Shown here: one piece after another, positions 1 through 64,000 of the stretch | Layout of the letters: every line of letters begins with the position of its first letter | How positions within the stretch are numbered: the first letter of the stretch is position 1 | NCBI GenBank assembly: GCA_050013255.1 | Contig: JBEKFP010000002.1 | Coordinates: 544,001 to 608,000, forward strand | Source: Candidatus Bathyarchaeia archaeon | Lineage (GTDB): Archaea; Thermoproteota; Bathyarchaeia; 40CM-2-53-6 | Direction: 5' to 3' | DNA: 64,000 bases | Notes under the pieces: model-generated | Told to the model about the DNA's origin: nothing | Seen by the model: only the letters and a program-made list of their open reading frames with translations | The model's database searches: none | Program-made: the position numbers and the translations under genes

Positions 1-1161
1 GCATCTGATGCACCTACACTTCTTCCCTTTCTCACTGAGCCGCTTTAGGGCGAGTTCCCGCAGGTTACCTTTCTTCGGCCCCGCCAGTATAAGTTGGACG
101 GGGAACTCCCTTTGCACGCGCATTATCCTAACCCAGGGTGGCACAAACTCCTTCACCCTTGCGATGAGTTCAACGGCTTGCTCGGTATCAAGGGCCTCGT
201 ATACGCCGCGCTTCCACCACTCATACAGTTCCGTGCCTTCCATAACTAGGCAAGGATAAATCTTCACCATGTCGGGACGAAAACGAGGGTCTTCGAACAG
301 CATCCTGAATGAGTCTAGGTCCTTCTGAAAGTCCGAGCCCGGCAGCCCAGGCATCATATGTGCAACTATCTTGTATCCCGCGTCTTTCGCAATCCGAAAA
401 GCCTCGACGACATCTTCCACCGTGTGGCCGCGATTCGTAAGCTCGTACACGTAATCATTGATGACTTGCACGCCAATTTCCACGCGCGTAGCCCCAAACC
501 TGAGCATTTGGTCAACGTGAGTCTGCTTACACCAATCTGGCTTTGTTTCGATGGTTAAGCCTACATTTCTAGTTTCGCTGACCTCAGCTCGGGATTTTGC
601 TTCCTCCAGCGTAGAGGAGTTCACACCGTTAACCGCGTCAAGGCAACGCATCACAAAATGTTCCTGGTATTCGGAGGGCGCCGCTAGAAATGTGCCGCCT
701 TGAATCACCAGTTCGACTTTCGAAGGCACATGCCCGATGGCTCTCAGCTGCCCCAGTCGGCTGGTAATCTGGAGGTACGGGTCGTATCCAGACTGAAAGC
801 CTCTCATCGCGGCGGGTTCGCCTGATGTGTAACTCATCGGGAACCCTTTCTCCATGGGGCAAAATACGCAGCGGCCGTGTGGGCAGCCGCGTGGTGAACT
901 CATTACTCCAATGACGTTTACCCCAGAAATGCTGCGGACCTTCTTCAAACGCAGATTGGGGCCGAACTTTTCCTTCATTTGAGGAGGCAAGGCGCTGAGA
1001 ATATCGGAATTGCGAGGCATCCAGCTCAGTGCATGTTCCTTGCAGAATTCCAACTTTAGTTTGTTGAGGCTAGCCGGGTCTATTGCCCCGACCTCAATTA
1101 CACGCGAGGCCAGCTCAGATAGGAGTGAGGCTTCAAGGGGTGACTCGAACGGGGCACCCAT
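1..1161 (-). CDS. elp3: Elp3 tRNA U34 acetyltransferase (radical SAM + GNAT), truncated by window edge
   Basis: Manual translation from ATG 1161: ...VRSISGVNVIGVMSSPRGCPHGRCVFCP...SYTSGEPAAMRG...CRCIRC; not in the ORF track because the stop lies outside the window. Confidence 0.93.
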   Translation of the reverse strand, partial: MGAPFESPLEASLLSELASRVIEVGAIDPASLNKLKLEFCKEHALSWMPRNSDILSALPPQMKEKFGPNLRLKKVRSISGVNVIGVMSSPRGCPHGRCVFCPMEKGFPMSYTSGEPAAMRGFQSGYDPYLQITSRLGQLRAIGHVPSKVELVIQGGTFLAAPSEYQEHFVMRCLDAVNGVNSSTLEEAKSRAEVSETRNVGLTIETKPDWCKQTHVDQMLRFGATRVEIGVQVINDYVYELTNRGHTVEDVVEAFRIAKDAGYKIVAHMMPGLPGSDFQKDLDSFRMLFEDPRFRPDMVKIYPCLVMEGTELYEWWKRGVYEALDTEQAVELIARVKEFVPPWVRIMRVQREFPVQLILAGPKKGNLRELALKRLSEKGKKCRCIRC

Positions 1162-1223
1162 CTTTCGGCCACCTCCACGAAAAACTTGGATTGCTCTTTC
1201 AAGGCAGAAGGTCTTGAGTGGCC

Positions 1224-1493
1224 TTAAGCTTGTTTCTTGCCAGCTTCCACGCAAATGTAGAGGATGTTGCTTCCGCGAAGTATTATGTTACCATAATTCG
1301 CCGTTGGAGAATTGCCACGGTACTCGGTCGCCCCTTCCAGAATTATGTTCATGTGGCTGTCGGCATCAATCATCTTGCCATGGTATTCCACATCACTCTT
1401 TAGCCTAATGTTGACTTCCGCGTTCAGCTTCTTTACGAGCAAGTTGAGAGGTTTTCTGGAAGGCTCCACGTGCATCACTGAATTGCTGCGCAA
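1224..1493 (-). CDS. Sm-like archaeal protein (Lsm/SmAP)
   Basis: Sm1 (YHGKMIDADSHMNIIL) and Sm2 (IILRGSNILYI) motifs. Confidence 0.9.
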   Translation of the reverse strand: MRSNSVMHVEPSRKPLNLLVKKLNAEVNIRLKSDVEYHGKMIDADSHMNIILEGATEYRGNSPTANYGNIILRGSNILYICVEAGKKQA

Positions 1494-1563
1494 CTTTCTC
1501 CTTTACTCTAAATAAGGTTGCCCCAAGCCCAAATAATTGGCAAACAACTACCAGCCCGTCCTA

Positions 1564-2334
1564 TCAGGCCATGAAATGGCTCAGTTTCATGTCTTTACGG
1601 CTTTTCAGCACGCTGAAGCATTTATCCGGGGCTAGCCTCACGTACTCAAGCTTCAGGCTATCTAACGTGGGTTGTGCGCTCTTGCGAAGTTCAGGTGCGA
1701 CTACGATGCCCCTGAGGGGCCTGTCCACCTTTCTTCTCAGAGTATCCAGGTACCTTTCAAGCTGCAACACCGCGTCCTTTGATGCTGCGTTCCTTTTGAT
1801 TTCTACAACAACGAGTCTGCCCTCCTTGTCCTCTGCGAAAATGTCTGTGAAGCCGGCTTCGCCCAGACTCTTCTCTTCCTGCAACGGCTTCAATCCTGCC
1901 TCCACAAGGTCGGGCGCAGTTAGAATCGCCTGCTTCATTTGTTCCTCGGTTACGTAAAGCGCGAATTCGCCAGAGTCAGCAAGGTTCCCGGTTACCGTTA
2001 GGCTGATTTGCTGGAATTCTATGGAGACGTTCTCTTTCGGCTGGGAACGAGACGCACTGAGCACCATACCAAAGTCGTTGAGCTTGACCTTGACGACGCA
2101 CTTCGGTGGTTGCCAATTAACCGGTTCGTAGCCCGTTGGCCTGTGAACTAATACGGAACCGTCTTGCTTCACCATCGTCATTCTCTCGCCCCATTCCAAA
2201 GTCGACGACGCCCGCCCCTCATAGTCAACCCTGCAGTTGCCAATTACGAGTGCGAAGCTTCTTGACCGGAATGCTTTCTCGAGGATCTCTGCTGCCTCAG
2301 AAAGCCGAGGATCAACTTTCACTAAAAGAACCAT
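1564..2334 (-). CDS. nucS: Endonuclease NucS/EndoMS
   Basis: CRVDYEGRASS, KQDGSVLVH, PVNWQP, D..EIK..QLERY nuclease motif. Confidence 0.93.
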   Translation of the reverse strand: MVLLVKVDPRLSEAAEILEKAFRSRSFALVIGNCRVDYEGRASSTLEWGERMTMVKQDGSVLVHRPTGYEPVNWQPPKCVVKVKLNDFGMVLSASRSQPKENVSIEFQQISLTVTGNLADSGEFALYVTEEQMKQAILTAPDLVEAGLKPLQEEKSLGEAGFTDIFAEDKEGRLVVVEIKRNAASKDAVLQLERYLDTLRRKVDRPLRGIVVAPELRKSAQPTLDSLKLEYVRLAPDKCFSVLKSRKDMKLSHFMA

Positions 2335-2913
2335 TTTGAAATTCCTGCAATCCTAATGTCTGGTTGCTTCAACTTTTTCGCCGTCCTTTCGTCCTGCTCT
2401 ACGTTATACGAGCAAATTCTCCTAACTCTAGAAAGAGTTGTCGGCGTGTTGTTGAGTCCCGTGCCTGAAGGTACGGTTCTGAGGAAGAAGCTTTGGGTTC
2501 CGGAGTTGTTCGGTTACCCCCGCGGAAGATACATGTGGTATCGGCCACGGTTACCCGTGATTCCCGAGCGTGGGTTGGCCATTCTACGTGTTAATGACGT
2601 CACGTCAACCCGTTTCGTTCTTGGGTTTTCGTATCTTTCTAATGGGGCGAATACTACAAGCTGTCACTAACGAAAGGCAAGTTCGGAAACATCACATTAT
2701 CATCATGCCTTGGGCAGCGTACCGCTATGGATTGACCACTCATCCGACTAATGGTGCAGAAACGGGGTTAGATCAGCTTGGAAGATAGTGGAACTCGATC
2801 TAGGGTAGCGTGAAGCATTGATGTCGAACCATGAAAAGGACAACCGTCCAGAAAGGGTGTCCAATCATCCTCTTCAAATCAAATCTTGGAAGAACAGGAT
2901 TCGGCTTCATAGC

Positions 2914-4023
2914 ATGGACTATAACGACTTACTTCTTGAGTCCATAGATGAAGTGTTCGTGGACCTCCTAGGCACGCGAGTTAGGGATGCGTTCTACGAT
3001 GCACTAGAAAGAAACCAACGCATTGCAAGAGAGGAACTCTCTCAACACTTGGATAAATTTCAAGAGGCGCTTGAAACGGTGCTCGGGAGTGGCGGTGACA
3101 CCGTAGGTAGAACTATTGCCAAAAGATTGTACGCAAAGCTCGCATTGGATTTTACGCCAAGGAGCGATTACAGGCTCACAGATTACGTCGAAGCCGCGAA
3201 GCCGCAATCGAGACCGCGGGAAGAGTTCGCGACGGTAATATTGCGAAATTTTCCCTCAATTGTAAACGCAAAGGTTGTGGCTTTGACTGCCGCAATCGTC
3301 TTCACAGTATTCTATTGGGTTGCTCAGACATGGGGTTCTGATCTTGTGGTGTTCACGGACGCTCTCTTCATGGTTGTTTCAGGTGTTTGCGCATTTGTTG
3401 CATTCCTGCCAGCTCGCAAATGGAAGGAACAAGGTAGGCTGGGTGTTGTTCATTTAGGCCTCTTCCTGGCCGTTTTGTTATGGTTCCTCGGCGAGTCAGT
3501 TTGGGGAATTTACGAGTTGTTGCTGGCCGTTGAAGTACCTTACCCATCGGCTGCTGACATTTTCTATTTAGCAGGGTACCTTCCCGCGTTGTTGGGAATC
3601 ACATTCTTCTTGGTCCGTGTGAAAACCGCGATCAAAGGCATTGCCTTTCAAGCAGCGATTCTATCGGGATTGGTCATCATAGGATCGGCGGTCGTCTTTC
3701 TAATCAATCCCATAATTGCATCAAGTTCTTCCAATCTGGCTAAAATATTCGATGTTGGATATCCAAGCCTTGATGCAATCCTCCTAGTTCTCGCCGTCAC
3801 AATGTTGATTGCCTTCGCAGATGGTAAGATAGGGCAATCATGGTTTTGGATTTCGTTCGGAATGATTCTTACCACCATGGCTGACTTGGCGTTCAGTTTC
3901 GGCACGCTGTCAGGTTGGTACTATTCTGGGCATCCTATAGAATTATTGTGGCTGTGGGGATACATCGGCCTCACTTTGGGATTTAATGCTCAAAGAAAAC
4001 AGTTGAACTCCTTTTCAATGTGA
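2914..4023 (+). CDS. DUF3227/NitrOD5-like domain fused to a multi-pass membrane sensor-type domain
   Basis: N-term LLLESIDEVFVDLLG...LETVLGSGG..IAKRLY; C-term ~7 TM with YPSAADIFYLAGY and YPSLD; likely start ATG 2914 (ORF track 2818). Confidence 0.65.
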   Translation: MDYNDLLLESIDEVFVDLLGTRVRDAFYDALERNQRIAREELSQHLDKFQEALETVLGSGGDTVGRTIAKRLYAKLALDFTPRSDYRLTDYVEAAKPQSRPREEFATVILRNFPSIVNAKVVALTAAIVFTVFYWVAQTWGSDLVVFTDALFMVVSGVCAFVAFLPARKWKEQGRLGVVHLGLFLAVLLWFLGESVWGIYELLLAVEVPYPSAADIFYLAGYLPALLGITFFLVRVKTAIKGIAFQAAILSGLVIIGSAVVFLINPIIASSSSNLAKIFDVGYPSLDAILLVLAVTMLIAFADGKIGQSWFWISFGMILTTMADLAFSFGTLSGWYYSGHPIELLWLWGYIGLTLGFNAQRKQLNSFSM

Positions 4024-4152
4024 CCACAGTCCGTCTCTGTTGGGAACGAATCGCACTGACCACACGGAACGACCAGGTGGATTTGCAGGTCATCAAGAAG
4101 GAGTATTCAACATTTAGAAGTCTCTGACGAGCTTAGCCTCACTGGACTGGAA

Positions 4153-5016
4153 ATGGATATTCAGAAATTGCGATTTGGACTTTACCTTCCGAATTTCGGC
4201 GAGGTAGCTTATGCTCGCACGCTAGCTGAGCTCGCGGTTGAGTCAGAGGACGCGGGCTGGGATGGGTTCTTCCTTTGGGACCATGTCATGCACAGCAAAA
4301 CTCAACGTTCCCCGATGGTAGACTCCATCACCGCACTCGCCGCGATTGCTGTCAAGACTAAACGAATTCGCTTAGGAACGACGATAACGCCACTCGCCCG
4401 ACGGCGCCCTTGGACAGTAGCCCGTCAAACGGTAACTCTGGACCACCTTTCGAACGGTCGCCTGATATTGGGAGTAGGGTTAGGTGATCCCGCTTACGCA
4501 GATTTCCAAATGTTCGGCGAATCAGGCGAAAAGAGGGATCGCGCCGAGAAACTAGACGAGGGTTTAGAGATTCTGACAGGACTCTGGACAGGAAAACAGT
4601 TCAGTTACAAGGGTAAGCACTACGCGATTGAGAATGCTAGGTTTCTACCGGCTACGAAGCAAAAGCCCCGAATCCCGATCTGGGTGGGAGGGTTCTGGCC
4701 GAACAAGGCGCCCTTCCGTAGAGCGGCCAAGTATGATGGGGTAATACCACTCAGACTGGCTAGCCCAATCAAGCCTGAGCCAAGGGACCTCCGCAACATC
4801 CTCGCCTACATCATGAAGCACAGAAAAAACACGGGCCCATTCGACGCCGCGGTAATCGGGTGGGGAACCGGAAAAAGCCACTTGGAGATTGCGAGAAAGA
4901 TTCAACCCTTTGCTGAGGCGGGCATGACATGGTGGCTAGAAAGCCTGTTCTTGCAACGAAATTCAATGAAGGAAATGAAGAAAAGGATCCGGAAAGGCCC
5001 GCCTACAATCTCTTGA
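4153..5016 (+). CDS. LLM-class flavin/F420-dependent oxidoreductase
   Basis: GWDGFFLWDH, TLDHLSNGRLILGVGLG, PIWVGG. Confidence 0.9.
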   Translation: MDIQKLRFGLYLPNFGEVAYARTLAELAVESEDAGWDGFFLWDHVMHSKTQRSPMVDSITALAAIAVKTKRIRLGTTITPLARRRPWTVARQTVTLDHLSNGRLILGVGLGDPAYADFQMFGESGEKRDRAEKLDEGLEILTGLWTGKQFSYKGKHYAIENARFLPATKQKPRIPIWVGGFWPNKAPFRRAAKYDGVIPLRLASPIKPEPRDLRNILAYIMKHRKNTGPFDAAVIGWGTGKSHLEIARKIQPFAEAGMTWWLESLFLQRNSMKEMKKRIRKGPPTIS

Positions 5017-5037
5017 AATAACCGCCAACGATTCAGT

Positions 5038-5874
5038 CTAGACAGAGGCACCGGGGTAGGAGCCGAGAATTTTCAAGAAGGTTGTTGACTTTTCAAGTGC
5101 TTCGAGTGCATCGGAGCAAGTAGGGTCGGTTCGGTGTCCTTCAAAGTCTACGAAGAAGTGATACTCCCAGGGCGTTCCTTTGATGGGCCTGGACTCAATC
5201 TTTGTGAGATTAATTCCTCGCGTTGCTAGTTCATTGAGCGCTCGCTGAAGAGAACCAGGAGAATGCTTTGTACCGAAAACAATTGATGTCTTGTCTCTTC
5301 CAGTTCGCGCCGCTTCATTTTCGCTAATAACCAAGAATCGCGTGAGGTTCTCAGGAAAATCCTCAATCCCCCTGCGCAATATCTCTAGGCCGTAGAGTGC
5401 TGCGGCTTTCTCACTTGCTATTGCAGCACTACCTCGCATGTTTTTCTCTCGTATTAGTTTCGCACTACCAGCCGTGTCATAGACTGGTTCGCCCACGACC
5501 TGCAGGCTCTCCAGAAACACTGAGCATTGAGCCAGCGCCTGCGGGTGAGAATAAACAGCCCGGATATCGCCAAGTTTTGATCCAGGTAGCGCCAATAAGC
5601 AATGGCTGACCCTGATTTTCACTTCAGCACATATCTTCATCGATGTTTGCAGCAGCAAATCATAAGTCTGATTTACGCTCCCCTCTAGAGAGTTTTCTGC
5701 AGGCAGCACGCCGAAATCAACCGACCCATCCTCAACAGTTCTAAAGACTTGTTTGAGCGTCTTGCACGGCTTCGTTAGGATTGATTCCCCGAACAAAAAC
5801 TGCGCCGCTAGCTCACTATAGGCGCCGTGTTCACCTTGAAACGAAACATCGATGCCGTGCGACTCACTAGCCAT
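5038..5874 (-). CDS. pheA: Prephenate dehydratase (PDT-ACT)
   Basis: FQGEHGAYS, ENSLEGSV, SHPQALAQC, TRF, INLTKIESRP; start taken at ATG 5874. Confidence 0.93.
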   Translation of the reverse strand: MASESHGIDVSFQGEHGAYSELAAQFLFGESILTKPCKTLKQVFRTVEDGSVDFGVLPAENSLEGSVNQTYDLLLQTSMKICAEVKIRVSHCLLALPGSKLGDIRAVYSHPQALAQCSVFLESLQVVGEPVYDTAGSAKLIREKNMRGSAAIASEKAAALYGLEILRRGIEDFPENLTRFLVISENEAARTGRDKTSIVFGTKHSPGSLQRALNELATRGINLTKIESRPIKGTPWEYHFFVDFEGHRTDPTCSDALEALEKSTTFLKILGSYPGASV

Positions 5875-6031
5875 GTTCCCTTCTCCTTTCATCGGTTCAA
5901 CCACTCTTGCTCGCACCATTGGTGCCACCGAGAGTAGGTATCACAATATTTCATTCACTCATCTCTCTCCGTTATATCGAACCGGGGTAGTAGAAGAACT
6001 AGTCAATATTGAAATAAGCAGGTTGTTATTG

Positions 6032-7102
6032 TTGGCATCGGCCCAAGTCTTGAAAGAGAAAGCTGAAGAAACCGAGGAAGACTCGGAGGAAGACTCGGAG
6101 GAAGAAAAACCCGAGGCAACAGTTGAGAAGAAGAAGTACGAGTTAATCGAAGATATTCCAGGCGTCGGCCCCGCGACAGCTGAAAAACTCAGAGAAATGG
6201 GTTACCAGACAGTCGAATCCCTGGCCACCGCCACAATTAAGGAACTAACCGAAGCCGGGGTTGGCGAAAAACAGGCTGGCAAAGTAATTGCGGAAGCCCG
6301 GGACAGCATCGCCCTTAGTTTTATTCGAGCTGACGAGCTCATTAAGATGAGACAGAACGTGAGGCGACTCACCACTGCAAGCAAACAGGTTGATGAACTG
6401 TTAGGTGGAGGCCTCGAAACTCAAACAATAACTGAATTCTACGGAGAATATGGAGTCGGCAAGAGCATTCTATGCCATCAACTTGCAGTCAATGTCCAAC
6501 TACCTGAAGAGAAAGGCGGCCTCAACGGCGCAGCCCTCTACATTGATACGGAGAACACGTTCCGCCCTGAATGGATCATTCGCATGGCAAACGCAATTGG
6601 ATTAGACCCAACGGAGACAGCGAAGAAGATCATATACTCAGAAGCGTTCAATTCTGATCATCAGATACTCGTACTTGAGAAGGCGGATAAGGTCATTCAG
6701 GAAAACAATGTGAAGTTGATAATCGTCGATTCCTTGACGGCTCATTTTCGAAGTGAATATCTTGGTCGTGAAATGCTTGCAGAGCGGCAGCAGAAGCTTA
6801 ACAGCCACTTGCACAGGTTGGTTAGGCTTTCCCGTGCCTTCAATGCATGCGCCGTTGTGACAAATCAGGTTATGTCGAGGCCGGACGTGTTCTTCGCTAA
6901 TTCCGTGGAGGCAGTCGGAGGACATATAGTATCCCACACCACCCATACGAGGATATTCCTGAGGAAAACATCCAGTGGCCCAGTCAGAATTTGCAAGCTC
7001 ATCTCCAGCCCCTACCTACCAGAGGGAGAACGCATATTCAAGATAACTGAGGAAGGTGTCAAAGATATCACCGAAGAAGACGAAGTCAAACGCCGACGCT
7101 GA
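6032..7102 (+). CDS. radA: DNA recombinase RadA with acidic N-terminal extension
   Basis: HhH (PGVGPATAEKL), Walker A GEYGVGKS, IIVDS, RQQKLN; start uncertain (TTG 6032). Confidence 0.95.
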   Translation: MASAQVLKEKAEETEEDSEEDSEEEKPEATVEKKKYELIEDIPGVGPATAEKLREMGYQTVESLATATIKELTEAGVGEKQAGKVIAEARDSIALSFIRADELIKMRQNVRRLTTASKQVDELLGGGLETQTITEFYGEYGVGKSILCHQLAVNVQLPEEKGGLNGAALYIDTENTFRPEWIIRMANAIGLDPTETAKKIIYSEAFNSDHQILVLEKADKVIQENNVKLIIVDSLTAHFRSEYLGREMLAERQQKLNSHLHRLVRLSRAFNACAVVTNQVMSRPDVFFANSVEAVGGHIVSHTTHTRIFLRKTSSGPVRICKLISSPYLPEGERIFKITEEGVKDITEEDEVKRRR

Positions 7103-7484
7103 AAAACCACAGCCCACCCTAAACATAAGCACTGAGAAATTCTTTCAAGCCGTGAACGACAGAAGGATTTCCGACGCAGAAAAAGAACTGGACGCTATAC
7201 GAACAAACATACCCGCAACCGAATCGGCGAATGGCTACCTCAAAGCCCTCGAAGGCCTGCTCCTAGCCGCCAAGACCACCGACGACAAATTCCTCTACCT
7301 TTCGAAAATTGAAATGACACCCACCAAAGTCAAGGCATTGAGGAAAGAGTTCGCACAGCACGGGACAAACGGGTTACATTCAGACTACGACCGCGGCTAC
7401 TTCCAAGCGGTTGAGACCTACCTGAGGAAATTGGAACGGGACGGGCCGCCTCCAGAGCCCAAAAATTCCCAAAAGACAAAGTAG
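7056..7484 (+). CDS. Hypothetical helical protein coupled to radA
   Basis: Abuts radA; repeated GYLKALEG / GYFQAVE helices; start uncertain. Confidence 0.7.
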   Translation: MSKISPKKTKSNADAEKPQPTLNISTEKFFQAVNDRRISDAEKELDAIRTNIPATESANGYLKALEGLLLAAKTTDDKFLYLSKIEMTPTKVKALRKEFAQHGTNGLHSDYDRGYFQAVETYLRKLERDGPPPEPKNSQKTK

Positions 7485-7492
7485 GAACGCGG

Positions 7493-7828
7493 TTAACCCA
7501 ATAGGGTGTACAGAAAGACCGACACGACGATCCACAGAACTATGAATGTCCCGCCGCCTAGGGTTATGTGCCGATTCTTCCCTTTCAGCTCGACTTCTCC
7601 GAAATGCAAGACGCGTCGAATAATCAAAATCGAAAACGCGTAGATGACGATTCCTAGGCCGATGCCTATGAATAGTGCGAAATCGCCGAAGCTGGCTTGG
7701 TCTATGTGTAGGAACTGGTTCGCAAATCCGGCAACAACTGCCAAGAGGACACGCATCCAGTACACAATTGATGTCGGCTTGAATCTCCTTGCGGATGATG
7801 TTTGAACCTGAGACTGAGCGCTGCTCAA
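7493..7828 (-). CDS. 3-TM membrane protein, EMC6/Rab5ip-like
   Basis: VYWMRVLLAVVAG...GGGTFIVLWIVVSVFLYT pattern resembles EMC6. Confidence 0.6.
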   Translation of the reverse strand: MSSAQSQVQTSSARRFKPTSIVYWMRVLLAVVAGFANQFLHIDQASFGDFALFIGIGLGIVIYAFSILIIRRVLHFGEVELKGKNRHITLGGGTFIVLWIVVSVFLYTLLG

Positions 7829-7974
7829 CTATCTTCCAAACCTCATTGGCTCTTGATTCCGCGGAGCATACCTACACTCGCTAGATAACCCTTCCCTGCC
7901 CCTGCCAGACCGCTCCCGGAAATGCCCCGCAAAGCCCTTAAGGCGTTGGAAAAACACTGAAGTTGGGATAACGA

Positions 7975-8553
7975 TTGGCAACAAGGTCAGCAACTCCTGA
8001 CGTCAAAATTGAGGATGTCATGTCCAGCCCCGTGGTCACCGTCAAGGACACGGATACCGTGCTCGCGGCAACCAAACTGATGAAGAAAAACGAAATTGGC
8101 TGCGTTGTGGTTGTAGACAAGTCGGACAAACCATTAGGGCTCATGACGGAGCGCGACGTTGTAAGAAGAGTCGCAGCGTTGGACCTGCTGCCAAGTAAAA
8201 TCAAAGCTGCCAACACAATGACCAAACCGCTCGGAACAATTGACCCTTCCTCAAACGTCACAGATGCTGCCAAGAAAATGCGAGAGATGAAGGTTAGACG
8301 CCTGGTCGTTGTTCAAGGAGGCAAGGTCAAGGGCATCATAACCAGCAACGACATTGTGGACATGATGCCGGCCTTGATTGACGTAGTGGCTGAGAAATCC
8401 CAGATAGCGCCTGTGCAGAAGATCAAGGAAACCGCCCCGCTCTCAGGCTATTGTGACAGGTGCGGCTCATGGGCTGACGAGTTGAAGTCGCATGATGGAC
8501 AATTCCTCTGCGACGACTGCGCGTCCGATATGGGAGAAACTGAAGAAGAATAA
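7975..8553 (+). CDS. CBS-pair protein with C-terminal Zn ribbon
   Basis: Two CBS domains; CDRC...CDDC. Confidence 0.9.
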   Translation: MATRSATPDVKIEDVMSSPVVTVKDTDTVLAATKLMKKNEIGCVVVVDKSDKPLGLMTERDVVRRVAALDLLPSKIKAANTMTKPLGTIDPSSNVTDAAKKMREMKVRRLVVVQGGKVKGIITSNDIVDMMPALIDVVAEKSQIAPVQKIKETAPLSGYCDRCGSWADELKSHDGQFLCDDCASDMGETEEE

Positions 8554-8611
8554 TCAACGACCTTAACCTGCTGAAGGGCGTGAATAGTCAGCAGGCGGTG
8601 CATCTGAGTCC

Positions 8612-9952
8612 ATGCCATCTTTACTCATAGAATCAGCCCAGGTCCTGGCAGGCGACGAGTTAACCACTGCTCACATCTTCTTGGAGAATGGCATGATCAA
8701 GAGCATATCTAAACTTCGACCAACAGAGACCGCTGACTCAAAGATAGACGCAAGCGGCCTCATCGCCCTCCCCGGAATGATTGATGCTCACGTTCACCTT
8801 CGAGATCTGGAATATTCATACAAGGAGACATTTGAAACCGGGACCCGCGCTGCGGCCGCTGGCGGGTACACTACAGTGTTCGATATGCCAAATTCCCGCC
8901 CCCCTACAGTAAGCAGCTCTAACTTGGCTGATAAGATGGCGAAGGCGGAAGGAAGACTCTACTCAAATGTAGCGTTCCAGGGCGCACTAGTTGAGGACTC
9001 GAACGAACTGAGAAGAATGGTTGAAAGAGGCGCGATCGCATTCAAACTATACCTAAACAAGGCGCTCGTAACATTTGACTCGAGCAGCCAGGCCAACTTG
9101 AAGAATGCGCTTCAAGCCGCAAAAGAGGCTGATACGATAGTCACCGTCCATGCGGAAGACGGCGATAGCATCAGAAAGTCTCAACAAGAGAGCGTCGCTA
9201 GGGGAAAAGTGTCTATCAATGATTTTCTTAGGGCGCACGCGCCGCAAATCGAGGTATACGCCGTCCGGAAGATTCTAGGGCTCGGGAGCAAGCTGGGGTT
9301 ACGGCTTCACATCTGCCATATCACCGTTCCCGAAGCGGTTAAGCTCGTTCGAATGACGCCGAACGCAACATGCGAAGCCTCCCCCCACCACCTACTTCTG
9401 AATCAAACGGTTTTCCGAGGACAGAAGACCTTAGCGATCTGCGTCCCCCCGATCAGAAGCGAGGTAAACAGGAAAGGCCTGTGGAAGCTGTTCGCAAAAG
9501 GGCAAGTGGACATACTCGCTAGTGACCACGCGCCGCACACGCTAGAAGAGAAGACGAAGCAAAACGCCTGGGAAGCGGCTTCGGGAGTTCCAGGGCTCGA
9601 AACATCCCTCCCATTAATGTTCACACAGGTTTCATTAGGAAAACTGTCTTTGCGGAGACTCGTCGAGGTTACGGCCACGCTTCCGGCTAAGCTCTTTCAC
9701 TTGTCAAGAAAGAGCGAACTCAAGAAAGGTTACGATGCAGATATCGTCCTCGTTGACCCGAAAGCCAAGACACGAATTATCCCAGAGGCATTTGAGAGTA
9801 AGGCAAAGTATTCTCCCTTCAAGGGATACCGATGCACTGGGACGGCGGCTTACACGATTGTTAGTGGAGCATTGGTCGCTGAGAGGGGAAGAATCGTTGG
9901 ACCTGCTGTTGGAAGAGTCACGAAGAGCGATAGGGCATGCGGTTCCTCTTAG
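8612..9952 (+). CDS. pyrC: Dihydroorotase (type I)
   Basis: PGMIDAHVHLR, DMPN, HAED, HICH, SDHAPH. Confidence 0.88.
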   Translation: MPSLLIESAQVLAGDELTTAHIFLENGMIKSISKLRPTETADSKIDASGLIALPGMIDAHVHLRDLEYSYKETFETGTRAAAAGGYTTVFDMPNSRPPTVSSSNLADKMAKAEGRLYSNVAFQGALVEDSNELRRMVERGAIAFKLYLNKALVTFDSSSQANLKNALQAAKEADTIVTVHAEDGDSIRKSQQESVARGKVSINDFLRAHAPQIEVYAVRKILGLGSKLGLRLHICHITVPEAVKLVRMTPNATCEASPHHLLLNQTVFRGQKTLAICVPPIRSEVNRKGLWKLFAKGQVDILASDHAPHTLEEKTKQNAWEAASGVPGLETSLPLMFTQVSLGKLSLRRLVEVTATLPAKLFHLSRKSELKKGYDADIVLVDPKAKTRIIPEAFESKAKYSPFKGYRCTGTAAYTIVSGALVAERGRIVGPAVGRVTKSDRACGSS

Positions 9953-10464
9953 ATGGAATGCTAGGAAAGTTGGCGAGGTGGCTACGTATGCTCGGATACG
10001 AGACGCTTTACCTCAAGGACAGCTCCGACCAAGAACTGCTTTCCTTAGCCAAGCGTGAATCCCTGACCCTGTTAACTTCGGATGAAGAACTCTATAGAAC
10101 CGCGGCCATGAGAAACATCGAGACCTCACTAGTGCAGGGACACACTGAACCTGAGCGACTAGCCGAACTCGCAGAACGCTACAACCTCAGGCTGGAGATC
10201 GATACGACCATCTCGAAATGTCCGATGTGCGGTTCCTCTATCAGAGAGGTTTCGAAGGAGAATGTGGAGAAGTTGGTTCTTCCAACAACGTTTAAACTGT
10301 ACCAAAGTTTTTGGGTTTGTACTAATGCGAAGTGCGCAAAAGTTTACTGGCACGGAAGCCACTGGAAAAAAATAGAACAAACACTTGAAAGCGCGAGGAA
10401 AATTCTTGACGCGAAGGGAAACGGCACAGCTAGCACAGAGCAACCTGAACCTCGAAGAAGGTAG
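9937..10464 (+). CDS. Mut7-C (PIN-like) RNase domain protein
   Basis: FLLDGMLGKLARWLRMLGY, CPMC, C..CAKVYWHGSH. Confidence 0.9.
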   Translation: MRFLLDGMLGKLARWLRMLGYETLYLKDSSDQELLSLAKRESLTLLTSDEELYRTAAMRNIETSLVQGHTEPERLAELAERYNLRLEIDTTISKCPMCGSSIREVSKENVEKLVLPTTFKLYQSFWVCTNAKCAKVYWHGSHWKKIEQTLESARKILDAKGNGTASTEQPEPRRR

Positions 10465-11059
10465 GATGCTGGTCCAGCTCGCACGCTTAGCTGCCGCAAG
10501 TTACATCGAGAGCAAAACGATAATCAAACCGCCCCAGGATGCTCCTGAAAAGCTGTTCAGGAAGTCCGGCGTCTTTGTAACGCTTAACGCTACGAAGCCC
10601 ACCCACGAATTGCGAGGATGCATTGGCTTCCCCTACCCCGAAGAGCCCTTGGTGAACGCCACCATCAAGGCCGCGATCTATGCGGCCACGGAGGACCCGA
10701 GATTTCCGCCAGTCTCCTTGCGCGAGCTGAAGAACTCCATTGTCGTGGAAATCACCGCCCTCACCGAACCCCAGGCCTTGAAAACGAGTAATCGCAGATC
10801 CCTTCCCGAACTCATTCAAGTAGGCCGGCATGGCCTCATCGTCGCCCGGGGTAGAGATTCAGGCCTGCTCCTGCCGCAAGTGGCGACTGAGTGGAAGTGG
10901 GACGCATCCGAGTTTCTGATGAATTGTTGTCTAAAAGCGGGGCTCCCGCCCGACTCGTGGCTACTTGAGGGAGTTGAAATCAAAATCTTCGAAGGCGAGA
11001 TCTTCGAGGAGGTAGAACCAGCAGGCGAGGTTAGGAGAAAAAGCGTTGGTGGAACATGA
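10385..11059 (+). CDS. AMMECR1/TIGR00296 family protein
   Basis: GVFVTL, LRGCIG, DPRFPP, GLLLPQV, CLKAG. Confidence 0.92.
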   Translation: MKARGKFLTRRETAQLAQSNLNLEEGRMLVQLARLAAASYIESKTIIKPPQDAPEKLFRKSGVFVTLNATKPTHELRGCIGFPYPEEPLVNATIKAAIYAATEDPRFPPVSLRELKNSIVVEITALTEPQALKTSNRRSLPELIQVGRHGLIVARGRDSGLLLPQVATEWKWDASEFLMNCCLKAGLPPDSWLLEGVEIKIFEGEIFEEVEPAGEVRRKSVGGT

Positions 11060-12276
11060 GGTTGCGCGTCTATTTGGCCCCCTGCGGTATAGGCTTAGGC
11101 CACATAACAAGGGCACACCCAATCGCCAACGAACTGAAACATCGAGGAATCGAAACCGTATTCTCGACTTACCTTGACGGACTCGATTACGCGAAACGCA
11201 ACCATTTGCGCACCTATGAAGCCGTACCAATCAACTTCAGAGTAACAAACGACGGAACAATAGACTTCAAGAAAACAGCCGCGACCAGCGGTTTCTCGCT
11301 GGGCATCAGAACATTCCTTAAGCAGGTGGTCGGTGAGATTCAGTTCTTGAAGCAGTTCAGGCCGGACGTTGTTCTATCGGACTCTCGGGCCTCTTCTCTT
11401 GTAGCAGCCTGGCTGCTTAGAATTCCAGTCGCCCTAATGCTCAACCAGTTCAGAGTTGAAATAATAAGTCGCCCGTCAGGCCGCTCGTTGACGCCGCTCG
11501 ACCGGCTATTTTTTCTGATCGCAAACGTGGGATGGCTGTTCGTCCGAACTGCTATTCAACTTGTGTGGGGCCGAAGCCAAGTCATACTCATTCCAGACTT
11601 GCCATCACCATACACTATTTCGTTGGGGAACCTTGCAATCCCTAGACGATATAGTGAAAAGGTGAAGTTGATTGGCCCCATAGTTGAGCGGCAACACGAC
11701 AAATCGAGCACGCGAAGCGATGATATCCGGCGCAAGTTAGGCCTCGGATTGAAATTTCCCTTCATCTACGCTGCGGTGAGCGGGCCGAAGGTTGAACGCG
11801 AAATACTAGCTAGGATACTTCTTGACTCTTTCAAAAATATGTCCGGGGATTATAAAATCGTACTTTCCAGAGGCAATCCTGATGGAAAAAGAACAATGCA
11901 TTCTGTGGGCGGAGTAGTGATTTACGATTGGATTGAGAATCAGGATGATTTCATCAAAGCCAGCGACCTAGTCATCGGCAGGGCGGGCCACGGAACCATC
12001 ATGAAATCCCTCGCTTACGGTAAGCCTATGGTACTTGTGCCCATCCCTGACCATACTGAACAATATGGTAACGCACGCCGCGCCGCGTCCCTTCACGTCG
12101 CCGAAATGATTGACCAAAACATGTTGAACCATGACTCCCTGAAGTCTAAGGTCGAGAAAGTGCTCGAATCCCACAAATACATCACGAATGCATCGCGAAT
12201 TGGCAAGGAAGCTGCAGCAATGGACGCAGTTGCAATGGCCTGCGATATCGTTGAGGGTTTAGCTAGCCGGTCCTAG
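11056..12276 (+). CDS. GT-B glycosyltransferase (MJ1255/MurG-like)
   Basis: GIGLGHITR, GRAGHGT, HTEQYGNA. Confidence 0.85.
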   Translation: MRLRVYLAPCGIGLGHITRAHPIANELKHRGIETVFSTYLDGLDYAKRNHLRTYEAVPINFRVTNDGTIDFKKTAATSGFSLGIRTFLKQVVGEIQFLKQFRPDVVLSDSRASSLVAAWLLRIPVALMLNQFRVEIISRPSGRSLTPLDRLFFLIANVGWLFVRTAIQLVWGRSQVILIPDLPSPYTISLGNLAIPRRYSEKVKLIGPIVERQHDKSSTRSDDIRRKLGLGLKFPFIYAAVSGPKVEREILARILLDSFKNMSGDYKIVLSRGNPDGKRTMHSVGGVVIYDWIENQDDFIKASDLVIGRAGHGTIMKSLAYGKPMVLVPIPDHTEQYGNARRAASLHVAEMIDQNMLNHDSLKSKVEKVLESHKYITNASRIGKEAAAMDAVAMACDIVEGLASRS

Positions 12277-13406
12277 AGAGATATTTGCTCCACCTGAACT
12301 TGGTTAAGATGCTTCGATGCCTCGGCCGCCGAGGGCTGTATCCAAGGTTCGGAACCTTCCTCAAGTAATGACTCTCTACCTGAGATGCATGCCAAGCTAG
12401 CCATCTCCGATAGGTCTTCTTTTGTCAAACCTATTAGGGGGGTGAAAACCGCTACGTTTGGCGCTGCGGCCCTTAGCGTTTCAGCTAATGCGATTTCGCC
12501 AGCGACGTCTGCGAAGATTATTCCTTTGAATCTTTTTTCTTCAGCAAACTTGGCGGCCACCAACCTTACGAGGAATTTCGCGGTTGACTGATTCGGTTGG
12601 TCTTTGGGGATGTCTTCGATGAGCTGGTCACAGTTGAAAGTGTATGCCTTGTAGTTTGGGCGAGTTACAAGCCGTCGCAGATTTCGGGCGAGAGCTAGTT
12701 GATTCTCAATCTCGAAGGCTGGGTTGATGCTTGATAGTGGGATGATTAAGTGCGCCAGGCATCCTCTCCTCATCATTGCATATGCTGCGAGAAGCGTGAG
12801 AGGCCCCGAGTCCAAAACTGCCAGCATCTTCCATTGCGAAGACAGAGGGAGCCCGCCAGGTCCCTCCAATCTCTCCGCATAGAGGTAGGCATCTTCGCCC
12901 ACGAGGTCAACATGAATCGTAACATCGGCAGCCTCCAAGTCAACTGTGACACCTTTGCCCTTCAAGGCAAGGAGGACTTCAGACCCACCCTTGAGTTCAA
13001 CCTCACGACGAGACAAGGACCCTGACTCTGATCGGTGAGCCCGAATCGCGAATGACTGCCCCGATCGTAATTGTTCGTCCGCAAGTTCCACAACCGATTG
13101 GAGTACGGACTCTAATGAAGCGGACAGCAAGGTCGCGGGTGCAGCGTAAGCTACACCGAAGACTCCACTGCATGACTTGGCGCCATCCTTCGCCTCTCTC
13201 ATCGACTTTAAGCCACGTATCACGACCCTGGCGGCATGTTTCTCAAGCCGAAAACCTGTGAACCCTGCGCGAGAGAGAGCGAATCTAAGGTCATCCACTA
13301 GGCGTTGCTCTAGGGTGCGCCTGACCGGGGAACTCTTCAACGTGAATTCGGCTGAAGCTACGAGTATAACTGGTTCCGTCAGATGGGACAAGTAGGCTTT
13401 CCCCAA
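12273..13406 (-). CDS. ThiI-like THUMP protein with degenerate PP-loop
   Basis: EFTLKS, VFGVA, THUMP, GPGGLP, but LDSGPLT in place of SGGxDS. Confidence 0.75.
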   Translation of the reverse strand: MGKAYLSHLTEPVILVASAEFTLKSSPVRRTLEQRLVDDLRFALSRAGFTGFRLEKHAARVVIRGLKSMREAKDGAKSCSGVFGVAYAAPATLLSASLESVLQSVVELADEQLRSGQSFAIRAHRSESGSLSRREVELKGGSEVLLALKGKGVTVDLEAADVTIHVDLVGEDAYLYAERLEGPGGLPLSSQWKMLAVLDSGPLTLLAAYAMMRRGCLAHLIIPLSSINPAFEIENQLALARNLRRLVTRPNYKAYTFNCDQLIEDIPKDQPNQSTAKFLVRLVAAKFAEEKRFKGIIFADVAGEIALAETLRAAAPNVAVFTPLIGLTKEDLSEMASLACISGRESLLEEGSEPWIQPSAAEASKHLNQVQVEQISL

Positions 13407-13475
13407 ATAGGGAAAGTGGAGGATGGCGTTCGTCCTACTTAGGTTGACGGAGATGGAAGAAAAATGGGAAGTGGT

Positions 13476-15140
13476 TTAGTAATCGTCTCCGCCAGGCATT
13501 CCACCAGGCATGCCGCCGGGCATTCCGCCGCCTGGGGGCATGGGTGGTCCTCCCTTGCCTCCCTTGGAGGCCACGACATCATCGATGCGTAGAATCATTG
13601 ATGCTGCTTCAGTCGCGGACTTGATAACTTGGAGTTTCACGCGTAGCGGCTCGATTACGTTTAAGCTGCGCATGTCTTTGACTTCGCCGGAGAAGACGTC
13701 GACGCCGTACCAGCGGTTCTCATGGTTCTCATGCTTGGCGCGCAAAGCAACCATAATGTCGATTGGGTCTAGGCCAGCGTTCTCAGCGAGGGCTAGGGGT
13801 ACGCTTTCGACGGCATCTGCGAAGGCCTCTATGGCCAGTTGCTCACGGCCGCCGACTTTGACTGCGTAGTCGCGTAGTTTCTTGGCTGTCTCGGCTTCAG
13901 CCGCGCCGCCGCCAGCCACTATCTTCCCATCCTCGATTGCGTCCCGAATAACGCATAGAGCGTCGTGGAGGGAACGTTCAGCCTCGTCCACAACATGCTC
14001 AGTTCCCCCTCGAATAACAACCGTCACAGCCTTCGGGTTCTTGGCATCCCTTACGTAGGTTAGTTTGTCATCCCCGATCTTCGTCTCATCGATTACCTTG
14101 GCTTCACCAAGGGATTCCCTTCCTACGTCCTTGACGTTCGCTACGATTTTGGCGCCCGTAGCCTTGGAGAGCTTCTCCATATCACCGCTGCTCACGTTCT
14201 TGACCGCGGCAATTCCCTTCTTTGAGAGAAAGTGTAGCGCCATGTCGTCGATGGATTTTTCGCAGAATACGAAGTTAGCACCGCTCTTTGTGACATCATC
14301 AACCATTTCCTTCAGCATACGTTCCTCTTCATCAAGGAAGAGCTTGATTTGATCCGGATTGTCGATGTTGATCTTCGCGTCGAACTCGGTTTTCTCGATT
14401 TCGAGCTTCGCGTTGAGTAAGGCGATCTTGGCGTTTTCGGTGCGCTTGGGCATCTGAGGATGAGCGACTTCCTTGTCGATCACTATGCCGCGAACGAGCT
14501 CCGTTTCTTCCAGGCTCTTGCCGTGTTTCTTCAATACCTTGACGAGGTCGACGTCAACCTTGGTCTTGCCGTCTTTCGTTTCTTTGATTTGAAGGGCTGC
14601 ATTGACTGCTATCTTTGCTAGATGGTCCTTCGCACCCGTTACTCCCTTGGTGCTCATCGCCGTCATTGCAATCTTTGTGAGGGTTTCCGCATCCTCCGTG
14701 TTGATCTTCTCGCTGAGGCCCTCGAGAATATCCTTCGCCTGTTCTGCTGCCTTCTTGTAGCCTTCAACAATCACAGTGGGGTGCACGTCTTTGTCCAGGA
14801 GTTTCTCAGCCTTGTCGAGTAACTCGCCAGTTAGGAGTACGGCAGTTGTGGTTCCATCGCCCACTTCATTATCCTGTGTTTTAGCAACTTCGACCAGCAT
14901 CTTCGCCGCGGGGTGCTGGATATCAAGTTCTTTCATGATCGTGGCGCCGTCATTTGTGATAACAACATCCCCGATCCCGCTGACGAGCATCTTATCCATT
15001 CCGCGTGGCCCGAGAGTTGTCCTGACTGTTTGAGCAACGACCTTGGCTGCGAGGATATTGTTTCGTTGCGCGTCTCTACCTTGAGTTCGTTGAGTTCCTT
15101 CCTTCAATATTATGACAGGTACACCTTGTTCCGACATCAT
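13476..15140 (-). CDS. ths: Thermosome (group II chaperonin) subunit
   Basis: [19 protein letters not shown] tail. Confidence 0.97.
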
Positions 15141-15176
15141 AGGTCACCGATTTTGTTACTGCAGGTAAAAAATCCC

Positions 15177-15188
15177 CTATATAAAATT
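15177..15188 (-). promoter_or_regulatory. TATA box of the thermosome gene
   Basis: AATTTTATATAG about 37 nt upstream of the start. Confidence 0.65.
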
Positions 15189-15270
15189 GCTGGGCCGGTC
15201 CTGTTACTTCTTCGGTTGACCATTTTAGGTCGGTTTAGGGGTTTTGGCTGTTACCTTTCGGTTGATTGGG

Positions 15271-15978
15271 CTAGCTTACCTGTGACATGGATTCGTTGAT
15301 GTGCCCGTCAGGTAGAACAAATACAAGGAATGAGTGAGTGACCACATATTCATCAACGCCGGTTCCGCGAACAAGATATCCACCATCCTGTAGTGCAGGC
15401 TCAACACGGACCTCCCAATTCCGTAGCCTTAATCCCCGCCTATCCGTAATCCAATCTATGGCCCTTTTAACTGCCAGTTCGCGGTCGATCTCCTTCGTGG
15501 CGAACGAACTAGGTGGTGGTGGCAGATATGGGTAGTACGATCCTCGTGGCTGCCGATTCTTCACTTGTGACTGAACGAGGTTTACTGTACCGCTTGAGGC
15601 GGGAACAAAAGTATCCAGCTTGCTTTTCAACCCTGCTGCTACATCTCTGAACCATAAAACGAGACCCAAAGTAGTTAGAAATTGGGCGGTGGATAAGGCA
15701 GGGTTATTTGTTTGAAACTGAGATGCGACAGAAATAGCAGAGGCACATGACAAAGCCACAAGACCCGTTCTGATTAAGAATTCCTCTGAATTCCACGCGA
15801 TGCTTACTTTGCTTCGATGTGATCTAACAAACAAGTACGCCACAGATAATCCTCCTATAACGAGCCACACCAGCAAATCAATGAGGTATAGCGAAGTGAA
15901 AAAATCGAGAAAGCCCAAGGTCAATCCCAAAATTGTTGAGCTACCAAACCTCCCGCGATCGCGCCTAGCGCAGCCCAA
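15271..15978 (-). CDS. Cargo: membrane protein with soluble C-terminal domain
   Basis: ~4 TM, Pro-rich linker, small alpha/beta domain; start uncertain. Confidence 0.6.
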   Translation of the reverse strand: MGCARRDRGRFGSSTILGLTLGFLDFFTSLYLIDLLVWLVIGGLSVAYLFVRSHRSKVSIAWNSEEFLIRTGLVALSCASAISVASQFQTNNPALSTAQFLTTLGLVLWFRDVAAGLKSKLDTFVPASSGTVNLVQSQVKNRQPRGSYYPYLPPPPSSFATKEIDRELAVKRAIDWITDRRGLRLRNWEVRVEPALQDGGYLVRGTGVDEYVVTHSFLVFVLPDGHINESMSQVS

Positions 15979-16118
15979 ACAACATTTTGACCAAGAAACA
16001 CGTAGATCATTACGCCAGCAACTATTGCTCCTATTATGAAATGATTTCTTTGGCGTTCCGCTCTGTTTGACATTCGTTTCTCCTTTCTGATATATTCACC
16101 TCTCTCCATCTTTAACAC
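15921..16118 (-). CDS. Cargo: small 2-TM Gly-zipper-like protein
   Basis: IIGAIVAG...AALGAIAGGLVA, directly downstream of the transposase. Confidence 0.5.
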   Translation of the reverse strand: MLKMERGEYIRKEKRMSNRAERQRNHFIIGAIVAGVMIYVFLGQNVVWAALGAIAGGLVAQQFWD

Positions 16119-16129
16119 TATGCGAAAAA

Positions 16130-17260
16130 TCAGGTTGATTCTTGGCTAGCGTTTTGGATTAGGGTTAGCCACTTATCTTTTCCTTTGACTTTGATGCCCG
16201 CTAATTCGGCTGGGGTTTTTCCGTTTATTCCCATGTGTGGGCGAATGTAGTTGTGGAAAATTTGATAGCCTGTTAAGATTGGCGTGTCCTCTTTCTTGAG
16301 TGAGCGCATGACCTTCTCTCTGTCCCTGATTTCTCCGTTCATGCGTTCCATCTTGTTATTGTTCAAGTCACCTGACATACGAACATGTCGAATGTGTTGA
16401 ATCATCAGTGCCTTATTTTCACGCCAAAACGCTTTCTCGTAAGCCGAACTGAAGTTGAACGCTCCGTCTGTGATGAGTGTACTTGGTGCTTTCTCTGCGA
16501 ACTTCTTTCCTTCGCGGAATAGTGGTGTTATGTCGGCTGTGTATTTCGAGTCTGTGACTTGTTGAGCTATCCAGAACCGTGTCTCATCATCCATGAGAGC
16601 ATAGAGGTACTTCATATCTCCACGCACTTTCAGGAATAGTTCATCAGCTCTCCACGTGTCCGAGACTTGCGGCGTTATCTTGTCTAGGTACTTCTCCATC
16701 AATGCGGTGTACTTCTTTATCCACATGAACACGGTTTTGTGGCTAACTTGAACGCCAAGCAACCGAAGCGATCTTGCCGTGTTCCGTAGGCTCTCACCGG
16801 AAAAGTATAGTTGCATGGCGGTTGTGACACCATGCGGGTTATGCTTCATCTTTTCGAAACCGAGATTCACGCTGAAGGTTCTCTCACAATCGGCGCATAA
16901 GAAGCGTTGTAGGTTGCCACACTTGTTCCAGCGAACACCATATTTCTTCAAGTTACGTGAATGGCAGAAAACACATGAGTTGATTTCAACGGGTTGAATT
17001 ACGAATTCTCTGACTTTCTCACGTAGCTTTAGACTAAACTCAACGGCCCAGATATGCTTACATTTGACTTCGCGATGCGTGAAGTCGGGGCAGTTGCATA
17101 TCCAGCCAATAGCGAACGATTCTGTTCGAGCTACGTCGTACGTTATCTCGCGTGATTGGGAAGCTACCTTGTAGAACTTTTCGCTTAATCGTTGAACTTG
17201 GTTAGGCTTCTGCGCTATTGCTTGTCCTCTTTCCTGACGAGAGAGCATAGCTGTTTGCAT
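16130..17260 (-). CDS. IS6-family DDE transposase with N-terminal SWIM finger and Zn ribbon
   Basis: SWIM CNCPDF..CKH; CVFC..CADC; WRADE / ITDG / NNKMER triad; HNYIRPH. Confidence 0.88.
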   Translation of the reverse strand: MQTAMLSRQERGQAIAQKPNQVQRLSEKFYKVASQSREITYDVARTESFAIGWICNCPDFTHREVKCKHIWAVEFSLKLREKVREFVIQPVEINSCVFCHSRNLKKYGVRWNKCGNLQRFLCADCERTFSVNLGFEKMKHNPHGVTTAMQLYFSGESLRNTARSLRLLGVQVSHKTVFMWIKKYTALMEKYLDKITPQVSDTWRADELFLKVRGDMKYLYALMDDETRFWIAQQVTDSKYTADITPLFREGKKFAEKAPSTLITDGAFNFSSAYEKAFWRENKALMIQHIRHVRMSGDLNNNKMERMNGEIRDREKVMRSLKKEDTPILTGYQIFHNYIRPHMGINGKTPAELAGIKVKGKDKWLTLIQNASQEST

Positions 17261-17271
17261 GTGTTTCGCCT

Positions 17272-17327
17272 ATGCTTTGATATTACAGCATAAGGCGTAT
17301 ATAACGATTACTGTGATATTACAGCAT
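17272..17327. promoter_or_regulatory. Divergent promoter with two near-palindromic operator-like sites
   Basis: TGATATTACAGCAT at 17278-17291 and 17314-17327 flanking GTATATAAC. Confidence 0.6.
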
Positions 17328-17542
17328 TGGGAAAGAACGTGGTCAGAAAGCAAATTCTGGGCGATTGGGAGCGTAAGATACTCGTATCCTATCTCAAAGA
17401 TGAACGACTGAAAGGCTACACCGCTCTACTGTTTCACATTCGCAAGATGGGGTTAAAAGCAATCATAGACGGGTGCGAGAACGACCTCAAGATTCTGCGG
17501 CAACTAGCGACCAAGGAGGAAAAGAAAACTGAGCGCACTTAG
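17327..17542 (+). CDS. Small basic protein divergent from the transposase (putative regulator)
   Basis: 71-aa Lys/Arg-rich ORF starting inside the second operator-like site. Confidence 0.65.
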   Translation: MGKNVVRKQILGDWERKILVSYLKDERLKGYTALLFHIRKMGLKAIIDGCENDLKILRQLATKEEKKTERT

Positions 17543-18005
17543 ACATTTTAGGAGCGTTTTCCTCGCTTTTCCTTTTTCAATCCTTGTGATGCTTATCTTT
17601 GCCGCGATTTCAAGCGATGTTTGGATTTTCGTTGTCTCTGCTCTCTTAGCTTGGGTTATAGCAGATACGATATTCAATCTGTTAATTCGTGGTGGCGAGG
17701 GAATATTTCAAACGCGGCTCGCTGGCACGACTCACACACAAGCCGTTGGATACGGCTATCTTGTGTTCCTATTCGTTGTAGGTTTTGCCACGCTGATGGC
17801 TACCAAGTTCACTGAGTGGCTCATGCTGATTATCCCATTCTGGCTTAACTCATATGATGGAATGACTGGAGCCATAATCAATATTGCGAACATCCGGTAT
17901 GTCTCAGCGAGTTGGTTCTTCAGTACGCTGATAATCAGTTCCGCTGCCGGAATCGCTGCTTTGATTGATCTTTTCGTGAGATTCTATCAGCGGCATGAGA
18001 GATAG
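17529..18005 (+). CDS. Cargo: membrane protein, paralog A1
   Basis: WIFVVSALLAWVIADTIFNLL aligns with the 18284 ORF; frame open back to CTG 17529 after AGGAGG (ORF track start 17586). Confidence 0.65.
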   Translation: MSALRHFRSVFLAFPFSILVMLIFAAISSDVWIFVVSALLAWVIADTIFNLLIRGGEGIFQTRLAGTTHTQAVGYGYLVFLFVVGFATLMATKFTEWLMLIIPFWLNSYDGMTGAIINIANIRYVSASWFFSTLIISSAAGIAALIDLFVRFYQRHER

Positions 18006-18189
18006 CTACGAAAACGCCCACGAGAGTTCCGAGAACTATCATTGGATTGACTCGAAAGTAGGCTGCGCACAACAGGAACACAATATCGCATAGAACGGTC
18101 ATAACAAGCATTTTTACAGGTATGGGCATCAGCAGGAACGGCTCACTCGCCCCACCAAGGAAACGCCTTACTACATCGCTAAATCTCAC
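17935..18189 (-). CDS. Cargo: small 2-TM protein B1, convergent with and overlapping A1
   Basis: Hydrophobic hairpin with basic tail; same arrangement recurs at 18582. Confidence 0.5.
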   Translation of the reverse strand: MRFSDVVRRFLGGASEPFLLMPIPVKMLVMTVLCDIVFLLCAAYFRVNPMIVLGTLVGVFVAISHAADRISRKDQSKQRFRQRN

Positions 18190-18220
18190 TTGACTTAACC
18201 AAAGGAAAAATGCTTGTTAT

Positions 18221-18269
18221 CCGACAAAAAGTAACACCAAATACCATCAGATAACAAGGTAACAGACCC
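18221..18269 (-). repeat. Internal degenerate IS6-type end
   Basis: rc GGGTCTGTTACC ending at 18269 plus a second GTAACA at 18231-18236. Confidence 0.5.
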
Positions 18270-18283
18270 CAGCTGAACCGTGA

Positions 18284-18646
18284 ATGTCACGAGACTTCTG
18301 GAAAAATGCGCTGATCGCTTTACCTATAGCAATAGGCATGTTGACTGCCCTAGAATGGTATAATCAGCAGTATTGGTTGTTTGCCGTTACGGGATTAGTC
18401 GGTTGGTGCGTCGCTGACTTTTTGTTTCGCATTCTTCAAAAACAAGGAGCAGTAAATGTCATCGACTTTGTTGGCTTCATAATCGTTGTCATCATGGCTA
18501 CCGCCGCAGGTGCTTACGTAAGCAACGCATTAGTGAATTCGCAGAAGACAAGCGAAAACCAGCTGATTCCAGCATTAATGGTCAACTTTGTTGCTGCCTC
18601 TCTCGCTTATGTTGAATCGAGTTATGAAATACAAGAGCACCTATAG
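18284..18646 (+). CDS. Cargo: membrane protein, paralog A2
   Basis: WLFAVTGLVGWCVADFLFRIL; ~4 TM. Confidence 0.65.
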   Translation: MSRDFWKNALIALPIAIGMLTALEWYNQQYWLFAVTGLVGWCVADFLFRILQKQGAVNVIDFVGFIIVVIMATAAGAYVSNALVNSQKTSENQLIPALMVNFVAASLAYVESSYEIQEHL

Positions 18647-18770
18647 TTGCAACAACATACGACACAACGCAAGCTATCAGAGTGATATGGGCATCAAGAT
18701 GTAAAACTAGGGCAATCCCAAGGAATAACGCTTCTAAAAGGGCAATCGCGATAGCTAACTGAACATCCAA
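18582..18770 (-). CDS. Cargo: small 2-TM protein B2, convergent with and overlapping A2
   Basis: Hydrophobic hairpin with charged tail. Confidence 0.5.
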   Translation of the reverse strand: MDVQLAIAIALLEALFLGIALVLHLDAHITLIACVVSYVVATIGALVFHNSIQHKRERQQQS

Positions 18771-18926
18771 CCGTAGACGTCTGAAGATATTTATTGGTCC
18801 TATCAGTGATGGTCAGTTGTCTCCGAGATAGTGCCCTGTCAACCGAAAGGTAACAACGGACAAAATAGCCACAAAAATGCGCCCGTTAGAGCCTTTCAAC
18901 CGCAGAGGTAACACCACCGCTGGGCC

Positions 18927-19018
18927 GGCTCTTTTGCGTTCGTGGGACACGGCAAAAACGCCCTCGAAAGGGTTTGCAAAGCGGGACACAGACTTTTACC
19001 TGTCAAACTGCGGGACAT
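18927..19018 (+). repeat. Second-type IS6-like end with GGGACA sub-repeats
   Basis: GGCTCTTTTGCGTTCGTGGGACAC starts right after the TSD; GGGACA occurs three times; homologous to 23068-23118. Confidence 0.55.
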
Positions 19019-19027
19019 GGCTAGGTA

Positions 19028-19915
19028 ATGCGCTTGGTAGGTTTGCGGCAGCGCATACGCGATTTCTGGATTACGTTAAGAGTGCATCGTATTGCGTGGG
19101 CTCTCACCCTTGGAAGCTTGTGGATTCTGTACTCGTGGATTATAGCCGAATGGTTTTACAGGCATGGAATAACGCGACGGTCAATCAGGTATTTCGTTCA
19201 TCGCCTTGCCAATGTTCTGCTCTGGCTAATTGGAGGACTAGTAGTGCTTCTCGTACTCGCCTATGGTCCGTCCTATGTCTACGAATTGGTACGATCATGG
19301 GTTGCTGAAAACTTGGTTAATCCAGCGCAATTCTTCACCGAGGCGCTCGTGCTGCTAATAGTTGAGCTACCAATACTGTACTTGGTCAGTCGCGTTGCAG
19401 GTGAATCCAAGTCACCCGTAGCAAGACTTCAGGTCAACGCCTCAAGACCAACTGAGAATAAAGATGGAAGTCTAATTCTCGGAGTAAATGTCACAAATGT
19501 CGGCGAAGTTGCAGCGGTTAGTTGTGAAGCGAGGCTCACCTTTGAACTCAAGTCAGGTGATTTAGTTGATTCAACCACAGACACAGTTTTCACTAGGGAC
19601 ACATTCAAACCGCCTTTGAGGACCAAGGTTCCTTGGAATAATGCAACACTATACACGCACTTAAGAGTCGGTGATTTGGGAGAGATTCCAGTCGTTAAAG
19701 TGTCGTTAGATTCAGAACATTTTGAAATACCGAGCGACCAAGGATGGACTCCTATCAGTCTTTCAGTGAGACCTGACCATTATTTCGGCTCAGTTAATGT
19801 TGTTCCGTTTAATGGAAGGCCCACTCTAACTCGTTTTGTCTTGAGACAGGTGGAGATTCCAGATCGCTATGGTAGGCCCACAGGGTTGTTGCGGTGGGGG
19901 GTACAGTTACTATGA
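19028..19915 (+). CDS. Membrane protein (3 TM) with beta-rich soluble domain
   Basis: 295-aa ORF; TM segments then Ig-like VNVTNVG motif. Confidence 0.7.
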   Translation: MRLVGLRQRIRDFWITLRVHRIAWALTLGSLWILYSWIIAEWFYRHGITRRSIRYFVHRLANVLLWLIGGLVVLLVLAYGPSYVYELVRSWVAENLVNPAQFFTEALVLLIVELPILYLVSRVAGESKSPVARLQVNASRPTENKDGSLILGVNVTNVGEVAAVSCEARLTFELKSGDLVDSTTDTVFTRDTFKPPLRTKVPWNNATLYTHLRVGDLGEIPVVKVSLDSEHFEIPSDQGWTPISLSVRPDHYFGSVNVVPFNGRPTLTRFVLRQVEIPDRYGRPTGLLRWGVQLL

Positions 19916-19916
19916 A

Positions 19917-20054
19917 TCATAGTTGCTTAGTCTTGAAGTATTCTCCTAGTACGGCTCTTACTGCTTCTGGGATGGATTCTAGTTTTCGTGCTTTGCGTTC
20001 TTGGTCTAGTGCCTTTACCATTTCATCGGACATGGCTACCATTATCTTGTTCAT
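19917..20054 (-). CDS. Ribbon-helix-helix (CopG-like) protein
   Basis: MNKIMVAMSDEMVKALDQERKARKLESIPEAVRAVLGEYF. Confidence 0.75.
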   Translation of the reverse strand: MNKIMVAMSDEMVKALDQERKARKLESIPEAVRAVLGEYFKTKQL

Positions 20055-20296
20055 TGCCAAGTTTGACACGCTACCATTGTAGCGCAGCTCAGAATGGGGG
20101 AATCTGCCAAAATCTAGCGATCTAAACGCTTGGCAGCTAAAAAAGGCCAAATAGACAGGATTCGGCATTCTGGTTCACGCTGGAATCAAAAAGCCTCTCT
20201 TATCCTCCTAAATTGAACTTCCTTACGTAAATACGGCTTAACTTAGCACTCCAGGCAGGATTCTGCTAGCAACGGTGTGCTCTAGAGGACATATTC

Positions 20297-21634
20297 TTGA
20301 AAGCCGTCTTATCGATAGCGTTACTGGTTCTCATCTCCGCGATCTTTCTGCCCGCTGCGATGGGTTACATTTCTCCCACAACTACGAGCAGTCATCTCCA
20401 GGCAACTAATCCGTTAACGGTATGGTTTAATGGCGCTTTTCAATTGACCTTGGCGTATCCACCAGCGTATGAGTTCAATGTAGCGGCTAATACTGCTTCT
20501 GGGCTCTGGATAACGAGTCTACACTGGGACTTTGGAGACGGCGCCACCCGTGATGTTTCCTTCTCAGGTCAAAGCCAAGTTAGCGACATAGAAGACCACC
20601 AGTACTCAAGCCAAGGAAACTTCTGTGTTACCGTTACGGCGTACGACAGCGCGGGGAACGTGGCAAGCGTTAGTCAACCCCTGATGACAAATTATGATTT
20701 CACGTTGACGGCGACTCCGGCTGCGCAGAACGTTACACCAGGAGCATCTGCTACTTACAATGTAATCGTTGGACAATGGCCACTGGCGTGTGGTAGCGGA
20801 GTGTCCGTCAGCCTAGCCATATCCTCCCCGGCTCCACAAGGAGTTACGTGGACACTGAATCCTGCCTCCGGAAAGACACCTTTCACTTCCACCCTTAAGG
20901 TACAGACAGCAACTACGACACCTACCGGAACCTACACGATTAACATCGTTGGAACTAGCTCCAACCTAGCGCACACAACGACAGTAAATCTCGTCGTGGG
21001 TCAACCATACTTTGCGCTCTCCGCCGCTCCAAGTTCGTTGTTCGTGCCCCCCCAACCAAACGCGCAACCGGGGATAATGAATACGACCACGGTGACGGTT
21101 CAGTCCTTCAATGGGTTCAACAGCCCGGTGACCCTTACCGATTCGGGACTACCAAATGGAATGACGGCATACTTCCTTCCACCAACAATTACGCCTCCCC
21201 CGAACGGACAAGTTGCGACTCTGCTTACATTCACGACCCCATGCAGTGTATCCCCTGGATCGTACGTAATAGTCGTTCAAGGAACTGGCGGCGGAGTAAC
21301 GAGGCAGGTGAATGTCAACCTTACAGTTGCTTCCTGTGCTGCGGCGCAAGGCTCCGGAGGTTTCGGAATTTGGCCATGGATCATAGGAGGGGTACTTGGA
21401 TTGCTCATTCTTCTCCCAATCCTTCTCATCCTTCTCTACATGCGGAGACCAGTTCTCGCTCCTGCAGTCGTTCCAGCTCCCGCGGTGGTTCCAGCAGTCG
21501 TTCTTTTCCCCGTCCCTGTCACACCTATTCCGCCTCCGCCGGCAATTGCAACAATGCCTTGCCCTGTTTGTGGCAACCCTATGAGACCTGTAGAGGTGAG
21601 ATGGTATTGCGACCTCTGCCAGAGATACGTGTGA
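20297..21634 (+). CDS. Cell-surface PKD/Ig-repeat protein with TM, Pro-rich linker and C-terminal Zn ribbon
   Basis: Signal peptide; WDFGDG; two TP.G.Y.I...GT repeats; CPVC..CDLC. Confidence 0.85.
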   Translation: MKAVLSIALLVLISAIFLPAAMGYISPTTTSSHLQATNPLTVWFNGAFQLTLAYPPAYEFNVAANTASGLWITSLHWDFGDGATRDVSFSGQSQVSDIEDHQYSSQGNFCVTVTAYDSAGNVASVSQPLMTNYDFTLTATPAAQNVTPGASATYNVIVGQWPLACGSGVSVSLAISSPAPQGVTWTLNPASGKTPFTSTLKVQTATTTPTGTYTINIVGTSSNLAHTTTVNLVVGQPYFALSAAPSSLFVPPQPNAQPGIMNTTTVTVQSFNGFNSPVTLTDSGLPNGMTAYFLPPTITPPPNGQVATLLTFTTPCSVSPGSYVIVVQGTGGGVTRQVNVNLTVASCAAAQGSGGFGIWPWIIGGVLGLLILLPILLILLYMRRPVLAPAVVPAPAVVPAVVLFPVPVTPIPPPPAIATMPCPVCGNPMRPVEVRWYCDLCQRYV

Positions 21635-21735
21635 ATCCATCCCAAATAGTCCCCCTCGCCATCCACTTCTTGGGCGTTTTGGACGCCCGCCTTTTCTAAT
21701 GAAGTAGCAGTGGAAAAGTTAGAGACAGTTCTATC

Positions 21736-21805
21736 TTTGCTGTTACCTCTTCGGTTGACCAGGTTCGTTCAGTTTGGGGGTTTTGGCTGTTACTTTTTGG
21801 TTGGT
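21736..21805 (+). repeat. Eroded copy of the 15197 transposon end
   Basis: CTGTTACCTCTTCGGTTGACC...GGGGTTTTGGCTGTTAC with the same 47-bp spacing as 15201/15248; terminal GG lost. Confidence 0.75.
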
Positions 21806-22074
21806 GGAAGTAACTTGCAATCAGGATACTCCGAAGTTAGAGGGAAGAACTTAGTCTACAAGCTTAGATGCTTTCTTAAAAAGCCAAAGCGCCCCTAAAG
21901 CTTGAAGCGGCAGCGACACCCATACCATTAACATTACGAGACTCATTTGTAGGTTCTCTGTGTCTACGTAGGATGATGTTGAGATAAGATCAACATCCAG
22001 TTCTCTTGGAAGCATTGTTTACTTGTGAGCCAGCTATTGTCACAAGTAGTCACATGTAGCAACAGCTGTTAGAG

Positions 22075-22362
22075 TTACTTTTGACTTGCGTTCTGGATAA
22101 GAGTTAGCCATTTATCTTTTCCCTTAACTTTGATTCCAGCAACTTCGGCTGGTGTTTGTCCATCTAGGCCCATGTGTGGTCGTATGTAGTTGTGGAAGAT
22201 TTGGCAACCCGTTAGGATTGGGCTGTCTCCTTTCTTCAAGGAACGCATGACCTTTTCTCTGTCGCGGATTTCTCCGTTCATTTGTTCCGTCTTATTATTG
22301 TGAACGCTTCCATCAATGCGAATGTCTTGAACATGCTCAAGTGCGAGGGCTTTCTTTTCCCT
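22075..22362 (-). pseudogene. IS6 transposase 3' remnant
   Basis: KALALEHVQDIRIDGSVHNNKTEQMNGEIRDREKVMRSLKK...WLTLIQNASQK, closely similar to the C-terminus of the 16130 ORF. Confidence 0.88.
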
Positions 22363-22428
22363 CCCTTCTTTTCCTTCTGCCCTTTGCTGTTACATGTCGG
22401 GACTTCGGCTCACACTATAGATTGGAGG

Positions 22429-22896
22429 CTACATTTTCGAGGTGGTTGGTGGCTTCCAAGTCAAAGCGAGTATTCCACCGAGAACTCCGAGGACCAAGCC
22501 TACTCCGAAGCCTGCCATAGCACTGCCAAATATGCTCAGAACCGAGAAGATTAGGATGAGCAGCCCCCATTTTGAGTGGTCAATTGGGTTGTTGTAGAGC
22601 ATTAGGCTGCTGACCATGACCACAATTCCGAACACTATGCCCGCAAGGCCGAATATTCCACCGAACCCGTATCCTCCCATCATTCCGAACCCGGGACCAT
22701 ACGAGTATCGGCCCATCATCCCCCATCCATATCCACCGTATCCTCCATACCCTGAATAGCCATTCATCATCCCGCCAAACCCGAACGGCCCCACCATTGA
22801 CATCATTCCTCCCCCCAACAGAATGAAGATGCCCCCAATCAGTGAGAGCACGAAAGCAATCGTAGGTTTCTCTTCTGCTGACATGTTTGGTTTCAC
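22429..22896 (-). CDS. 4-TM protein with Gly/Met/Tyr-rich loop
   Basis: KPTIAFVLSLIGG, GMMG repeats, GGILALTWKP. Confidence 0.75.
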   Translation of the reverse strand: MKPNMSAEEKPTIAFVLSLIGGIFILLGGGMMSMVGPFGFGGMMNGYSGYGGYGGYGWGMMGRYSYGPGFGMMGGYGFGGIFGLAGIVFGIVVMVSSLMLYNNPIDHSKWGLLILIFSVLSIFGSAMAGFGVGLVLGVLGGILALTWKPPTTSKM

Positions 22897-23067
22897 TGGC
22901 TGCTAAAGCCTAGCTCAGGTTTCCATCTGACCCTGAGGGTTTATAGTTTTCGTGTGTGAATGGATGAAAAGTCTCTAGTCTGGTTGCGTGTAGGTTCTCC
23001 GCGGTTTCAGATACAGTTCATCGGCTCGCGAAGTATCGCTTACTTGAGGCTGAATCTGCTCTGAAGA

Positions 23068-23118
23068 GATTCTGTTACATCCTAGGGACACGGGAAAAGG
23101 TGTTACAAAACGGGACAT
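23068..23118 (+). repeat. IS6-like end, GGGACA type
   Basis: GATTCTGTTACATCCTAGGGACAC plus GTGTTACAAAACGGGACAT; aligns with the 18927 end. Confidence 0.55.
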
Positions 23119-23180
23119 TTTCAATTAGCCGGATGGCTTAAAGATGGTTTTCTGACACCCGTGATCCAAAAAACAATGTA

Positions 23181-23813
23181 TTATCTTCCTCTCCTAATTG
23201 ATGCGGTTTTTGGTGGCCTCGCAATCGTATGGATGTTAATGGAAAGTGGCAGCTTTGCGATGGTTAAGCCCACGGGGCAAGTCTGGGGGTCTACTGGAAT
23301 AGTGGTGTTAATTGTTCGGCTTACCGTCTCACCGAGTTCTAAAACGAATACGGAAATTGTGATACTAGCGGCTGTGATTCTAACGTTTGTGGATAAGGTA
23401 CCTCCATGTAATGCGATGGCGAACGCGCGATTAGGTGCTGTAAACATTTGGGTGTCATACGGATGAGTTCTGTTGGCATAAATGGTTGTCCCGTTAGAGA
23501 AGGTTAGTGCGTCGTACGTGATAGATGAATTAACCATGTGAACTGATTCATTGAGACGGTTCACGAAATTTGTGAGCAAAACCGGAAAGGGAGGAGAAGT
23601 CGCATTCCTCCAGCAGATGTACGTATCAACTAAACTGAAATCACTGTCGTGGAGTGGTATGTACGTCGAAGTTGCTGTCGTCGGTATGCTTGGTGGCGAC
23701 TCATAGTATGAATAATAAATGTACCAAGAGATGAAAACAACAATGCCCAGTAAGGCTATGGCTTTCCCATATTTGAGATAGCTACGTTTCTTCGTTTTTT
23801 CCGAGGTACTCAC
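23181..23813 (-). CDS. Membrane-anchored exported Thr-rich protein
   Basis: Basic N-terminus, single TM, several N-x-S/T sequons. Confidence 0.65.
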   Translation of the reverse strand: MSTSEKTKKRSYLKYGKAIALLGIVVFISWYIYYSYYESPPSIPTTATSTYIPLHDSDFSLVDTYICWRNATSPPFPVLLTNFVNRLNESVHMVNSSITYDALTFSNGTTIYANRTHPYDTQMFTAPNRAFAIALHGGTLSTNVRITAASITISVFVLELGETVSRTINTTIPVDPQTCPVGLTIAKLPLSINIHTIARPPKTASIRRGR

Positions 23814-24041
23814 CTAGAATTACTACTCTAGCGGTTTCAGGTATCGTTCCTAACATACGTTTCTTACGTTCTTTCTCAAGAGTCTTCCCCCACGTCCTCA
23901 GTTATGGAGAGCATGAAACGCTTCATTGCCAACGGTTGCACCTATTGATTCCTATTGATTGATGGACTCCCTTGTGGAGAATATGCTCACTATGATTACG
24001 TCATCATCTTCACGAGACATATGGGGATTAGGTTATTTTGC

Positions 24042-24254
24042 CTACTTCTTACTTGCGTTCTGTATCAGTGTAAGCCATTTGTTCTCGCACTTGACCTGAA
24101 TTCCTGCCACTTCGGCTGGCGAGCTGCTGTTAAGTTCGTGTTTGGTGTTCAGGGCTGTCAAAAGTCGTTGGGTGGAGCTACTGTAGCTCTTTGAGGCCCT
24201 TGACGAGTTTTTCATAGTCTCTCTCTAATCTGCTGGTCAATCCAGAAGCGGGTT
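24042..24254 (-). pseudogene. Third, internally deleted IS6 transposase remnant
   Basis: Fragments TRFWIDQQIRE (~24221-24253) and PAEVAGIQVKCENKWLTLIQNASKK* (24042-24119). Confidence 0.8.
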
Positions 24255-24265
24255 TTATCGCTTCA

Positions 24266-25999
24266 CTACTGATGGGCAAAGTACAAAGTGGCAAGGTTAG
24301 GGGCGACTTTGTCCACCCTGCCGAAACCAAACCTGACGAATTGGATGACGGAGCCAACGGGTTCGGAGCAGAAGCCGCTCTCAACGAAACCGCGCTTAGT
24401 GGACGCATCAGGCATTACGACGTCAGCTGGAAGGGTTTGCTCAGCGGGAACCCACTGTAAGATCGGAGTGCTCTCGTGACCTTCGACGGTTTCGCCAAGA
24501 AATTCGGCCTTAAGTTCGCCATCCGAGAAATTGAGAGGCTTGACGTTGAACAGCCCCATCAATCGGATCATTTTGCCTGACTCGAGAATTTGCCTGTCGC
24601 TCCCTGCGAGGAAGAGGGAGGCTACGCCGTTCTGTGGCTGCAGTTTCAGGGTACGGGTTCCCATTTCTGGACGTTGCGGGTGAAGCGCGGCATGCACTTC
24701 GAAGACCTTCTCAACGCCACTGACGCTCGCCCTAATGGGGTCCGGTACGAAGTAGTATCGGTGAGATGTTGAGTCGATGATTTTTCGGTTTAGAGCGTTG
24801 ATGTTGTCCCAGCTTATCGTCACGTCCACGGGTTTAGGGCCGACGTCCCATATGAGTTGTCTTATTGTTTCTGGGCTGAAACCCCGCCTTCTTAGTGCCG
24901 CTAATGTTCCGAGCCTTGGATCATCGATACCTTCGTATTCGCCTGATTCAACACCTTTCATAAGTTTGGATTTGCTGAGTTCCATTCCTTCAACCTTGAG
25001 CCGTCCGTAATGAACAGCGTCCGGATACTTCCAGCCCAAGTGTTTGTACATGTAGATCTGGCGGGCCATGTTTGTGAGGTGTTCTTTTCCTCGGATCACG
25101 TGCGTTATGCCCAGGGTGTGGTCGTCAACACCAGATGCCAGGTTGTAAAGCGGCCACACATGGAATCTTGATCCCACGCGGGGGTGGGGGTTCTTGTCTG
25201 TGTCTATGATTCGGAAGGCCGGCCAGTCCCTAATGGCTGGGTTAGGATGCGATAGGTCCGTCTTAACACGGACAACGGCTTCGCCCTCCTTGTACCCACC
25301 ATCGAGCATCTTCCTCCAACGTTTCGTTTGGGTGTCCGCATCCAACTCTCGGTCGGGGCAGGCGGAATTGCTGTTGACGAGTTCTCGAAATCGTTCTGGT
25401 TTGCATTCACAGACGTACGCGGCCCCTTTCGTGATAAGAGTTTGAGCTACCTCATAGTAGAGTGGAATTCGGTCGCTCTGGATGTACTCTTCGTCCCAGT
25501 TGCAGCCTAGCCACCTCAAATCTTCGCGGATGATGTCGTAGTATTTCAGTTGGGCTTTCTTGAGGCGGGGGTCAGTATCTTCGAACCTAACAATGAATTT
25601 CCCTTTATACATCTGAGCGTAGTCGTGGCTTAGGATAACGGCCCGCGCATTGCCTATGTGAAGGACGAAGTCGGGGTTAGGTGCAATACGCGTCACTATG
25701 AGCGAATACTTGTCGGCGTTTGGGAGGGGCGGCAGCTTTCTTTCCTCCTCAGGCCGTTCCTTAACCAGCTCCTCCGGCCACCGTTCCGTTGCTATGGCTG
25801 TAAGTTTCTCCAATGGCATAGAGTTAATTTCTTCAACGACTCCCCGCACTTGTGATGTTAGTTCCCTTGCCTTTGGTTTCAAGTCGGGATTTTCCCCGAG
25901 CAAGTTCCCGAGAACTGCGCCGGGTTCGGCTTTGCCATTATGCTTAATCGCATTGAGTATGGCAGCCTTCCTCATCTTCTCGGTTAGCTCGTTTGACAT
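24266..25999 (-). CDS. gltX: Glutamate--tRNA ligase
   Basis: RIAPNP..LHIGNAR, RFEDTD, LSKS. Confidence 0.96.
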   Translation of the reverse strand: MSNELTEKMRKAAILNAIKHNGKAEPGAVLGNLLGENPDLKPKARELTSQVRGVVEEINSMPLEKLTAIATERWPEELVKERPEEERKLPPLPNADKYSLIVTRIAPNPDFVLHIGNARAVILSHDYAQMYKGKFIVRFEDTDPRLKKAQLKYYDIIREDLRWLGCNWDEEYIQSDRIPLYYEVAQTLITKGAAYVCECKPERFRELVNSNSACPDRELDADTQTKRWRKMLDGGYKEGEAVVRVKTDLSHPNPAIRDWPAFRIIDTDKNPHPRVGSRFHVWPLYNLASGVDDHTLGITHVIRGKEHLTNMARQIYMYKHLGWKYPDAVHYGRLKVEGMELSKSKLMKGVESGEYEGIDDPRLGTLAALRRRGFSPETIRQLIWDVGPKPVDVTISWDNINALNRKIIDSTSHRYYFVPDPIRASVSGVEKVFEVHAALHPQRPEMGTRTLKLQPQNGVASLFLAGSDRQILESGKMIRLMGLFNVKPLNFSDGELKAEFLGETVEGHESTPILQWVPAEQTLPADVVMPDASTKRGFVESGFCSEPVGSVIQFVRFGFGRVDKVAPNLATLYFAHQ

Positions 26000-26032
26000 T
26001 TCAAAAGCACTCTCGAGGGATCGGTTCCGCTT

Positions 26033-27010
26033 CTAGAAGAGATGGTCTTCGATTGTGCGAGCTGGCCCTCCGACTTTGCTCTTGAGGACTGGAAAGTTCG
26101 TGTACTCGCGAATTTCTGCGCAAACGGCATCGATGGATTCCGTCTTGGTATTGATGTAGACCGAAGGGCCTGTGTCAAGTGAATACCAAACTGGGATGTG
26201 TTGGCTTTCCCTCAGGGCTACTATTCCCTGTATAATGCCAATTGTTTCCTGAGCCATGAGAATGAGCCCGCTCTTCCCGGTCATTGTAACGGCGTGTAGA
26301 CTGAGTGATTCCGCTTCTGCGAGTCGACCGATTTCGTCGACCTCTCCGGACTTGATGGCTCTCTGCATTCTCCGCAAAACATTCCCTACCTCCTTCAACC
26401 TGGCAGAGAAGAAAGGTGATGTGACTGATTCTTCATGGGCCATGTCAGTTCTGACTTGTGAGGGTACGGGAACAATCGCCATGGCTAGATTCAGATTCTT
26501 ACTTGTTGGTAGTTGTTCTGCATATGAGCTGCCGTACTTGTTGGCGTACCAAATTGAGAAGCCGCCAACAAGGCTTCGGCTTGCTGATCCTGCCCCGAGT
26601 CGGGCGATTTCGCTGAGGCGTTCCGGTTGCATTTTCAGGTTCAAGGCTGAGCTTGAAGCTTGAGCGATGGATGCGAAAGCCGACGCTGAGAATCCAAGGC
26701 CTTTCCCTTTGGGAAGGTTGTTCTTGCTTGAGAGTTTGAAGTGCTCCTTAGTTTTCGCAAGCGTTCTCAGCGGTGAGACCACGGCCAGTACTCGGGCGGC
26801 TTCCGTGTCGTTGGCGTGGTTACCGTTTATCTCAATGGCATCCTGCTTGTGTTCGCTACTAAATTCGATAGTCGCTTTTGTAGTTAGCTCTTCAACGCAG
26901 ACCGATATGCTATCATGGTATGGGATTCTTCGTTTGCTGTCCTTTAGCCCATGATATTTCACGAGGCCCTGAATCGCGTGCGCTATTGCAGTTGCTTTAG
27001 CCAAGATCAA
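26033..27010 (-). CDS. mvaD: (Di)phosphomevalonate decarboxylase, haloarchaeal PMD-like
   Basis: ATAIAHAIQGLVKYHG, PYHDSISV, GHMP GLGFSAS, SASRS, DTGPS. Confidence 0.88.
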   Translation of the reverse strand: MILAKATAIAHAIQGLVKYHGLKDSKRRIPYHDSISVCVEELTTKATIEFSSEHKQDAIEINGNHANDTEAARVLAVVSPLRTLAKTKEHFKLSSKNNLPKGKGLGFSASAFASIAQASSSALNLKMQPERLSEIARLGAGSASRSLVGGFSIWYANKYGSSYAEQLPTSKNLNLAMAIVPVPSQVRTDMAHEESVTSPFFSARLKEVGNVLRRMQRAIKSGEVDEIGRLAEAESLSLHAVTMTGKSGLILMAQETIGIIQGIVALRESQHIPVWYSLDTGPSVYINTKTESIDAVCAEIREYTNFPVLKSKVGGPARTIEDHLF

Positions 27011-27028
27011 AAGCCAACCAAATGTGGG

Positions 27029-28099
27029 TCACTCAATCACGCCTGTGAGCTTTGCGACCCTTTCTGCGGCCTCCTTAGTAAGGCCGGTTTCCCCCAGAAT
27101 TGTGTAGCGTTCAGGCCTGATGGAATGGGCCATGGTTAACGCCTTTATGATATATTCGGGTTGGATTTCAAGTTCCTTCGCGGTTGTAGGGCCACCTATT
27201 GTGTGAAGGACATTCTTGATTAGTTGCCAGTTGGCCCCATGCAGGTAAGCGCACATTATCGTCCCGACCCCGCATTGTTCGCCGTGAAGCGCCGGTTTGG
27301 GGGCAATCATCGCTAATGCATGGCTGAACAGATGCTCTGCACCGCTGCAAGGCCGGCTGGTACCGGCAATACTCATGGCAACCCCACAGCTAATCAATCC
27401 CTCAACGAGGGTCTGGACTCCTGAGTTTGACATCGTTCGTATGCTGCTTGCGTTCTTCATTACTAGGCGCGCGCTCATGAGCGCAAGCTCAGCCGCATAA
27501 TCTCCGTAATACTCATTTTTGATTCTGTGGGCAAGCTTCCAATCTCGAACCGCAGTATACTTCGCGACTACGTCGCCACATCCGCTTCTGATGAGTGGAT
27601 AGGGGGACTTGGAAATTATCGAAATGTCAGCGACTATTGCAATGGGTGCATGTGCGACGTATGAGTAGGGTCTGTCCAACCCTTTCATGGAAACTAGTGG
27701 GCTTGCTATCCCGTCATGGGATGCTGCGGTTGGGACGCTTACGAACCTCGTCGAAGCCTTCATACTGCTCATTTTTGCGATATCAATGTCCTTCCCACCG
27801 CCAACCCCAACGACTATGTCAGGCTTGATCCTTCGAATTTCATTTTCTACTCGAGCGACCTCCTCGGTTGTTGCGTTATCTACAAGCATGGTTGAAGATT
27901 TGAAACCGGCGTTCTGTAGCGATTCTTGGATTGTTCCACCGGCAATCGATACGACCTTGTGGCCTGTGACGATTAACGCTGGCCCGTGAAAACCAAGACG
28001 GATGAGTATTTCACCAATTGAAGGCGCGACGTTATTCCCAATCAAAACCTCCCTCGGCAGTTGCATGTAATGCGAATCGCGGGAAATGGCCGGGATCAT
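27029..28099 (-). CDS. egsA: sn-glycerol-1-phosphate dehydrogenase
   Basis: GVGGGKDID, PTAASHDGIAS, SGAEHLFSH, LHGEQCG. Confidence 0.95.
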   Translation of the reverse strand: MIPAISRDSHYMQLPREVLIGNNVAPSIGEILIRLGFHGPALIVTGHKVVSIAGGTIQESLQNAGFKSSTMLVDNATTEEVARVENEIRRIKPDIVVGVGGGKDIDIAKMSSMKASTRFVSVPTAASHDGIASPLVSMKGLDRPYSYVAHAPIAIVADISIISKSPYPLIRSGCGDVVAKYTAVRDWKLAHRIKNEYYGDYAAELALMSARLVMKNASSIRTMSNSGVQTLVEGLISCGVAMSIAGTSRPCSGAEHLFSHALAMIAPKPALHGEQCGVGTIMCAYLHGANWQLIKNVLHTIGGPTTAKELEIQPEYIIKALTMAHSIRPERYTILGETGLTKEAAERVAKLTGVIE

Positions 28100-28102
28100 G
28101 GT

Positions 28103-29917
28103 CTACACCAAGAAGAGTAATGACAGAACGGTTATTGCAACGACAATCGGGAAGAGGGTGAGCGCGGTTAGTTTTGATATCCTGTAAACAAGGCCCATGA
28201 CGCGACGAAGCGACTTTGATCCAAGCGTGGTTACAATGATTTGGCCGGAAACTGCCCCAACCTCACAAGTCTCCAAGTTGGCTAACGCTTCGCGGCAAGC
28301 TTCGGTGACCTCGCCGAGCAGATGAGTCCTTGGCACTGCTTCGCCTACCGTGTGGTATCCTAGGCGGGCAGAAACGATTCCATTCACCATATGTGTATCA
28401 GAGGTCATGACTTCTCCATCATCAAATCCAACGGCTTTGATGGCGCTTAAAATCTCCTCCCTAAGGCCTGTGACCATGTTGTTTCCATCTACGTTCACGT
28501 AGGCGAACCGTTGTCCGGAGACTTCGATTCCCATTACACTAATCCCGCTAGGGCCAAATCCATCCTTTAACGTACACCCCGCGGGCATTTTGCGAGCCAC
28601 ACCTACCCTGAACGGGCTCACCGGCTCTTCGGCGGTAACTTGTAGACTTGATAACGCCGCTTCTTCTAAGGCCCCAATCTTTTGCGAAGTCATGGTCGTG
28701 GGACCGGTTAGGGAGTTATGGGCGTCAACTAACGCCAAATGCCGGAACCTTCCATGAGTGAGGCCTGACAACCTGTGGGAGACCTCGGACGGAACATCTT
28801 CCATATCGTAAGGGGAAGTGGTCATCGTTACGAGGGCGCACCCGTCGAAGGCTTGGGAAGTGGCTGTGGCAATTTCGTTACTCATTCTCGTTACCCTGCT
28901 GGCGCTACCATCGTAACGCGCATGCTCCAAACCTTCAAGTACCCACCGAATAATTCTAGCGTTCTGTTCTTGAGAAACCAAGTTCAATTCGTGGCCTGAA
29001 ACCCCGTGTGGAACGAGGGTCACCGCATTGAACCTTCTGCTCATCACGGAATGCATGAGGTACGGGAGAACGCTGCTACCGACGTTCAAGAAAGGCCCAG
29101 GGTGAAAGTTAGAGACAAACATAACACCCTTGACATTATCGGAACCTTTCTTGCGAAACGCAAGAGCGGTCGCTTCAATTTCGGCCTCAACGCCCAGCTC
29201 ATTCAGGTAAGACTCAATTTCACGGTTTTCACTCTCAAGCCAATCTGTCAGAAACGCCCTAAACATGCGGATAGGCGAGAAGCCTATGGCTCGCCGTCCA
29301 TAAACCTCAACGACGGCGATCAAAGCAAAAGCGAATGTTAGCCCCACAATCGAAGACAGTACCAAACCAGTCGCCATCCGAGCATACGGCAGACCGAACA
29401 CGGCGACCACTGAGAGGACGGTTAGGCTCGGTTCCATGAGCGTGAAGAGAGTTCTCTTAGCGAAGCTAGATCTGGACATTGAAAATATTGCGAGGGCACG
29501 CGGTGGGATAACCGCGAACAGCCCCAGTATGACAGCGAAATCAGGGAAAATGAACCTCCCATCCAAGATCGCTACGAAAGCAGAGAACAAGAAAATCAAC
29601 ACCCAGGTAGTTGTGGTGAAAAACGAGAGCGCCAGGCACCTTCTCAGATAGAACAATGGATCCTCCTTCATTATCGTGAAATACAGGATGATATCAGACG
29701 CAAAAGATGGCAGGGTGAAGGCAATAACTCCCCACGCCGCGCCAAATAGAAAGGATGCCATTCCACGCTCGACCAATGAGAAGGACAGACCGAATCCGAA
29801 GGTCGTGAAAAATATCGAGGCGATGACGATAGTTCTGGTCGATGGAAAGGCGAAACGCCTGATAAAATTATAGTAAGGGGTTGTCCCCCTGATGCGTTTG
29901 GAGAAGGAACGAGCCAA
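28103..29917 (-). CDS. DUF2070 family membrane protein
   Basis: HPGPF, PHG..GHELN, DAHN, DGNNM, TSDTH. Confidence 0.85.
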   Translation of the reverse strand: MARSFSKRIRGTTPYYNFIRRFAFPSTRTIVIASIFFTTFGFGLSFSLVERGMASFLFGAAWGVIAFTLPSFASDIILYFTIMKEDPLFYLRRCLALSFFTTTTWVLIFLFSAFVAILDGRFIFPDFAVILGLFAVIPPRALAIFSMSRSSFAKRTLFTLMEPSLTVLSVVAVFGLPYARMATGLVLSSIVGLTFAFALIAVVEVYGRRAIGFSPIRMFRAFLTDWLESENREIESYLNELGVEAEIEATALAFRKKGSDNVKGVMFVSNFHPGPFLNVGSSVLPYLMHSVMSRRFNAVTLVPHGVSGHELNLVSQEQNARIIRWVLEGLEHARYDGSASRVTRMSNEIATATSQAFDGCALVTMTTSPYDMEDVPSEVSHRLSGLTHGRFRHLALVDAHNSLTGPTTMTSQKIGALEEAALSSLQVTAEEPVSPFRVGVARKMPAGCTLKDGFGPSGISVMGIEVSGQRFAYVNVDGNNMVTGLREEILSAIKAVGFDDGEVMTSDTHMVNGIVSARLGYHTVGEAVPRTHLLGEVTEACREALANLETCEVGAVSGQIIVTTLGSKSLRRVMGLVYRISKLTALTLFPIVVAITVLSLLFLV

Positions 29918-29937
29918 GAGGCTTCCTCAGCTAGAGT

Positions 29938-30702
29938 TCAGTGTATGGCTCGAATTATGGTTCGCAATCTTGCTAGAGAAGCTTTTTCGGCTATCGTACC
30001 AGTGACGATCAGGCGCGCTCCCGCGTCGACTAATTCCTTAGCTTGAGACGAAGTTTTGATGCCGCCGCCGGCGATTATGTTCACATGGCATGTCCGGTCG
30101 ACCGCCCGGACCATTTCAGGTGAAACGGCTTTTCTCGCCCCGGATCCCGCTTCCAAGTAGACAAAGCGCATCCCGAGGTATTCGGCTGCAAGTGCGTAAA
30201 TTGCTGCGAGCTCCGGCTTATCGTAAGGAATCGGGTTGGCGTTTCCGACAAACCCGGCGGCACCACCGTGTTCACCAACGATAAGGTACGCGAGGGGTAT
30301 AGGTTCCAGGCCGTAGCGCTTCACTAAAGGCGCGCCAAGCGCTTGCGCGCCCGATAGGTAATATGGGTTAATAGAGTTCAGCAAGGACATGAAGAAAACA
30401 GCGTCAGCGTTCTGACTCAGGCCCGCAACATCGTTTGGAAACAAAATCACGTACAGCCCTGCAGACTTAATCGCCTTTACAATCGCGTCAAGCTCATAGA
30501 CCGATGTAGCAGTTGAACCGCCAACCATTGCGGCAGCAGTACCAGCCTTCTTGGCCTCCAGAGCCAGGTTCCTTGCGGCCAATGGTGTGAGTTTTTCCGG
30601 GTCAAACAAGGTAAGGTGGGCGGCGCCGTCCTTCCTGATCACGTTTTGCAAGTGATTTTCTACATTACCAATCCTGATTTCGCCCAAAGGATGAGGTCCC
30701 AA
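29938..30702 (-). CDS. Geranylgeranylglyceryl phosphate synthase
   Basis: HLTLFDP, MVGGS, YLEAGSG, GGGI, VTGT. Confidence 0.93.
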   Translation of the reverse strand: MGPHPLGEIRIGNVENHLQNVIRKDGAAHLTLFDPEKLTPLAARNLALEAKKAGTAAAMVGGSTATSVYELDAIVKAIKSAGLYVILFPNDVAGLSQNADAVFFMSLLNSINPYYLSGAQALGAPLVKRYGLEPIPLAYLIVGEHGGAAGFVGNANPIPYDKPELAAIYALAAEYLGMRFVYLEAGSGARKAVSPEMVRAVDRTCHVNIIAGGGIKTSSQAKELVDAGARLIVTGTIAEKASLARLRTIIRAIH

Positions 30703-30878
30703 CCGACTTGTAGTAACGAAGGTTGTGAATTGAGCTGAGAAACTGGCGAGATACTATTAAAAGCGTCGGGTTTGGCTTTGGTGGCCTATAGCTCACATAC
30801 GCTTCCATCTGAACGCCGTGTCGATGTGGGCAAGTGATATAACCGCTGGAATGAAAGACTCGTTCAGGGTATGTACCC

Positions 30879-31175
30879 TTGTCCCACCGTAGAGGTTTCC
30901 TGAAGAGAGGATTGGGTGTCCTGCTGGGAAGTGCGCTTGGCTTCTTGATTGTGCCCAACCTCAAACCGAGTGCAACGGTTGATGTGTCCGCTATTGGCAA
31001 CAAGCAACTGCGGCTGCTCCTAGCCTCGAAGGCCCTTCTGGAGAAAGCTGGAATGCTCCGGGCCTCATCCATTTTCCACTACACGCCCGACACAGGGGAA
31101 ATAGAGATAGACTGGAGTGTTGTGATCCCACCGGAAAACCGCATACCCTCACAGATTGATTCTCTCGCACAGTAG
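30879..31175 (+). CDS. Small protein with twin-arginine signal
   Basis: SHRRGFLK followed by a hydrophobic stretch. Confidence 0.6.
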   Translation: MSHRRGFLKRGLGVLLGSALGFLIVPNLKPSATVDVSAIGNKQLRLLLASKALLEKAGMLRASSIFHYTPDTGEIEIDWSVVIPPENRIPSQIDSLAQ

Positions 31176-31250
31176 GTCTTGGCGCTCGTTAACAGCTAGA
31201 GAGAAGTATTTCTCAACCTCGTCCCCTAAGTAACTTAGGCCTAAGGTTCG

Positions 31251-31649
31251 TTACGCTGCACACCCAAGCCTCGACGGATTCTGATCGAGTTTACGCTTAA
31301 CTTTCTCGAGCGCCACTATTGTTCTCTCAATAATTCCAGTCAGCGCTACTCTCGTCCGGAATTCCGCCTTATCTAAGAGCGCTTTGGCATCATGTTCGAA
31401 TTTGTTTGGTAGTGGTTCGATTCGCCTTATGATTGGTTTGGCGCGGGGACCATTTAGAGCCTCCCTAACATTGGTCCAGGTGGGCCTCAACCTGACGTTT
31501 GCCTTCGCCCTTGTCTCTTCAGTTATCGCAAGCGCATTCCGTTTTAGACGTTCGACGCATTCCTCAACCTTCACGGCTCTGGAAACCAAGACACCCAATC
31601 TAAACTCCTTAGGTTTCTTTTGACCCAAAGGTGATAAAACTAGTTCCAC
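31251..31649 (-). CDS. Hypothetical basic helical protein
   Basis: 132-aa ORF with no recognised motif. Confidence 0.45.
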   Translation of the reverse strand: MELVLSPLGQKKPKEFRLGVLVSRAVKVEECVERLKRNALAITEETRAKANVRLRPTWTNVREALNGPRAKPIIRRIEPLPNKFEHDAKALLDKAEFRTRVALTGIIERTIVALEKVKRKLDQNPSRLGCAA

Positions 31650-31779
31650 TGGGTAGAATTATCGACCGCGTGTAACGATTGCCACACGCTCCACCAAGCG
31701 TTAAGTGCCATTTAGCGCGAGCTATTGGTACTAAGGCAAAATCTGGCTTGGAAGGTGATTTGAAACGCTGAATCAAATT

Positions 31780-31950
31780 GTGCAAACAGCGACTGTCCCC
31801 GCAGAAGTGCAGCATGTTCCGCGGAACGTATGTCAGCACAGCCAAGTGCGTGAAATAGGCCAGGATTTTGACGAACAGGGAAAGTTGCTAAGGCTCATAA
31901 GATGCCAGCGCTGCGGCCTTCTAATGCGTGAGTATCTGCCGTCACTGTAA
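31780..31950 (+). CDS. Small Zn-finger protein (not in ORF track)
   Basis: 56 aa: ...VCQHSQVREIGQDFDEQGKLLRLIRCQRCGLLMREYL. Confidence 0.6.
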   Translation: MQTATVPAEVQHVPRNVCQHSQVREIGQDFDEQGKLLRLIRCQRCGLLMREYLPSL

Positions 31951-32090
31951 CAGCTTAGTCACTGCAGACGCAACTTCACACGCATCTCGAGTCTTCATTT
32001 CAGAAGGCTCTGAGATTTCGGGTGGCCTGAAATACTATTAAGGCTGGTTGCGTTTGAAGGTTGAACTTCAAGGCCTAAGAGCTGGGTTTA

Positions 32091-32966
32091 TTGCAGTCGT
32101 ATGTTTCCTCTGGCCGTAAAATTGTCGGCCTAGTTTCTATGATGCGGCTGCCTAACTGTGTGATGATTGGTTTCGCAGTTATTGTCGGCGAGTTGATAGC
32201 TTCAGCGACCGTCCCAGTGAGGTCAGCATTCTATGGCTACATGGCATTCTACGGCTTCATGGCGGGTTTTCTTCTCTTAGCAGCTTCAATGGTTTTGAAC
32301 GACTACTTTGACCGGGAGATAGATGCAATCAACGAACCGAAGCGGCCAATACCGGCAGGAGTAATCAAGCCCACGGAAGCATTCTCATTCTCAATAATCC
32401 TTGGCGCAATCGGCTTTTGGTTCGCCAACAATTCAGGGATTGCGACACTCATAATTGCTATCGTAAGCGTAATCATCATGGTCTTGTACAATTCGAGTAT
32501 CAAGAGGACCGGGCTCTTGGGGAACGCTCTTGTCAGCACAAATGTAGCGATTCCTTTCGTTTACGGGGGTTTCGTCGTGGCAAGCCCCAGTTGGTCACTT
32601 GTAATATTCTCTATCCTCGCTTTCCTCTCCAGCATGGGACGGGAAATTGTCAAAGGAATAGTTGACGTCTCCGGCGACACTGCTAAGGGAGTTAGGTCAG
32701 TGGCTGCGACAAAGGGAACTGCCCAGGCAGCGAAGGATGGCGCAGCCTTATTCATCGCTGCAGTTGCCCTAAGCGCGCTACCCCTGCTCCTGACACTCGT
32801 TTCGTACTATTACATCCCTTTGGTTGCTATATGTGACATTGGCTTTCTGCTAACCGCTTATTCCCTGCTCACAAACTCTAGCCCCAAGAATGCGAAGAGG
32901 AACAAGAACTACGTGCTCGTCTGGATGACCTTCGGCATGCTAGCTTTCCTAATCGGTGTGATATGA
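32091..32966 (+). CDS. Digeranylgeranylglyceryl phosphate synthase (UbiA family)
   Basis: RLPNC, NDYFDREIDAINEPKRPIPAG, REIVKGIVD..GD. Confidence 0.9.
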   Translation: MQSYVSSGRKIVGLVSMMRLPNCVMIGFAVIVGELIASATVPVRSAFYGYMAFYGFMAGFLLLAASMVLNDYFDREIDAINEPKRPIPAGVIKPTEAFSFSIILGAIGFWFANNSGIATLIIAIVSVIIMVLYNSSIKRTGLLGNALVSTNVAIPFVYGGFVVASPSWSLVIFSILAFLSSMGREIVKGIVDVSGDTAKGVRSVAATKGTAQAAKDGAALFIAAVALSALPLLLTLVSYYYIPLVAICDIGFLLTAYSLLTNSSPKNAKRNKNYVLVWMTFGMLAFLIGVI

Positions 32967-33055
32967 CGCAATCCACGGGTATTTGTGCGGGATAGCCTGA
33001 CTCAGAAAATATTTATAATATCAAAGTCGTATCCGTCTATTCAGAAGGCTTTGTT

Positions 33056-33406
33056 TTGAGAGTCAATGGGAGCAGAATGCGCGGCATTGATTCGCGCGGC
33101 AAACGAAAGCTTTCCAAGGAATCTCTGACGGCCTTTCCGAGGGAAATCGTTGGAACATTCGCTCACCTTCCCAAAGTTTTCAAGAAAGTTGATATCGACC
33201 GACTTCTGGGCGACAAGATTTCACGAAGTATGAAATGGCGATACATCAGAAGAATGGAACGGCTTGGAATCGTCAAGCACGCAACAAAGAAGTATTACAG
33301 AAAAGTGTACGATACGATCTCCGAGTGGATGGAGAAGGACGCAATACCAAAGATACGACGAATGGAAGCGCTCGTTGAAATAGAAACGCCAACAACTAGT
33401 GCTTAG
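33056..33406 (+). CDS. Hypothetical basic, wHTH-like protein
   Basis: SRSMKWRYIRRMERLGIV; upstream TTTATAAT. Confidence 0.55.
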   Translation: MRVNGSRMRGIDSRGKRKLSKESLTAFPREIVGTFAHLPKVFKKVDIDRLLGDKISRSMKWRYIRRMERLGIVKHATKKYYRKVYDTISEWMEKDAIPKIRRMEALVEIETPTTSA

Positions 33407-34670
33407 AATATTTCTCCAGCAATTCCTTAGCCCGATCAACCCGAATCTTTCTTTCCGCAACCATTTGTTCGCTGACCTTATCGATAAGGCCCCCCGTCGC
33501 CCCTGCGTTAATTGCGATGTTGCGGGCATGCAAATTCATGTGGCCACGTTGAATGCCCTCAGCCGCTAGGGCCCTAAGCGCCGCTAGGTTCTGGGCTAGT
33601 CCGACTGAGACGATAACTTCAGCCAACTCTTTCGCTGTTCTAACGCCGAGAATCTTGACCCCTAGTTTTGCGACAGGGTTAGAGGCAGTTGCCCCTCCGA
33701 CTATCCCAACGGCCATGGGCATTTCGATGGTCCCAACCAAGTCGCCGTTGGCGTCCTTCTCCCAAGTCGACAGTGAAGTGTAGTGGCCCAAACGAGCGGC
33801 GTACGCGTGGGCGCCAGCTTCAATAGCTCTCGTGTCGTTGCCCGTGGCGAGTACGACGGCGGACACACCATTCATTATTCCCTTGTTATGGGTCGCGCAT
33901 CGGTACGGATCTGCAACAGCGAACGCGTACGCCTTTACGATCCCGTCAACAACATCCTCTCCGCCCAACGCCTCTTTGGTGAAGGTTGCTTTGGCACGGG
34001 CAAGGCGTTTCACGGCCAAATTGGAAATTATTCGCAAGTAAACTCGCCCACCTGAAATCTGCTCGACCATGGGAGCGACTGCTTCAACCATGGTGTTTAC
34101 AGCATTCGCACCCATCGCGTCTCGACAGTCAACGAGTAGCTCAGCGATTACCATCTTCCCTAGGAAGGTGTCGATAATGCGTACTTCTAAATCGCGGGCT
34201 CCGCCACCTAGGGATACGAGGACCGGGTCCTGTTCATTGGCGTGCTTCAAAATCTCCGCTTTGTGCGCGAGTATTTCAAACCGAGCCCTATGCACATCCT
34301 GAACGCCCACAATTTGTATCTGCCCTATCATAACAGGGTCCGTCGAGGTTGCATTGAAACCACCCTTCAGCCTGCTCATTTTGGCAGCATTGCTCGCGGC
34401 CGCGATAACTGATGGCTCTTCAATAGCCATCGGTACGACCATGTCCTTGCCGTTGATTAGAAAATTCATGGCCACTCCCAGTGGGACTGGCATAACGCCC
34501 ACTAGGTTTTCGACCATGCGGTTTGCAACGTCAAAACTGAGCGCACCAGGCTTCTGGAGCAGTGAGGCTTCCTCTTCGGTCAAGCCAGCGAACTCCTTCA
34601 GTAGTCGCACCCTATCCGCAACTGGCAGCTTGTAAAAGCCGGAAAGGTCAGAACGCCTAGACATATGCAA
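33396..34670 (-). CDS. mvaA: HMG-CoA reductase, class II
   Basis: ENLVG, EEPSVIAA, DAMGAN, THNKG, GIQRGHM. Confidence 0.93.
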   Translation of the reverse strand: MHMSRRSDLSGFYKLPVADRVRLLKEFAGLTEEEASLLQKPGALSFDVANRMVENLVGVMPVPLGVAMNFLINGKDMVVPMAIEEPSVIAAASNAAKMSRLKGGFNATSTDPVMIGQIQIVGVQDVHRARFEILAHKAEILKHANEQDPVLVSLGGGARDLEVRIIDTFLGKMVIAELLVDCRDAMGANAVNTMVEAVAPMVEQISGGRVYLRIISNLAVKRLARAKATFTKEALGGEDVVDGIVKAYAFAVADPYRCATHNKGIMNGVSAVVLATGNDTRAIEAGAHAYAARLGHYTSLSTWEKDANGDLVGTIEMPMAVGIVGGATASNPVAKLGVKILGVRTAKELAEVIVSVGLAQNLAALRALAAEGIQRGHMNLHARNIAINAGATGGLIDKVSEQMVAERKIRVDRAKELLEKYSKH

Positions 34671-34721
34671 TCCCTCTATCGAAGGCGAATTATCATCTTT
34701 GAAGTTTGGGTATTTGGCAGT

Positions 34722-35711
34722 TCAGTCCTTCAGAAGTGAGGTTTGAACCCCATGCGGAACGAAATCGCTTGGCACGACCTGGCCACCGGCTTGCCGTATA
34801 GCGTTGGAAATCCGTGGGTGTGTTGCTTCGGCCGCGACCGCTATCATGCATCCTCCACCACCGCCTCCAGTAAGTTTCGCGCCAAGTGCCCCAGCCGACT
34901 TCGCTGCTGAGATTAGGCGCTCAAGGTCAGGTGATGAAACGCCTACCAGCTCGAGTAATCGCTGATTCTCATTCATCAGTTCGCCCAGGGATTCATGCTG
35001 TCCATTAATCAATGCGTTCATCGCAACTTCAGATATCTTCTGTGCCTTTGAAGCAATTTTGCCGTACTCTTGCGGTTTGGTTTCCCTAAGCCGTGTGACT
35101 CTTCCAACAAACTCGCCGGTAGACCTGCGTTTTCCCGTGTTACCGATGATCAGCAACGGGGGCCTAGTTGTTTGAAGCGTAGAGTTCACTTTGCCTTTCC
35201 TGTAGCTAATGAATCCCCCGTATGTGACGGTGGCTTGATCCACTCCTGACGGATGCCCGTGGACCATCTTCTCTAGTGAGTACGCGGCGTCGAAAACCTC
35301 CTCCTTAGAAAGGGGAAATCCCAACAATGTTGTGATTGCTGAAACCGTTCCAACAGCTGTCGCTGCTGATGAGCCTAACCCCATGCCGATGGGTACACGT
35401 GACTTTACGGCAACCTTCATTCCTCGTCCAGAGCGCCCTATCTTCTTAAGAATGAAGCTTGCAACTTCGAATATTGGGCGTAGCGTGGCCTCCGCATTGG
35501 CGCCTGAACACTGACCCAGTTGTCCGGCTGGGGAGAAAGAAGCTTCGAGCCCTAGATCTTCCGACCTGATTTCAATTTGGTCGCCCTCCAATGGTTCGGC
35601 CGTGACAACGGTTGGCAGGTCAATTGTCATCGATATTGCCGTGTTCCCACCTACAACGAAGTGTTCGCCGAATAGGATTACCTTTGCAGGCGAAACTGCG
35701 ATAGCTTTCAA
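34722..35711 (-). CDS. mvk: Mevalonate kinase
   Basis: PAKVILFGEH, GLGSSAA, SGVD, KLTGGGGGG. Confidence 0.93.
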   Translation of the reverse strand: MKAIAVSPAKVILFGEHFVVGGNTAISMTIDLPTVVTAEPLEGDQIEIRSEDLGLEASFSPAGQLGQCSGANAEATLRPIFEVASFILKKIGRSGRGMKVAVKSRVPIGMGLGSSAATAVGTVSAITTLLGFPLSKEEVFDAAYSLEKMVHGHPSGVDQATVTYGGFISYRKGKVNSTLQTTRPPLLIIGNTGKRRSTGEFVGRVTRLRETKPQEYGKIASKAQKISEVAMNALINGQHESLGELMNENQRLLELVGVSSPDLERLISAAKSAGALGAKLTGGGGGGCMIAVAAEATHPRISNAIRQAGGQVVPSDFVPHGVQTSLLKD

Positions 35712-35734
35712 AGCTCACCCTCACCTGGTTAGGG

Positions 35735-36586
35735 TTACTCTCGCGTGAAGAGAATTGAAGCGTACCCAACTACTGCGCTTCTGTCGCCAGTTATGTCCCC
35801 ACTGGTCTTGTATGTTAGGAACTCCGCCTTAATTCCGCCCAGCATTTTGGCGGCCGCAATGAGCGTAGTAATTGGGCCGTAACCACACATGGTTACTCGG
35901 TTCGTTTCTCCGAGTTCATTTAACGTGGCGTCATCGAGGTTTGTGATGGCTTCGATTGCCGTTTTGTCCTTCCTGCTTGCGCTCTCTTGCGTTTCGTAAT
36001 GTGTCATGTCACTTGATGCGATTATGGCGAAATTCTTGCCCTTGCACGCCTCAACGATGCTCTTGGCTATGTCCCGGCTAGTCTGAAGGTCTTGCATCAT
36101 CATTGAGATCGGGATGAACTTCGGGACATCCTTGTAGAGGAATTGGATGAAAGGTAACTGAACCTCAATAGAATGTTCAGCAGAATGGGAGCTTTCGTCG
36201 ACATCTAAAATGCCGCCAGCTTTCTGGATTTGTTTCGCTAAGGCACTATCAATTGAAGTGAGGCCGATCGGAGTTTCCCAGGCGCCTTCGGTTAGGATTG
36301 AGACACCGCTCCCGTAGCCGTTGTGGTTCGGGCCGAGGATTACGAAAACTTCCGGCACTCCGTCTGCGGCAAGGTGGCTGAAACCATTCGCCGCTACTGG
36401 TCCCGAGTACATGTACCCTGCATGCGGCGACACCAATCCAAGTATTCTCCTAGGGCCGTGCTCGACGACCTTCGGAACTTGTCCCGGCCCAAAAGGGTGG
36501 GTGAAGCAGCTCGTTATCTGATCCGTTAGTTCATTTTTCGTCCCGGCGTAGAAGGCGTTCGCCACATAGGGCTTCCGAATTTTCAA
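35735..36586 (-). CDS. MEMO1 family protein
   Basis: PHAGYMYSG, GPNH, EHSIEVQLP, SSDMTHY, TMCG. Confidence 0.93.
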   Translation of the reverse strand: MKIRKPYVANAFYAGTKNELTDQITSCFTHPFGPGQVPKVVEHGPRRILGLVSPHAGYMYSGPVAANGFSHLAADGVPEVFVILGPNHNGYGSGVSILTEGAWETPIGLTSIDSALAKQIQKAGGILDVDESSHSAEHSIEVQLPFIQFLYKDVPKFIPISMMMQDLQTSRDIAKSIVEACKGKNFAIIASSDMTHYETQESASRKDKTAIEAITNLDDATLNELGETNRVTMCGYGPITTLIAAAKMLGGIKAEFLTYKTSGDITGDRSAVVGYASILFTRE

Positions 36587-37248
36587 AGCTCACCGCCCAC
36601 TCTCGGGGCGATAGCTGCCAACTTTGTCTCGAAATCATCCACCGTAACAGTGATTGCACCATCTTGGGCTAGTTCTCCTCTCTCGCGCAGTACCTGGCGT
36701 GCCAATAGATAGTAGATCATTGCCAACGCACGTCGCCCCTTGTTGTTTACAGGGATTGCAAGGTCGACTCCGCTGAAAACGTTGTCTGTGTCGCAAAGAG
36801 CTATGACGGGAACACCGGCGCTGGACGCTTCCTTGATAGCCTGCCAATCCGCTCTCGGGTCGGTTACCATCACAACCTGTGGGTCTGCATGGTATGGTTG
36901 TAGCGGGTTTGAGATAAGGCCTGGCATGAAACGGCCAATGATTGGAACGGTCTTCGTTATTCCACAGAACTTCTCAACGGGAGTTTTCCCATAGAGTCTA
37001 GAGGAAACGATCAGTACGCGGCCCTCCTCAAAGCGTGCGATAAATCGAGCCGCTAAACGAATCTTCTCATCAGTCTTCCCTATGTTTAGTATGAATAGGC
37101 CATCGGGCCTGACACGGTAAATGTAAGCTTCCATGTCTCCGGTCTTAATCCTCGTGCCTATGTGTAGCCCCGCGGCAAGTAGCTCTTCGAGCGGGAGGAG
37201 TAGATCCTCCGACTTCGGCATTCCCTCTTTTTCTTCAACCTCAGACAT
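36583..37248 (-). CDS. rps2: Ribosomal protein uS2
   Basis: AGLHIGT, GRFMPG, DTDN, NNKG. Confidence 0.96.
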   Translation of the reverse strand: MSEVEEKEGMPKSEDLLLPLEELLAAGLHIGTRIKTGDMEAYIYRVRPDGLFILNIGKTDEKIRLAARFIARFEEGRVLIVSSRLYGKTPVEKFCGITKTVPIIGRFMPGLISNPLQPYHADPQVVMVTDPRADWQAIKEASSAGVPVIALCDTDNVFSGVDLAIPVNNKGRRALAMIYYLLARQVLRERGELAQDGAITVTVDDFETKLAAIAPRVGGEL

Positions 37249-37265
37249 GTAGGCACTCTCTATGC

Positions 37266-37490
37266 TTATTCGAATTGGGCACGTCTCTTAGCGGTAACCT
37301 GCGAGTAACGCAATAGATCGTCCAGAACGTCTACTTGTGATATGAACATGCGGCGGCAGCAATACCTTGTCATACCCATTTCGTCCAAAACCGTCTTTGG
37401 CTTCTCTCCGGCCTTGACACGCCGTGAGAACTCTTCCCAGCGGTCTGCGACGAGTTTTCCGCATGTGAAGCATCTTACTGGTATGATCAA
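37266..37490 (-). CDS. rpoN: RNA polymerase subunit N (Rpo10)
   Basis: IPVRCFTCGK...RYCCRRM. Confidence 0.96.
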   Translation of the reverse strand: MIIPVRCFTCGKLVADRWEEFSRRVKAGEKPKTVLDEMGMTRYCCRRMFISQVDVLDDLLRYSQVTAKRRAQFE

Positions 37491-37498
37491 CTTTCATT

Positions 37499-37963
37499 CT
37501 ACCTGTATGATTTCTGCTCCCGGCGTCTGGCCCCTGGCCCACCGAACTTTTTAGGTTCCTTTCTTCGCGGGTCGCCCGCGAGCATTGTTCGATCGTAGTT
37601 AGTCATGGTCTTCCTGAGTTCGGAGCTACGCGACCATTGGACCAAACCCTTTGCCACAGCCATACGGGCTGCTTCAGCTTGACCCATGAATCCTCCGCCG
37701 CTAACCTTCACATTGATGTCCACTCCCTTCCCCCTCTCCCCCGACAGCACCAAGGGTTCGGTTATTTTCATCTTAGCAATCTCAGGAGTGAACATTGAAA
37801 GTGGGATACCGTTTACAATTACATTTCCAGAACCGGTCTTGATTACGGCTCTTGCGATAGCGGTTTTCCTTTTTCCCGTGACGAGTATGAGCCTCTTCTT
37901 CTCGGCTTTCTCGGGTTTCTCAGCCTTCTCTGGTTTCTCCAACGTTTCTAGTGTCTCACTCAT
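37499..37963 (-). CDS. rps9: Ribosomal protein uS9
   Basis: GKRKTAIAR, EPKKFGGPGAR..QKSYR. Confidence 0.96.
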   Translation of the reverse strand: MSETLETLEKPEKAEKPEKAEKKRLILVTGKRKTAIARAVIKTGSGNVIVNGIPLSMFTPEIAKMKITEPLVLSGERGKGVDINVKVSGGGFMGQAEAARMAVAKGLVQWSRSSELRKTMTNYDRTMLAGDPRRKEPKKFGGPGARRREQKSYR

Positions 37964-37968
37964 TCAGA

Positions 37969-38409
37969 TTAACCTCCAATCTCCGTCGCGAGGTCCGCCA
38001 GGGTTATGTAAGGTGTACCGAGCTTTGAAGCATCTGCGCCGGCCACTTTCACAGCGGTCTTGCTTGAATACTCTTCCGGAACGCCCATGAACACGATGAC
38101 CCTGTGGAACGCGGCCCTTCCTTTAGCCTTCTTCCAAGGAAGCATACCACGGACTACCCGCCTAAAGTATAGGTCTGGCCGCCGTTGGTGTACTGGGGCA
38201 GTTGTCTGGTTTGCAAGTGTTCGCGTTCTGAGTCGCCGCTTTGCTTCTTCCACAATGTTCTTTCTCCTCCCAGAGATTACGGCCTTTTCAGCGTTGAGGA
38301 CGATGACGTCGTTGCCGCTTAAGGCGTGTTTAGCCGCGTAGCTGGCCAATCGCCCAAGGATCTGATTATTCGCATCTAGAAGCACAGGTTCTTTCGACAT
38401 GGCACTCAT
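37969..38409 (-). CDS. rpl13: Ribosomal protein uL13
   Basis: DANNQILGRLAS, VRGMLP; ATGA overlap with L18e. Confidence 0.94.
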   Translation of the reverse strand: MSAMSKEPVLLDANNQILGRLASYAAKHALSGNDVIVLNAEKAVISGRRKNIVEEAKRRLRTRTLANQTTAPVHQRRPDLYFRRVVRGMLPWKKAKGRAAFHRVIVFMGVPEEYSSKTAVKVAGADASKLGTPYITLADLATEIGG

Positions 38410-38765
38410 CTCAGAATTAGAACGTTTGATCCCTTTGGGTTCTTGCTGACGAAATCTTTGATTGCAACGCATTTTCCTCCAGCTAGCTCAATTTTCGCTT
38501 TTGCTGCTTGGGAGAACTGGAAGGCTCCAACAGTCACGGGGTGTTTAATGTAACCGGCTGACAGGACTTTGCCTGGGACAAGTACGAGTGCGTTACGTTT
38601 CGATGCCCGGGATATATGGTTCAGGTCTAGGACCGCCCTGTTTCGTCTAGGGCCAGAGAGGCATTCCGCTGTTACCGCCCAGATCTTGGCTTTGTTTTCC
38701 CTTGCCTGAACTTTAAGGAATCTGATTGTGTCGAGTAGTTCGGTGTTTGTGATTGCAGGGCGCAT
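38406..38765 (-). CDS. rpl18e: Ribosomal protein eL18
   Basis: VPGKVL, FSQAAKAKI, NPKGS. Confidence 0.94.
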   Translation of the reverse strand: MRPAITNTELLDTIRFLKVQARENKAKIWAVTAECLSGPRRNRAVLDLNHISRASKRNALVLVPGKVLSAGYIKHPVTVGAFQFSQAAKAKIELAGGKCVAIKDFVSKNPKGSNVLILR

Positions 38766-38777
38766 AGAGCAATTCTC

Positions 38778-39605
38778 CTATTCGAAGCCCTTCTTCGCTA
38801 AGTCGGCGAGCGTATTTGCCTTTTTATCGAGAATCTTTGCCGCTTCTTCTGTGATTCTTTTCGGCGGTATGGCTCCGGTTGACTCTACATAAAACATGAA
38901 TGATCTGTCATCGCCTTCGATCTTAACTGGAAAAGTCTTCTTGGAATCTACTGGGACAGCCTTCTCGACGCAGTCCATGCACAGCGTGCAAGCAAGTTCA
39001 TCGCGAACGACAATCTTGTTTTCGGGGTCATGGGCGTAGACATCGGTTGGGCAAACTTGGATAACTTCGTCGGCGTTGGCTAGGTTGTCGGCGTTTAGCG
39101 TCACCTTTGGTAGGTACTTGTAGGCACACGCTGAAACAGGTTGCCATTTGGCGTGCTCCAACCCCCTCCCTAACCTGGCATAAACTTCAAGTTTCAACCT
39201 CTGCATGGGGCCGAGTTTGACGATTGGGATACTGCCACTTACAGGTGCTGTATCACTTTCTCCTTTCAAAGCCGATGAGTATACCATAACTGGTTCGTCA
39301 ACTGCTTCTGCTTCAAGTGTGAAAGATGCCCTGCATTTACTGCAGCCCAACTCGCTCTTGCAGTCACATTCCTCGGGCAATACGTAAGCGTCCAAGTCCG
39401 TTTTAATCGGTATGAGCCCAAGCCTATGGGCTATCACTTCATCGTAGAGAACGGAGGTGTTCTCGATTACGATAACGTCTTCAATAGCCATCACCGGAAC
39501 TTCCGCCATCATGGCGCGGCGAAGGGCATTAGCGTAGGCGTGTCCTGTTCCTTTCAACAAGAAACGGAGTGTGTTATCCTTCTCTTCCAGAATCTTTACG
39601 TCCAA
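38778..39605 (-). CDS. rpoD: RNA polymerase subunit D (Rpo3) with Fe-S domain
   Basis: ANALRR, HRLGLIP, HAKWQP, CTLCMDC. Confidence 0.96.
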   Translation of the reverse strand: MDVKILEEKDNTLRFLLKGTGHAYANALRRAMMAEVPVMAIEDVIVIENTSVLYDEVIAHRLGLIPIKTDLDAYVLPEECDCKSELGCSKCRASFTLEAEAVDEPVMVYSSALKGESDTAPVSGSIPIVKLGPMQRLKLEVYARLGRGLEHAKWQPVSACAYKYLPKVTLNADNLANADEVIQVCPTDVYAHDPENKIVVRDELACTLCMDCVEKAVPVDSKKTFPVKIEGDDRSFMFYVESTGAIPPKRITEEAAKILDKKANTLADLAKKGFE

Positions 39606-39611
39606 AACCTA

Positions 39612-39687
39612 CGGACCCCTCAGGAGGAACGGTACGTGTCGTGGGCCAGATTCCGCAGCACGACATGAATCTTGTCGTTGGGGTCCG
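39612..39687 (-). promoter_or_regulatory. Structured 5' leader of rpoD
   Basis: CGGACCCC/GGGGTCCG outer stem enclosing two mutually exclusive inner hairpins. Confidence 0.45.
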
Positions 39688-39843
39688 AAGTCCACGATAT
39701 TTTCACTTCTTGTGAAAGACTTTCGGAGGTAGCCTCTGCGGGGCTTATAAACTATTACGACTTTTCGAACGTTGAAAATCGCAAATGTTCTCGAACAGTT
39801 AAAGTTCACGAGGAACATCAATTCGTGTTAGGACTGTAAATCG

Positions 39844-40098
39844 TTGAACGAGATCTCCATCGCCACGATTGGATTCGGTCTTGTGTTCATCGGATTTGTC
39901 CTCGCATTAATCGCAGTAATCCTCCTTGCCACTAGGTCCGCCAACGCAGGGACAAAAACTCGCGGAGGGGGCATCCTGCTCATAGGCCCGATCCCAATAA
40001 TCTTCGGAACCGATCGCGAATCGGTGAAGATCCTCGTAATCTTATCCATAATTCTCATAGCCGTCGTCCTCATTGCATCAATATTCCTTGCCCGGTGA
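39844..40098 (+). CDS. DUF131/TIGR00304 membrane protein
   Basis: GGGILLIGPIPIIFGTD. Confidence 0.88.
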   Translation: MNEISIATIGFGLVFIGFVLALIAVILLATRSANAGTKTRGGGILLIGPIPIIFGTDRESVKILVILSIILIAVVLIASIFLAR

Positions 40099-40514
40099 AC
40101 CACATGTCACCCCCGCTCTGCCCAATCTGTGAAATGCGGCCGGCAACTCATGTCTGTCAAGATTGCAGGCGCGTTGCCTGCAGCAACTGCATCGACCCAA
40201 TCCATTTAGTCTGTTCTGAATGCCAAGCCAAACTGAGGCCTCCCTCACCGCCGGCAAGTTCGGCTACTTCACGATTCCCATTGGCGACGTGGCTATTTTT
40301 CATAGCTTTCGCCGTAATTTTCATCGGCATGCTGCTGATAACTTTCGGTTCAGCTTCAAACTCTGGCCAGTTTAGCGGAGGGGCAATCATTTTGATTGGG
40401 CCGATTCCAATAATCCTCGGAAGCGGACCCTATTCCGTCGCTCTAATCGTATTGGCCGGAATCCTCACAATCGCAGGGCTGATGTTCTTGTTAGTTTTGA
40501 GGAGACTTTCCTAG
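40095..40514 (+). CDS. DUF131 protein with N-terminal Zn finger
   Basis: Four CxxC pairs plus GGAIILIGPIPIILG. Confidence 0.8.
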   Translation: MNHMSPPLCPICEMRPATHVCQDCRRVACSNCIDPIHLVCSECQAKLRPPSPPASSATSRFPLATWLFFIAFAVIFIGMLLITFGSASNSGQFSGGAIILIGPIPIILGSGPYSVALIVLAGILTIAGLMFLLVLRRLS

Positions 40515-40527
40515 AGAGGTTTTGCGG

Positions 40528-41094
40528 CTAGGGAACCCTTTGGGATGGTTCGTTCACAGCTTGGCCGGCGGCCGTGGCTGCGATAACCTTCCTCATGGGA
40601 TGGTCGGCCTTCGACATTGGGCTATGAGAGAAGAACTTCAATTTCTCTTCCTCGTCGCGCCTGACCATGTAGCCAGGCACTGACACGATCTTTCCCGCCA
40701 CCGATATGTGCCCGTGCGAGACAAGTTGCCGTGCTTGGAAGGGTGTTTTCGCCAATCCTCTTCTGAAGACCATGGTTTGCAACCTACGTTCCAGCAAGTC
40801 TCGAATCTCCAAGTCCAGAACTTCATCGATGTTAGCGGATTCGGATAGAACTCCGATTCGGCTTAGCTTTGAAAGGTACTCGCGCTCTACTCGTTCGCGC
40901 TCTTCAGCGGTGGAACCTAGCAGTGACCTCGCTATGCCCCTGACCTGGGAAAGCATTGTTTTGTAGCGCCAGAGTTCTCGTTTGTTGCGGAGGCCGTATT
41001 CTCCCATTAGACGAAGTTCGAGCTCGAGCTGGTCCCTTCGCCATGGATGCCTCGGAGTCTCGTAGGTCTTTCGTTGTCTTTTCGGATCGCCCAT
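40528..41094 (-). CDS. rps4: Ribosomal protein uS4
   Basis: [20 protein letters not shown]. Confidence 0.96.
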
Positions 41095-41106
41095 TTGCTA
41101 TCAGCC

Positions 41107-41622
41107 TTACTTCTTTTCTTCCTTAGGTTCCTCGCCTTTCCTATCAGCAGCCATAGCTGCCCTAGCAGCTTCCATAACAACCTTCTTTGCCACACCGACC
41201 GCCCTACCCTTCCGGCCCGTTGTCCTGGTCCGTTGTCCGCGAACCTTCAGGCCCAAAGAGTGTCTAATGCCCTTCCAGCTTCGAATATCCGTCATGAAAT
41301 CGACATCAGTCTTAATACTCAACGCTAGATCCGCGCCGATCAAATGCACGTCGCGGCCGCTGTCAGGACCCTTTCTTCTATTGAAAAGCCGTGAAGGCAG
41401 CCCGTACTTCGCAGGGTCCTTCATTACATCCTCCAGTTTCTGGACATCACCCTCAGAAAGGTCGCCCAACCTCGACTCTGGCCGAAGCTCCGCAGCCCGA
41501 ACTATTGCAACGGCATAGCTTGGCCCTACGCCCTTGATGTGCAAGAGGCCGTAAGCCAACTTCTTCGTCCCGTCTACGTTAGAGCCTGCAACGCGGAGGA
41601 TTTGCCTGAATTCTCTAGACAT
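41107..41622 (-). CDS. rps13: Ribosomal protein uS13
   Basis: IKGVG, GIRHSLGLKVRGQRTRTTGR. Confidence 0.96.
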   Translation of the reverse strand: MSREFRQILRVAGSNVDGTKKLAYGLLHIKGVGPSYAVAIVRAAELRPESRLGDLSEGDVQKLEDVMKDPAKYGLPSRLFNRRKGPDSGRDVHLIGADLALSIKTDVDFMTDIRSWKGIRHSLGLKVRGQRTRTTGRKGRAVGVAKKVVMEAARAAMAADRKGEEPKEEKK

Positions 41623-41720
41623 CTGCTTTTTACACCGAATGAGAAGTAGCGAAAGGCTGAATTGTATTAAACCTTGCCGGAAACCGAGTCCAGAATAACC
41701 CTAGCTACGCCCTGGTCAAC

Positions 41721-43166
41721 TCATGGCCGTATGAGTTCCTCAGCCTTCTGCTGAACGACATCCCAAGCCGCTGAAACATCTTCCCAATTGGTCTTCAGAT
41801 TACCTATCGCCAATCGGATCCCGAATTTCCCCCTGAGTTTCGTGTGCGAGAGAAATACTCGGCCTGTTTCGTTCACTGCTTCCAACAGTTTCTCGTTGAG
41901 GTCGTTGATTTCCGAGTCTGACGGAGACCTACTCCTTGGCAGGTTCTTGGGGGAGAATCGGAAGACTAGAGTGCTGAAGGGAACCGGGGCCAACATCTGA
42001 AAGTCTGGATGGCACTCAATTAGCTCCGCGAGTCTTCGGGCGTAGGCAACGTGGTCTTTTATTGCGTTCGCGATGCCCTCGCATCCCAGGGAACGAATGA
42101 CCATCCATAGTTTGAGTGCGCGGAATCGCCGGCCTAAGCTTATGCCATAATCCATCAGATTCTTTTCTTCGCCAGTTCTTGTAGTGCGAAGGTATTCAGG
42201 TGTCAGACTGAAAGCCTGCTTGAGGCTGTCGGGGCGCTTGCAATAGAGGACGCTGCAATCGATTGGCGTGAACAGCCACTTGTGGGGATTAATGATTATG
42301 GAATCAGCATTCTCCCAGCCGGCAAATTGAGACCGCATCTCGGGTAAGATGGCTGCGGCGCCTCCATAAGCGGCGTCAACGTGAAGCCAGATCCCATATT
42401 TCCTGCAAACCTCGGCAATCTCCTTCACAGGGTCGACGCTCGTAGTTGAAGTGGTTCCAATCGTTGCAATAACACAGACTGGCCTTATGCCCGCATCGAG
42501 GTCTGACTGGACAGCCTTCTCTAAAGCATGAACGTCCATTCGAAATGCTTCGTCGGTCGAAATCTTCCGAATACCCTCCTGCCCGAAGCCTAGGACAATG
42601 GCGGCTTTCTCGATGGATGAATGGGCTTCCTCTGAGCTGTAGGCCCGCAGTTGAGGAAGTTCCCTTCTACCGGCCAGACCTTTCTCGCGGACTTGCAGGT
42701 TTATGGCCTCTCGCGCTGCGGCCATAGCGCACATGCTGCCAACCGAAGCGGTATCATTTATCACGCCCTCAAACTGCTGGGGAAGGCCAACCATCTGCCG
42801 TAACCAATCCAATACCACTTCCTCTAGTTCGGTGGCTGCTGGGGAGGTCTTCCATAACATGGCGTTCACGTTCAACGCACTTGACAAGAATTCGCCGATG
42901 ATTCCAGGATAGGACCCTGTGATTGAGAAGTAAGCGAAGAATCGAGGATGATTCCAATGAGTAATTCCGGGCAAAATGACTTTCTGAAAATCGCTTAGCA
43001 CATTCTCGAAGGGTTCCGGCTTTTCAGGTGGGGATTTTGGTAGTCTTGATTTGATTTCGTCTGGTTTTGCGCGGGACAATACCGGATAGTCGTTCATGTT
43101 CTCTAGATAGTTAGCGATCCAATCGGCTGTCTGGTGACTGTATTTTCTGAAGAGGTCTGGGGACAA
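41721..43166 (-). CDS. PLP-dependent aromatic-L-amino-acid decarboxylase (group II)
   Basis: PGITHWNHP.FFAYF, SPAATELE, HVDAAY, NPHKW, LGRRFRALKLW; start probably TTG 43166 (ORF track 43250). Confidence 0.9.
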   Translation of the reverse strand: MSPDLFRKYSHQTADWIANYLENMNDYPVLSRAKPDEIKSRLPKSPPEKPEPFENVLSDFQKVILPGITHWNHPRFFAYFSITGSYPGIIGEFLSSALNVNAMLWKTSPAATELEEVVLDWLRQMVGLPQQFEGVINDTASVGSMCAMAAAREAINLQVREKGLAGRRELPQLRAYSSEEAHSSIEKAAIVLGFGQEGIRKISTDEAFRMDVHALEKAVQSDLDAGIRPVCVIATIGTTSTTSVDPVKEIAEVCRKYGIWLHVDAAYGGAAAILPEMRSQFAGWENADSIIINPHKWLFTPIDCSVLYCKRPDSLKQAFSLTPEYLRTTRTGEEKNLMDYGISLGRRFRALKLWMVIRSLGCEGIANAIKDHVAYARRLAELIECHPDFQMLAPVPFSTLVFRFSPKNLPRSRSPSDSEINDLNEKLLEAVNETGRVFLSHTKLRGKFGIRLAIGNLKTNWEDVSAAWDVVQQKAEELIRP

Positions 43167-43545
43167 ATCTCGATGTTGAGAATCGATTTTTGAAATACCT
43201 TGTCGTGGAGTGGCCAATCGACTTCGCACGCCTATGGTACGCCCGTGCAATTTCTGCTTTCATGTTTACCGGTCGTTAACCATGGAATTGCTATGGAGAA
43301 AACGTATGACACCCAAATTGGGAGGTAATCGAAATAGCCTTCAGAATGGAGCAGCACGAAGTAACCACTCAGGTCCAACGTGAAATTGTGTTCACTCAAT
43401 CACCAGAGAGTATCTGAAGCCAACTCAAACGCCTTGGGCTGAACGTGGAAGCTTGAAAGAGAAAACATACTCAGAATTTGCGATTGGTATTCGGCCACTG
43501 TAAACGGTAATATGTGTGCAAGTCGGATTACTGGGTTGATAGAGA

Positions 43546-44922
43546 ATGGAATCCACTGCAATAGACAAGTTTCGAACCAGTCTCCGTGGAGAGTTGATTC
43601 AACCGAAGGATGAAGGATACGACGCGGCCCGTAAGGTTTACAATGGTATGATCGACCGCAAGCCCCGATTTATCGTACGTTGTTCGGATGTGGCTGACAT
43701 AATCAGCTCCGTCAAGTTCGCGAAGGAGAACAAACTGCTTCTTGCAGTTCGTGGGGGCGGACACAACGGAGCAGGACTGGGAGTATGCGATGACGGGTTA
43801 GTCATAGATCTTTCCCGTAGACGGGGCATCCGCGTGAATCCTAAGAAACGCACAGTCCAAGTAGAGAGCGGCTGCACCTGGGGAGAAGTAGATCACGCCA
43901 CTCAAGCTTTTGGTCTTGCGGTACCAAGCGGAATCATTTCAACCACAGGGGTTGCTGGCCTCACGTTGGGAGGAGGACACGGTTACCTGACCAGAAAGTT
44001 CGGATTGACTATCGACAATTTGCTCGAAGCGGACCTAGTCTTGGCCGATGGGAGCTTCGTTACTGCCAACGCTGATGAAAACGAGGACCTGTATTGGGCA
44101 ATTCGCGGTGGTGGAGGAAACTTTGGTGTCGTGACATCTTTCACGTTCAAGGCGCATCCTGTTAGCACTGTCTACGCTGGCCCGATGTTGTGGCCTCTCG
44201 ATAAGGCTGTGGAGGTGATGCAGTGGTATCGTGACTTCAGTAAAAAAGCTCCCGAGGATTTGTATGGGTTCTTTGGGATCCTGAATGTGCCACCTGGCCC
44301 ACCGTTTCCAGAACAGCTCCATCGCAAAACCATGTGTGCTGTCGTCTGGTGCTACTGTGGACCGAGGGAGAAGGCTGAGGAAGTATTCCGTCCCATTCGT
44401 AAGGAAGGACCACCGGTGGTCGATTTTGTTGGGCCGGTTCCTTATTCTGGTCTGCAAGGGTTATTCGACCAACTCTTCCCTCCGGGCTTGCAGTGGTACT
44501 GGAAAGGCGATTTCGTCAACGAGTTAAGCGACGTAGCCATTAAACTGCATTTGAAATACGGCTCTGAACTTCCTTCGCTACTGTCAACCATGCACCTTTA
44601 CCCAATCGATGGCGCAGTGCACAGAGTCGGAAAGAGTGACACACCTTTCAGCTATCGTGACTCCACATGGTCCATGGTGATAGGCGGGATTGATTCGAAC
44701 CCAGCGAATAACGAACGTATCACAAAATGGGCGAAGACGTACTGGGAAGCGTTACATCCCTACTCTGCAGGAGGCGCATACGTCAATTTCATGATGGAAG
44801 AGGGACAAAGTCGAGTAGAGGCAACCTATGGTCAGAACTACAAGCGCCTATCTGAGATCAAGAGGAAATATGATCCAACGAACTTGTTCCGGGTAAACCA
44901 GAACATCCCGCCTGCTCAATGA
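43546..44922 (+). CDS. FAD-linked oxidase, BBE/6-hydroxy-D-nicotine oxidase-like
   Basis: RGGGHN (flavinylation His), GGGHG, RGGGGNFG, YVNF, KYDPTNLFR. Confidence 0.92.
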   Translation: MESTAIDKFRTSLRGELIQPKDEGYDAARKVYNGMIDRKPRFIVRCSDVADIISSVKFAKENKLLLAVRGGGHNGAGLGVCDDGLVIDLSRRRGIRVNPKKRTVQVESGCTWGEVDHATQAFGLAVPSGIISTTGVAGLTLGGGHGYLTRKFGLTIDNLLEADLVLADGSFVTANADENEDLYWAIRGGGGNFGVVTSFTFKAHPVSTVYAGPMLWPLDKAVEVMQWYRDFSKKAPEDLYGFFGILNVPPGPPFPEQLHRKTMCAVVWCYCGPREKAEEVFRPIRKEGPPVVDFVGPVPYSGLQGLFDQLFPPGLQWYWKGDFVNELSDVAIKLHLKYGSELPSLLSTMHLYPIDGAVHRVGKSDTPFSYRDSTWSMVIGGIDSNPANNERITKWAKTYWEALHPYSAGGAYVNFMMEEGQSRVEATYGQNYKRLSEIKRKYDPTNLFRVNQNIPPAQ

Positions 44923-44925
44923 GCG

Positions 44926-45630
44926 TCACTCTTCCAAAGTGACTTCGAAGTTCTCGTGGCTGATCCTTAGCCGATGCCATCGCGAATCGAAGCCCACATT
45001 ACGCATTGTCCTAATCCTAATCATGTTAACGACTTCTTCACTCTCCGTCTTAATTCTGAAATCGATTATTCCATCGCTCACGCTTTCAAGCCTCTTGTAG
45101 ACTAGACTGCTGTGCACGTCTCTGATGACGCCGCGCAGGCAAGTCATATTCCTGACCTTAAAAGCGGGGATAGATCTTGCGAGTTCGTATTCCACCCAGT
45201 TCTTCTCATCGTTGAATCTGTCCAGAACTGAAATGTCTTCCCCAATCGCCAATGTGTCTGTAGCAAGTGGTCCCTTCATCCGTACTTGAGAAACATGAAT
45301 ACTCAAGTCTGCGACCTTCAGCGAATCGGCTCCACGCTTTTCTTTTGACACTTGTCCCAACGTAGTGGTGTACCAGTCCCAGATTTCGAGGGCTCCATTA
45401 TTCTCAAGCTCCTCTGTATCTATCCCAAGTCGAACAAGTTGGTTGCGAACGCTTTCTGGTGAATGTGCGAAAGCGTAGTACTGGACCTTTCCACCAGTTT
45501 TCAACCATCCCGCGACGATGGTGGTCAATGCATTGTACCATTGCGACGCCGCGTCGAACTCCGCCAAGAGAACTGACCCAGCAGGAACGGGACCTGTACT
45601 CAAATCCTCGATTAACGGAATCCGTGGCAC
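44926..45630 (-). CDS. KaiC/RAD55-like protein 1, Walker A lost
   Basis: RecA-fold pattern (DWY, DGIIDF, IRTMR); EFDAASQW at the P-loop position. Confidence 0.8.
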   Translation of the reverse strand: MPRIPLIEDLSTGPVPAGSVLLAEFDAASQWYNALTTIVAGWLKTGGKVQYYAFAHSPESVRNQLVRLGIDTEELENNGALEIWDWYTTTLGQVSKEKRGADSLKVADLSIHVSQVRMKGPLATDTLAIGEDISVLDRFNDEKNWVEYELARSIPAFKVRNMTCLRGVIRDVHSSLVYKRLESVSDGIIDFRIKTESEEVVNMIRIRTMRNVGFDSRWHRLRISHENFEVTLEE

Positions 45631-45707
45631 AGTTGGAACACACGAACATAGTCGGGCCAGCTGGAAGTTGTGGCTTTCGGTTCAGAAGGTGTGTCTGCTC
45701 ACCATTA

Positions 45708-45764
45708 GACCCACACGAAAATCTGCGGATTCTGAAAGTAAGATTCAGAATGGCGCCGGGAGAG
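45708..45764. repeat. Direct repeat of the tRNA-Ser 3' end plus downstream flank (att-like)
   Basis: GACCCACACGAAAATCTGCGGATT...GATTCAGAATGGCGCCGGGAGAG closely matches 49684-49741. Confidence 0.85.
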
Positions 45765-45932
45765 AGCACTTAACTGAAGGTTCAACGCCTGTCTGGGGTC
45801 CCCCACCTGTATTCTCGTCGGAAACGAACTAGTTGTGCAAATCCCACCGGCTACACATTTTTCGTGGGTTCAATCACCACTGTGTGTCTAATGGTTGGCG
45901 CATATTCCCTAATAGCGGCTGCTCGCGTTTCG

Positions 45933-46646
45933 TTACTTTTCGAGTTTAACTTCGAAGTTCTCGGCGATTTTCAGTCGATGCCATCGAGAATCGAAGCCGA
46001 CGTTCCGCATGACCCTGATTCGGATGAAATTGACAACTTCACCAGCGCTCTCTTCGACCTTGAAATCTATTACGCCGTCAACTTCAGCTTCCAGACGCTT
46101 GTAGAGATAGTCGCTGTGAATCCCACCTATCACTCCGATCAGATTAGTCAGTTGATACTGCACCGTATAGGGGAAATCGCGTGTAAGCTCATATTCAACC
46201 AGGGCTTTTTCATCGTTGAATCTGCTAAGACTTGAAAGGTCGTCCATTACGATGAGGTGCGAGGGAGCCGGTCCGTAATCCTCGCTTTTCATTTCTTGAC
46301 TGGTGGAAATGCTGAGATCAGCAACCTTCAGGGAATCGAAAGTGAGTCTTTCAGTTGATTTCTTTCCGTGCGCTGCAGCGTGCCCGTCCAATATTCTCAG
46401 TCCCTCCCAGTCAAGTTTCTCAAGTTGCTCAACATCCAGTCCAAGACGTAGAAGTTTTGAGCGAATGCTGCTCGGTGATTGAGCCAAGGCGTTGTACGAG
46501 ACTGTCCCTCCTGACTTGATCCATTCCGCTACCATGGTTAGCGAGGTATTGTACCATTGGGAGGCAGCACCGTACTCCACTAGAAGATTGGATGGAGGAG
46601 GCAGCGGTTCGAACAGCAAATCTTGAATCAATGCGAGACGTGGCAG
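45933..46646 (-). CDS. KaiC/RAD55-like protein 2, Walker A lost
   Basis: Paralog; EYGAASQW; CTG start at 46646 inferred from alignment (PRLALIQDL). Confidence 0.8.
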   Translation of the reverse strand: MPRLALIQDLLFEPLPPPSNLLVEYGAASQWYNTSLTMVAEWIKSGGTVSYNALAQSPSSIRSKLLRLGLDVEQLEKLDWEGLRILDGHAAAHGKKSTERLTFDSLKVADLSISTSQEMKSEDYGPAPSHLIVMDDLSSLSRFNDEKALVEYELTRDFPYTVQYQLTNLIGVIGGIHSDYLYKRLEAEVDGVIDFKVEESAGEVVNFIRIRVMRNVGFDSRWHRLKIAENFEVKLEK

Positions 46647-46768
46647 GGTCGGTTCACATGGTCAAGATGTGCGAGCGGGAAGTTGTGGATTTCGGTTTTG
46701 TATGTGTGGGTCATATGGTGCGCATACACAAAACTAGTTTGTGCCTTCAAATCCCTTCTTCATTAGGA

Positions 46769-47410
46769 TTAGGTGCCTGCGTAATCCGCGCTCAACGCCC
46801 TGGACCGTTTTTTGCGGGACACCTTTACTCCCAGATTCCTAGCCAGGCGCCTGACTTCCTCTTCATCCAGCCACGTTACCCTCAAGTAATCAACTATCTC
46901 CTCGTCAGCCATCCCAAGCCTGCGCGCTTCCTTTATCGTGTGCTTGTACGCTTCGAGCTCAGTGGGTCTATCAACATATTCAAACCTCTTACCCAAGCTC
47001 AATAATATCTCTCTGCCATCTCTGAACTGTTTTACATGAACAAGTTCGTGAATCAGATCCAGGTAGATTTCTCGCGTTTCTCCATCCCTCAGGTAATTTG
47101 CATTGGCGATCAAGTGTCCGTCTTCGTCGCTGACCCAGATGTAGTCAGATCGAGAACGGACAAACTCCACTCGAAGGCCCGCCAAAACCTCGTCAGTTTC
47201 TTGACCAAAGATCTCACGAACCGCGCCCACCGCCTGAAATCCTTTGAAATAGTCGTTAAAACTGTGTCTCGTCTTAGAACCGCGTTTCGACGTAGGAACT
47301 TGCCGTATAATCTGTACGTTTGTCAACCCCACCATCCGGCTTGTCGCTCGCTTCAAAGTCTGCCCACTCTTATCCACGATTCCAGCAAGGCACGTACACA
47401 GTAATTGCAA
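46769..47410 (-). CDS. Putative zincin-like HExxH protein
   Basis: DLIHELVHVKQ...YVDRPTELEAY; true start probably downstream of 47410. Confidence 0.65.
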   Translation of the reverse strand: MQLLCTCLAGIVDKSGQTLKRATSRMVGLTNVQIIRQVPTSKRGSKTRHSFNDYFKGFQAVGAVREIFGQETDEVLAGLRVEFVRSRSDYIWVSDEDGHLIANANYLRDGETREIYLDLIHELVHVKQFRDGREILLSLGKRFEYVDRPTELEAYKHTIKEARRLGMADEEIVDYLRVTWLDEEEVRRLARNLGVKVSRKKRSRALSADYAGT

Positions 47411-47524
47411 GTATCATTGAAAGCTTTTCAATTAGCCGAGCATCCCTTCGAGGCTGCTAAAGTTGCTCTCGACACCCTTTTCTTTCTCTTTGTATCGACA
47501 GTAACCTAGAAGGATCCCGACCTT

Positions 47525-47968
47525 TTGTTAGAGAAGCATACTTACCACGTTTCAAAAGTCTTCAATGCTCCATTGAAATTTGTCTATGACTGGCTGACCG
47601 ATTACAAAGAGGACGATAACCAGATAACGGGCTCAAAGACGCAGTTTAAGATCTTGCAGAAAACCAAGCGTCGGGTAATCTACCTTCGGACATCTGAGCG
47701 GAACGGAAAGACTATGATCGGCGTGAAAATGGTCATGCTACGCCCGCCCAAAGCTTGGTACCTAGATCAAGTGGGAGAGGACGAGGACGCGATTGGCACC
47801 TACAAATTAACGCGAGTAGGACCAGAAAAAACGAGGCTCGATATGACGTTTACAGAAAAGTACAAGATAAGTGATGCCCCCACCAAAGAAGAAGACAGAA
47901 ACCACACCGACCAAATGTGGGATAAGTACGTGGCCGCTCTGGAGAAGGACTACGCTTCCGACCATTAA
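47525..47968 (+). CDS. SRPBCC/START-like protein
   Basis: FNAPLKFVYDWLTDY, beta meander, C-terminal helix YVAALEKDY. Confidence 0.6.
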   Translation: MLEKHTYHVSKVFNAPLKFVYDWLTDYKEDDNQITGSKTQFKILQKTKRRVIYLRTSERNGKTMIGVKMVMLRPPKAWYLDQVGEDEDAIGTYKLTRVGPEKTRLDMTFTEKYKISDAPTKEEDRNHTDQMWDKYVAALEKDYASDH

Positions 47969-48032
47969 CCACTTTAATGTATAGACGCTGAAATGGTAGA
48001 GATCGAGTGCACCGGTCTCTGGTGTGTGTAAC

Positions 48033-48746
48033 ATGCGTCTTGCGTTGATCGAGGATTTGCTAACTGAACCCTTGCCAGCTGGCTCTAATCTTTTGGTGGA
48101 GTATGACGCCGCGTCCCAATGGTACCGTGCGTCCGTGAACATCGCGAGAGAATGGCTGAGAGACGGAGGTGAGGTTGGTTATAATGTGGCGGCGCAGTTT
48201 CCAGACAGTCTACGATCTCAACTCAGGAAGCTAGGACTGAAAGTGGAAGAGTTCGAAACTGACGGGAAACTGGAGGTCTGGGACTGGTACTCCGCAACAC
48301 TTGGCCAAAAATCGAAGGAAAAGTTCGTCGGGGCCAGTAGTCTGAAAGCAGCAGACCTGAGCATAGCCATTTCGAAGGATGAATTGAAGCCTGCGATGGC
48401 TGGAGAAGCCTACCCTAGATATTTGAGAATCTGGGACAACTCATCCGTCCTGGCCAGATTCAACGACGACAGGGCCTGGGTTGAATTTCTAGTCACCCGA
48501 ATATTTCCATCGGCATTCTACACAAAGTCAACTCTGATAGTAGGAGTGATTCGGGGGGTCCACAGCGATGCGGTCTACAGACAATTGGAGGACGCAGCCG
48601 ATGGCGTGATCGACTTCAAAATTGAGGACATAGGCGAGAAGACTAGGGATGTCCTAAGGATTAGAAGCATGCGAAACGTTAGCTTTGACCGGGAGTGGCA
48701 CCGACTGAAAATTGGCGAGAACTTTGAAGTCAGCCTAGACAAGTAG
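48033..48746 (+). CDS. KaiC/RAD55-like protein 3, Walker A lost
   Basis: Paralog; EYDAASQW. Confidence 0.8.
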   Translation: MRLALIEDLLTEPLPAGSNLLVEYDAASQWYRASVNIAREWLRDGGEVGYNVAAQFPDSLRSQLRKLGLKVEEFETDGKLEVWDWYSATLGQKSKEKFVGASSLKAADLSIAISKDELKPAMAGEAYPRYLRIWDNSSVLARFNDDRAWVEFLVTRIFPSAFYTKSTLIVGVIRGVHSDAVYRQLEDAADGVIDFKIEDIGEKTRDVLRIRSMRNVSFDREWHRLKIGENFEVSLDK

Positions 48747-48869
48747 TAAGGTTGTGGCCAGTTTTTCGTGTGCGTGCGCGCACCACTAGACCAACATACA
48801 CTGGAAAACCAACCAAGAACCGAAATCTACAACTTAGAGTTCGCTTCATGCGGGTTATGTGAACGCATC

Positions 48870-49592
48870 GTGCCGCGTCTCCCCTTAATCGAGGATTTGA
48901 CCAACCGCCCAATAACCGCCGGCTCCTGGCTGATGGTCGAGTATACTGGCGCATCACGATGGTACAATGCTTGCCTCACGATCGCGGCGGGGTGGCTCAA
49001 AACTGGCGGTAGAGTTAGCTACAGTGCTTACGCTTGGCCGTCGGAGAATGTTCGTTCTCAACTGAACCTCCTCGGATTGAGGGCAGAAGAACTGGAGAAG
49101 GAAGACAGACTGCGCATTTGGGACTGGTATACGGCCACGCTGGGTCATAAATCCAAAGAGAAGCTATCCGTCGATTCGTTGAAGGTTGCTGATCTCAGCA
49201 TATTGTTCTCAAGAGAGGTAATGGCCGGTCATCCCGCCCTCGAACGACAGCCCTACGGCCCTGACTGGTTGAGAATTGCAGATAACGGCTCAACTCTGGC
49301 TAGGTTCAACGATGAGAAAGCTTGGGTGGAATTCAGACTCACTCGAGACATTCCAAGTGCGTCGTCCACGAAATCAACGGCAATCGTCGCTTTCATCAAA
49401 GGCCTACACAGCAGTTGGGCCTATGAGCAATTGGAGGCAGCGGTTGATGGTATCATAGATTTCAAGCTCGAGGAGGTGGGAGAGGAGACGATAAACCTGA
49501 TGAGGATAAGGAGTATGCGGAATGTCGGCTTTGACTCGCGATGGCATCGACTTAGGGTCAGCGAGAATTTCGAAGTCACTTTAGAAAATTAG
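48870..49592 (+). CDS. KaiC/RAD55-like protein 4, Walker A lost
   Basis: Paralog; EYTGASRW; GTG start by alignment. Confidence 0.8.
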   Translation: MPRLPLIEDLTNRPITAGSWLMVEYTGASRWYNACLTIAAGWLKTGGRVSYSAYAWPSENVRSQLNLLGLRAEELEKEDRLRIWDWYTATLGHKSKEKLSVDSLKVADLSILFSREVMAGHPALERQPYGPDWLRIADNGSTLARFNDEKAWVEFRLTRDIPSASSTKSTAIVAFIKGLHSSWAYEQLEAAVDGIIDFKLEEVGEETINLMRIRSMRNVGFDSRWHRLRVSENFEVTLEN

Positions 49593-49727
49593 TCATTCAT
49601 CTTTCGTTCTTTGTGTGTGCGGTATCAACAGGGCGAGCACTGAAAATTGAACCGTATTTTTCCCGCGTGAGTGCGCACCACTGGACCCACACGAAAATCT
49701 GCGGATTCCGAAAGATAGGATTCAGAA

Positions 49728-49846
49728 TGGCGCCGGGAGAGGGATTTGAACCCTCGAGGCCCGTGAGGACCACAGGCTTTCAGTTCCTTTGATTCCAGGC
49801 TTAGGCTCAGGTGCATCTGCCCCGTACCAGGCTCGGGAACCCCGGC
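49728..49846 (-). tRNA. tRNA-Ser (probably GGA) with two putative introns, CCA encoded
   Basis: GCCGGGG acceptor stem, G73, long variable arm, GGGTTCAAATCCC; removing 49801-49816 and 49779-49792 gives CAGGC-CT-GGA-AA-GCCTG. Confidence 0.85.
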
Positions 49847-50080
49847 TCCAAGTGGTTTCACAATTCCAAGCTCAATTTAAGCCTGTCCAGGCGTCGAGCA
49901 AATAGGAAAGACAGTGTGCAGTGGCGACGCGTTAGCGCAGCAAAATGATGTCTAACATATGTTATACACTACGATCAGTCGGGAAGGAACAGCAAATGCA
50001 ATTCATAAGAAGACCTGTATCACAAGTCCATAACCCACAGTCTCACAAAGCGCGTGTCAGGAAAAGCGACAAAACCAGCC

Positions 50081-50223
50081 CCGTCTGACCCCAAAAAGTG
50101 TACCACCCCCATACCCCCCCTCATCAAGCGTGCGCGCGCGGCTTGAAAAAAGCCGCAAAATCAACGCCGTCTGACTCAGAAAACTGAGTCACCCCCCTGG
50201 GGGGTCCACTCAAGCGTGCGCGC
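50081..50223. repeat. Two imperfect 86-bp-period repeats
   Basis: CCGTCTGAC at 50081/50167 and TCAAGCGTGCGCGC at 50124/50210, with C-tracts between. Confidence 0.7.
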
Positions 50224-50282
50224 ACAGGCCGCGTGGCATGCACAACATAGGCTAGACGTCCGCTCTCTCGTAGCCTGTGAAA

Positions 50283-51300
50283 TTAGTGCTTCCACGCGGC
50301 TGGGTAGGTTCCTCGCTCCATGATGACCCGCTCAGTCTTCACGGCAACTCCCTTCTCCTGGTCGAGCATTTCCCTAGACGTCATCAAGGAACGCCCCAGC
50401 GCAACCCCTTCGCCCTTCAACGTGAACAGCGCAACGAACTTATTGCGTTCAATCGCCGAATCCAACTTCACAATCCCTGGCAGAGCTAATTCGGCTCCGT
50501 GGCAAATGGCGCCCACCGCGGTATCACGAATTACAATGTGTGGGAGGGCGGTGAGTGCTATTTCCATTGGCCTGAGTATTTTTCGCAGGGGTGCTTCGTT
50601 GCCGGCCTCGAAATCGGATTGCGCGGCACTCAACTCATGCAAGCTCACAATTCCATCATTTTCGCTGAACGGCCCCGCTCGGGTCCTCCTGAGCTCTCGC
50701 ATGTGGGCACCGCAACCGAAGACCTCGCCAACATCCGAGCATAGCTTACGAATGTACGTCCCGGCCTGGCATGAGCACGTGAACAGGACTGTTCGCCCTT
50801 GAATCTCATGCACGTTGAGTTGGTAGATGAAACGTTTCCTAGGCTCTCGTTTCACAGACGCCCTAAGCGGTGGCTTCTGGTAGATCTCACCCTCGAATTG
50901 GCGTAACACATCACGAACAGTAGACTCCGGAATATCGGCGTGAATTTGCATCGCGCAAACGTATTCCTTGCCCGAGAAGAGAAAGCCCTGAACAACCTTC
51001 GTAGCTTCCTCTAGCGCTACGGGCAGGACGCCGGTCACCTTTGGATTACCCCGACGGTTAGGTCTCTAGGGTTCCACCGTGGCCAGCGTGGGACAATTTC
51101 ATCATGCGCTTAATCCAAGCCACCACTTCATGGCTCGAAGGCCCCGCAGGCTTATCCACATTGATAATGCCGTACTTGATTCGAAGTGTCATCGGCCTTT
51201 CTTCTGGCCTGAAACCATAACGCGGGTCGGTCACGTCGTCGGTTTTCGCAACCAATTCTCGAGTAACCGCCCAAGGCATGACGGTCTGCAAACGTTTCAC
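50283..51300 (-). CDS. cbf5: H/ACA pseudouridine synthase Cbf5, two exons (51066-51300, 50283-51046)
   Basis: [15 protein letters not shown] and [19 protein letters not shown] domain; splicing restores GTLDPKVTG. Confidence 0.92.
51047..51065 (-). other. 19-nt BHB pre-mRNA intron in cbf5
   Basis: AGACCTAACCGTCGGGGTA; central helix CCCT/GGGG, bulges AG^A and TA^A, inner stem GAC/GTC. Confidence 0.88.
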
Positions 51301-51436
51301 CTCTTCGCCGTCTCATACTTCTTTGGTGCTATTAAGGAGGGTAAAACACCCAGATCAAACGAAGAACACCTGTCACCCGCCTACTTCGGCATCAGGCGGG
51401 GTATATTATCTGAACTGGAATTTCAGAGTGGGAGGG

Positions 51437-51733
51437 TCAGCTTGCTGCCGGCTTCATTGTAGGCAGAAGCTCTTCTTTCATGAATTTCGTTTTCTTACCC
51501 TTGGTTAACGCCTTCTCGACTTCATCGTCCGCCGCTCCCTTCTTTACCTCGACGGTTTCGGGCGTGGGCTCTAAATGGTCTACGTTGGTTCTCCTACGCC
51601 TGACGCCTGTGACGGACTTGGGGCCTGTGATTAGGACAAAGTTCTTGTCAACGACATCTACGACCACGCATTTTCTTCCGGTTTCACGGCCTACGAGTTT
51701 TACGCAGATTCGGCCGACTTCCATGCTTGGCAT
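51437..51733 (-). CDS. rpl14e: Ribosomal protein eL14
   Basis: EVGRICVKLVGRETG..TGVRRRR. Confidence 0.95.
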   Translation of the reverse strand: MPSMEVGRICVKLVGRETGRKCVVVDVVDKNFVLITGPKSVTGVRRRRTNVDHLEPTPETVEVKKGAADDEVEKALTKGKKTKFMKEELLPTMKPAAS

Positions 51734-51809
51734 TATGATTCACCGGGGTTTGTTCGCCGCTGTAGATTCGAGGGCAATAAATAAGGGTAGCCCATCGGCC
51801 GAGGTTTGT

Positions 51810-52358
51810 TCAAGTTGCTTTCTTGGCGAGAAGATTTCGCACTTCTTTGATAACAAGGGACTTGGTTTGTTCAACTGAGTACGGGCTGGTGTCTATCTTA
51901 AGATCGTAAATGCTTAGGTCGTCCACGTCGATTCCGTAGTATTTCTTGTAGCGCTGTTTCTGTATTTCTTCGCGAGCCATTGTTTCCTTCTTCGCAGACT
52001 CGAGCGGGGTACGGTCTCTTTCAGCTATTCTTTTGAATCGAACTTCATCGGGTGCGACCATCAGTACCTTGACATCCGCACTGTCCTTCAGCATCCAGGC
52101 GCCGAGCTGGGCATCGATTACGGTGCCCCCATTCTTGGCTTCGGTCTTGGTCCGTTCATCAATCAGCTTGTCTATTGCTGGATCTTTGGCGGCAAGGCTG
52201 CTGAAGGCTTCGAGGGAGAGGTTTCTTTCTTTCGCCAGTTCCCTAAACAATTCGCCTGCGCAGACGTAACGTAATCCCAAAGCTTCTGCGAGGGCTTTTG
52301 CGTAAGTCGACTTGCCTGTTCCATGGGGGCCGCTCACAGTGATTACTGGCCCCGGCAA
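51810..52358 (-). CDS. cmk: Cytidylate kinase
   Basis: SGPHGTGKST, AGELFR, YYGID..DLSIYD. Confidence 0.93.
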   Translation of the reverse strand: MPGPVITVSGPHGTGKSTYAKALAEALGLRYVCAGELFRELAKERNLSLEAFSSLAAKDPAIDKLIDERTKTEAKNGGTVIDAQLGAWMLKDSADVKVLMVAPDEVRFKRIAERDRTPLESAKKETMAREEIQKQRYKKYYGIDVDDLSIYDLKIDTSPYSVEQTKSLVIKEVRNLLAKKAT

Positions 52359-52361
52359 GCG

Positions 52362-52622
52362 TTATCCGACTCGGGTTCCTTGACGAACCTTTTCCCGTAG
52401 GCAGGCGTGGCATAGGACTCCGGCGAACGGCCTCGACGGGCGCCTAGAGGATTTAGTAAGGCCTCGTGTTGAGCTTGCGGGGACCCCTCGAAGGGGAAGG
52501 CCGCATGACGAGCATCTGCCGCCAGAGTAGCGTTTTCTTCGGTAGTGGATTGTGGACCTGCCGCCTGGAACTTGCAGGGTTTTCCGTTTCACGTTTCGGT
52601 TTCGGAGGGCGCGTCTCGGCAA
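52362..52622 (-). CDS. rpl34e: Ribosomal protein eL34
   Basis: PGGR..HY, CSSC..LRGVP, RPFAGVLCHAC. Confidence 0.92.
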   Translation of the reverse strand: MPRRALRNRNVKRKTLQVPGGRSTIHYRRKRYSGGRCSSCGLPLRGVPASSTRGLTKSSRRPSRPFAGVLCHACLREKVRQGTRVG

Positions 52623-53129
52623 TTAGTTCTCACTCATTCCTATCCCGAAGAGTCTCATGATCGGGAAGTTTACTGCGAAGGAGCTTAGGAAATACCAGTA
52701 GAAGAAGGTCAACTGGGTGCCGATGATTGGTAGTGGGTAGGGTGCGATGGCTACGATGTGCCCTCCGAGGACATGGTTGATCAGGTACCATATGAGGAGG
52801 AATGGGACGAAGGTCACTGCGGTGACTTTCATTTGTTCCATGCTCGCTCTCGATTGAGCCTTCATCATTGGTTGGCTCTTCTTCATGAGTTTTGATAGGG
52901 TCTGCTCATCATGAGCTTTCTTTGCTTGATCCATCTCTTTCCTCCAGGCCGAAACTTCTTTCATGGTATTCCTGACCATATTGTAGTCCACGAGAAGTTT
53001 CGCTGCCGTCGATGATGTTAGGCCGAGCGCTAAGGCGATCCCGATCGTGAGTAGTGTGGACTGAGGGATTGCACTGTAGGGTTGGATTGCGGAAGCAACC
53101 CACGCGATTATATCATCTATGAAACTCAA
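52623..53129 (-). CDS. DUF106 / EMC3-TMCO1-like insertase
   Basis: TM, coiled coil, two TM ending WYFLSS; conserved position after adk. Confidence 0.88.
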   Translation of the reverse strand: MSFIDDIIAWVASAIQPYSAIPQSTLLTIGIALALGLTSSTAAKLLVDYNMVRNTMKEVSAWRKEMDQAKKAHDEQTLSKLMKKSQPMMKAQSRASMEQMKVTAVTFVPFLLIWYLINHVLGGHIVAIAPYPLPIIGTQLTFFYWYFLSSFAVNFPIMRLFGIGMSEN

Positions 53130-53722
53130 ACTTTTGCCTCCATTATGCTCCGAATCGCTTGAAACAGCTCCTGAGCCGCTTGCTTGTGCTTACCCTCATC
53201 ATTTCTTATAACCTTAACAGGTGAACCCGTCGCGACCGCGGAAGCCGCAGCCGTCGCACGGGACCATTCAAGGTCGAACGAGATCTCCTCGTCCACAGCC
53301 TGCTCCCTCATCCTGCTCGCATCGCCCATGCGCCTAGCGGCAATATGTCGGGGGTCTGCCTCAATTAAGACGAGAAGTTGCGGTCCGAGTTTTTCTAGCA
53401 CATTCTGCGGAAGCCCCGCCCACATCCCAGCTCCCGTCCGAACGAACATGTGAGTATCTACCACGACAGTCCCCTTACCCGCGCGGTTAGCGATTTCGCT
53501 GGCTGCAAGTTCCTGAACCTTCTTCTGCGCGTCTATGCTCTGCTCCCTCATCTTATCGCGGTGAAGGTCTTTCCCAAGGTCACGCATGATTTCGTTCATT
53601 ATTGTTCCATAATTGAGGACGGTTAGGTTGAACTTGTTCTGTCTCGCGAGGTCCTGCAGTTCGCTTAGGACAGTAGTTTTTCCTACTCCGGGTATGCCGG
53701 TCACTACGACCGTTCGGGACAG
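53126..53722 (-). CDS. adkA: Adenylate kinase
   Basis: VVVTGIPGVGKTT, HRDKMR, VDTH, GLP; CTG start inferred. Confidence 0.93.
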   Translation of the reverse strand: MSRTVVVTGIPGVGKTTVLSELQDLARQNKFNLTVLNYGTIMNEIMRDLGKDLHRDKMREQSIDAQKKVQELAASEIANRAGKGTVVVDTHMFVRTGAGMWAGLPQNVLEKLGPQLLVLIEADPRHIAARRMGDASRMREQAVDEEISFDLEWSRATAAASAVATGSPVKVIRNDEGKHKQAAQELFQAIRSIMEAKV

Positions 53723-53725
53723 TGC

Positions 53726-55144
53726 TTACTCACCTAGGAAGCCTCTGGCAGCAGGGTAGAGTTCCGTGATTCGTTCCTGCACGAATATCTGGTAATACTG
53801 TTCAATGATACCTACCGTAAGCAGAATGCCAGTACCAGATCCGAACGCCCCCAGGAAGTCTGCAGATGCGGCTATGGTTCCGATTAAAATTGCGCCGAGG
53901 ATCGTAACCGTCGGGATATAGCGGTCAAGCATCTGCCGTATGGGGACCTCAGATCGTCTGAAGCCTTCAATCTGCATACCTGAGTCGAGAAGTTGCCTTG
54001 CAACGGTTCTCGCATCCATTCCGCCTACCTCAACCCATGTTACTGCGAAGAAAACGCAGCCGATGACGAGGAGGACTGCGTAGATCACTGCTCGAAGCGG
54101 GTCCGCCATTGCCAAGGACAGGCTTCTGGGGGGGACGACGTAGTAAACCAACCCGCCTGAAGGCTGGTACTGAGTGCCTTGCGTGGTGAAGGTGCCGATC
54201 AAGTTGAACCAGAAATTGCTGTTAGTGCTGTTGTATCTTTGCCAAAGCAATTGCGAAATGAAATAGATGTTTCCGAAAAGGGCTGCTGCGAAGATGACGG
54301 GTATGTTTGAGACGTAGAAAAGTTTCAACGGGAATTTTCCGCGGAACCCCCTGTACCTTGCGTAGGACACTGGGATTTCAACGCGCATGCCGTTGAAGTA
54401 GATAATTATGGCGAAGACGCCGAGTGTTGTGATGAAGGCAACCATGTCTGGGAGGCCGCCTGTGCGAGAGAGGACGCCTCTAAGGTCTTGTCTGCCAAGT
54501 ACCCCTTGTGCGAATGCTACAATGGCCCCGAGGTATTTGCCATCAGCCATAGGTCCCATTGGCGCAACCGAGTCCCACCATATGGAGGAAGCGACGCCGG
54601 CGGCGATGAACAGGCTGATGCCGCTTCCCAACCCCCAGCCTTTCTGGAGGAGTTCGTCGAGGAGGAGGACGATGAGGCCTGCAGCAACCAGCTGCAACAT
54701 TATCACGATTTCACTCGTTATTGGTAACGCACCGTAGGTGCCCCCGATTATGTAGGCCGATGCCTCGAAGACGGTCATGACCACCGAGAGAATCTTGCTA
54801 GCGCTAGTGAACAGCGACCGGTCTTCTGGGTTGCTCATGTCAATGTTCACCATCTTCGACCCAGCCAACACTTGCAGAATCAAACCGGCTGTTACAATTG
54901 GGCCGATGCCGAGCTCCATGAGGGTCCCTCGGTTGGAGGCGAAGATTACTCTGAGGGAACCGAGTGGGTCATTGAGGCCAGCTGACCCTATCCCGTATAA
55001 TGGAACTTGGGACATTACGAAGTAGATTATGAGTGCGATGGCCGTCCAAAAGATCTTCTCGTTAAATGCGACTTTTCTCTCAGGGGGCTTAATGTCTGGG
55101 AAGAATCTGGCTATTGGTTTGAAGAGTTCGATGAATCGGACCAT
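53726..55144 (-). CDS. secY: Translocase SecY
   Basis: ELGIGPIVTAG, GSGISLFI, GSGTGILL. Confidence 0.97.
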   Translation of the reverse strand: MVRFIELFKPIARFFPDIKPPERKVAFNEKIFWTAIALIIYFVMSQVPLYGIGSAGLNDPLGSLRVIFASNRGTLMELGIGPIVTAGLILQVLAGSKMVNIDMSNPEDRSLFTSASKILSVVMTVFEASAYIIGGTYGALPITSEIVIMLQLVAAGLIVLLLDELLQKGWGLGSGISLFIAAGVASSIWWDSVAPMGPMADGKYLGAIVAFAQGVLGRQDLRGVLSRTGGLPDMVAFITTLGVFAIIIYFNGMRVEIPVSYARYRGFRGKFPLKLFYVSNIPVIFAAALFGNIYFISQLLWQRYNSTNSNFWFNLIGTFTTQGTQYQPSGGLVYYVVPPRSLSLAMADPLRAVIYAVLLVIGCVFFAVTWVEVGGMDARTVARQLLDSGMQIEGFRRSEVPIRQMLDRYIPTVTILGAILIGTIAASADFLGAFGSGTGILLTVGIIEQYYQIFVQERITELYPAARGFLGE

Positions 55145-55150
55145 TCAACG

Positions 55151-55630
55151 TCACTTCTTGGGAGGGCTTGAGGTAGCTTGTGTTGCGAGAACGGCCTCTC
55201 CGCCAGCTTCCCTTATCTTCTTGAGGGCGCTTTCGGAACACTCGTCTACTTTCACCTGGACCGCCCGTGAAATTGAACCTGTGCCGAGCAGTTTCTTGAA
55301 GCCGAGCTCCTTCAAATCGAGAACAACTTTCTCGCCCGCTGGCTGCGCCTTCTTTCCAGCTACTAGCTTGTCAACCAGTTCCGATAGTTGCCAGAGGTTG
55401 AGCGTTTTTCCACGAGGCCTCATCTCAGCGATCGATGTGAAACCTTTCTTGCCGGCGTAATGCATGTTGGAATATTCGCCGGTTCTTATGAGGCGTGATC
55501 TCTTGTGACGATACCTACCGGCTATCCCTGAACCGCCACGCATCCCGCTTGCCCTGTGCTGGCCCGATGTGCCCCAGCCATGGGTTCTGGAGCCTCTTTG
55601 GTGTCTCACATGTCTTAATCTGGTTGCCAA
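55151..55630 (-). CDS. rpl15: Ribosomal protein uL15
   Basis: RGSRTHGWG, GKKGF, KLLGTG. Confidence 0.95.
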   Translation of the reverse strand: MATRLRHVRHQRGSRTHGWGTSGQHRASGMRGGSGIAGRYRHKRSRLIRTGEYSNMHYAGKKGFTSIAEMRPRGKTLNLWQLSELVDKLVAGKKAQPAGEKVVLDLKELGFKKLLGTGSISRAVQVKVDECSESALKKIREAGGEAVLATQATSSPPKK

Positions 55631-55724
55631 TTTGGGTGTGCCTTCGCCGGTTTTTCTGCTTTAAATGATAGCGCGAGGTTGTCAGGTTCCGGAGTGCTCA
55701 AGATAAACGTTTCCGGAACTTAAC

Positions 55725-56753
55725 TCAGGGTCTTAGGACTATCTTGCCGCAATTTCCTGACCCAACCAATTTCATCGCTTCATCAAGTTGGTTGAGGGCC
55801 ATACGGTGCGTTATCAGAGGCTTCAAGTTCAGTTTTCCAGACTTTAGGATAGCTTCGAGCTTATACCACGTGTTGAACATCTCGCGCCCGACTATCCCGC
55901 GTACGTGGGCTTCTTTGAATATGAAGTCGTCAGCTATGTTGAGTTGAACTTCTTTTGATGGGATCCCGAAGAGTATTACTGTCCCACCGTTGCGAACCGT
56001 TCGAAAGGCATCTTTGATTGCGTGCTCATTTCCAGACATCTCCAGAACGACGCCAGCGCCGCGGCCGCCTGTGTCTTTGTGAACTTCAGCTACAGGGTCA
56101 CCGTTTTTCGAGTTTATTGTTTTCGAAGCTCCCATTGCTGCCGCGAGTTTCAACCTGTAGTCATTGATGTCGATAGCTGTGACGGAAAGAGCCCCAGAAA
56201 TGCTTGTCAGGGCAACAGCCGAAAGGCCAACCGGACCGCAGCCATATATCGTAACGTCATTCCCGGCAATATCAGCTGCAAAAGCGGCGTGGACTGCGTT
56301 TCCGAGCGGTTCCAGTATCGAGGCAGTGTCTAGGGGGACTTCGCTTGGAATTGGCCAAGCGTTGTTTTCAGGGATCTTGACGTACTCCGCGAAGGAACCG
56401 TCAACATCGACGCCAAGAATCGCCACGCGCTCGCAAATGTGTGAGTTGCCGGTTCGGCACTGGTAGCATCTCCCGCATCCGATGTGGCTCTCAGCAACCA
56501 CCGTTTCCCCGACCCTGCACGCGGTGACATCAGGTGCGATCTCCACGACCTCTCCCGCGAACTCATGTCCGATGATGCGCGGGGGTTTGATTCGTGCTTG
56601 CGCCCACTCATCCCACTCGTAGATGTGATGGTCTGTTCCGCAGACGGAGGTGACTTTGACTTTGACCAGAACTTCATGCTGACCGATTCTTGGCCGTTCA
56701 GCCTCAATTTGCTCGATACCCGGTGCCGGCCGAATTTTCGCGAATGCTTTCAC
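55725..56753 (-). CDS. tdh: L-threonine 3-dehydrogenase
   Basis: CGTDHHIYEWDEWA, GHEF, CxxCxxC, EPLGNAVH, GREMFNTW. Confidence 0.93.
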   Translation of the reverse strand: MKAFAKIRPAPGIEQIEAERPRIGQHEVLVKVKVTSVCGTDHHIYEWDEWAQARIKPPRIIGHEFAGEVVEIAPDVTACRVGETVVAESHIGCGRCYQCRTGNSHICERVAILGVDVDGSFAEYVKIPENNAWPIPSEVPLDTASILEPLGNAVHAAFAADIAGNDVTIYGCGPVGLSAVALTSISGALSVTAIDINDYRLKLAAAMGASKTINSKNGDPVAEVHKDTGGRGAGVVLEMSGNEHAIKDAFRTVRNGGTVILFGIPSKEVQLNIADDFIFKEAHVRGIVGREMFNTWYKLEAILKSGKLNLKPLITHRMALNQLDEAMKLVGSGNCGKIVLRP

Positions 56754-56863
56754 AATCGGTTCGCGCCGTGTATCAGGTGGTGAACCTTTATGTTTTGCTG
56801 GGCATTGCCACGGGCAAAACTATTATTCTGAAGAGGGCGGAATGAAGCGCAAGGGATAAGCCT

Positions 56864-58069
56864 TTGGTCGAAGCCACGCACTCGAAGCGAGACCCACGTT
56901 CGTTTCTTCGCGAAGAATACGAACGACTCGTCACACAGGATTTGGATTGGCGCATTCGCGTCCTCGGAAGCAATAGCGGGCCGTGGGGTGTAGTCTCTGG
57001 GAAGAAAGCCCTAATCTTATGCTCAAACAATTACCTGAACCTGACCAACCATCCTAAAGTCAAGAAAGCAGCGTTAGACGCGATCGAGAAATACGGTGCG
57101 GGCTCGGGCTCAGTCCGGCCAATTGCTGGAACCATGAATGCACATGTGGAACTTGAAGAGACGCTTGCTCGATACAAGCACACTGAAGCTTCGTTAGCAT
57201 ACGCGACGGGGTTTGCGGCCAATTCTGGCCTCATTCCACAACTCGCCACGGAAGGTGACCTGATAATTAGCGACGAGCTGAATCACGGCAGCATCATTGA
57301 TGGCGTTCGCTTGAGCAGAGCGGAGCGCACCGTATACAAGCACCGTGACATGGAAGACCTTAAGAAAGTTCTCAACGAAGCAGAGAATAAGAACTACAAG
57401 CACATCCTGGTTGTGTCTGATGGCGTTTTCAGCATGGATGGAGACATCGCCCCAGCGGACAGAGTAGTGGAACTCGCTGAGGAGCACGGAGCAATGACGT
57501 ACATTGACGATGCACATGGTGACGGCGTACTCGGAGAGTCCGGGCGGGGAATCACTTCACACTTCCACATTGAAGGCCGAGTTGATGTTGAGATGGGCAC
57601 ATTCTCCAAGGCCTTTGGCGTCGTTGGAGGATACATTGCCGGATCACGAGACCTAGTGAATTACGCCTTCAACAAGTCTAGAACTTGGCTTCTAAGCGGT
57701 TCGCATCCCGCCAGCGTTGTTGCATCATGTAAGGCGAGTCTAGAGGTTATCCAAGAAGAGCCTGAGCACCTACAGAGGTTATGGGAGAACACACGTTACT
57801 TCAAGGAAGGATTACGCAATTTGGGATTTGACATAGGTGCAAGCGAAACGCCGATTACGCCTGTAATTGTGGGCGAGAGCTCGACGGCCCGCAAAATGAG
57901 CGAGATGCTCTTCGGGGAGGGCATATTTGCACTTCCAATAGTCTACCCGATGGTTTCACGCGACAAAGCCAGGATTAGAACAATCATGAACGCTGGGCAC
58001 ACAAGGAAGGACTTGGATTTTGCGTTGCGGGCGTTTGAGAAGGTTGGGAAATCGCTCGGCAGTATCTGA
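56864..58069 (+). CDS. kbl: Glycine C-acetyltransferase (2-amino-3-ketobutyrate CoA ligase)
   Basis: SNNYL, SDELNHGSIIDG, DGVFSMDG, DDAH, TFSKAFG; paired with tdh. Confidence 0.9.
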   Translation: MVEATHSKRDPRSFLREEYERLVTQDLDWRIRVLGSNSGPWGVVSGKKALILCSNNYLNLTNHPKVKKAALDAIEKYGAGSGSVRPIAGTMNAHVELEETLARYKHTEASLAYATGFAANSGLIPQLATEGDLIISDELNHGSIIDGVRLSRAERTVYKHRDMEDLKKVLNEAENKNYKHILVVSDGVFSMDGDIAPADRVVELAEEHGAMTYIDDAHGDGVLGESGRGITSHFHIEGRVDVEMGTFSKAFGVVGGYIAGSRDLVNYAFNKSRTWLLSGSHPASVVASCKASLEVIQEEPEHLQRLWENTRYFKEGLRNLGFDIGASETPITPVIVGESSTARKMSEMLFGEGIFALPIVYPMVSRDKARIRTIMNAGHTRKDLDFALRAFEKVGKSLGSI

Positions 58070-58087
58070 AAACGGGAAGGCCTCGAT

Positions 58088-58726
58088 CTAGGCAACCCAG
58101 TCTTGGGGTGTCACCATTCGGTACGTGCTCCGTAGGGCTTCGTATACCGCGTACGACATAGAGCCGAGTGTGCTCGTTGAACCGAAGCTTCTCGTCCAGC
58201 AGTCTTTGACCCCTGCCAATGTTAGAACGGTCTTTGGAGTTTCTCCCCCGACCAACCCGAGTCCTCTTGGGCCTGGGATGATTTCGATTGCGACACTGCC
58301 GCACTTTCCTCGAATTTTGAATGGAATTGAGTGTGGTTGGCCGCAACCGCATTCCCAACTGCCGCAACCACGGCGAATTGGAACAACGTCAAGTTTGGCG
58401 GTTATGGTGGCTTTGTCTATGGCGTTTCTCACCTGTTTTGCTTTGCCGCCTCCGACGCCTAGGAATCCGGTGCCGTTCCCCACGGCGACGATTGCTTTGA
58501 AGCGTGATTTCTCGCCGGCATCGGTTTGCTTTTGCACGAACCCTATACCGAGTACTTCCTGTCTGAGCCCGGGTAGGAGGACGTCGACTATTTCCGGTTC
58601 TTTGATTTTCAATCCTTGTGTGAAGATATCCTCAAGGGAGACTATCTGTCCGCTCTGAACCATCCTGCCTACTTTGGTTTTGGGAACCCAGCCTGTTTCG
58701 GCTCTTTGGGTTTGGGCTGTTTGCAT
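58088..58726 (-). CDS. rps5: Ribosomal protein uS5
   Basis: WVPKTKVG, QKQTDAGE, RRGCGSWEC. Confidence 0.96.
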   Translation of the reverse strand: MQTAQTQRAETGWVPKTKVGRMVQSGQIVSLEDIFTQGLKIKEPEIVDVLLPGLRQEVLGIGFVQKQTDAGEKSRFKAIVAVGNGTGFLGVGGGKAKQVRNAIDKATITAKLDVVPIRRGCGSWECGCGQPHSIPFKIRGKCGSVAIEIIPGPRGLGLVGGETPKTVLTLAGVKDCWTRSFGSTSTLGSMSYAVYEALRSTYRMVTPQDWVA

Positions 58727-58727
58727 T

Positions 58728-59171
58728 CTAGCGTCTCCGTGCAAGCTTGTGCGTGTCTACGTATTCATCTAAGTGTGAGGCGCTTCTGAAGGTTCCGCCT
58801 TTTGCCATCAGGGACAGTTTCCTGTAGACTTGCGTAGTGATGAAGCGTTTATCTCGTAAACTTCGCAGCCTTCGCCTGATTGACCTAATGCGGACAACCC
58901 ATCTTCTCTTGCTGTTATGTGCGCTACCCTTGGTGCTCCCTGGCCCTTTGTGTCGGCCGGCCAGTAGCTCTTGGTGTCTCACCCGTTTCCTACCCCTGCT
59001 TATGCCAACCACGTGGACTTTCCTGATGCTTCCTTCGTGGATTAACTTCCTAATCTCTTCGCGAGTGATGGCTGATGATACTCGGTCCGTGTCTTCAGGG
59101 TCGACCCATACCCTAGTTATTCCTACTTTGAGCAGATCTGCGGCTAGGCGTTTCTGGCTTACTACGCTCAT
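58728..59171 (-). CDS. rpl19e: Ribosomal protein eL19
   Basis: QKRLAA..KVG..RVW, GISRGR, AKGG.F. Confidence 0.95.
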   Translation of the reverse strand: MSVVSQKRLAADLLKVGITRVWVDPEDTDRVSSAITREEIRKLIHEGSIRKVHVVGISRGRKRVRHQELLAGRHKGPGSTKGSAHNSKRRWVVRIRSIRRRLRSLRDKRFITTQVYRKLSLMAKGGTFRSASHLDEYVDTHKLARRR

Positions 59172-59698
59172 TTCTTACTCTTCCTTTTTGTTGCGGTTTT
59201 TGGCTTGGTCTTTTTCTTTGGTTTCTGTTTGGCTGATTCTGTTTCCTTCAGTTTTGCTTCTGCGGTTCCTTCTTTCGTTTCAGGAGTCAGTTCAGAGGGG
59301 GTAGGTTCTCCAATCGTAGGTTCTGCGGGCACTTCAGGTAACGCTTCAGCCCGTTTCTTCAGCCCTGGGTTAAGAATCCGAATGTTTGCCTTCTTTGCTT
59401 CGTCGATAATTTGGACGCGTTTGTTTTCGCCAACTGTGTGTGCGATTCTTGCGACCTGGAGCTTTGGGTCTAAGCCTATCAGGTCCTTTGCCCGCCACAC
59501 CAAAACTTCCCTTAGGCCTGATGGGTGGAGGCCTCTGGTGGCTCGTGGTCTTGAGTAACCTATCTTCACTACTGCGGGCCAGCCTTTCTTGCTACGCCTG
59601 ACACGGCTCGTTTTTCCGTGTGGAGCGCGCCAGGGCTCTTTGACTCTCTTGTAGCGCCAACTTTCCTCCCTGACGAAACGAGGCCTGCGGTAGGACAT
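59168..59698 (-). CDS. rpl32e: Ribosomal protein eL32 with C-terminal extension
   Basis: RPRFVREES, WRAPHG, RGLHPSG, RILNP plus ~60 extra aa. Confidence 0.93.
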   Translation of the reverse strand: MSYRRPRFVREESWRYKRVKEPWRAPHGKTSRVRRSKKGWPAVVKIGYSRPRATRGLHPSGLREVLVWRAKDLIGLDPKLQVARIAHTVGENKRVQIIDEAKKANIRILNPGLKKRAEALPEVPAEPTIGEPTPSELTPETKEGTAEAKLKETESAKQKPKKKTKPKTATKRKSKK

Positions 59699-59699
59699 G

Positions 59700-60251
59700 T
59701 TACATGCCTTCCTTCTTTTCGAAAATGTATATGCCGTCTAGGAATACGCGCTGGTCTTTCTCTCGAATTATGGTTGCGTATTGGATGTTGGCGGCCGTCT
59801 GGCTAACGTCGCCGAGGCTAGTTCCTTGAACGTGAATTTCGTCGCCAGCTATTTTGACTTTGACGCTTCCAATGATTTTTGCGTTTCGGGGCGTCTTCTC
59901 GCCCGTGAAGTTGTCGATTGTAAGCTTTTTCTCCTTCTCGTCGACTTTGACGGTTATCGGAAAGTGAGCGTAAACAAGCTTGAGCTTGTATGTGTATCCT
60001 GACGACACGCCGCGAATCATGTTGCGGACGTGGGCCAGGGCTGTACCGACGAGGGCCACTTCACGTTTCCGAGCCCACGGGCTGTAAACGCGAAGAGACT
60101 GGCCCTCCAAGGCAAATTGTACAGGCAGGTGGGAGAAATCCTCTTCGAGTGTTCCCTTCGGTCCGACAGCTTTGATTCTTCTTCCATCCACGTTAAGTTG
60201 AACGCCCTCAGGGATGGGTATTGATCTTTGCGCGAGTTCGACGAGTACCAT
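59700..60251 (-). CDS. rpl6: Ribosomal protein uL6
   Basis: IPEGV, GPKG, YAHFP, DQRVFLDGIY. Confidence 0.95.
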   Translation of the reverse strand: MVLVELAQRSIPIPEGVQLNVDGRRIKAVGPKGTLEEDFSHLPVQFALEGQSLRVYSPWARKREVALVGTALAHVRNMIRGVSSGYTYKLKLVYAHFPITVKVDEKEKKLTIDNFTGEKTPRNAKIIGSVKVKIAGDEIHVQGTSLGDVSQTAANIQYATIIREKDQRVFLDGIYIFEKKEGM

Positions 60252-60262
60252 GATTTCCAATC

Positions 60263-60427
60263 CTACATGTACTTCTTGAACCCTAGGCTTGGGGCTAGTT
60301 CACGGAAGCATTGGCGGCATAGGTAGATGTCGTACTTGCGAATTACGGGGCCGTACTGGCCGCATCTTCTACAGGGCCTGCTACCCTTGCCGTATTTTCT
60401 GACTTTCTTCGGTTTCAGTTTAGCCAA
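60263..60427 (-). CDS. rps14: Ribosomal protein uS14 (not in ORF track)
   Basis: [44 protein letters not shown]. Confidence 0.95.
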
Positions 60428-60433
60428 GTGTGC

Positions 60434-60973
60434 CTAGGCCTCCCGAATCTGAACAGCGAATTTTGCCGTCATGAAGTTAATAGCGTCATCTTTGGAAACT
60501 CGGTGCCATTTTCCGACAGGTGCCGGCCTTATTCTTTTTCTCTTGATTCTGAAACCAGGCCGTTCGAGTGTTCCTATAACGTCCATTCCGAATATGCCTA
60601 GTTCAGGAACATATTTGGTTCCAGGAATTTCAATGTGCTCTTTGATTCCGAAGGCGAAGTTACCATGTTCATCGAAACTCGACCTCTTCAAAGTATTTGA
60701 CACTGCATCGAGGCCTCGTTTTAGAAAGGTTACAGCCTTTTCTCCTCTGAGCGTTGTCATGCAAGCGATGGGTTCGCCTTCGCGGATTCCGAATTCTTTT
60801 ATAGTCATCTTGGCTTGTCTGGTGCAAGGCTTTTGTGCTGTGATTTCTTGAAGAACCTTCCTTGCTTTCTCAAGCATTTCGCCTGACTTACCAACGCCTA
60901 TGTGCACTACGACCTTCGCTAGTCTGACTTCCCGCATGGGGTTTTTGGGTAGTGTTTCGGTAACTGTTTGCAT
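60434..60973 (-). CDS. rpl5: Ribosomal protein uL5
   Basis: NPMREV, FGIREG, FDEHGNFAFGIKEHI. Confidence 0.96.
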   Translation of the reverse strand: MQTVTETLPKNPMREVRLAKVVVHIGVGKSGEMLEKARKVLQEITAQKPCTRQAKMTIKEFGIREGEPIACMTTLRGEKAVTFLKRGLDAVSNTLKRSSFDEHGNFAFGIKEHIEIPGTKYVPELGIFGMDVIGTLERPGFRIKRKRIRPAPVGKWHRVSKDDAINFMTAKFAVQIREA

Positions 60974-60976
60974 TGT

Positions 60977-61717
60977 CTAGGCCTCCAGTTTTATCGCGGG
61001 TTTATCGGTGCCCACAACAAACGTGTAGTCTACCATCGTCTCAAACTTGTTGCCCGTGCTGTCTTCTAGGGTTACCATTGCCGGCCTCGTGGCGGTTCCG
61101 GCTTGTAGTTCCAAGATCTTTCCGCTTTTGCCTAGGTTTCTGCCTGCGATGACGATTGCGAAATTGCCTTTCTCAAATTTGATTTGGTTTAGGACGCGTT
61201 GGGTTGGAATGCTGACCTTCAATGTGTCATTCGTTGAGTAAGCGGCCGTTTGGCTTTCTGTTGGCGGGACGGCGAGGGTACGGCCATCGTGTGTTCCGTA
61301 ATGGACGCGGCCACCTGGTGCTACTCCCTTCCGGAGGACTTTGCAGAGTTTGAATTTTGTTTCCTCTTTCGGTATCTTGACGAGTGAGAGGCCTTTCCCC
61401 GCGATGGGAAGGACTCTAAAAGCAGTATTGGCGTCGGTGAATTCTATCACATCCATCAAGCCGGTCGGGTGATTCCTAGCGCGCCTGGGTCGCCCGTCCA
61501 CTCTCACCTTTCCGCCAGCCAAGATGCTGCCAACTTCCCTTCTGTTCCTACCTAGGGATAGTTCGTCTCGGATTACTATTTCTAAGGGCAGACAAATTGC
61601 AGAAGCGTGGGCTCCTGGGTCTGGTTTCGGGACCCATGTTGACTCCTTTCGGTGGACTGGCCAGAAGCTAGGGGAGGCTAGCCGTTTGAGGTGCTTAAGT
61701 CCACCCTTGTTTCCCAT
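60977..61717 (-). CDS. rps4e: Ribosomal protein eS4
   Basis: HLKRLASP..W, GLMDVI, HDGR. Confidence 0.95.
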   Translation of the reverse strand: MGNKGGLKHLKRLASPSFWPVHRKESTWVPKPDPGAHASAICLPLEIVIRDELSLGRNRREVGSILAGGKVRVDGRPRRARNHPTGLMDVIEFTDANTAFRVLPIAGKGLSLVKIPKEETKFKLCKVLRKGVAPGGRVHYGTHDGRTLAVPPTESQTAAYSTNDTLKVSIPTQRVLNQIKFEKGNFAIVIAGRNLGKSGKILELQAGTATRPAMVTLEDSTGNKFETMVDYTFVVGTDKPAIKLEA

Positions 61718-61719
61718 TC

Positions 61720-62166
61720 TTAGGCCCCTGCCTCTACGTTGGTAGTGGTCTTTGGCCGAGATACTTTGATGGACTCCGCTCGCCATTTGTCATCGAGGTT
61801 CAGCTTTGTGATCCGAACCTTCGAACAGTTAACAGAAACGTTCGCGGATGTTCCTGCGGTCTTTTCTCTTTGAACGCCTTCAACGAATAATCGTTGCCTG
61901 CGTGTGTCTATGTCAGTTATTTTTCCTTCAATTCCGGCAAAGTCGCCCCTTACGATCTTCACGGTGTCACCCTTCCTAACTGGGTAAGAGCGTCTTTCTT
62001 GAGTTGTCCGTAACTCACGGGAAAGAGGTGCAGTCAAGAACCTTCTAAGGCGATGTGCGGGTGCCTCGTAAATCATTTTTCGCTGTTTCGAGGGCTTCTT
62101 CGTTACGAGGCGCATTAATTTCATCTTCAGATAATGATGCTCGCTAGGTTGGCTACTCTTGGCCAA
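61720..62166 (-). CDS. rpl24: Ribosomal protein uL24
   Basis: [19 protein letters not shown]; true start probably at MKLMR. Confidence 0.94.
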
Positions 62167-62564
62167 CGTTCGGCCGCTTCTCTTGCCACAGGCCCGCGAA
62201 TTTCCGTCCCTTTCAATTCGCCTTCGGGGGTCATGATGACGGCAGCGTTGTCGTGGAAGGAAAGTCTCGTTCCGTCTGGGCGTCTGAAAAGCCTGACCTG
62301 CCGAACGACTACGGCTGGAAACATCTGCCGTCTAAGGTCAGGGGTTCCTTTAGAAACGGAAACCATTACCATGTCGCCTACACAGGCTGATGGGACGCGT
62401 CTCAGGCGGCTGTGATAACCGAAAACCTGTATGATTTTGAGTTCTTTCGCCCCCGTGTTGTCAGCGCAGCTGACCCTGCAACCGTTAGGCAATCCTCGTG
62501 CAATTTTCGGCCGGTATTCTACCATGCCCTTCGCACTGACCGCACGAGTTTTAGGGGCTGGCAT
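62127..62564 (-). CDS. rpl14: Ribosomal protein uL14
   Basis: [26 protein letters not shown]. Confidence 0.96.
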
Positions 62565-62639
62565 TTTGCTTTCACGTAAGGCGCTGCAGAATGCGCCTGA
62601 AACAAATTAAGGTTATGTTGAGAAGAAGGGAACGCTACT

Positions 62640-62969
62640 TCATCTTAGCCCGGTCAGTTTCTCGACGACTACGAAGGCGACTTCCTTGCTAATTGGTCGG
62701 CATTCTGCGATCTTAACCCGGTCTCCTTCATGAACTTCTAAACAGGGAGGGCTATGCGCCATGATGCGGCTTCTGCGTTTCTCATAACGAGTGTATTTGC
62801 GGACGTAATTCAAGTAATCCCTCTCGACGGTTACTGTCTTCGTCATCTTAGTGCTCACGACTTTCCCATCCAAGAACTTCCGTCTAACGGACAATTGACC
62901 GTGGAAGGGGCAGTTACGGTCGTCGCAGGACTTCTTGGGGGCTTTTGCACCAATTCCTATGTCAGACAT
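62640..62969 (-). CDS. rps17: Ribosomal protein uS17
   Basis: [24 protein letters not shown]. Confidence 0.96.
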
Positions 62970-63253
62970 TACCAGCGCCTCACTTTAGTCTTCAACCTAT
63001 TCTCTGGTTTCGCTACTAACCGTTCGCCGTCCACGTCCACGCGGACGCCGCCTGGCAGGTCGAACCTGAACGTAGCAACATTCTTCGGAATCATGACTCT
63101 TCTTCTCTTAGCGTTTATCATTAGCATGTTCTTTGTTTCATCGACGACGACGCCGCGAATTCCCTCAATCATCGGGTTGTTTGCGTGCATGACCTTCACA
63201 GTCAGACCGATTAATTCGTGGCGAAGAATGTTCTGTGGTGTAATCTCGCTCAT
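62969..63253 (-). CDS. rnp1: RNase P protein Rpp29/Pop4
   Basis: [23 protein letters not shown]. Confidence 0.93.
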
Positions 63254-63468
63254 GCCTTAGGCGTCTCCGGTAGGACTTTTTCATGTGATATGGTGAGGAT
63301 GCGTGCGACGGTTCGTTTCAGTTCGCGAATTCTCCCCGCATTCTCGACGGTTCCTCCAGATTTCACGTTGGTGCGTAGTTTCGTGAGTTCCGTCCGCAGC
63401 TCCGCTAACTTCTTGTTTCGTTCTTCTGGAAGTAACTGCCTGATCTCACGCTTTCTTAGTATCGGCAA
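63250..63468 (-). CDS. rpl29: Ribosomal protein uL29
   Basis: LRKREIR..LAELRTEL..GRIRELKRTVARILT. Confidence 0.93.
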   Translation of the reverse strand: MPILRKREIRQLLPEERNKKLAELRTELTKLRTNVKSGGTVENAGRIRELKRTVARILTISHEKVLPETPKA

Positions 63469-64000
63469 CCTCAGCCACCTCTTGAACTGTTCCCGCTTCT
63501 GCTGCAACTTCCTGTATTACAGGTTTGGGTAACGGTGGGGCTTCACCCCTCTCTTTGATAACTGGCCTGTCAGGAAGAACAACGTTCGGGGGCATGAGCC
63601 TGACGCTTATCCCAAAGAGCCCTTGCTTTAGTTGGGTATCAACAACTGCAGTTCGCAGTATCTTGGTGATTGCCTCCCCAACTGCGGGCAAGTATCCAGC
63701 TCGGTATTTCTCGTAGCGTGCTCTATCGGTTGTCAGTTTACCCCGAATCGCTATCTCTACTCCGAGTGCCCCAGCTTCGACTGTTCGTTGAAGTGCCCAG
63801 TAGGCTGCACGCCTGAAATGGATACCCCGTTGGAGTGCCATAGCAATCTGGGACGCTACCACCTTAGGGTCGAGTTCGGGCGCGTCTATCGTCGCAACTG
63901 AGACCTGTGGGTTTTCTATCCCAAAACGTTGCTCTAGGATCTGTGTTAGGTCTCGTATGCTTTGGCCGCGCCTGCCTATGACAAGGCCTGGTTTCGCCGC
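63446..64000 (-). CDS. rps3: Ribosomal protein uS3 (5' partial)
   Basis: KPGLVIGRRG KH motif, RGIHFRRA, GKL..RAR. Confidence 0.95.
   Translation of the reverse strand, partial: AAKPGLVIGRRGQSIRDLTQILEQRFGIENPQVSVATIDAPELDPKVVASQIAMALQRGIHFRRAAYWALQRTVEAGALGVEIAIRGKLTTDRARYEKYRAGYLPAVGEAITKILRTAVVDTQLKQGLFGISVRLMPPNVVLPDRPVIKERGEAPPLPKPVIQEVAAEAGTVQEVAEVADTKKA

Follow-up and report, generated by a model that had tools for sequence, protein, structure and literature searches.

Insertion sequences of the IS6 type are the textbook minimal mobile elements, with one gene, short ends, no cargo and spread through cointegrates. The 64,000-nucleotide stretch of a Candidatus Bathyarchaeia archaeon genome analysed here (the window) contains an IS6-related transposase gene inside a unit of 3722 bp that also carries other genes and lies next to the promoter of the thermosome gene. 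This raises the question of whether the unit is one mobile element, to which family it belongs, and how it came to occupy this position. We conclude with high confidence that the unit is a 'transporter IS' (tIS) of a large IS6-related archaeal family, complete and in all probability functional to this day, with a putative repressor and a presumptive preference for promoters.

Boundaries and ends of the element

The intact element occupies 15197-18918 of the window and has GG-tipped inverted ends (Table 1). The outer inverted repeats, which start with GGTCCTGTTAC and GGTGGTGTTAC, match at 19 of 23 positions. The inner inverted pair TGTTACCTTTCGGTTGA is perfect over 17 nt and lies 52 and 63 nt from the tips, and the octamer GCTGGGCC is duplicated exactly on both sides of the element. 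An earlier note had placed all of these at the same positions. A duplication-anchored scan around the transposase gene gave this end pair as its single solution. The spacer is one base longer in the outer sites than in the inner ones (N5 versus N4), and the two sites at each end span 69-80 bp, in place of the one short repeat of 14-20 bp of IS6 elements. The same junctions were found at the same site with 100% identity on 13 independent metagenome contigs from several samples; therefore, the unit is not an assembly artefact. The duplication at the outer tips bears out a simple insertion, as the note had proposed, of one unit with repeated end sites and with cargo flanking the transposase on both sides. 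Such an insertion is compatible with either cut-and-paste transposition or a cointegrate followed by resolution, of which the end products alone are visible.

Table 1. Features of the element and its flanks, with positions in the window
Feature	Position	Strand	Evidence
Thermosome gene promoter (ATG at 15140)	15141..15188	-	Sequence; conserved in 11 genus genomes and the IS-free G020 locus
Target-site duplication, left copy GCTGGGCC	15189..15196	.	Sequence reading and duplication scan
Outer terminal repeat, transposase-3' end, GGTCC-TGTTAC-N5-CGGTTGA	15197..15219	+	
Inner transposase-binding-type site (putative), TGTTAC-N4-CGGTTGA	15249..15265	+	
Passenger gene, ORF of 235 aa (217 aa as called elsewhere)	15271..15978	-	Homologue beside related transposase
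Small passenger ORF, 65 aa (50 aa as called elsewhere), one membrane helix	15921..16118	-	
Transposase, 376 aa	16130..17260	-	Pfam PF13610 and SWIM; NCBIfam IS6 model below cut-off
Control region, two operators and TATA box	17275..17327	.	Repeat analysis; layout recurs in 9 other elements
Core regulator gene F2	17327..17542	+	Alignment, AF2 model, homodimer score, conserved position
Passenger gene, 139-aa membrane protein	17586..18005	+	Homologues; called in other assemblies
Doubtful antisense ORF, 84 aa	17935..18189	-	ORF list; uncalled in 5/5 assemblies shown
Passenger gene, 120-aa membrane protein	18284..18646	+	Called in other assemblies
Doubtful antisense ORF, 62 aa	18582..18770	-	ORF list; uncalled
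Inner site, regulator-side end	18839..18855	-	
Outer terminal repeat, regulator-side end, GGTGG-TGTTAC-N5-CGGTTGA	18896..18918	-	
Target-site duplication, right copy GCTGGGCC	18919..18926	.	
Decayed element B, GGGAC subgroup	18927..20168	+	Tip reading; RHH_1 match; transposase gene missing

A family of large elements that move with their cargo

By the same method we delimited 84 relatives of 2.0-6.2 kb, 24 in the genus and 60 across archaea, and none was of the size of IS26. The genus elements (2031-4966 bp) came from about 30 full-length copies and the wider archaeal elements (2031-6230 bp, median 2987 bp) from 93; the hosts of the latter include Bathyarchaeia, ammonia-oxidising Thaumarchaeota, Asgard archaea and Methanoperedens. 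Recurrence of the architecture at this rate excludes chance. GG tips and exact 8-bp duplications are present in all 84 relatives, GG tips having been a requirement of the wider archaeal scan. The end site of about 17 nt consists of TGTTAC, a spacer and CGGTTGA, with two copies at each end. The outer and inner positions of both ends (four places) carry the same hexamer in 20 of the 22 elements compared within the genus, and the offsets of the inner sites across the family are 26-27, 36-37, 45-46 and 57 nt. The hexamer, which is the variable half of the end site, matches the transposase clades of the tree just in part. A size of 2-6 kb, cargo and bipartite ends are the norm in this family, which is apparently an undescribed large branch of the IS6 group in archaea. 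The description as an IS6-derived unit transposon thus holds for the IS6 relationship, but the element is an ordinary family member and no singular oddity.

Mobility of the whole unit is seen in its relatives. The genome G011 carries identical 2748-bp copies at two loci with differing duplications. Two elements of relatives, E20 (3910 bp) and E02, have exact empty sites in the present genome (TAAGAAAG versus a single CAAGAAAG for E20); therefore, the whole unit is mobile, cargo included, with the GG tips and the 8-bp duplication as the limits of the mobile entity. E20 contains a glyoxalase-family gene (83.9 bits), so that a gene without a role in transposition moves with its element, which is what defines a tIS. 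An exact empty allele was not found for the site of the present copy, the closest being the IS-free thermosome locus of the congener G020 (about 76% identity). The earlier note would have given up its proposal if relatives lacked empty sites and other copies lacked these ends; the IS-free locus, the two empty sites and the ends of the relatives speak against both.

The region is an IS graveyard with several solo ends, which could suggest that the 3.7-kb unit is an accidental composite of a short IS and host genes caught between unrelated end fragments. However, the unit has a single transposase gene, its two ends carry matched outer and inner sites, the outer 8-bp duplication is exact, the plan is common to the 84 relatives, and sister elements move whole as judged by their empty sites. 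An accidental origin is therefore hardly credible.

Transposase and relation to IS6

The transposase comprises a SWIM zinc finger (C55, C57, C67, H69), a zinc ribbon CxxC...CxxC (C96, C99, C122, C125), an HTH and a DDE domain with the residues D206, D265, E305 and R312. These four residues and both zinc motifs are kept in 21-22 of 22 family transposases, and the catalytic residues of this copy are intact. The protein matched Pfam PF13610 (DDE_Tnp_IS240) with 56.1 bits (cut-off 27) and also SWIM, which together with the ends and the duplication supports the reading as an intact, single-transposase IS6-related element. The score against the NCBIfam IS6 equivalog NF033587 was 102.1 bits, below the cut-off of 125 (114.8 bits for the second transposase copy of the genome), and strict membership of IS6/IS26 is therefore debatable. 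All transposase-naming features among the 25 plasmid matches listed are of the IS6 family. The closest annotated relatives among the matches listed are ISCpe7-type IS6-like transposases with 30% identity over residues 130-364, and identity to classical IS6 transposases is 22-26%.

The hallmarks of the IS6 family are GG tips, a cTGT motif, an 8-bp duplication and a basic residue seven positions after the catalytic E (PMC7986276). Both tips here begin with GG and contain the cTGTt motif, R312 stands seven positions after E305, and the 8-bp duplication is found in this element and in the 84 relatives and as single copies at the two empty sites. The compact format of IS6, one gene without passengers in 0.7-0.9 kb (maximum about 1.8 kb), is not that of this 3722-bp element with a regulator and about four cargo genes. 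Harmer and Hall argued for separating the archaeal and the long clostridial members from 'IS6' (PMC6807381). In line with this, the element might belong to a separate family-level DDE group that has only a distant catalytic core and the tip motif in common with IS6. The low equivalog score, the low identities to classical and ISCpe7-type transposases, and the size, cargo, bipartite ends, dedicated regulator and extra SWIM domain, all foreign to IS26, point in this direction, whereas the Pfam match well above threshold and the complete set of hallmarks point back to IS6. We lean towards an IS6-related branch, and regard a separate family as a serious possibility, though not the favoured one.

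Similar to IS26, IS257 and IS6100, the element has an IS240/IS6-type DDE domain and the tip, duplication and basic-residue features given above. Those elements are cargo-free cointegrate movers of 0.8-0.9 kb that have a single gene and a single short repeat of 14-20 bp, whereas the present one is 3.7 kb (2-6 kb in the family) and has two putative binding sites per end, a separate regulator, passengers on both sides and N-terminal SWIM and zinc-ribbon domains. The long clostridial ISCpe7 group, which is clade h/i (PMC7986276) or clades VII/VIII (PMC6807381), provides the nearest annotated transposases and shares an N-terminal zinc-finger extension. Unlike the present element, its members are bacterial, single-gene and 1.2-1.8 kb long, and cargo, bipartite ends and a partner regulator are unreported for them (PMC7986276, PMC6807381). 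ISDsp3, the sole IS6-family tIS noted in a 2021 review, is 1.46 kb long, carries a single hypothetical gene and comes from one genome of Dehalococcoides (PMC7986276, PMC6807381). It also is IS6-type and has a passenger gene between its ends; however, ISDsp3 is a single case, whereas in the archaeal family cargo is the rule over hundreds of copies and lies on both sides of the core.

Core regulator and control region

The ORF at 17327-17542 encodes 71 aa, or 67 aa from the likely GTG start at 17339. This gene, F2, is divergent from the transposase gene, and the intergenic region of about 70 bp holds two palindromic copies of the operator (C)T(T/G)TGATATTACAGCAT (17275-17291 and 17311-17327) with a TATA box between them (17298-17304). 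The layout is common to 9 other elements, and the operator palindromes co-vary between elements. The F2 alignment has a mean column identity of 67%, and the position beside the transposase gene is kept across elements; other subgroups have RHH, AbrB-like or DUF5678 proteins there. As a conserved gene beside the transposase gene with paired operators, F2 is not cargo.

The AF2 model of F2 is a three-helix protein (pLDDT 89), for which a search among solved structures returned no match. The protein is predicted to be a dimer: its homodimer score was 0.68, versus 0.00 for the best of 3 controls. Of 30 proteins solved as one-chain pairs, 20 reached the mark, as did 1 of 23 that were solved as single chains. 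At least 96% of contacts agreed between runs, with a partner pLDDT of at least 80. F2 would bind DNA, perhaps with a ribbon-helix-helix-like fold, and is probably the repressor of the transposase promoter, judging from gene order and operators.

Passenger genes and cargo turnover

The earlier note had counted seven passenger ORFs. About four are credible, one is the conserved core gene F2, and two are antisense ORFs of doubtful reality, which showed no paralogy to each other on comparison. The 235-aa protein has N-terminal membrane helices and a C-terminal soluble part, and a homologue of 59% identity lies downstream of a related transposase gene in G019:C18. It has just 4 homologues in a large protein collection and matched no family in Pfam. 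The 139-aa protein has homologues of 29-30% identity in 3 genus genomes, one of them adjoining a transposase gene, and the 120-aa gene is its weak paralogue (BLASTP E = 8e-6, 29 residues).

Cargo takes up the space that separates the core from the inner sites. Relatives whose transposases are 81-92% identical have in common just the ends, the regulator and the transposase gene, a pattern that indicates much faster turnover of the cargo than of the core. No accessory ATPase or target-selector was found by Pfam and NCBIfam in any ORF of the element.

Insertion site and target choice

The first reading missed the context of the element, which is part of a stack and has a promoter on one side and another element's tip on the other. 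The thermosome promoter has a TATA box at 15178-15186 and a GTTAC-N5-GTAA palindrome at 15155-15168. The element occupies the 8 bp between this TATA box and the tip of the older, decayed element B. In the stack of 9 kb that separates the thermosome gene from the GluRS gene, it forms the layer nearest to the thermosome promoter. What is left of element B is a tip with multiple sites (18927-19016), a cargo ORF of 295 aa (19028-19915) and, on the minus strand, a CopG/RHH regulator gene (19917-20168). The latter is 83-91% identical in nucleotides to regulator genes of other genus genomes, at least 3 of which are inside delimited elements.

In 12 of 48 genus flanks a strong TATA box follows the duplication at 2-5 bp (null rate 0.4%), and 23 abut another tip at 7-9 bp (null rate 2.6%). 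A TATA start at 3-5 bp was found in 28 of 81 non-IS flanks of the wide sample, versus about 1 for each other offset. A TATA box 3-5 bp past the duplication is therefore far commoner than chance throughout the family. In 10 of 11 genus genomes a tip stands at equal distance from the thermosome TATA box, the tips being of different subgroups, and 5 genomes have another site of this kind at the Hsp20 promoter. Insertions within genes also exist, as in E20 and E02. Part of the promoter adjacency could stem from harmless insertions having survived and from common descent, since the genomes of the genus are not independent of each other.

Taken further, these points would mean that targeting is not active at all: vertical descent would account for a few old insertions upstream of genes that are essential and highly expressed, and later ones were aimed at resident tips (end-targeting, as in IS30) or survived harmlessly. 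The genus genomes are related, their thermosome and Hsp20 sites are orthologous, and two elements inserted inside genes; in addition, with 23 of 48 flanks at another tip, the resident tip is itself a possible target signal. However, different subgroups with different end hexamers occupy one promoter site in different genomes, the TATA peak recurs in the wide sample, which besides Bathyarchaeia includes Thaumarchaeota, Asgard archaea and Methanoperedens, and the IS-free congener shows that the thermosome site was once empty. We consider the absence of active targeting rather unlikely. More specifically, and as a tentative proposal that may well prove wrong, the transposons may read the archaeal transcription start apparatus, either TBP/TFB-bent TATA/BRE DNA or the proteins, and insert in the octamer 3-5 bp upstream of the TATA box.

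The integrases of Ty3, Ty1 and similar eukaryotic retrotransposons bind Pol III factors, and insertion takes place a constant few base pairs upstream of a promoter element, which spares the gene and allows the same spot to be hit repeatedly. The insertions described here resemble these in fixed short distance, intact gene and repeat hits. In contrast, we are dealing here with a DNA transposon of the DDE type and with archaeal TATA/BRE promoters, where a guiding protein contact is hypothetical.

Proposed mechanism and state of this copy

Based on these comparisons, we propose the following course of transposition. The small dimeric F2 protein would repress the transposase promoter. The offsets of the inner sites step by about 10 bp across the family, which suggests that two transposase protomers occupy each end from the same side of the helix. 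They would assemble a multimeric transpososome, and this would cut the target with a stagger of 8 bp. Several (here putative) transposase-binding repeats per end are also found in Mu, Tn7 and IS21-type ends, suggesting a multi-protomer transpososome; in the present element they are two per end at whole-helical-turn spacing, and it has no homology to those systems and, by Pfam and NCBIfam, no accessory ATPase or target-selector gene. The target would be the promoter architecture, with the 8 bp situated 3-5 bp upstream of a TATA box. If so, successive elements hit one octamer and older ones are pushed outward. Repeated hits may have built the thermosome-GluRS stack in this way, with the present copy as its youngest layer. 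The octamer beside the thermosome promoter is GCTGGGCC here versus TCTGAAAA in the 96%-identical relative G004, a difference that simple repeated insertion into one octamer does not explain.

No transposition event of this copy was seen. The genome has the element once only, and 13 assemblies carry it unchanged, so that it could be fixed and silent. It would then be an immobile relic, whose genes or position upstream of the thermosome promoter were co-opted by the host. Repeats that match at only 19 of 23 positions, together with the identity at one site across several samples, would suit such a relic. However, the transposase and regulator frames are open with all conserved residues present, the flanking octamer is duplicated without error, and neither pair of end sites is lacking, the inner one having no mismatch, whereas the neighbouring relics show decay as missing transposase genes and degenerate tips. 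A fixed relic is therefore unlikely, and we favour a copy that is probably still functional.

Significance

This widespread archaeal branch departs from the minimal IS6 plan with its variable genes, its own putative repressor, its double end sites and its insertion on the promoter side, which spares promoters. It widens the range of what IS6 chemistry can build, and provides a ready gene-shuffling vehicle in uncultured archaea of soil and sediment, whose stacks are a readable record of successive invasions. If the elements do read the transcription start apparatus, repeated hits would generate ordered, promoter-anchored stacks that exchange cargo genes, and DNA transposition guided by the preinitiation complex would be described for the first time in archaea. 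Promoter targeting, if true, would also offer a natural tool to place DNA at defined, harmless positions beside archaeal genes.

Structure of the focal element

The earlier note had described an 8-bp duplication, tips matching at 19 of 23 positions and an inner 17-nt pair, and all three were confirmed in the sequence. One tip of the 3722-bp unit reads GGTCCTGTTACTTCTTCGGTTGA and the other, taken from the opposite strand, GGTGGTGTTACCTCTGCGGTTGA; the perfect 17-nt inner site TGTTACCTTTCGGTTGA lies 52 nt and 63 nt inward of them. The TGTTAC and CGGTTGA halves are common to the outer and inner sites, whose spacers differ by one base. A scan requiring an exact 8-bp duplication and then scoring the repeat yielded the pair listed in the table as the sole solution. 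A generic regular-expression detector of bipartite tips, run genome-wide, gave 191 matches versus 183 on the reversed sequence and was dropped; delimitation was instead anchored on the duplication, around transposase matches.

The focal junctions were found at 100% identity in 13 contigs from independent assemblies, so the element is not an assembly artefact. All 13 population contigs are occupied and 100% identical, with no empty allele among them and no variation on which selection could be tested. The focal element is real and intact, and its identity as a transposable unit is well supported.

Features of the focal element, its surroundings and the second full element of the source genome
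Feature	Position	Strand	Remarks
Target-site duplication GCTGGGCC	15189-15196 and 18919-18926		Read from sequence
Transposase ORF, 376 aa	16130-17260	-	Pfam DDE_Tnp_IS240 and SWIM finger
Regulator gene	17327-17542	+	Likely start 17339, giving 67 aa
Membrane-anchored protein, 235 aa (called 217 aa)			Cargo, downstream of transposase gene
ORF, 65 aa (called 50 aa)			Cargo, downstream of transposase gene
Membrane proteins, 139 aa and 120 aa			Cargo, regulator side
GTTAC-N5-GTAAC palindrome	15155-15168; locus L044, about 16130-16150
Tip with three GGGAC sites	18932, about 18977, 19001
445-aa secreted or anchored protein	20297-21634	+	PKD domain, C-terminal membrane segment, terminal CxxC...CxxC
Left-end remnant	21741-22368		Both sites and truncated transposase gene
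Orphan inner site	22388
Degenerate tip	23073 and 23101
Transposase fragment	24042-24215
Second full element, source genome	C1:182371-185509 (locus L020, 4372-7510)		3139 bp, duplication CGCATCAG

Transposase and comparison with IS6

The transposase scored 56 bits against Pfam DDE_Tnp_IS240 (cut-off 27), with the SWIM finger also matched, and 102 bits against the NCBI IS6 model, below its cut-off of 125. Alignment of 22 family transposases revealed that the SWIM motif (C55, C57, C67 and H69), the CxxC...CxxC ribbon (C96, C99, C122 and C125) and the residues D206, D265, E305 and R312 are kept in at least 21 of them. Among annotated plasmid sequences, the closest relatives are ISCpe7-type IS6-like transposases (30% identity), and classical IS6 members share 22-26% identity with the focal transposase. 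Searching PDB sequences with the transposase returned nothing meaningful.

The hallmarks of IS6 are a transposase of the DDE type, GG/cTGT tips, an 8-bp duplication and K/R at E+7 (PMC7986276). The focal element has all four; it departs from IS6 in size and lacks the single-gene content and single short repeats of that family. The only passenger-carrying IS6 member named is ISDsp3 (PMC7986276), and the IS6 membership of archaeal and long zinc-finger members has already been questioned (PMC6807381). Neither a description of this clade nor promoter-directed IS insertion in archaea was found in the limited collection of literature searched.

Distribution and end architecture of the family

The transposase has 5402 homologues in a large protein collection and was found in 19 of 22 congeners. 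Within the genus 24 elements of 2031-4966 bp were delimited, and in a wider sample of Bathyarchaeia, Nitrososphaerota, Asgard archaea and Methanoperedens the same was achieved for 60 of 93 full-length copies (2031-6230 bp, median 2987). GG tips, which the wider scan required, and an exact 8-bp duplication mark all delimited elements (24 + 60), and not one has the size of IS26. A few family members (L118, L171 and L172) lie in bins labelled as bacteria, namely Pirellulales, Limnocylindrales and 'bacterium', which may reflect either mis-binning or a genuine transfer.

One hexamer occupies four places, the outer and inner sites of both ends, in 20 of 22 genus elements. The end hexamers (CGGTTG, CGTTTG, CGGGAC, CGGGAG, CGTCAG and others) track the transposase clades only partly. 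The inner sites are offset by 26-27, 36-37, 45-46 or 57 nt, and because these offsets step by one helical turn, they suggest two protomers on one DNA face, which is the transpososome mechanism that we infer for the focal family.

Besides many fragments of the family, the source genome has one further full element. It lies on contig C1, its ends are likewise bipartite and its transposase is 57% identical to the focal one. Its end sites are CGGGAG and its palindromic operators TGCCACAATATTGTGGC, and it adjoins the degenerate tip of yet another element.

Movement of whole units

The congener G011 carries two identical 2748-bp copies with differing duplications. The flanks of E20, a 3910-bp element of G004 with a glyoxalase gene, are contiguous in the source genome around one copy of CAAGAAAG, compared with two copies of TAAGAAAG in G004, and an empty site for the element E02 of G011 is likewise present in the source genome. 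The identical copies together with the two empty sites prove that whole units move, cargo included. For the focal site itself, no exact empty allele was found in the data examined. The congener G020 has the IS-free order GluRS, 95-aa gene, thermosome, with the thermosome and GluRS genes about 465 bp apart, and shows one copy of GGCCCGCC, in place of which the source genome has GGCCCAGC at either end of the focal element.

Regulator and paired operators

Clustering of all ORFs from 22 elements showed that the transposase and one small divergent gene directly upstream, here called the regulator, are conserved, and nothing else is. The regulator family aligns with 67% mean column identity, and the model of the protein has three helices (pLDDT 89), for which Foldseek gave no match in the PDB at E <= 0.001. 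Prediction of a homodimer passed, with a score of 0.68, whereas the highest-scoring of 3 controls had 0.00. Of proteins whose structures were solved as pairs of one chain, 20 of 30 attained the pass mark, compared with 1 of 23 for those solved as single chains. Between runs at least 96% of contacts agreed, and pLDDT was at least 80, with the N-terminal residues 4-12 in the predicted interface. The modelling supports dimerisation of the regulator.

The gap of ~70 bp between the regulator and transposase genes holds two copies of a near-palindromic operator, 36 bp apart, which flank a TATA box. The same plan was seen in nine other elements, where the palindromes co-vary (for example GCCACAATATTGTGGC, CTACGATATCGTAG and CGACAATATTGTCG). 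In other subgroups a CopG/RHH, AbrB/MazE-like or DUF5678 protein stands in the regulator's place. From the conservation, the predicted dimer, the paired operators around the TATA box and the DNA-binding substitutes, the regulator would therefore be a dimeric repressor of the transposase promoter.

The substitutes are AbrB-like in E04, E07 and E15, RHH-like in E03, E06 and E19, CopG in E08, E12, E14 and E17, and DUF5678 in E02. Non-homologous DNA-binding folds thus replace the regulator between subgroups, with position and orientation unchanged.

A stack of elements at the thermosome promoter

A gap of 2 bp (3 bp by octamer count) separates the left duplication from the TATA box of the thermosome gene, whose ATG is at 15140, and the promoter is intact despite the insertion. 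The right duplication directly abuts the multi-site tip of a GGGAC-subgroup element (18927 onward), which has kept a 295-aa ORF and an RHH regulator and lost its transposase gene. Degenerate tips and transposase fragments continue from there to the GluRS gene at 24266. The region 15141-24265 is thus a stack, of which the focal copy is the promoter-proximal and only intact layer. The remaining 5.3 kb, from the focal copy to the GluRS gene (18927-24265), form a graveyard of related elements. A PKD-like surface protein similar to the 445-aa protein of the stack is cargo of the element E21 in G019.

In 11 genus genomes the thermosome and Hsp20 genes both have a conserved palindrome, GTTAC-N5-GTAAC, downstream of the TATA box and ahead of the start codon, which resembles an operator for a heat-shock regulator. 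The TGTTAC half of this palindrome is similar to the conserved half of the transposon end sites. It is ~48 bp away from the outer site, which corresponds to the 47 bp between outer and inner sites.

Proposed promoter targeting and reuse of octamers

Positioning of this kind is systematic. Of the 11 genus genomes, 10 carry a tip equally far from the thermosome TATA box. Five genomes have another site of this type at the Hsp20 promoter, mostly with TTACGTAA. A single ancestral hit on the thermosome promoter is disfavoured, because the subgroups of the occupants and their octamers differ between genomes. Among 48 genus flanks, 23 abut another tip at 7-9 bp (null rate 2.6%), and in 12 a strong TATA box stands 2-5 bp outside the duplication (null rate 0.4%). 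In the wide sample the TATA starts of 28 of 81 non-IS flanks form a sharp peak at 3-5 bp. Neighbouring elements often show one octamer three times, such as GTGAAGGA in G017 and TTACGTAA in G016.

The simplest reading is that promoter geometry defines the target and newcomers reuse the same 8 bp, and this is the targeting mechanism we infer for the focal family. Insertion directed by tips rather than by promoter geometry is a live alternative, as is survivorship. Simple repeated insertion into one octamer does not account for the different octamers of the source genome and the 96%-identical G004.

Different elements are arranged head-to-tail, separated by a thrice-repeated octamer, at loci L046 (G017:C5, 7086-12674) and L047 (G016:C3, 5480-11117). 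On contig C4 of G017 (L044), two identical 2644-bp copies lie inverted and 5 kb apart inside an array of elements separated by a repeated octamer.

Cargo

Comparison of the focal cargo with Pfam and NCBIfam assigned no function. The 235-aa protein has a 59% homologue at the corresponding position of another element, though no more than four homologues in total. The 139-aa protein has homologues at 29-30%, one adjoining a transposase gene, and its paralogy with the 120-aa protein is weak. The antisense ORFs of 84 and 62 aa are unsupported and uncalled elsewhere, and their paralogy is likewise unsupported (E = 0.93). The repeats D2, D8 and D19 in the regulator-side cargo (17586-18770) are spaced 710-752 bp. 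This region may have arisen by an ancient tandem duplication of ~700-750 bp, with each putative copy comprising a small membrane-protein gene and an antisense ORF that converges on it and overlaps its 3' end.

Cargo in other elements includes a glyoxalase-family enzyme and coiled-coil, membrane and surface proteins. Relatives with 81-92% identical transposases have nothing in common beyond their ends, regulator and transposase gene. Similarly, a 4693-bp element at the orthologous site in G018 shares only core and ends with the C1 element and carries different cargo. Cargo turnover in the family is fast.

Follow-up and report, generated by a model that had tools for sequence, protein, structure and literature searches.

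A conserved P-loop-less iKaiC branch of the KaiC/RecA-fold superfamily in Bathyarchaeia

Gene content of the locus

A 64,000-nucleotide stretch of a Candidatus Bathyarchaeia archaeon genome (GCA_050013255.1 JBEKFP010000002.1:544001-608000; the window, with positions counted from its first letter) was found to contain at 44926-49592 four paralogous genes (p1-p4), each coding for a protein of ~235 aa with pairwise identities of 52-58%. The genes form two divergent pairs flanking genes for an HExxH protein and a SRPBCC protein, and this arrangement, the four paralogues, and all of the motifs listed in an earlier note on this DNA were present in the open reading frames. The features are as follows, with the evidence for each in parentheses.

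44926..45630, minus strand: p1, iKaiC-type, 234 aa, GTG start (ORF, Pfam, AlphaFold, Foldseek, orthologues)
45663..45681, minus strand: element B (ACCGAAAGCCACAACTTCC), a family-specific, core-promoter-like sequence 32 nt upstream of the p1 start codon
45697..45716, plus strand: element A (GCGCACCATTAGACCCACAC-like), a dispersed intergenic motif
45880-45899 (minus), 46704-46723 (minus), 48778-48797 (plus), 49673-49692 (plus): further copies of element A
45933..46631, minus strand: p2, iKaiC-type, 232 aa (ORF, Pfam, motifs, orthologues in genomes G004 and G021)
46678..46696, minus strand: element B upstream of p2
46769..47410, minus strand: 213-aa protein with an HExxH motif (HELVH at 47036-47050), labelled "zincin" from the motif alone
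47525..47968, plus strand: SRPBCC (Bet v 1 / PYL-like) fold protein, 147 aa (AlphaFold pLDDT 77.8, Foldseek)
48033..48746, plus strand: p3, iKaiC-type, ATG at 48033, the ORF opening with GTG at 48024 (ORF, motifs)
48819..48837, plus strand: element B, 32 nt before the p4 GTG at 48870
48870..49592, plus strand: p4, iKaiC-type, probable GTG start at 48870, the ORF opening at 48768 (ORF, orthologue in G019)
49728..49846, minus strand: tRNA-like gene, type II, with a long variable arm, an intron, and an encoded CCA (sequence and fold)

The start of p3 lies 56-65 nt downstream of the SRPBCC gene and p3 is without a promoter element of its own. The true start of p4 is most likely the GTG at 48870 and not 48768, because the longer 5' extension overlaps the common promoter elements, and the protein read from 48870 begins MPRLPLIEDL, matching the N-termini of its paralogues. 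Element B was located 27-32 nt upstream of 21 out of 52 family members compared to none of 682 other genes; it is thus a family-specific, core-promoter-like element, and its distribution suggests co-regulation of the paralogues. Element A occurs in 62 copies genome-wide, at least 51 of them intergenic, and synteny blocks end at this element with the cluster positioned elsewhere in relatives. The tRNA-like gene was identified by eye and by folding, and was called by neither ARAGORN nor Rfam; a stretch made up of its final 14 nt and 60 nt of flanking sequence recurs at 45691-45764 (repeat D4/D7), such that a 3.9-kb segment, in which no integrase or transposase was found, lies between copies of a 74-nt repeat containing the tRNA 3' end.

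The 213-aa HExxH protein matched no Pfam, NCBIfam, PDB, PADLOC, or PHROG family and no structure, while all of the top Foldseek matches of the SRPBCC protein were PR-10, PYL, or aromatase-cyclase proteins (probability 1.0, TM 0.4-0.57). The HExxH gene was identified in all 22 genomes of the genus and the SRPBCC gene in 19 of them, and the pair was also retained in near-complete genomes lacking family members (G002 and G022).

Fold and fate of the ATPase motifs

All four proteins reached the PF06745 gathering cut-off of 26.6 bits, with scores of 45.3 (p1), 27.6, 29.1, and 26.6 bits, the last lying exactly at the cut-off. The AlphaFold model of p1 (pLDDT 96.4, pTM 0.92) gave PH0284 as the best Foldseek match (TM 0.80), followed by KaiC (TM 0.69-0.76, probability 1.0), PH0186, SSO2452, and FlaH, and the family profile matched PH0284 at E 4e-7. 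This was consistent with the fold proposed in the earlier note, and p1-p4 are KaiC/RecA-fold proteins whose predicted RecA-type alpha/beta core is superposable on KaiC-like structures. Further searches returned MEDS (PF14417) at 16.8-18.7 bits over the N-terminal third only and below its 29.8-bit gathering cut-off, no DUF835 match, NCBIfam ArlH/FlaH scores of 11.8-13.9 bits versus cut-offs of 194-215, and nothing in the ESM Atlas beyond generic KaiC-domain clusters.

The Walker A motif GxxxxGK[ST] was missing from the four genes and across the family, its place being taken by E[FY][DE]xxSxW[YF] (EFDAASQWY, EYGAASQWY, EYDAASQWY, and EYTGASRWY in p1-p4), and the four proteins also have in common SLK[VA]ADLSI, RFND, and the tail MRNV.FD..WHRL...ENFEV. 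A residue map based on the predicted strand at 20-25 and helix from 31, the PH0284 alignment, and hhalign against the active KaiC-like proteins of the genome placed W31 and Y32 at the Walker Lys and Thr, and alanine followed by Gln or His at the catalytic Glu pair, the LEE after strand 2 of PH0284 aligning with A-Q or A-H. Retained residues include D131 (Walker B Asp), S134 (sensor Ser), and R210 (the "MR" arginine finger of the K-x-R-G motif), while in the stand-alone forms the equivalents of the KaiC Lys and His near the arginine finger are gone. Among 150 representatives clustered at 50% the substitute loop was conserved, as it was in 38 of the 44 fused heads; together with the hhalign map, this bore out the proposed loss of the catalytic set and its conserved replacement. 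Since Walker A has lost its Lys/Thr and the catalytic Glu pair is also gone, canonical ATP binding and hydrolysis by p1-p4 are very unlikely judging by their sequences. Non-canonical nucleotide binding may nevertheless occur given that K105 and S29 are invariant in the family, which counts against a nucleotide-free reading.

Per-residue variability also agreed with the suggestion that the region of the former active site and interface is conserved while loops vary. The best-conserved residues (E24, S29, W31, Y32, K105, D108, D131, S134, and R138-D141) sit in former active-site elements, while residues 115-126, between DLSI and Walker B, vary in length and have a variability of 2.4-2.6 bits versus a mean of 1.43. 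The segment described in the earlier note as hypervariable is thus among the most variable, but residues 157-162 are equally so.

Copy number, orthologues, and selection

The source genome contains eight close paralogues, p1-p4 among them, and one distant paralogue, so that the "quartet" is real as a cluster but belongs to a larger genomic set. The census of relatives proposed in the earlier note gave 0-25 copies per genome within the genus, with occasional stop-codon-bearing fragments, and the wider family was present in 109 out of 301 Bathyarchaeia genomes sampled. In a quick tree, from which orthogroup clades and SH-aLRT support were read, each of p1, p2, p3, and p4 formed clades with the copies of other genomes (SH-aLRT 100%).

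Paralogue comparisons gave dN/dS of 0.10-0.23 with dS saturated, and orthologue comparisons gave 0.07-0.34 at dS of 0.05-0.96, comprising 0.12-0.13 for p1 (86-93% identity), 0.07-0.11 for p2 (G004 and G021), 0.14-0.22 for p3, and 0.34 for p4 (G019). By these ratios, p1-p4 are under purifying selection rather than in decay, as had been expected, and the paralogue lineages are ancient.

Domain fusions and gene neighbours

In Bathyarchaeia and Nitrososphaerales, the P-loop-less head was found fused to class III cyclase (PF00211), TolB-like, TPR, and AAA+ modules, in the architectures head-cyclase-TPR, head-cyclase, cyclase-head, head-AAA, head-AAA-cyclase-TPR, and head-cyclase-hydrolase-TPR. The family was placed among the iKaiC signalling domains because the same head is fused to these modules, and the cyclase, TPR, and AAA+ fusions support the signalling role suggested in the earlier note. 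The distant paralogue adjoins TolB-like-TPR proteins in G000 and G004, and relatives encode cyclase-TPR proteins at the same zincin-SRPBCC locus. A class III cyclase is absent from most genomes in which stand-alone copies are greatly expanded, including G016 with 25 family copies, and therefore the cyclase cannot be the general partner; the source genome encodes only one cyclase, which is joined to a KaiC domain whose P-loop is intact.

Clustering of neighbours at 47 loci identified no constant neighbour of the stand-alone genes, the clusters being limited to syntenic genes of metabolism and transport (luciferase-like, aminotransferase, MFS, LysE, 3-hydroxyacyl-CoA dehydrogenase, and cupredoxin). 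The majority of family members are distant from zincin and SRPBCC genes and lie amid unrelated metabolic genes. A dedicated system with the zincin, as proposed earlier, was rejected because the zincin-SRPBCC pair occurs without the family. Some support stood for the SRPBCC half of that proposal, with adjacency to a family gene in three separate lineages and the order SRPBCC then p3 retained in G007, G020, and G021 with a remnant in G008.

The 10 kb flanking the four genes held no active KaiC, no KaiB was identified above cut-off in the source genome, and no archaellum genes occurred near p1-p4. The claim that no active KaiC lies nearby consequently stood for the neighbourhood but does not extend to the genome, where at least eight KaiC-like ORFs with intact Walker A are encoded elsewhere.

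Interpretation

The genes p1-p4 belong to a large, uncharacterised P-loop-less iKaiC branch of the KaiC/RecA-fold superfamily, and we favour, with moderate confidence, a reading of its stand-alone members as non-catalytic, oligomerising input or adaptor modules of signalling. The acidic/aromatic loop E-[FY]-[DE]-x-x-S-x-W-[YF] would fill the former phosphate site and, along with the Arg cluster of the neighbouring subunit (R-x-R-x-M-R), would maintain a KaiC-like ring interface without nucleotide; the ring interface and this "phosphate mimicry" are inferred from motif positions. The fold topology places the variable helix-to-strand loops (~115-126 and 157-162) on the side opposite the former phosphate site, where they may provide a paralogue-specific partner surface. 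On this view, the stand-alone copies would be co-regulated and would work in trans, by themselves or in mixed rings, to adapt or modulate signalling proteins, with TPR scaffolds, cyclases where present, and SRPBCC ligand binders as candidate partners.

Among the alternatives, a small-molecule sensor, in which the remodelled ATP site binds a nucleotide derivative, cNMP, or metabolite in the manner of a MEDS-like sensor domain, was the reading preferred in the earlier note; it appears unlikely but is the one to be taken most seriously. The clustering of top conservation in former active-site elements, the weak matches to MEDS, which is an iKaiC sensor domain, and the N-terminal position of fused heads, typical for input domains, all point towards it; yet those matches fall under the cut-off, and the bulky Trp/Tyr in a shorter loop replacing the glycine-rich one may occupy the pocket instead of opening it. 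It is improbable that the dead copies are regulatory subunits that enter active KaiC-like rings, donate an arginine finger, and tune ATPase or autokinase activity: the K-x-R-G arginine is kept and possible active partners are encoded in the source genome, but an adjacent active KaiC was found at 0 of 8 loci here and 0 of 35 loci in other genomes. One active copy is situated 3 kb away from the paralogue p7, and a large gene separates the two.

Copy variation and the tRNA-flanked repeats could also mark the genes as selfish or anti-virus genes carried by a mobile or defence island, as might the stop-codon fragments in some genomes of the genus, the synteny breaks at element A, and the changed position of the cluster in relatives. 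The segment between the repeats lacks an integrase or transposase, however, no PADLOC or PHROG match was obtained, the orthogroups are old and under purifying selection, and the fusion partners are signalling modules, which leaves this explanation highly improbable. Functionless, decaying pseudo-enzymes would account for the absence of catalytic motifs and for the few relatives that are truncated or carry stop codons, but are scarcely credible with four intact frames and a substitute motif conserved over hundreds of clusters; the paralogue and orthologue dN/dS refuted decay.

The adaptor-module reading can be carried further, to a nucleotide-mimicking loop, ATP-free rings, and 8-25 co-regulated paralogues assembled in combinatorial hetero-hexamers whose variable face is a partner code, with SRPBCC proteins as ligand-sensing inputs and TPR, cyclase, or AAA+ proteins as outputs. 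This extension is improbable; if true, it would amount to a signalling hub that dispenses with nucleotide and is coded by its paralogues.

It has been proposed that archaea use KaiC-like proteins as their main native signalling hubs, and to our knowledge almost none of these proteins has been studied beyond the archaellum and haloarchaeal cases. A single loop motif identifies the present branch, which occurs abundantly in Bathyarchaeia of soil and peat and includes cAMP-type cyclase fusions in Bathyarchaeia and Nitrososphaerales, and so offers a concrete handle on two open questions, dead-KaiC signalling and archaeal cyclic-nucleotide control. The common promoter element additionally provides a testable regulon.

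Comparison with known systems

Elp4/5/6 is a eukaryotic RecA-fold pseudo-ATPase hetero-hexamer ring that has no canonical P-loops and binds partners; p1-p4 have no sequence match to it and the likeness is an analogy between paralogous RecA-fold subunits without canonical P-loops, a ring of p1-p4 being hypothetical. The proteins differ from the KaiABC clock in having a single ~235-aa domain compared to a double-domain KaiC with KaiB. They have the single-domain KaiC fold of ArlH/FlaH, which works via protein-protein contacts and not turnover, but ArlH retains Walker A, binds ATP, and belongs to an archaellum context that is missing here.

PH0284, PH0186, and SSO2452 are single-domain archaeal KaiC-like (RAD55-type, UPF0273) ATPases, of which PH0284 was the best structural and sequence match. 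Length and topology agree, and the T-A-x-x-G-K-S-K-E loop, Walker B Asp, and MR(G) motif are common to both sides. These ATPases keep Walker A and the Glu pair, whereas the present family has the Trp/Tyr loop and Ala-Gln/His. Class III cyclase/TolB-like/TPR proteins are common, uncharacterised, and bacterial-type; the family domain heads ~900-aa versions of them, while the four genes of the window are the head only.

The iKaiC domains MEDS (PF14417), DUF835 (PF05763), and iKaiC-REC have been reported as archaeal signalling modules (Makarova, Galperin, and Koonin, 2017, as presented in PMC5847659). Because such domains are published, the description of the family in the earlier note as an undescribed system does not hold as to kind: it is a branch of the known iKaiC kind and not a new kind of system. 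Like the other iKaiC domains, it combines KaiC homology and disrupted ATPase motifs with stand-alone and signalling-fused forms and lineage-specific expansion. It is set apart from MEDS and DUF835 by its own strictly conserved loop, and from known iKaiC proteins by its fusion partners, where class III cyclase, TolB-like, TPR, and AAA+ modules take the place of REC or histidine kinases, and by up to 25 stand-alone copies with a common promoter element in one soil Bathyarchaeia genus.

Organization, Fold, and Loss of Catalytic Motifs

The window (G000:C2:544001-608000) belongs to a 2.46 Mb Bathyarchaeia genome in three contigs and carries four KaiC-fold paralogs lacking a P-loop (p1-p4; mutual identity 52-58%), arranged as two divergent pairs flanking the genes for an HExxH protein and a 147-aa protein:

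44926-45630, minus strand, p1 (ORF call)
45933-46631, minus strand, p2 (ORF call)
46769-47410, minus strand, HExxH protein ("zincin", from its HExxH motif)
47525-47968, plus strand, 147-aa SRPBCC-fold protein
48024-48746, plus strand, p3 (ORF call)
48768-49592, plus strand, p4 (ORF call; probable start GTG 48870)

The downstream start of p4 was preferred because the longer ORF would run at its 5' end into the upstream elements that the paralogs share, and because all paralogs start with M-P-R-[IL]-P-L-I-E-D-L. The motifs that the earlier note had reported were all found in p1-p4, and its assignment to the KaiC/RecA fold was upheld by an AlphaFold model (pLDDT 96.4, pTM 0.92; input alignment of 127 sequences) whose top Foldseek match was the hexameric RecA-superfamily ATPase PH0284 (TM 0.80), followed by KaiC, PH0186, SSO2452, and FlaH. 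PH0284 was also retrieved with a profile built from eight paralogs (E 4e-7), and Pfam PF06745 (KaiC) scores were at the cut-off or slightly over it. For the motif mapping, the secondary structure of the model (strand at 20-25, helix beginning at residue 31) was read together with the alignment to PH0284 and with profile-profile matching against the active KaiC-like proteins of the genome. This mapping placed W31/Y32 at the Walker A Lys/Thr, Ala-Gln/His at the catalytic Glu pair, and a loop one residue shorter and devoid of glycine at the former glycine-rich loop, while D131 (the Asp of Walker B), the Ser after it (S134), and the K-x-R-G Arg (R210, within R-x-R-x-M-R), which we take to be the arginine finger of KaiC, were kept. 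The most variable residues, 115-126 and 157-162, are helix-to-strand connections and should therefore, by fold topology, lie opposite the former active site.

Distribution, Age, and Selection

The 573 relatives recovered by a word-based search had no names other than "KaiC/GvpD/RAD55 family RecA-like ATPase" and "ATPase domain-containing protein [Bathyarchaeia]." When all 1.84 billion representatives were scanned with HMMER, 742 clusters reached E<=1e-3, and 103 of them E<=1e-30. Among the 150 clusters listed, nearly all had E-[FY]-[DE]-x-x-S-x-W-[YF] at the P-loop position and a single outlier had a true P-loop. The genome of the window encodes eight close copies and a distant one; 15 of the 22 other genomes of the genus contain 1-25 copies and seven contain none, some of these being near-complete. 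With a broader profile the family was detected in 109/301 sampled Bathyarchaeia genomes, including 41/43 in the family-level lineage of the window, and mostly as one to three copies elsewhere. All 35 loci from species-representative genomes were from soil, peat, or sediment Bathyarchaeia MAGs, with one bin labeled Methylomirabilota. This "Candidatus Methylomirabilota bacterium" MAG (DATKOK01 contigs L020, L024, L039, and L040) has four family members on separate contigs and is probably mislabeled or mixed.

A quick maximum-likelihood tree placed p1, p2, p3, and p4 in four separate clades, each shared with genes of other genomes (100% SH-aLRT, stems 0.3-0.66), and they are therefore old paralog lineages rather than recent tandem copies. 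Synonymous sites were saturated between paralogs, with dN/dS of 0.10-0.23 where computable. Decay or neutral evolution was ruled out by dN/dS of 0.07-0.34 in ortholog pairs of p1, p2, p3, p4, and p8 (a further copy) with unsaturated dS (0.05-0.96), all frames being intact. Broken members occur in relatives, namely a 123-aa p3 remnant adjoining the SRPBCC gene of G008 (L050:8399-8770) and in-frame-stop fragments in G001, G003, G004, G011, and G015, and thus individual copies are dispensable.

Upstream Elements and Relocation

The 19-nt element B, ACCGAAATCCACAACTTCC, lies 27-32 nt upstream of the start codon in 21 of 52 distinct family members from about ten genomes and precedes no other gene of those loci (0/682); its position fits a putative non-TATA core promoter of leaderless transcripts. 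The 20-nt element A, GCGCACCATTAGACCCACAC, has 62 copies in the genome of the window (<=4 mismatches), at least 51 of them intergenic, mostly 50-100 nt ahead of the following gene and oriented with it, with concentrations in small-gene arrays (C1:676-694k, C1:1151-1157k, C2:280-288k, and C2:742-747k). Some copies lie between a (GT)n and a (CA)n arm with hairpin-forming potential; five were folded, two of which gave z -2.2 and -4.7. Homology blocks shared with related genomes stop at element A copies. The window contains:

45697-45716, 45880-45899, 46704-46723, 48778-48797, and 49673-49692, element A
49728-49846, minus strand, type II tRNA-like gene with intron and encoded CCA

The tRNA-like gene was called by neither ARAGORN nor Rfam. 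A second copy of its last 14 nt together with 60 nt of the flank downstream lies at a distance of 3.98 kb (88-96% identity; 45691-45764/49667-49741), the two repeats enclosing p2, the HExxH gene, the SRPBCC gene, p3, and p4 in a segment where no integrase was found. In relatives the HExxH-SRPBCC pair instead adjoins the S7/EF-1alpha/S10 block, and therefore the window cluster has been relocated. At L005:6676-6918 in G019, beside its p1 ortholog, all that remains of the window FAD/BBE oxidase gene (43546-44922) is ~170 nt with homology to its 3' end, which suggests that p1 moved along with a short stretch of its flank.

Fusions and Candidate Partners

As an N-terminal head of larger proteins, the domain kept the p1-p4-type loop in 38/44 cases. 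Many clusters join it to a class III cyclase, a TolB-like part, and TPR repeats (~900 aa); other bodies are the cyclase alone, AAA+, AAA+-cyclase-TPR, and cyclase-alpha/beta-hydrolase-TPR, and the order cyclase-head also occurs. Source names of these fusions are Bathyarchaeia and Nitrososphaerales/Thaumarchaeota. In the genome of the window, p5 and the distant paralog adjoin a 697-aa protein in which a second-type dead KaiC head is combined with a TolB-like part and TPR repeats, and the C-terminal 457 residues of this protein share 37% identity with a head-cyclase-TPR protein; a family member is similarly paired with a TolB-like-TPR protein in G004. This second, unrelated-looking P-loop-less head (…LNAAASDEVP…; L001:4057-6150(-), L002:4245-5951(-), G000:C1:415823-419392, and others) is carried on TolB-like plus TPR parts, on a signal-peptide membrane protein, and on a 1189-aa protein that also contains a distinct P-loop NTPase; most genomes of the genus encode related heads. 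The sole class III cyclase domain in the genome of the window (C3:44891-46111, outside the window) is fused to a KaiC-like domain with Walker A ARPGTGKS, giving what looks like an active equivalent of the dead-head cyclases. Class III cyclases were present in 5/7 genomes of the genus without the stand-alone family versus 2/12 with at least eight copies; cyclases and large stand-alone expansions thus tend to exclude each other, so that cyclases are not a general partner of the stand-alone proteins, and the pattern may merely reflect sub-clades.

The earlier note had proposed a candidate undescribed signaling system with the zincin and SRPBCC genes. Searches for family and structure matches to the zincin returned nothing beyond the HExxH motif, and the 147-aa protein was modeled as an SRPBCC fold (pLDDT 78) with PR-10, PYL, or aromatase-cyclase as every top structural match. 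The zincin occurs in 22/22 and the SRPBCC gene in 19/22 genomes of the genus, including genomes without any family member, and the pair is therefore independent of the KaiC-like family, which leaves a dedicated system with the zincin unsupported. Adjacency of an SRPBCC gene to a family member nevertheless recurs in three separate lineages, a suggestive link resting on related genomes:

SRPBCC then p3: G000, G007, G020, and G021; remnant in G008
Paralogous pair in reversed order: G020:C23
Looser adjacency: G013

The zincin-SRPBCC locus also contains a cyclase-TolB-like-TPR protein in G002, G008 (with a neighboring cNMP-binding gene), and G022, and a second-type head-TPR protein in G020. Otherwise, family members are surrounded by unrelated genes of metabolism and transport, a reflection of synteny.

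Comparison with Known KaiC-Like Families

The proteins are not an active KaiC, ArlH, or clock component: p1-p4 scored far under the cut-offs of the NCBIfam KaiC models, and no KaiB passed the cut-off in the genome. Nor are they a known defense protein, as judged by PADLOC and PHROG searches. The observation in the earlier note holds, and its interpretation finds partial support. The genes represent a real, selected, non-catalytic KaiC-fold signaling family, whose members would act as nucleotide-free ring adaptors with paralog-specific faces. PMC5847659, citing Makarova et al. (2017), presents inactivated KaiC (iKaiC) domains such as MEDS, DUF835, and iKaiC-REC as signaling modules of archaea, and the p1-p4 family qualifies as a member of this kind. 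It matches neither MEDS nor DUF835, and its signature loop, fusion partners, and expansion are its own; the iKaiC kind is thus already known, whereas this branch of it is new.
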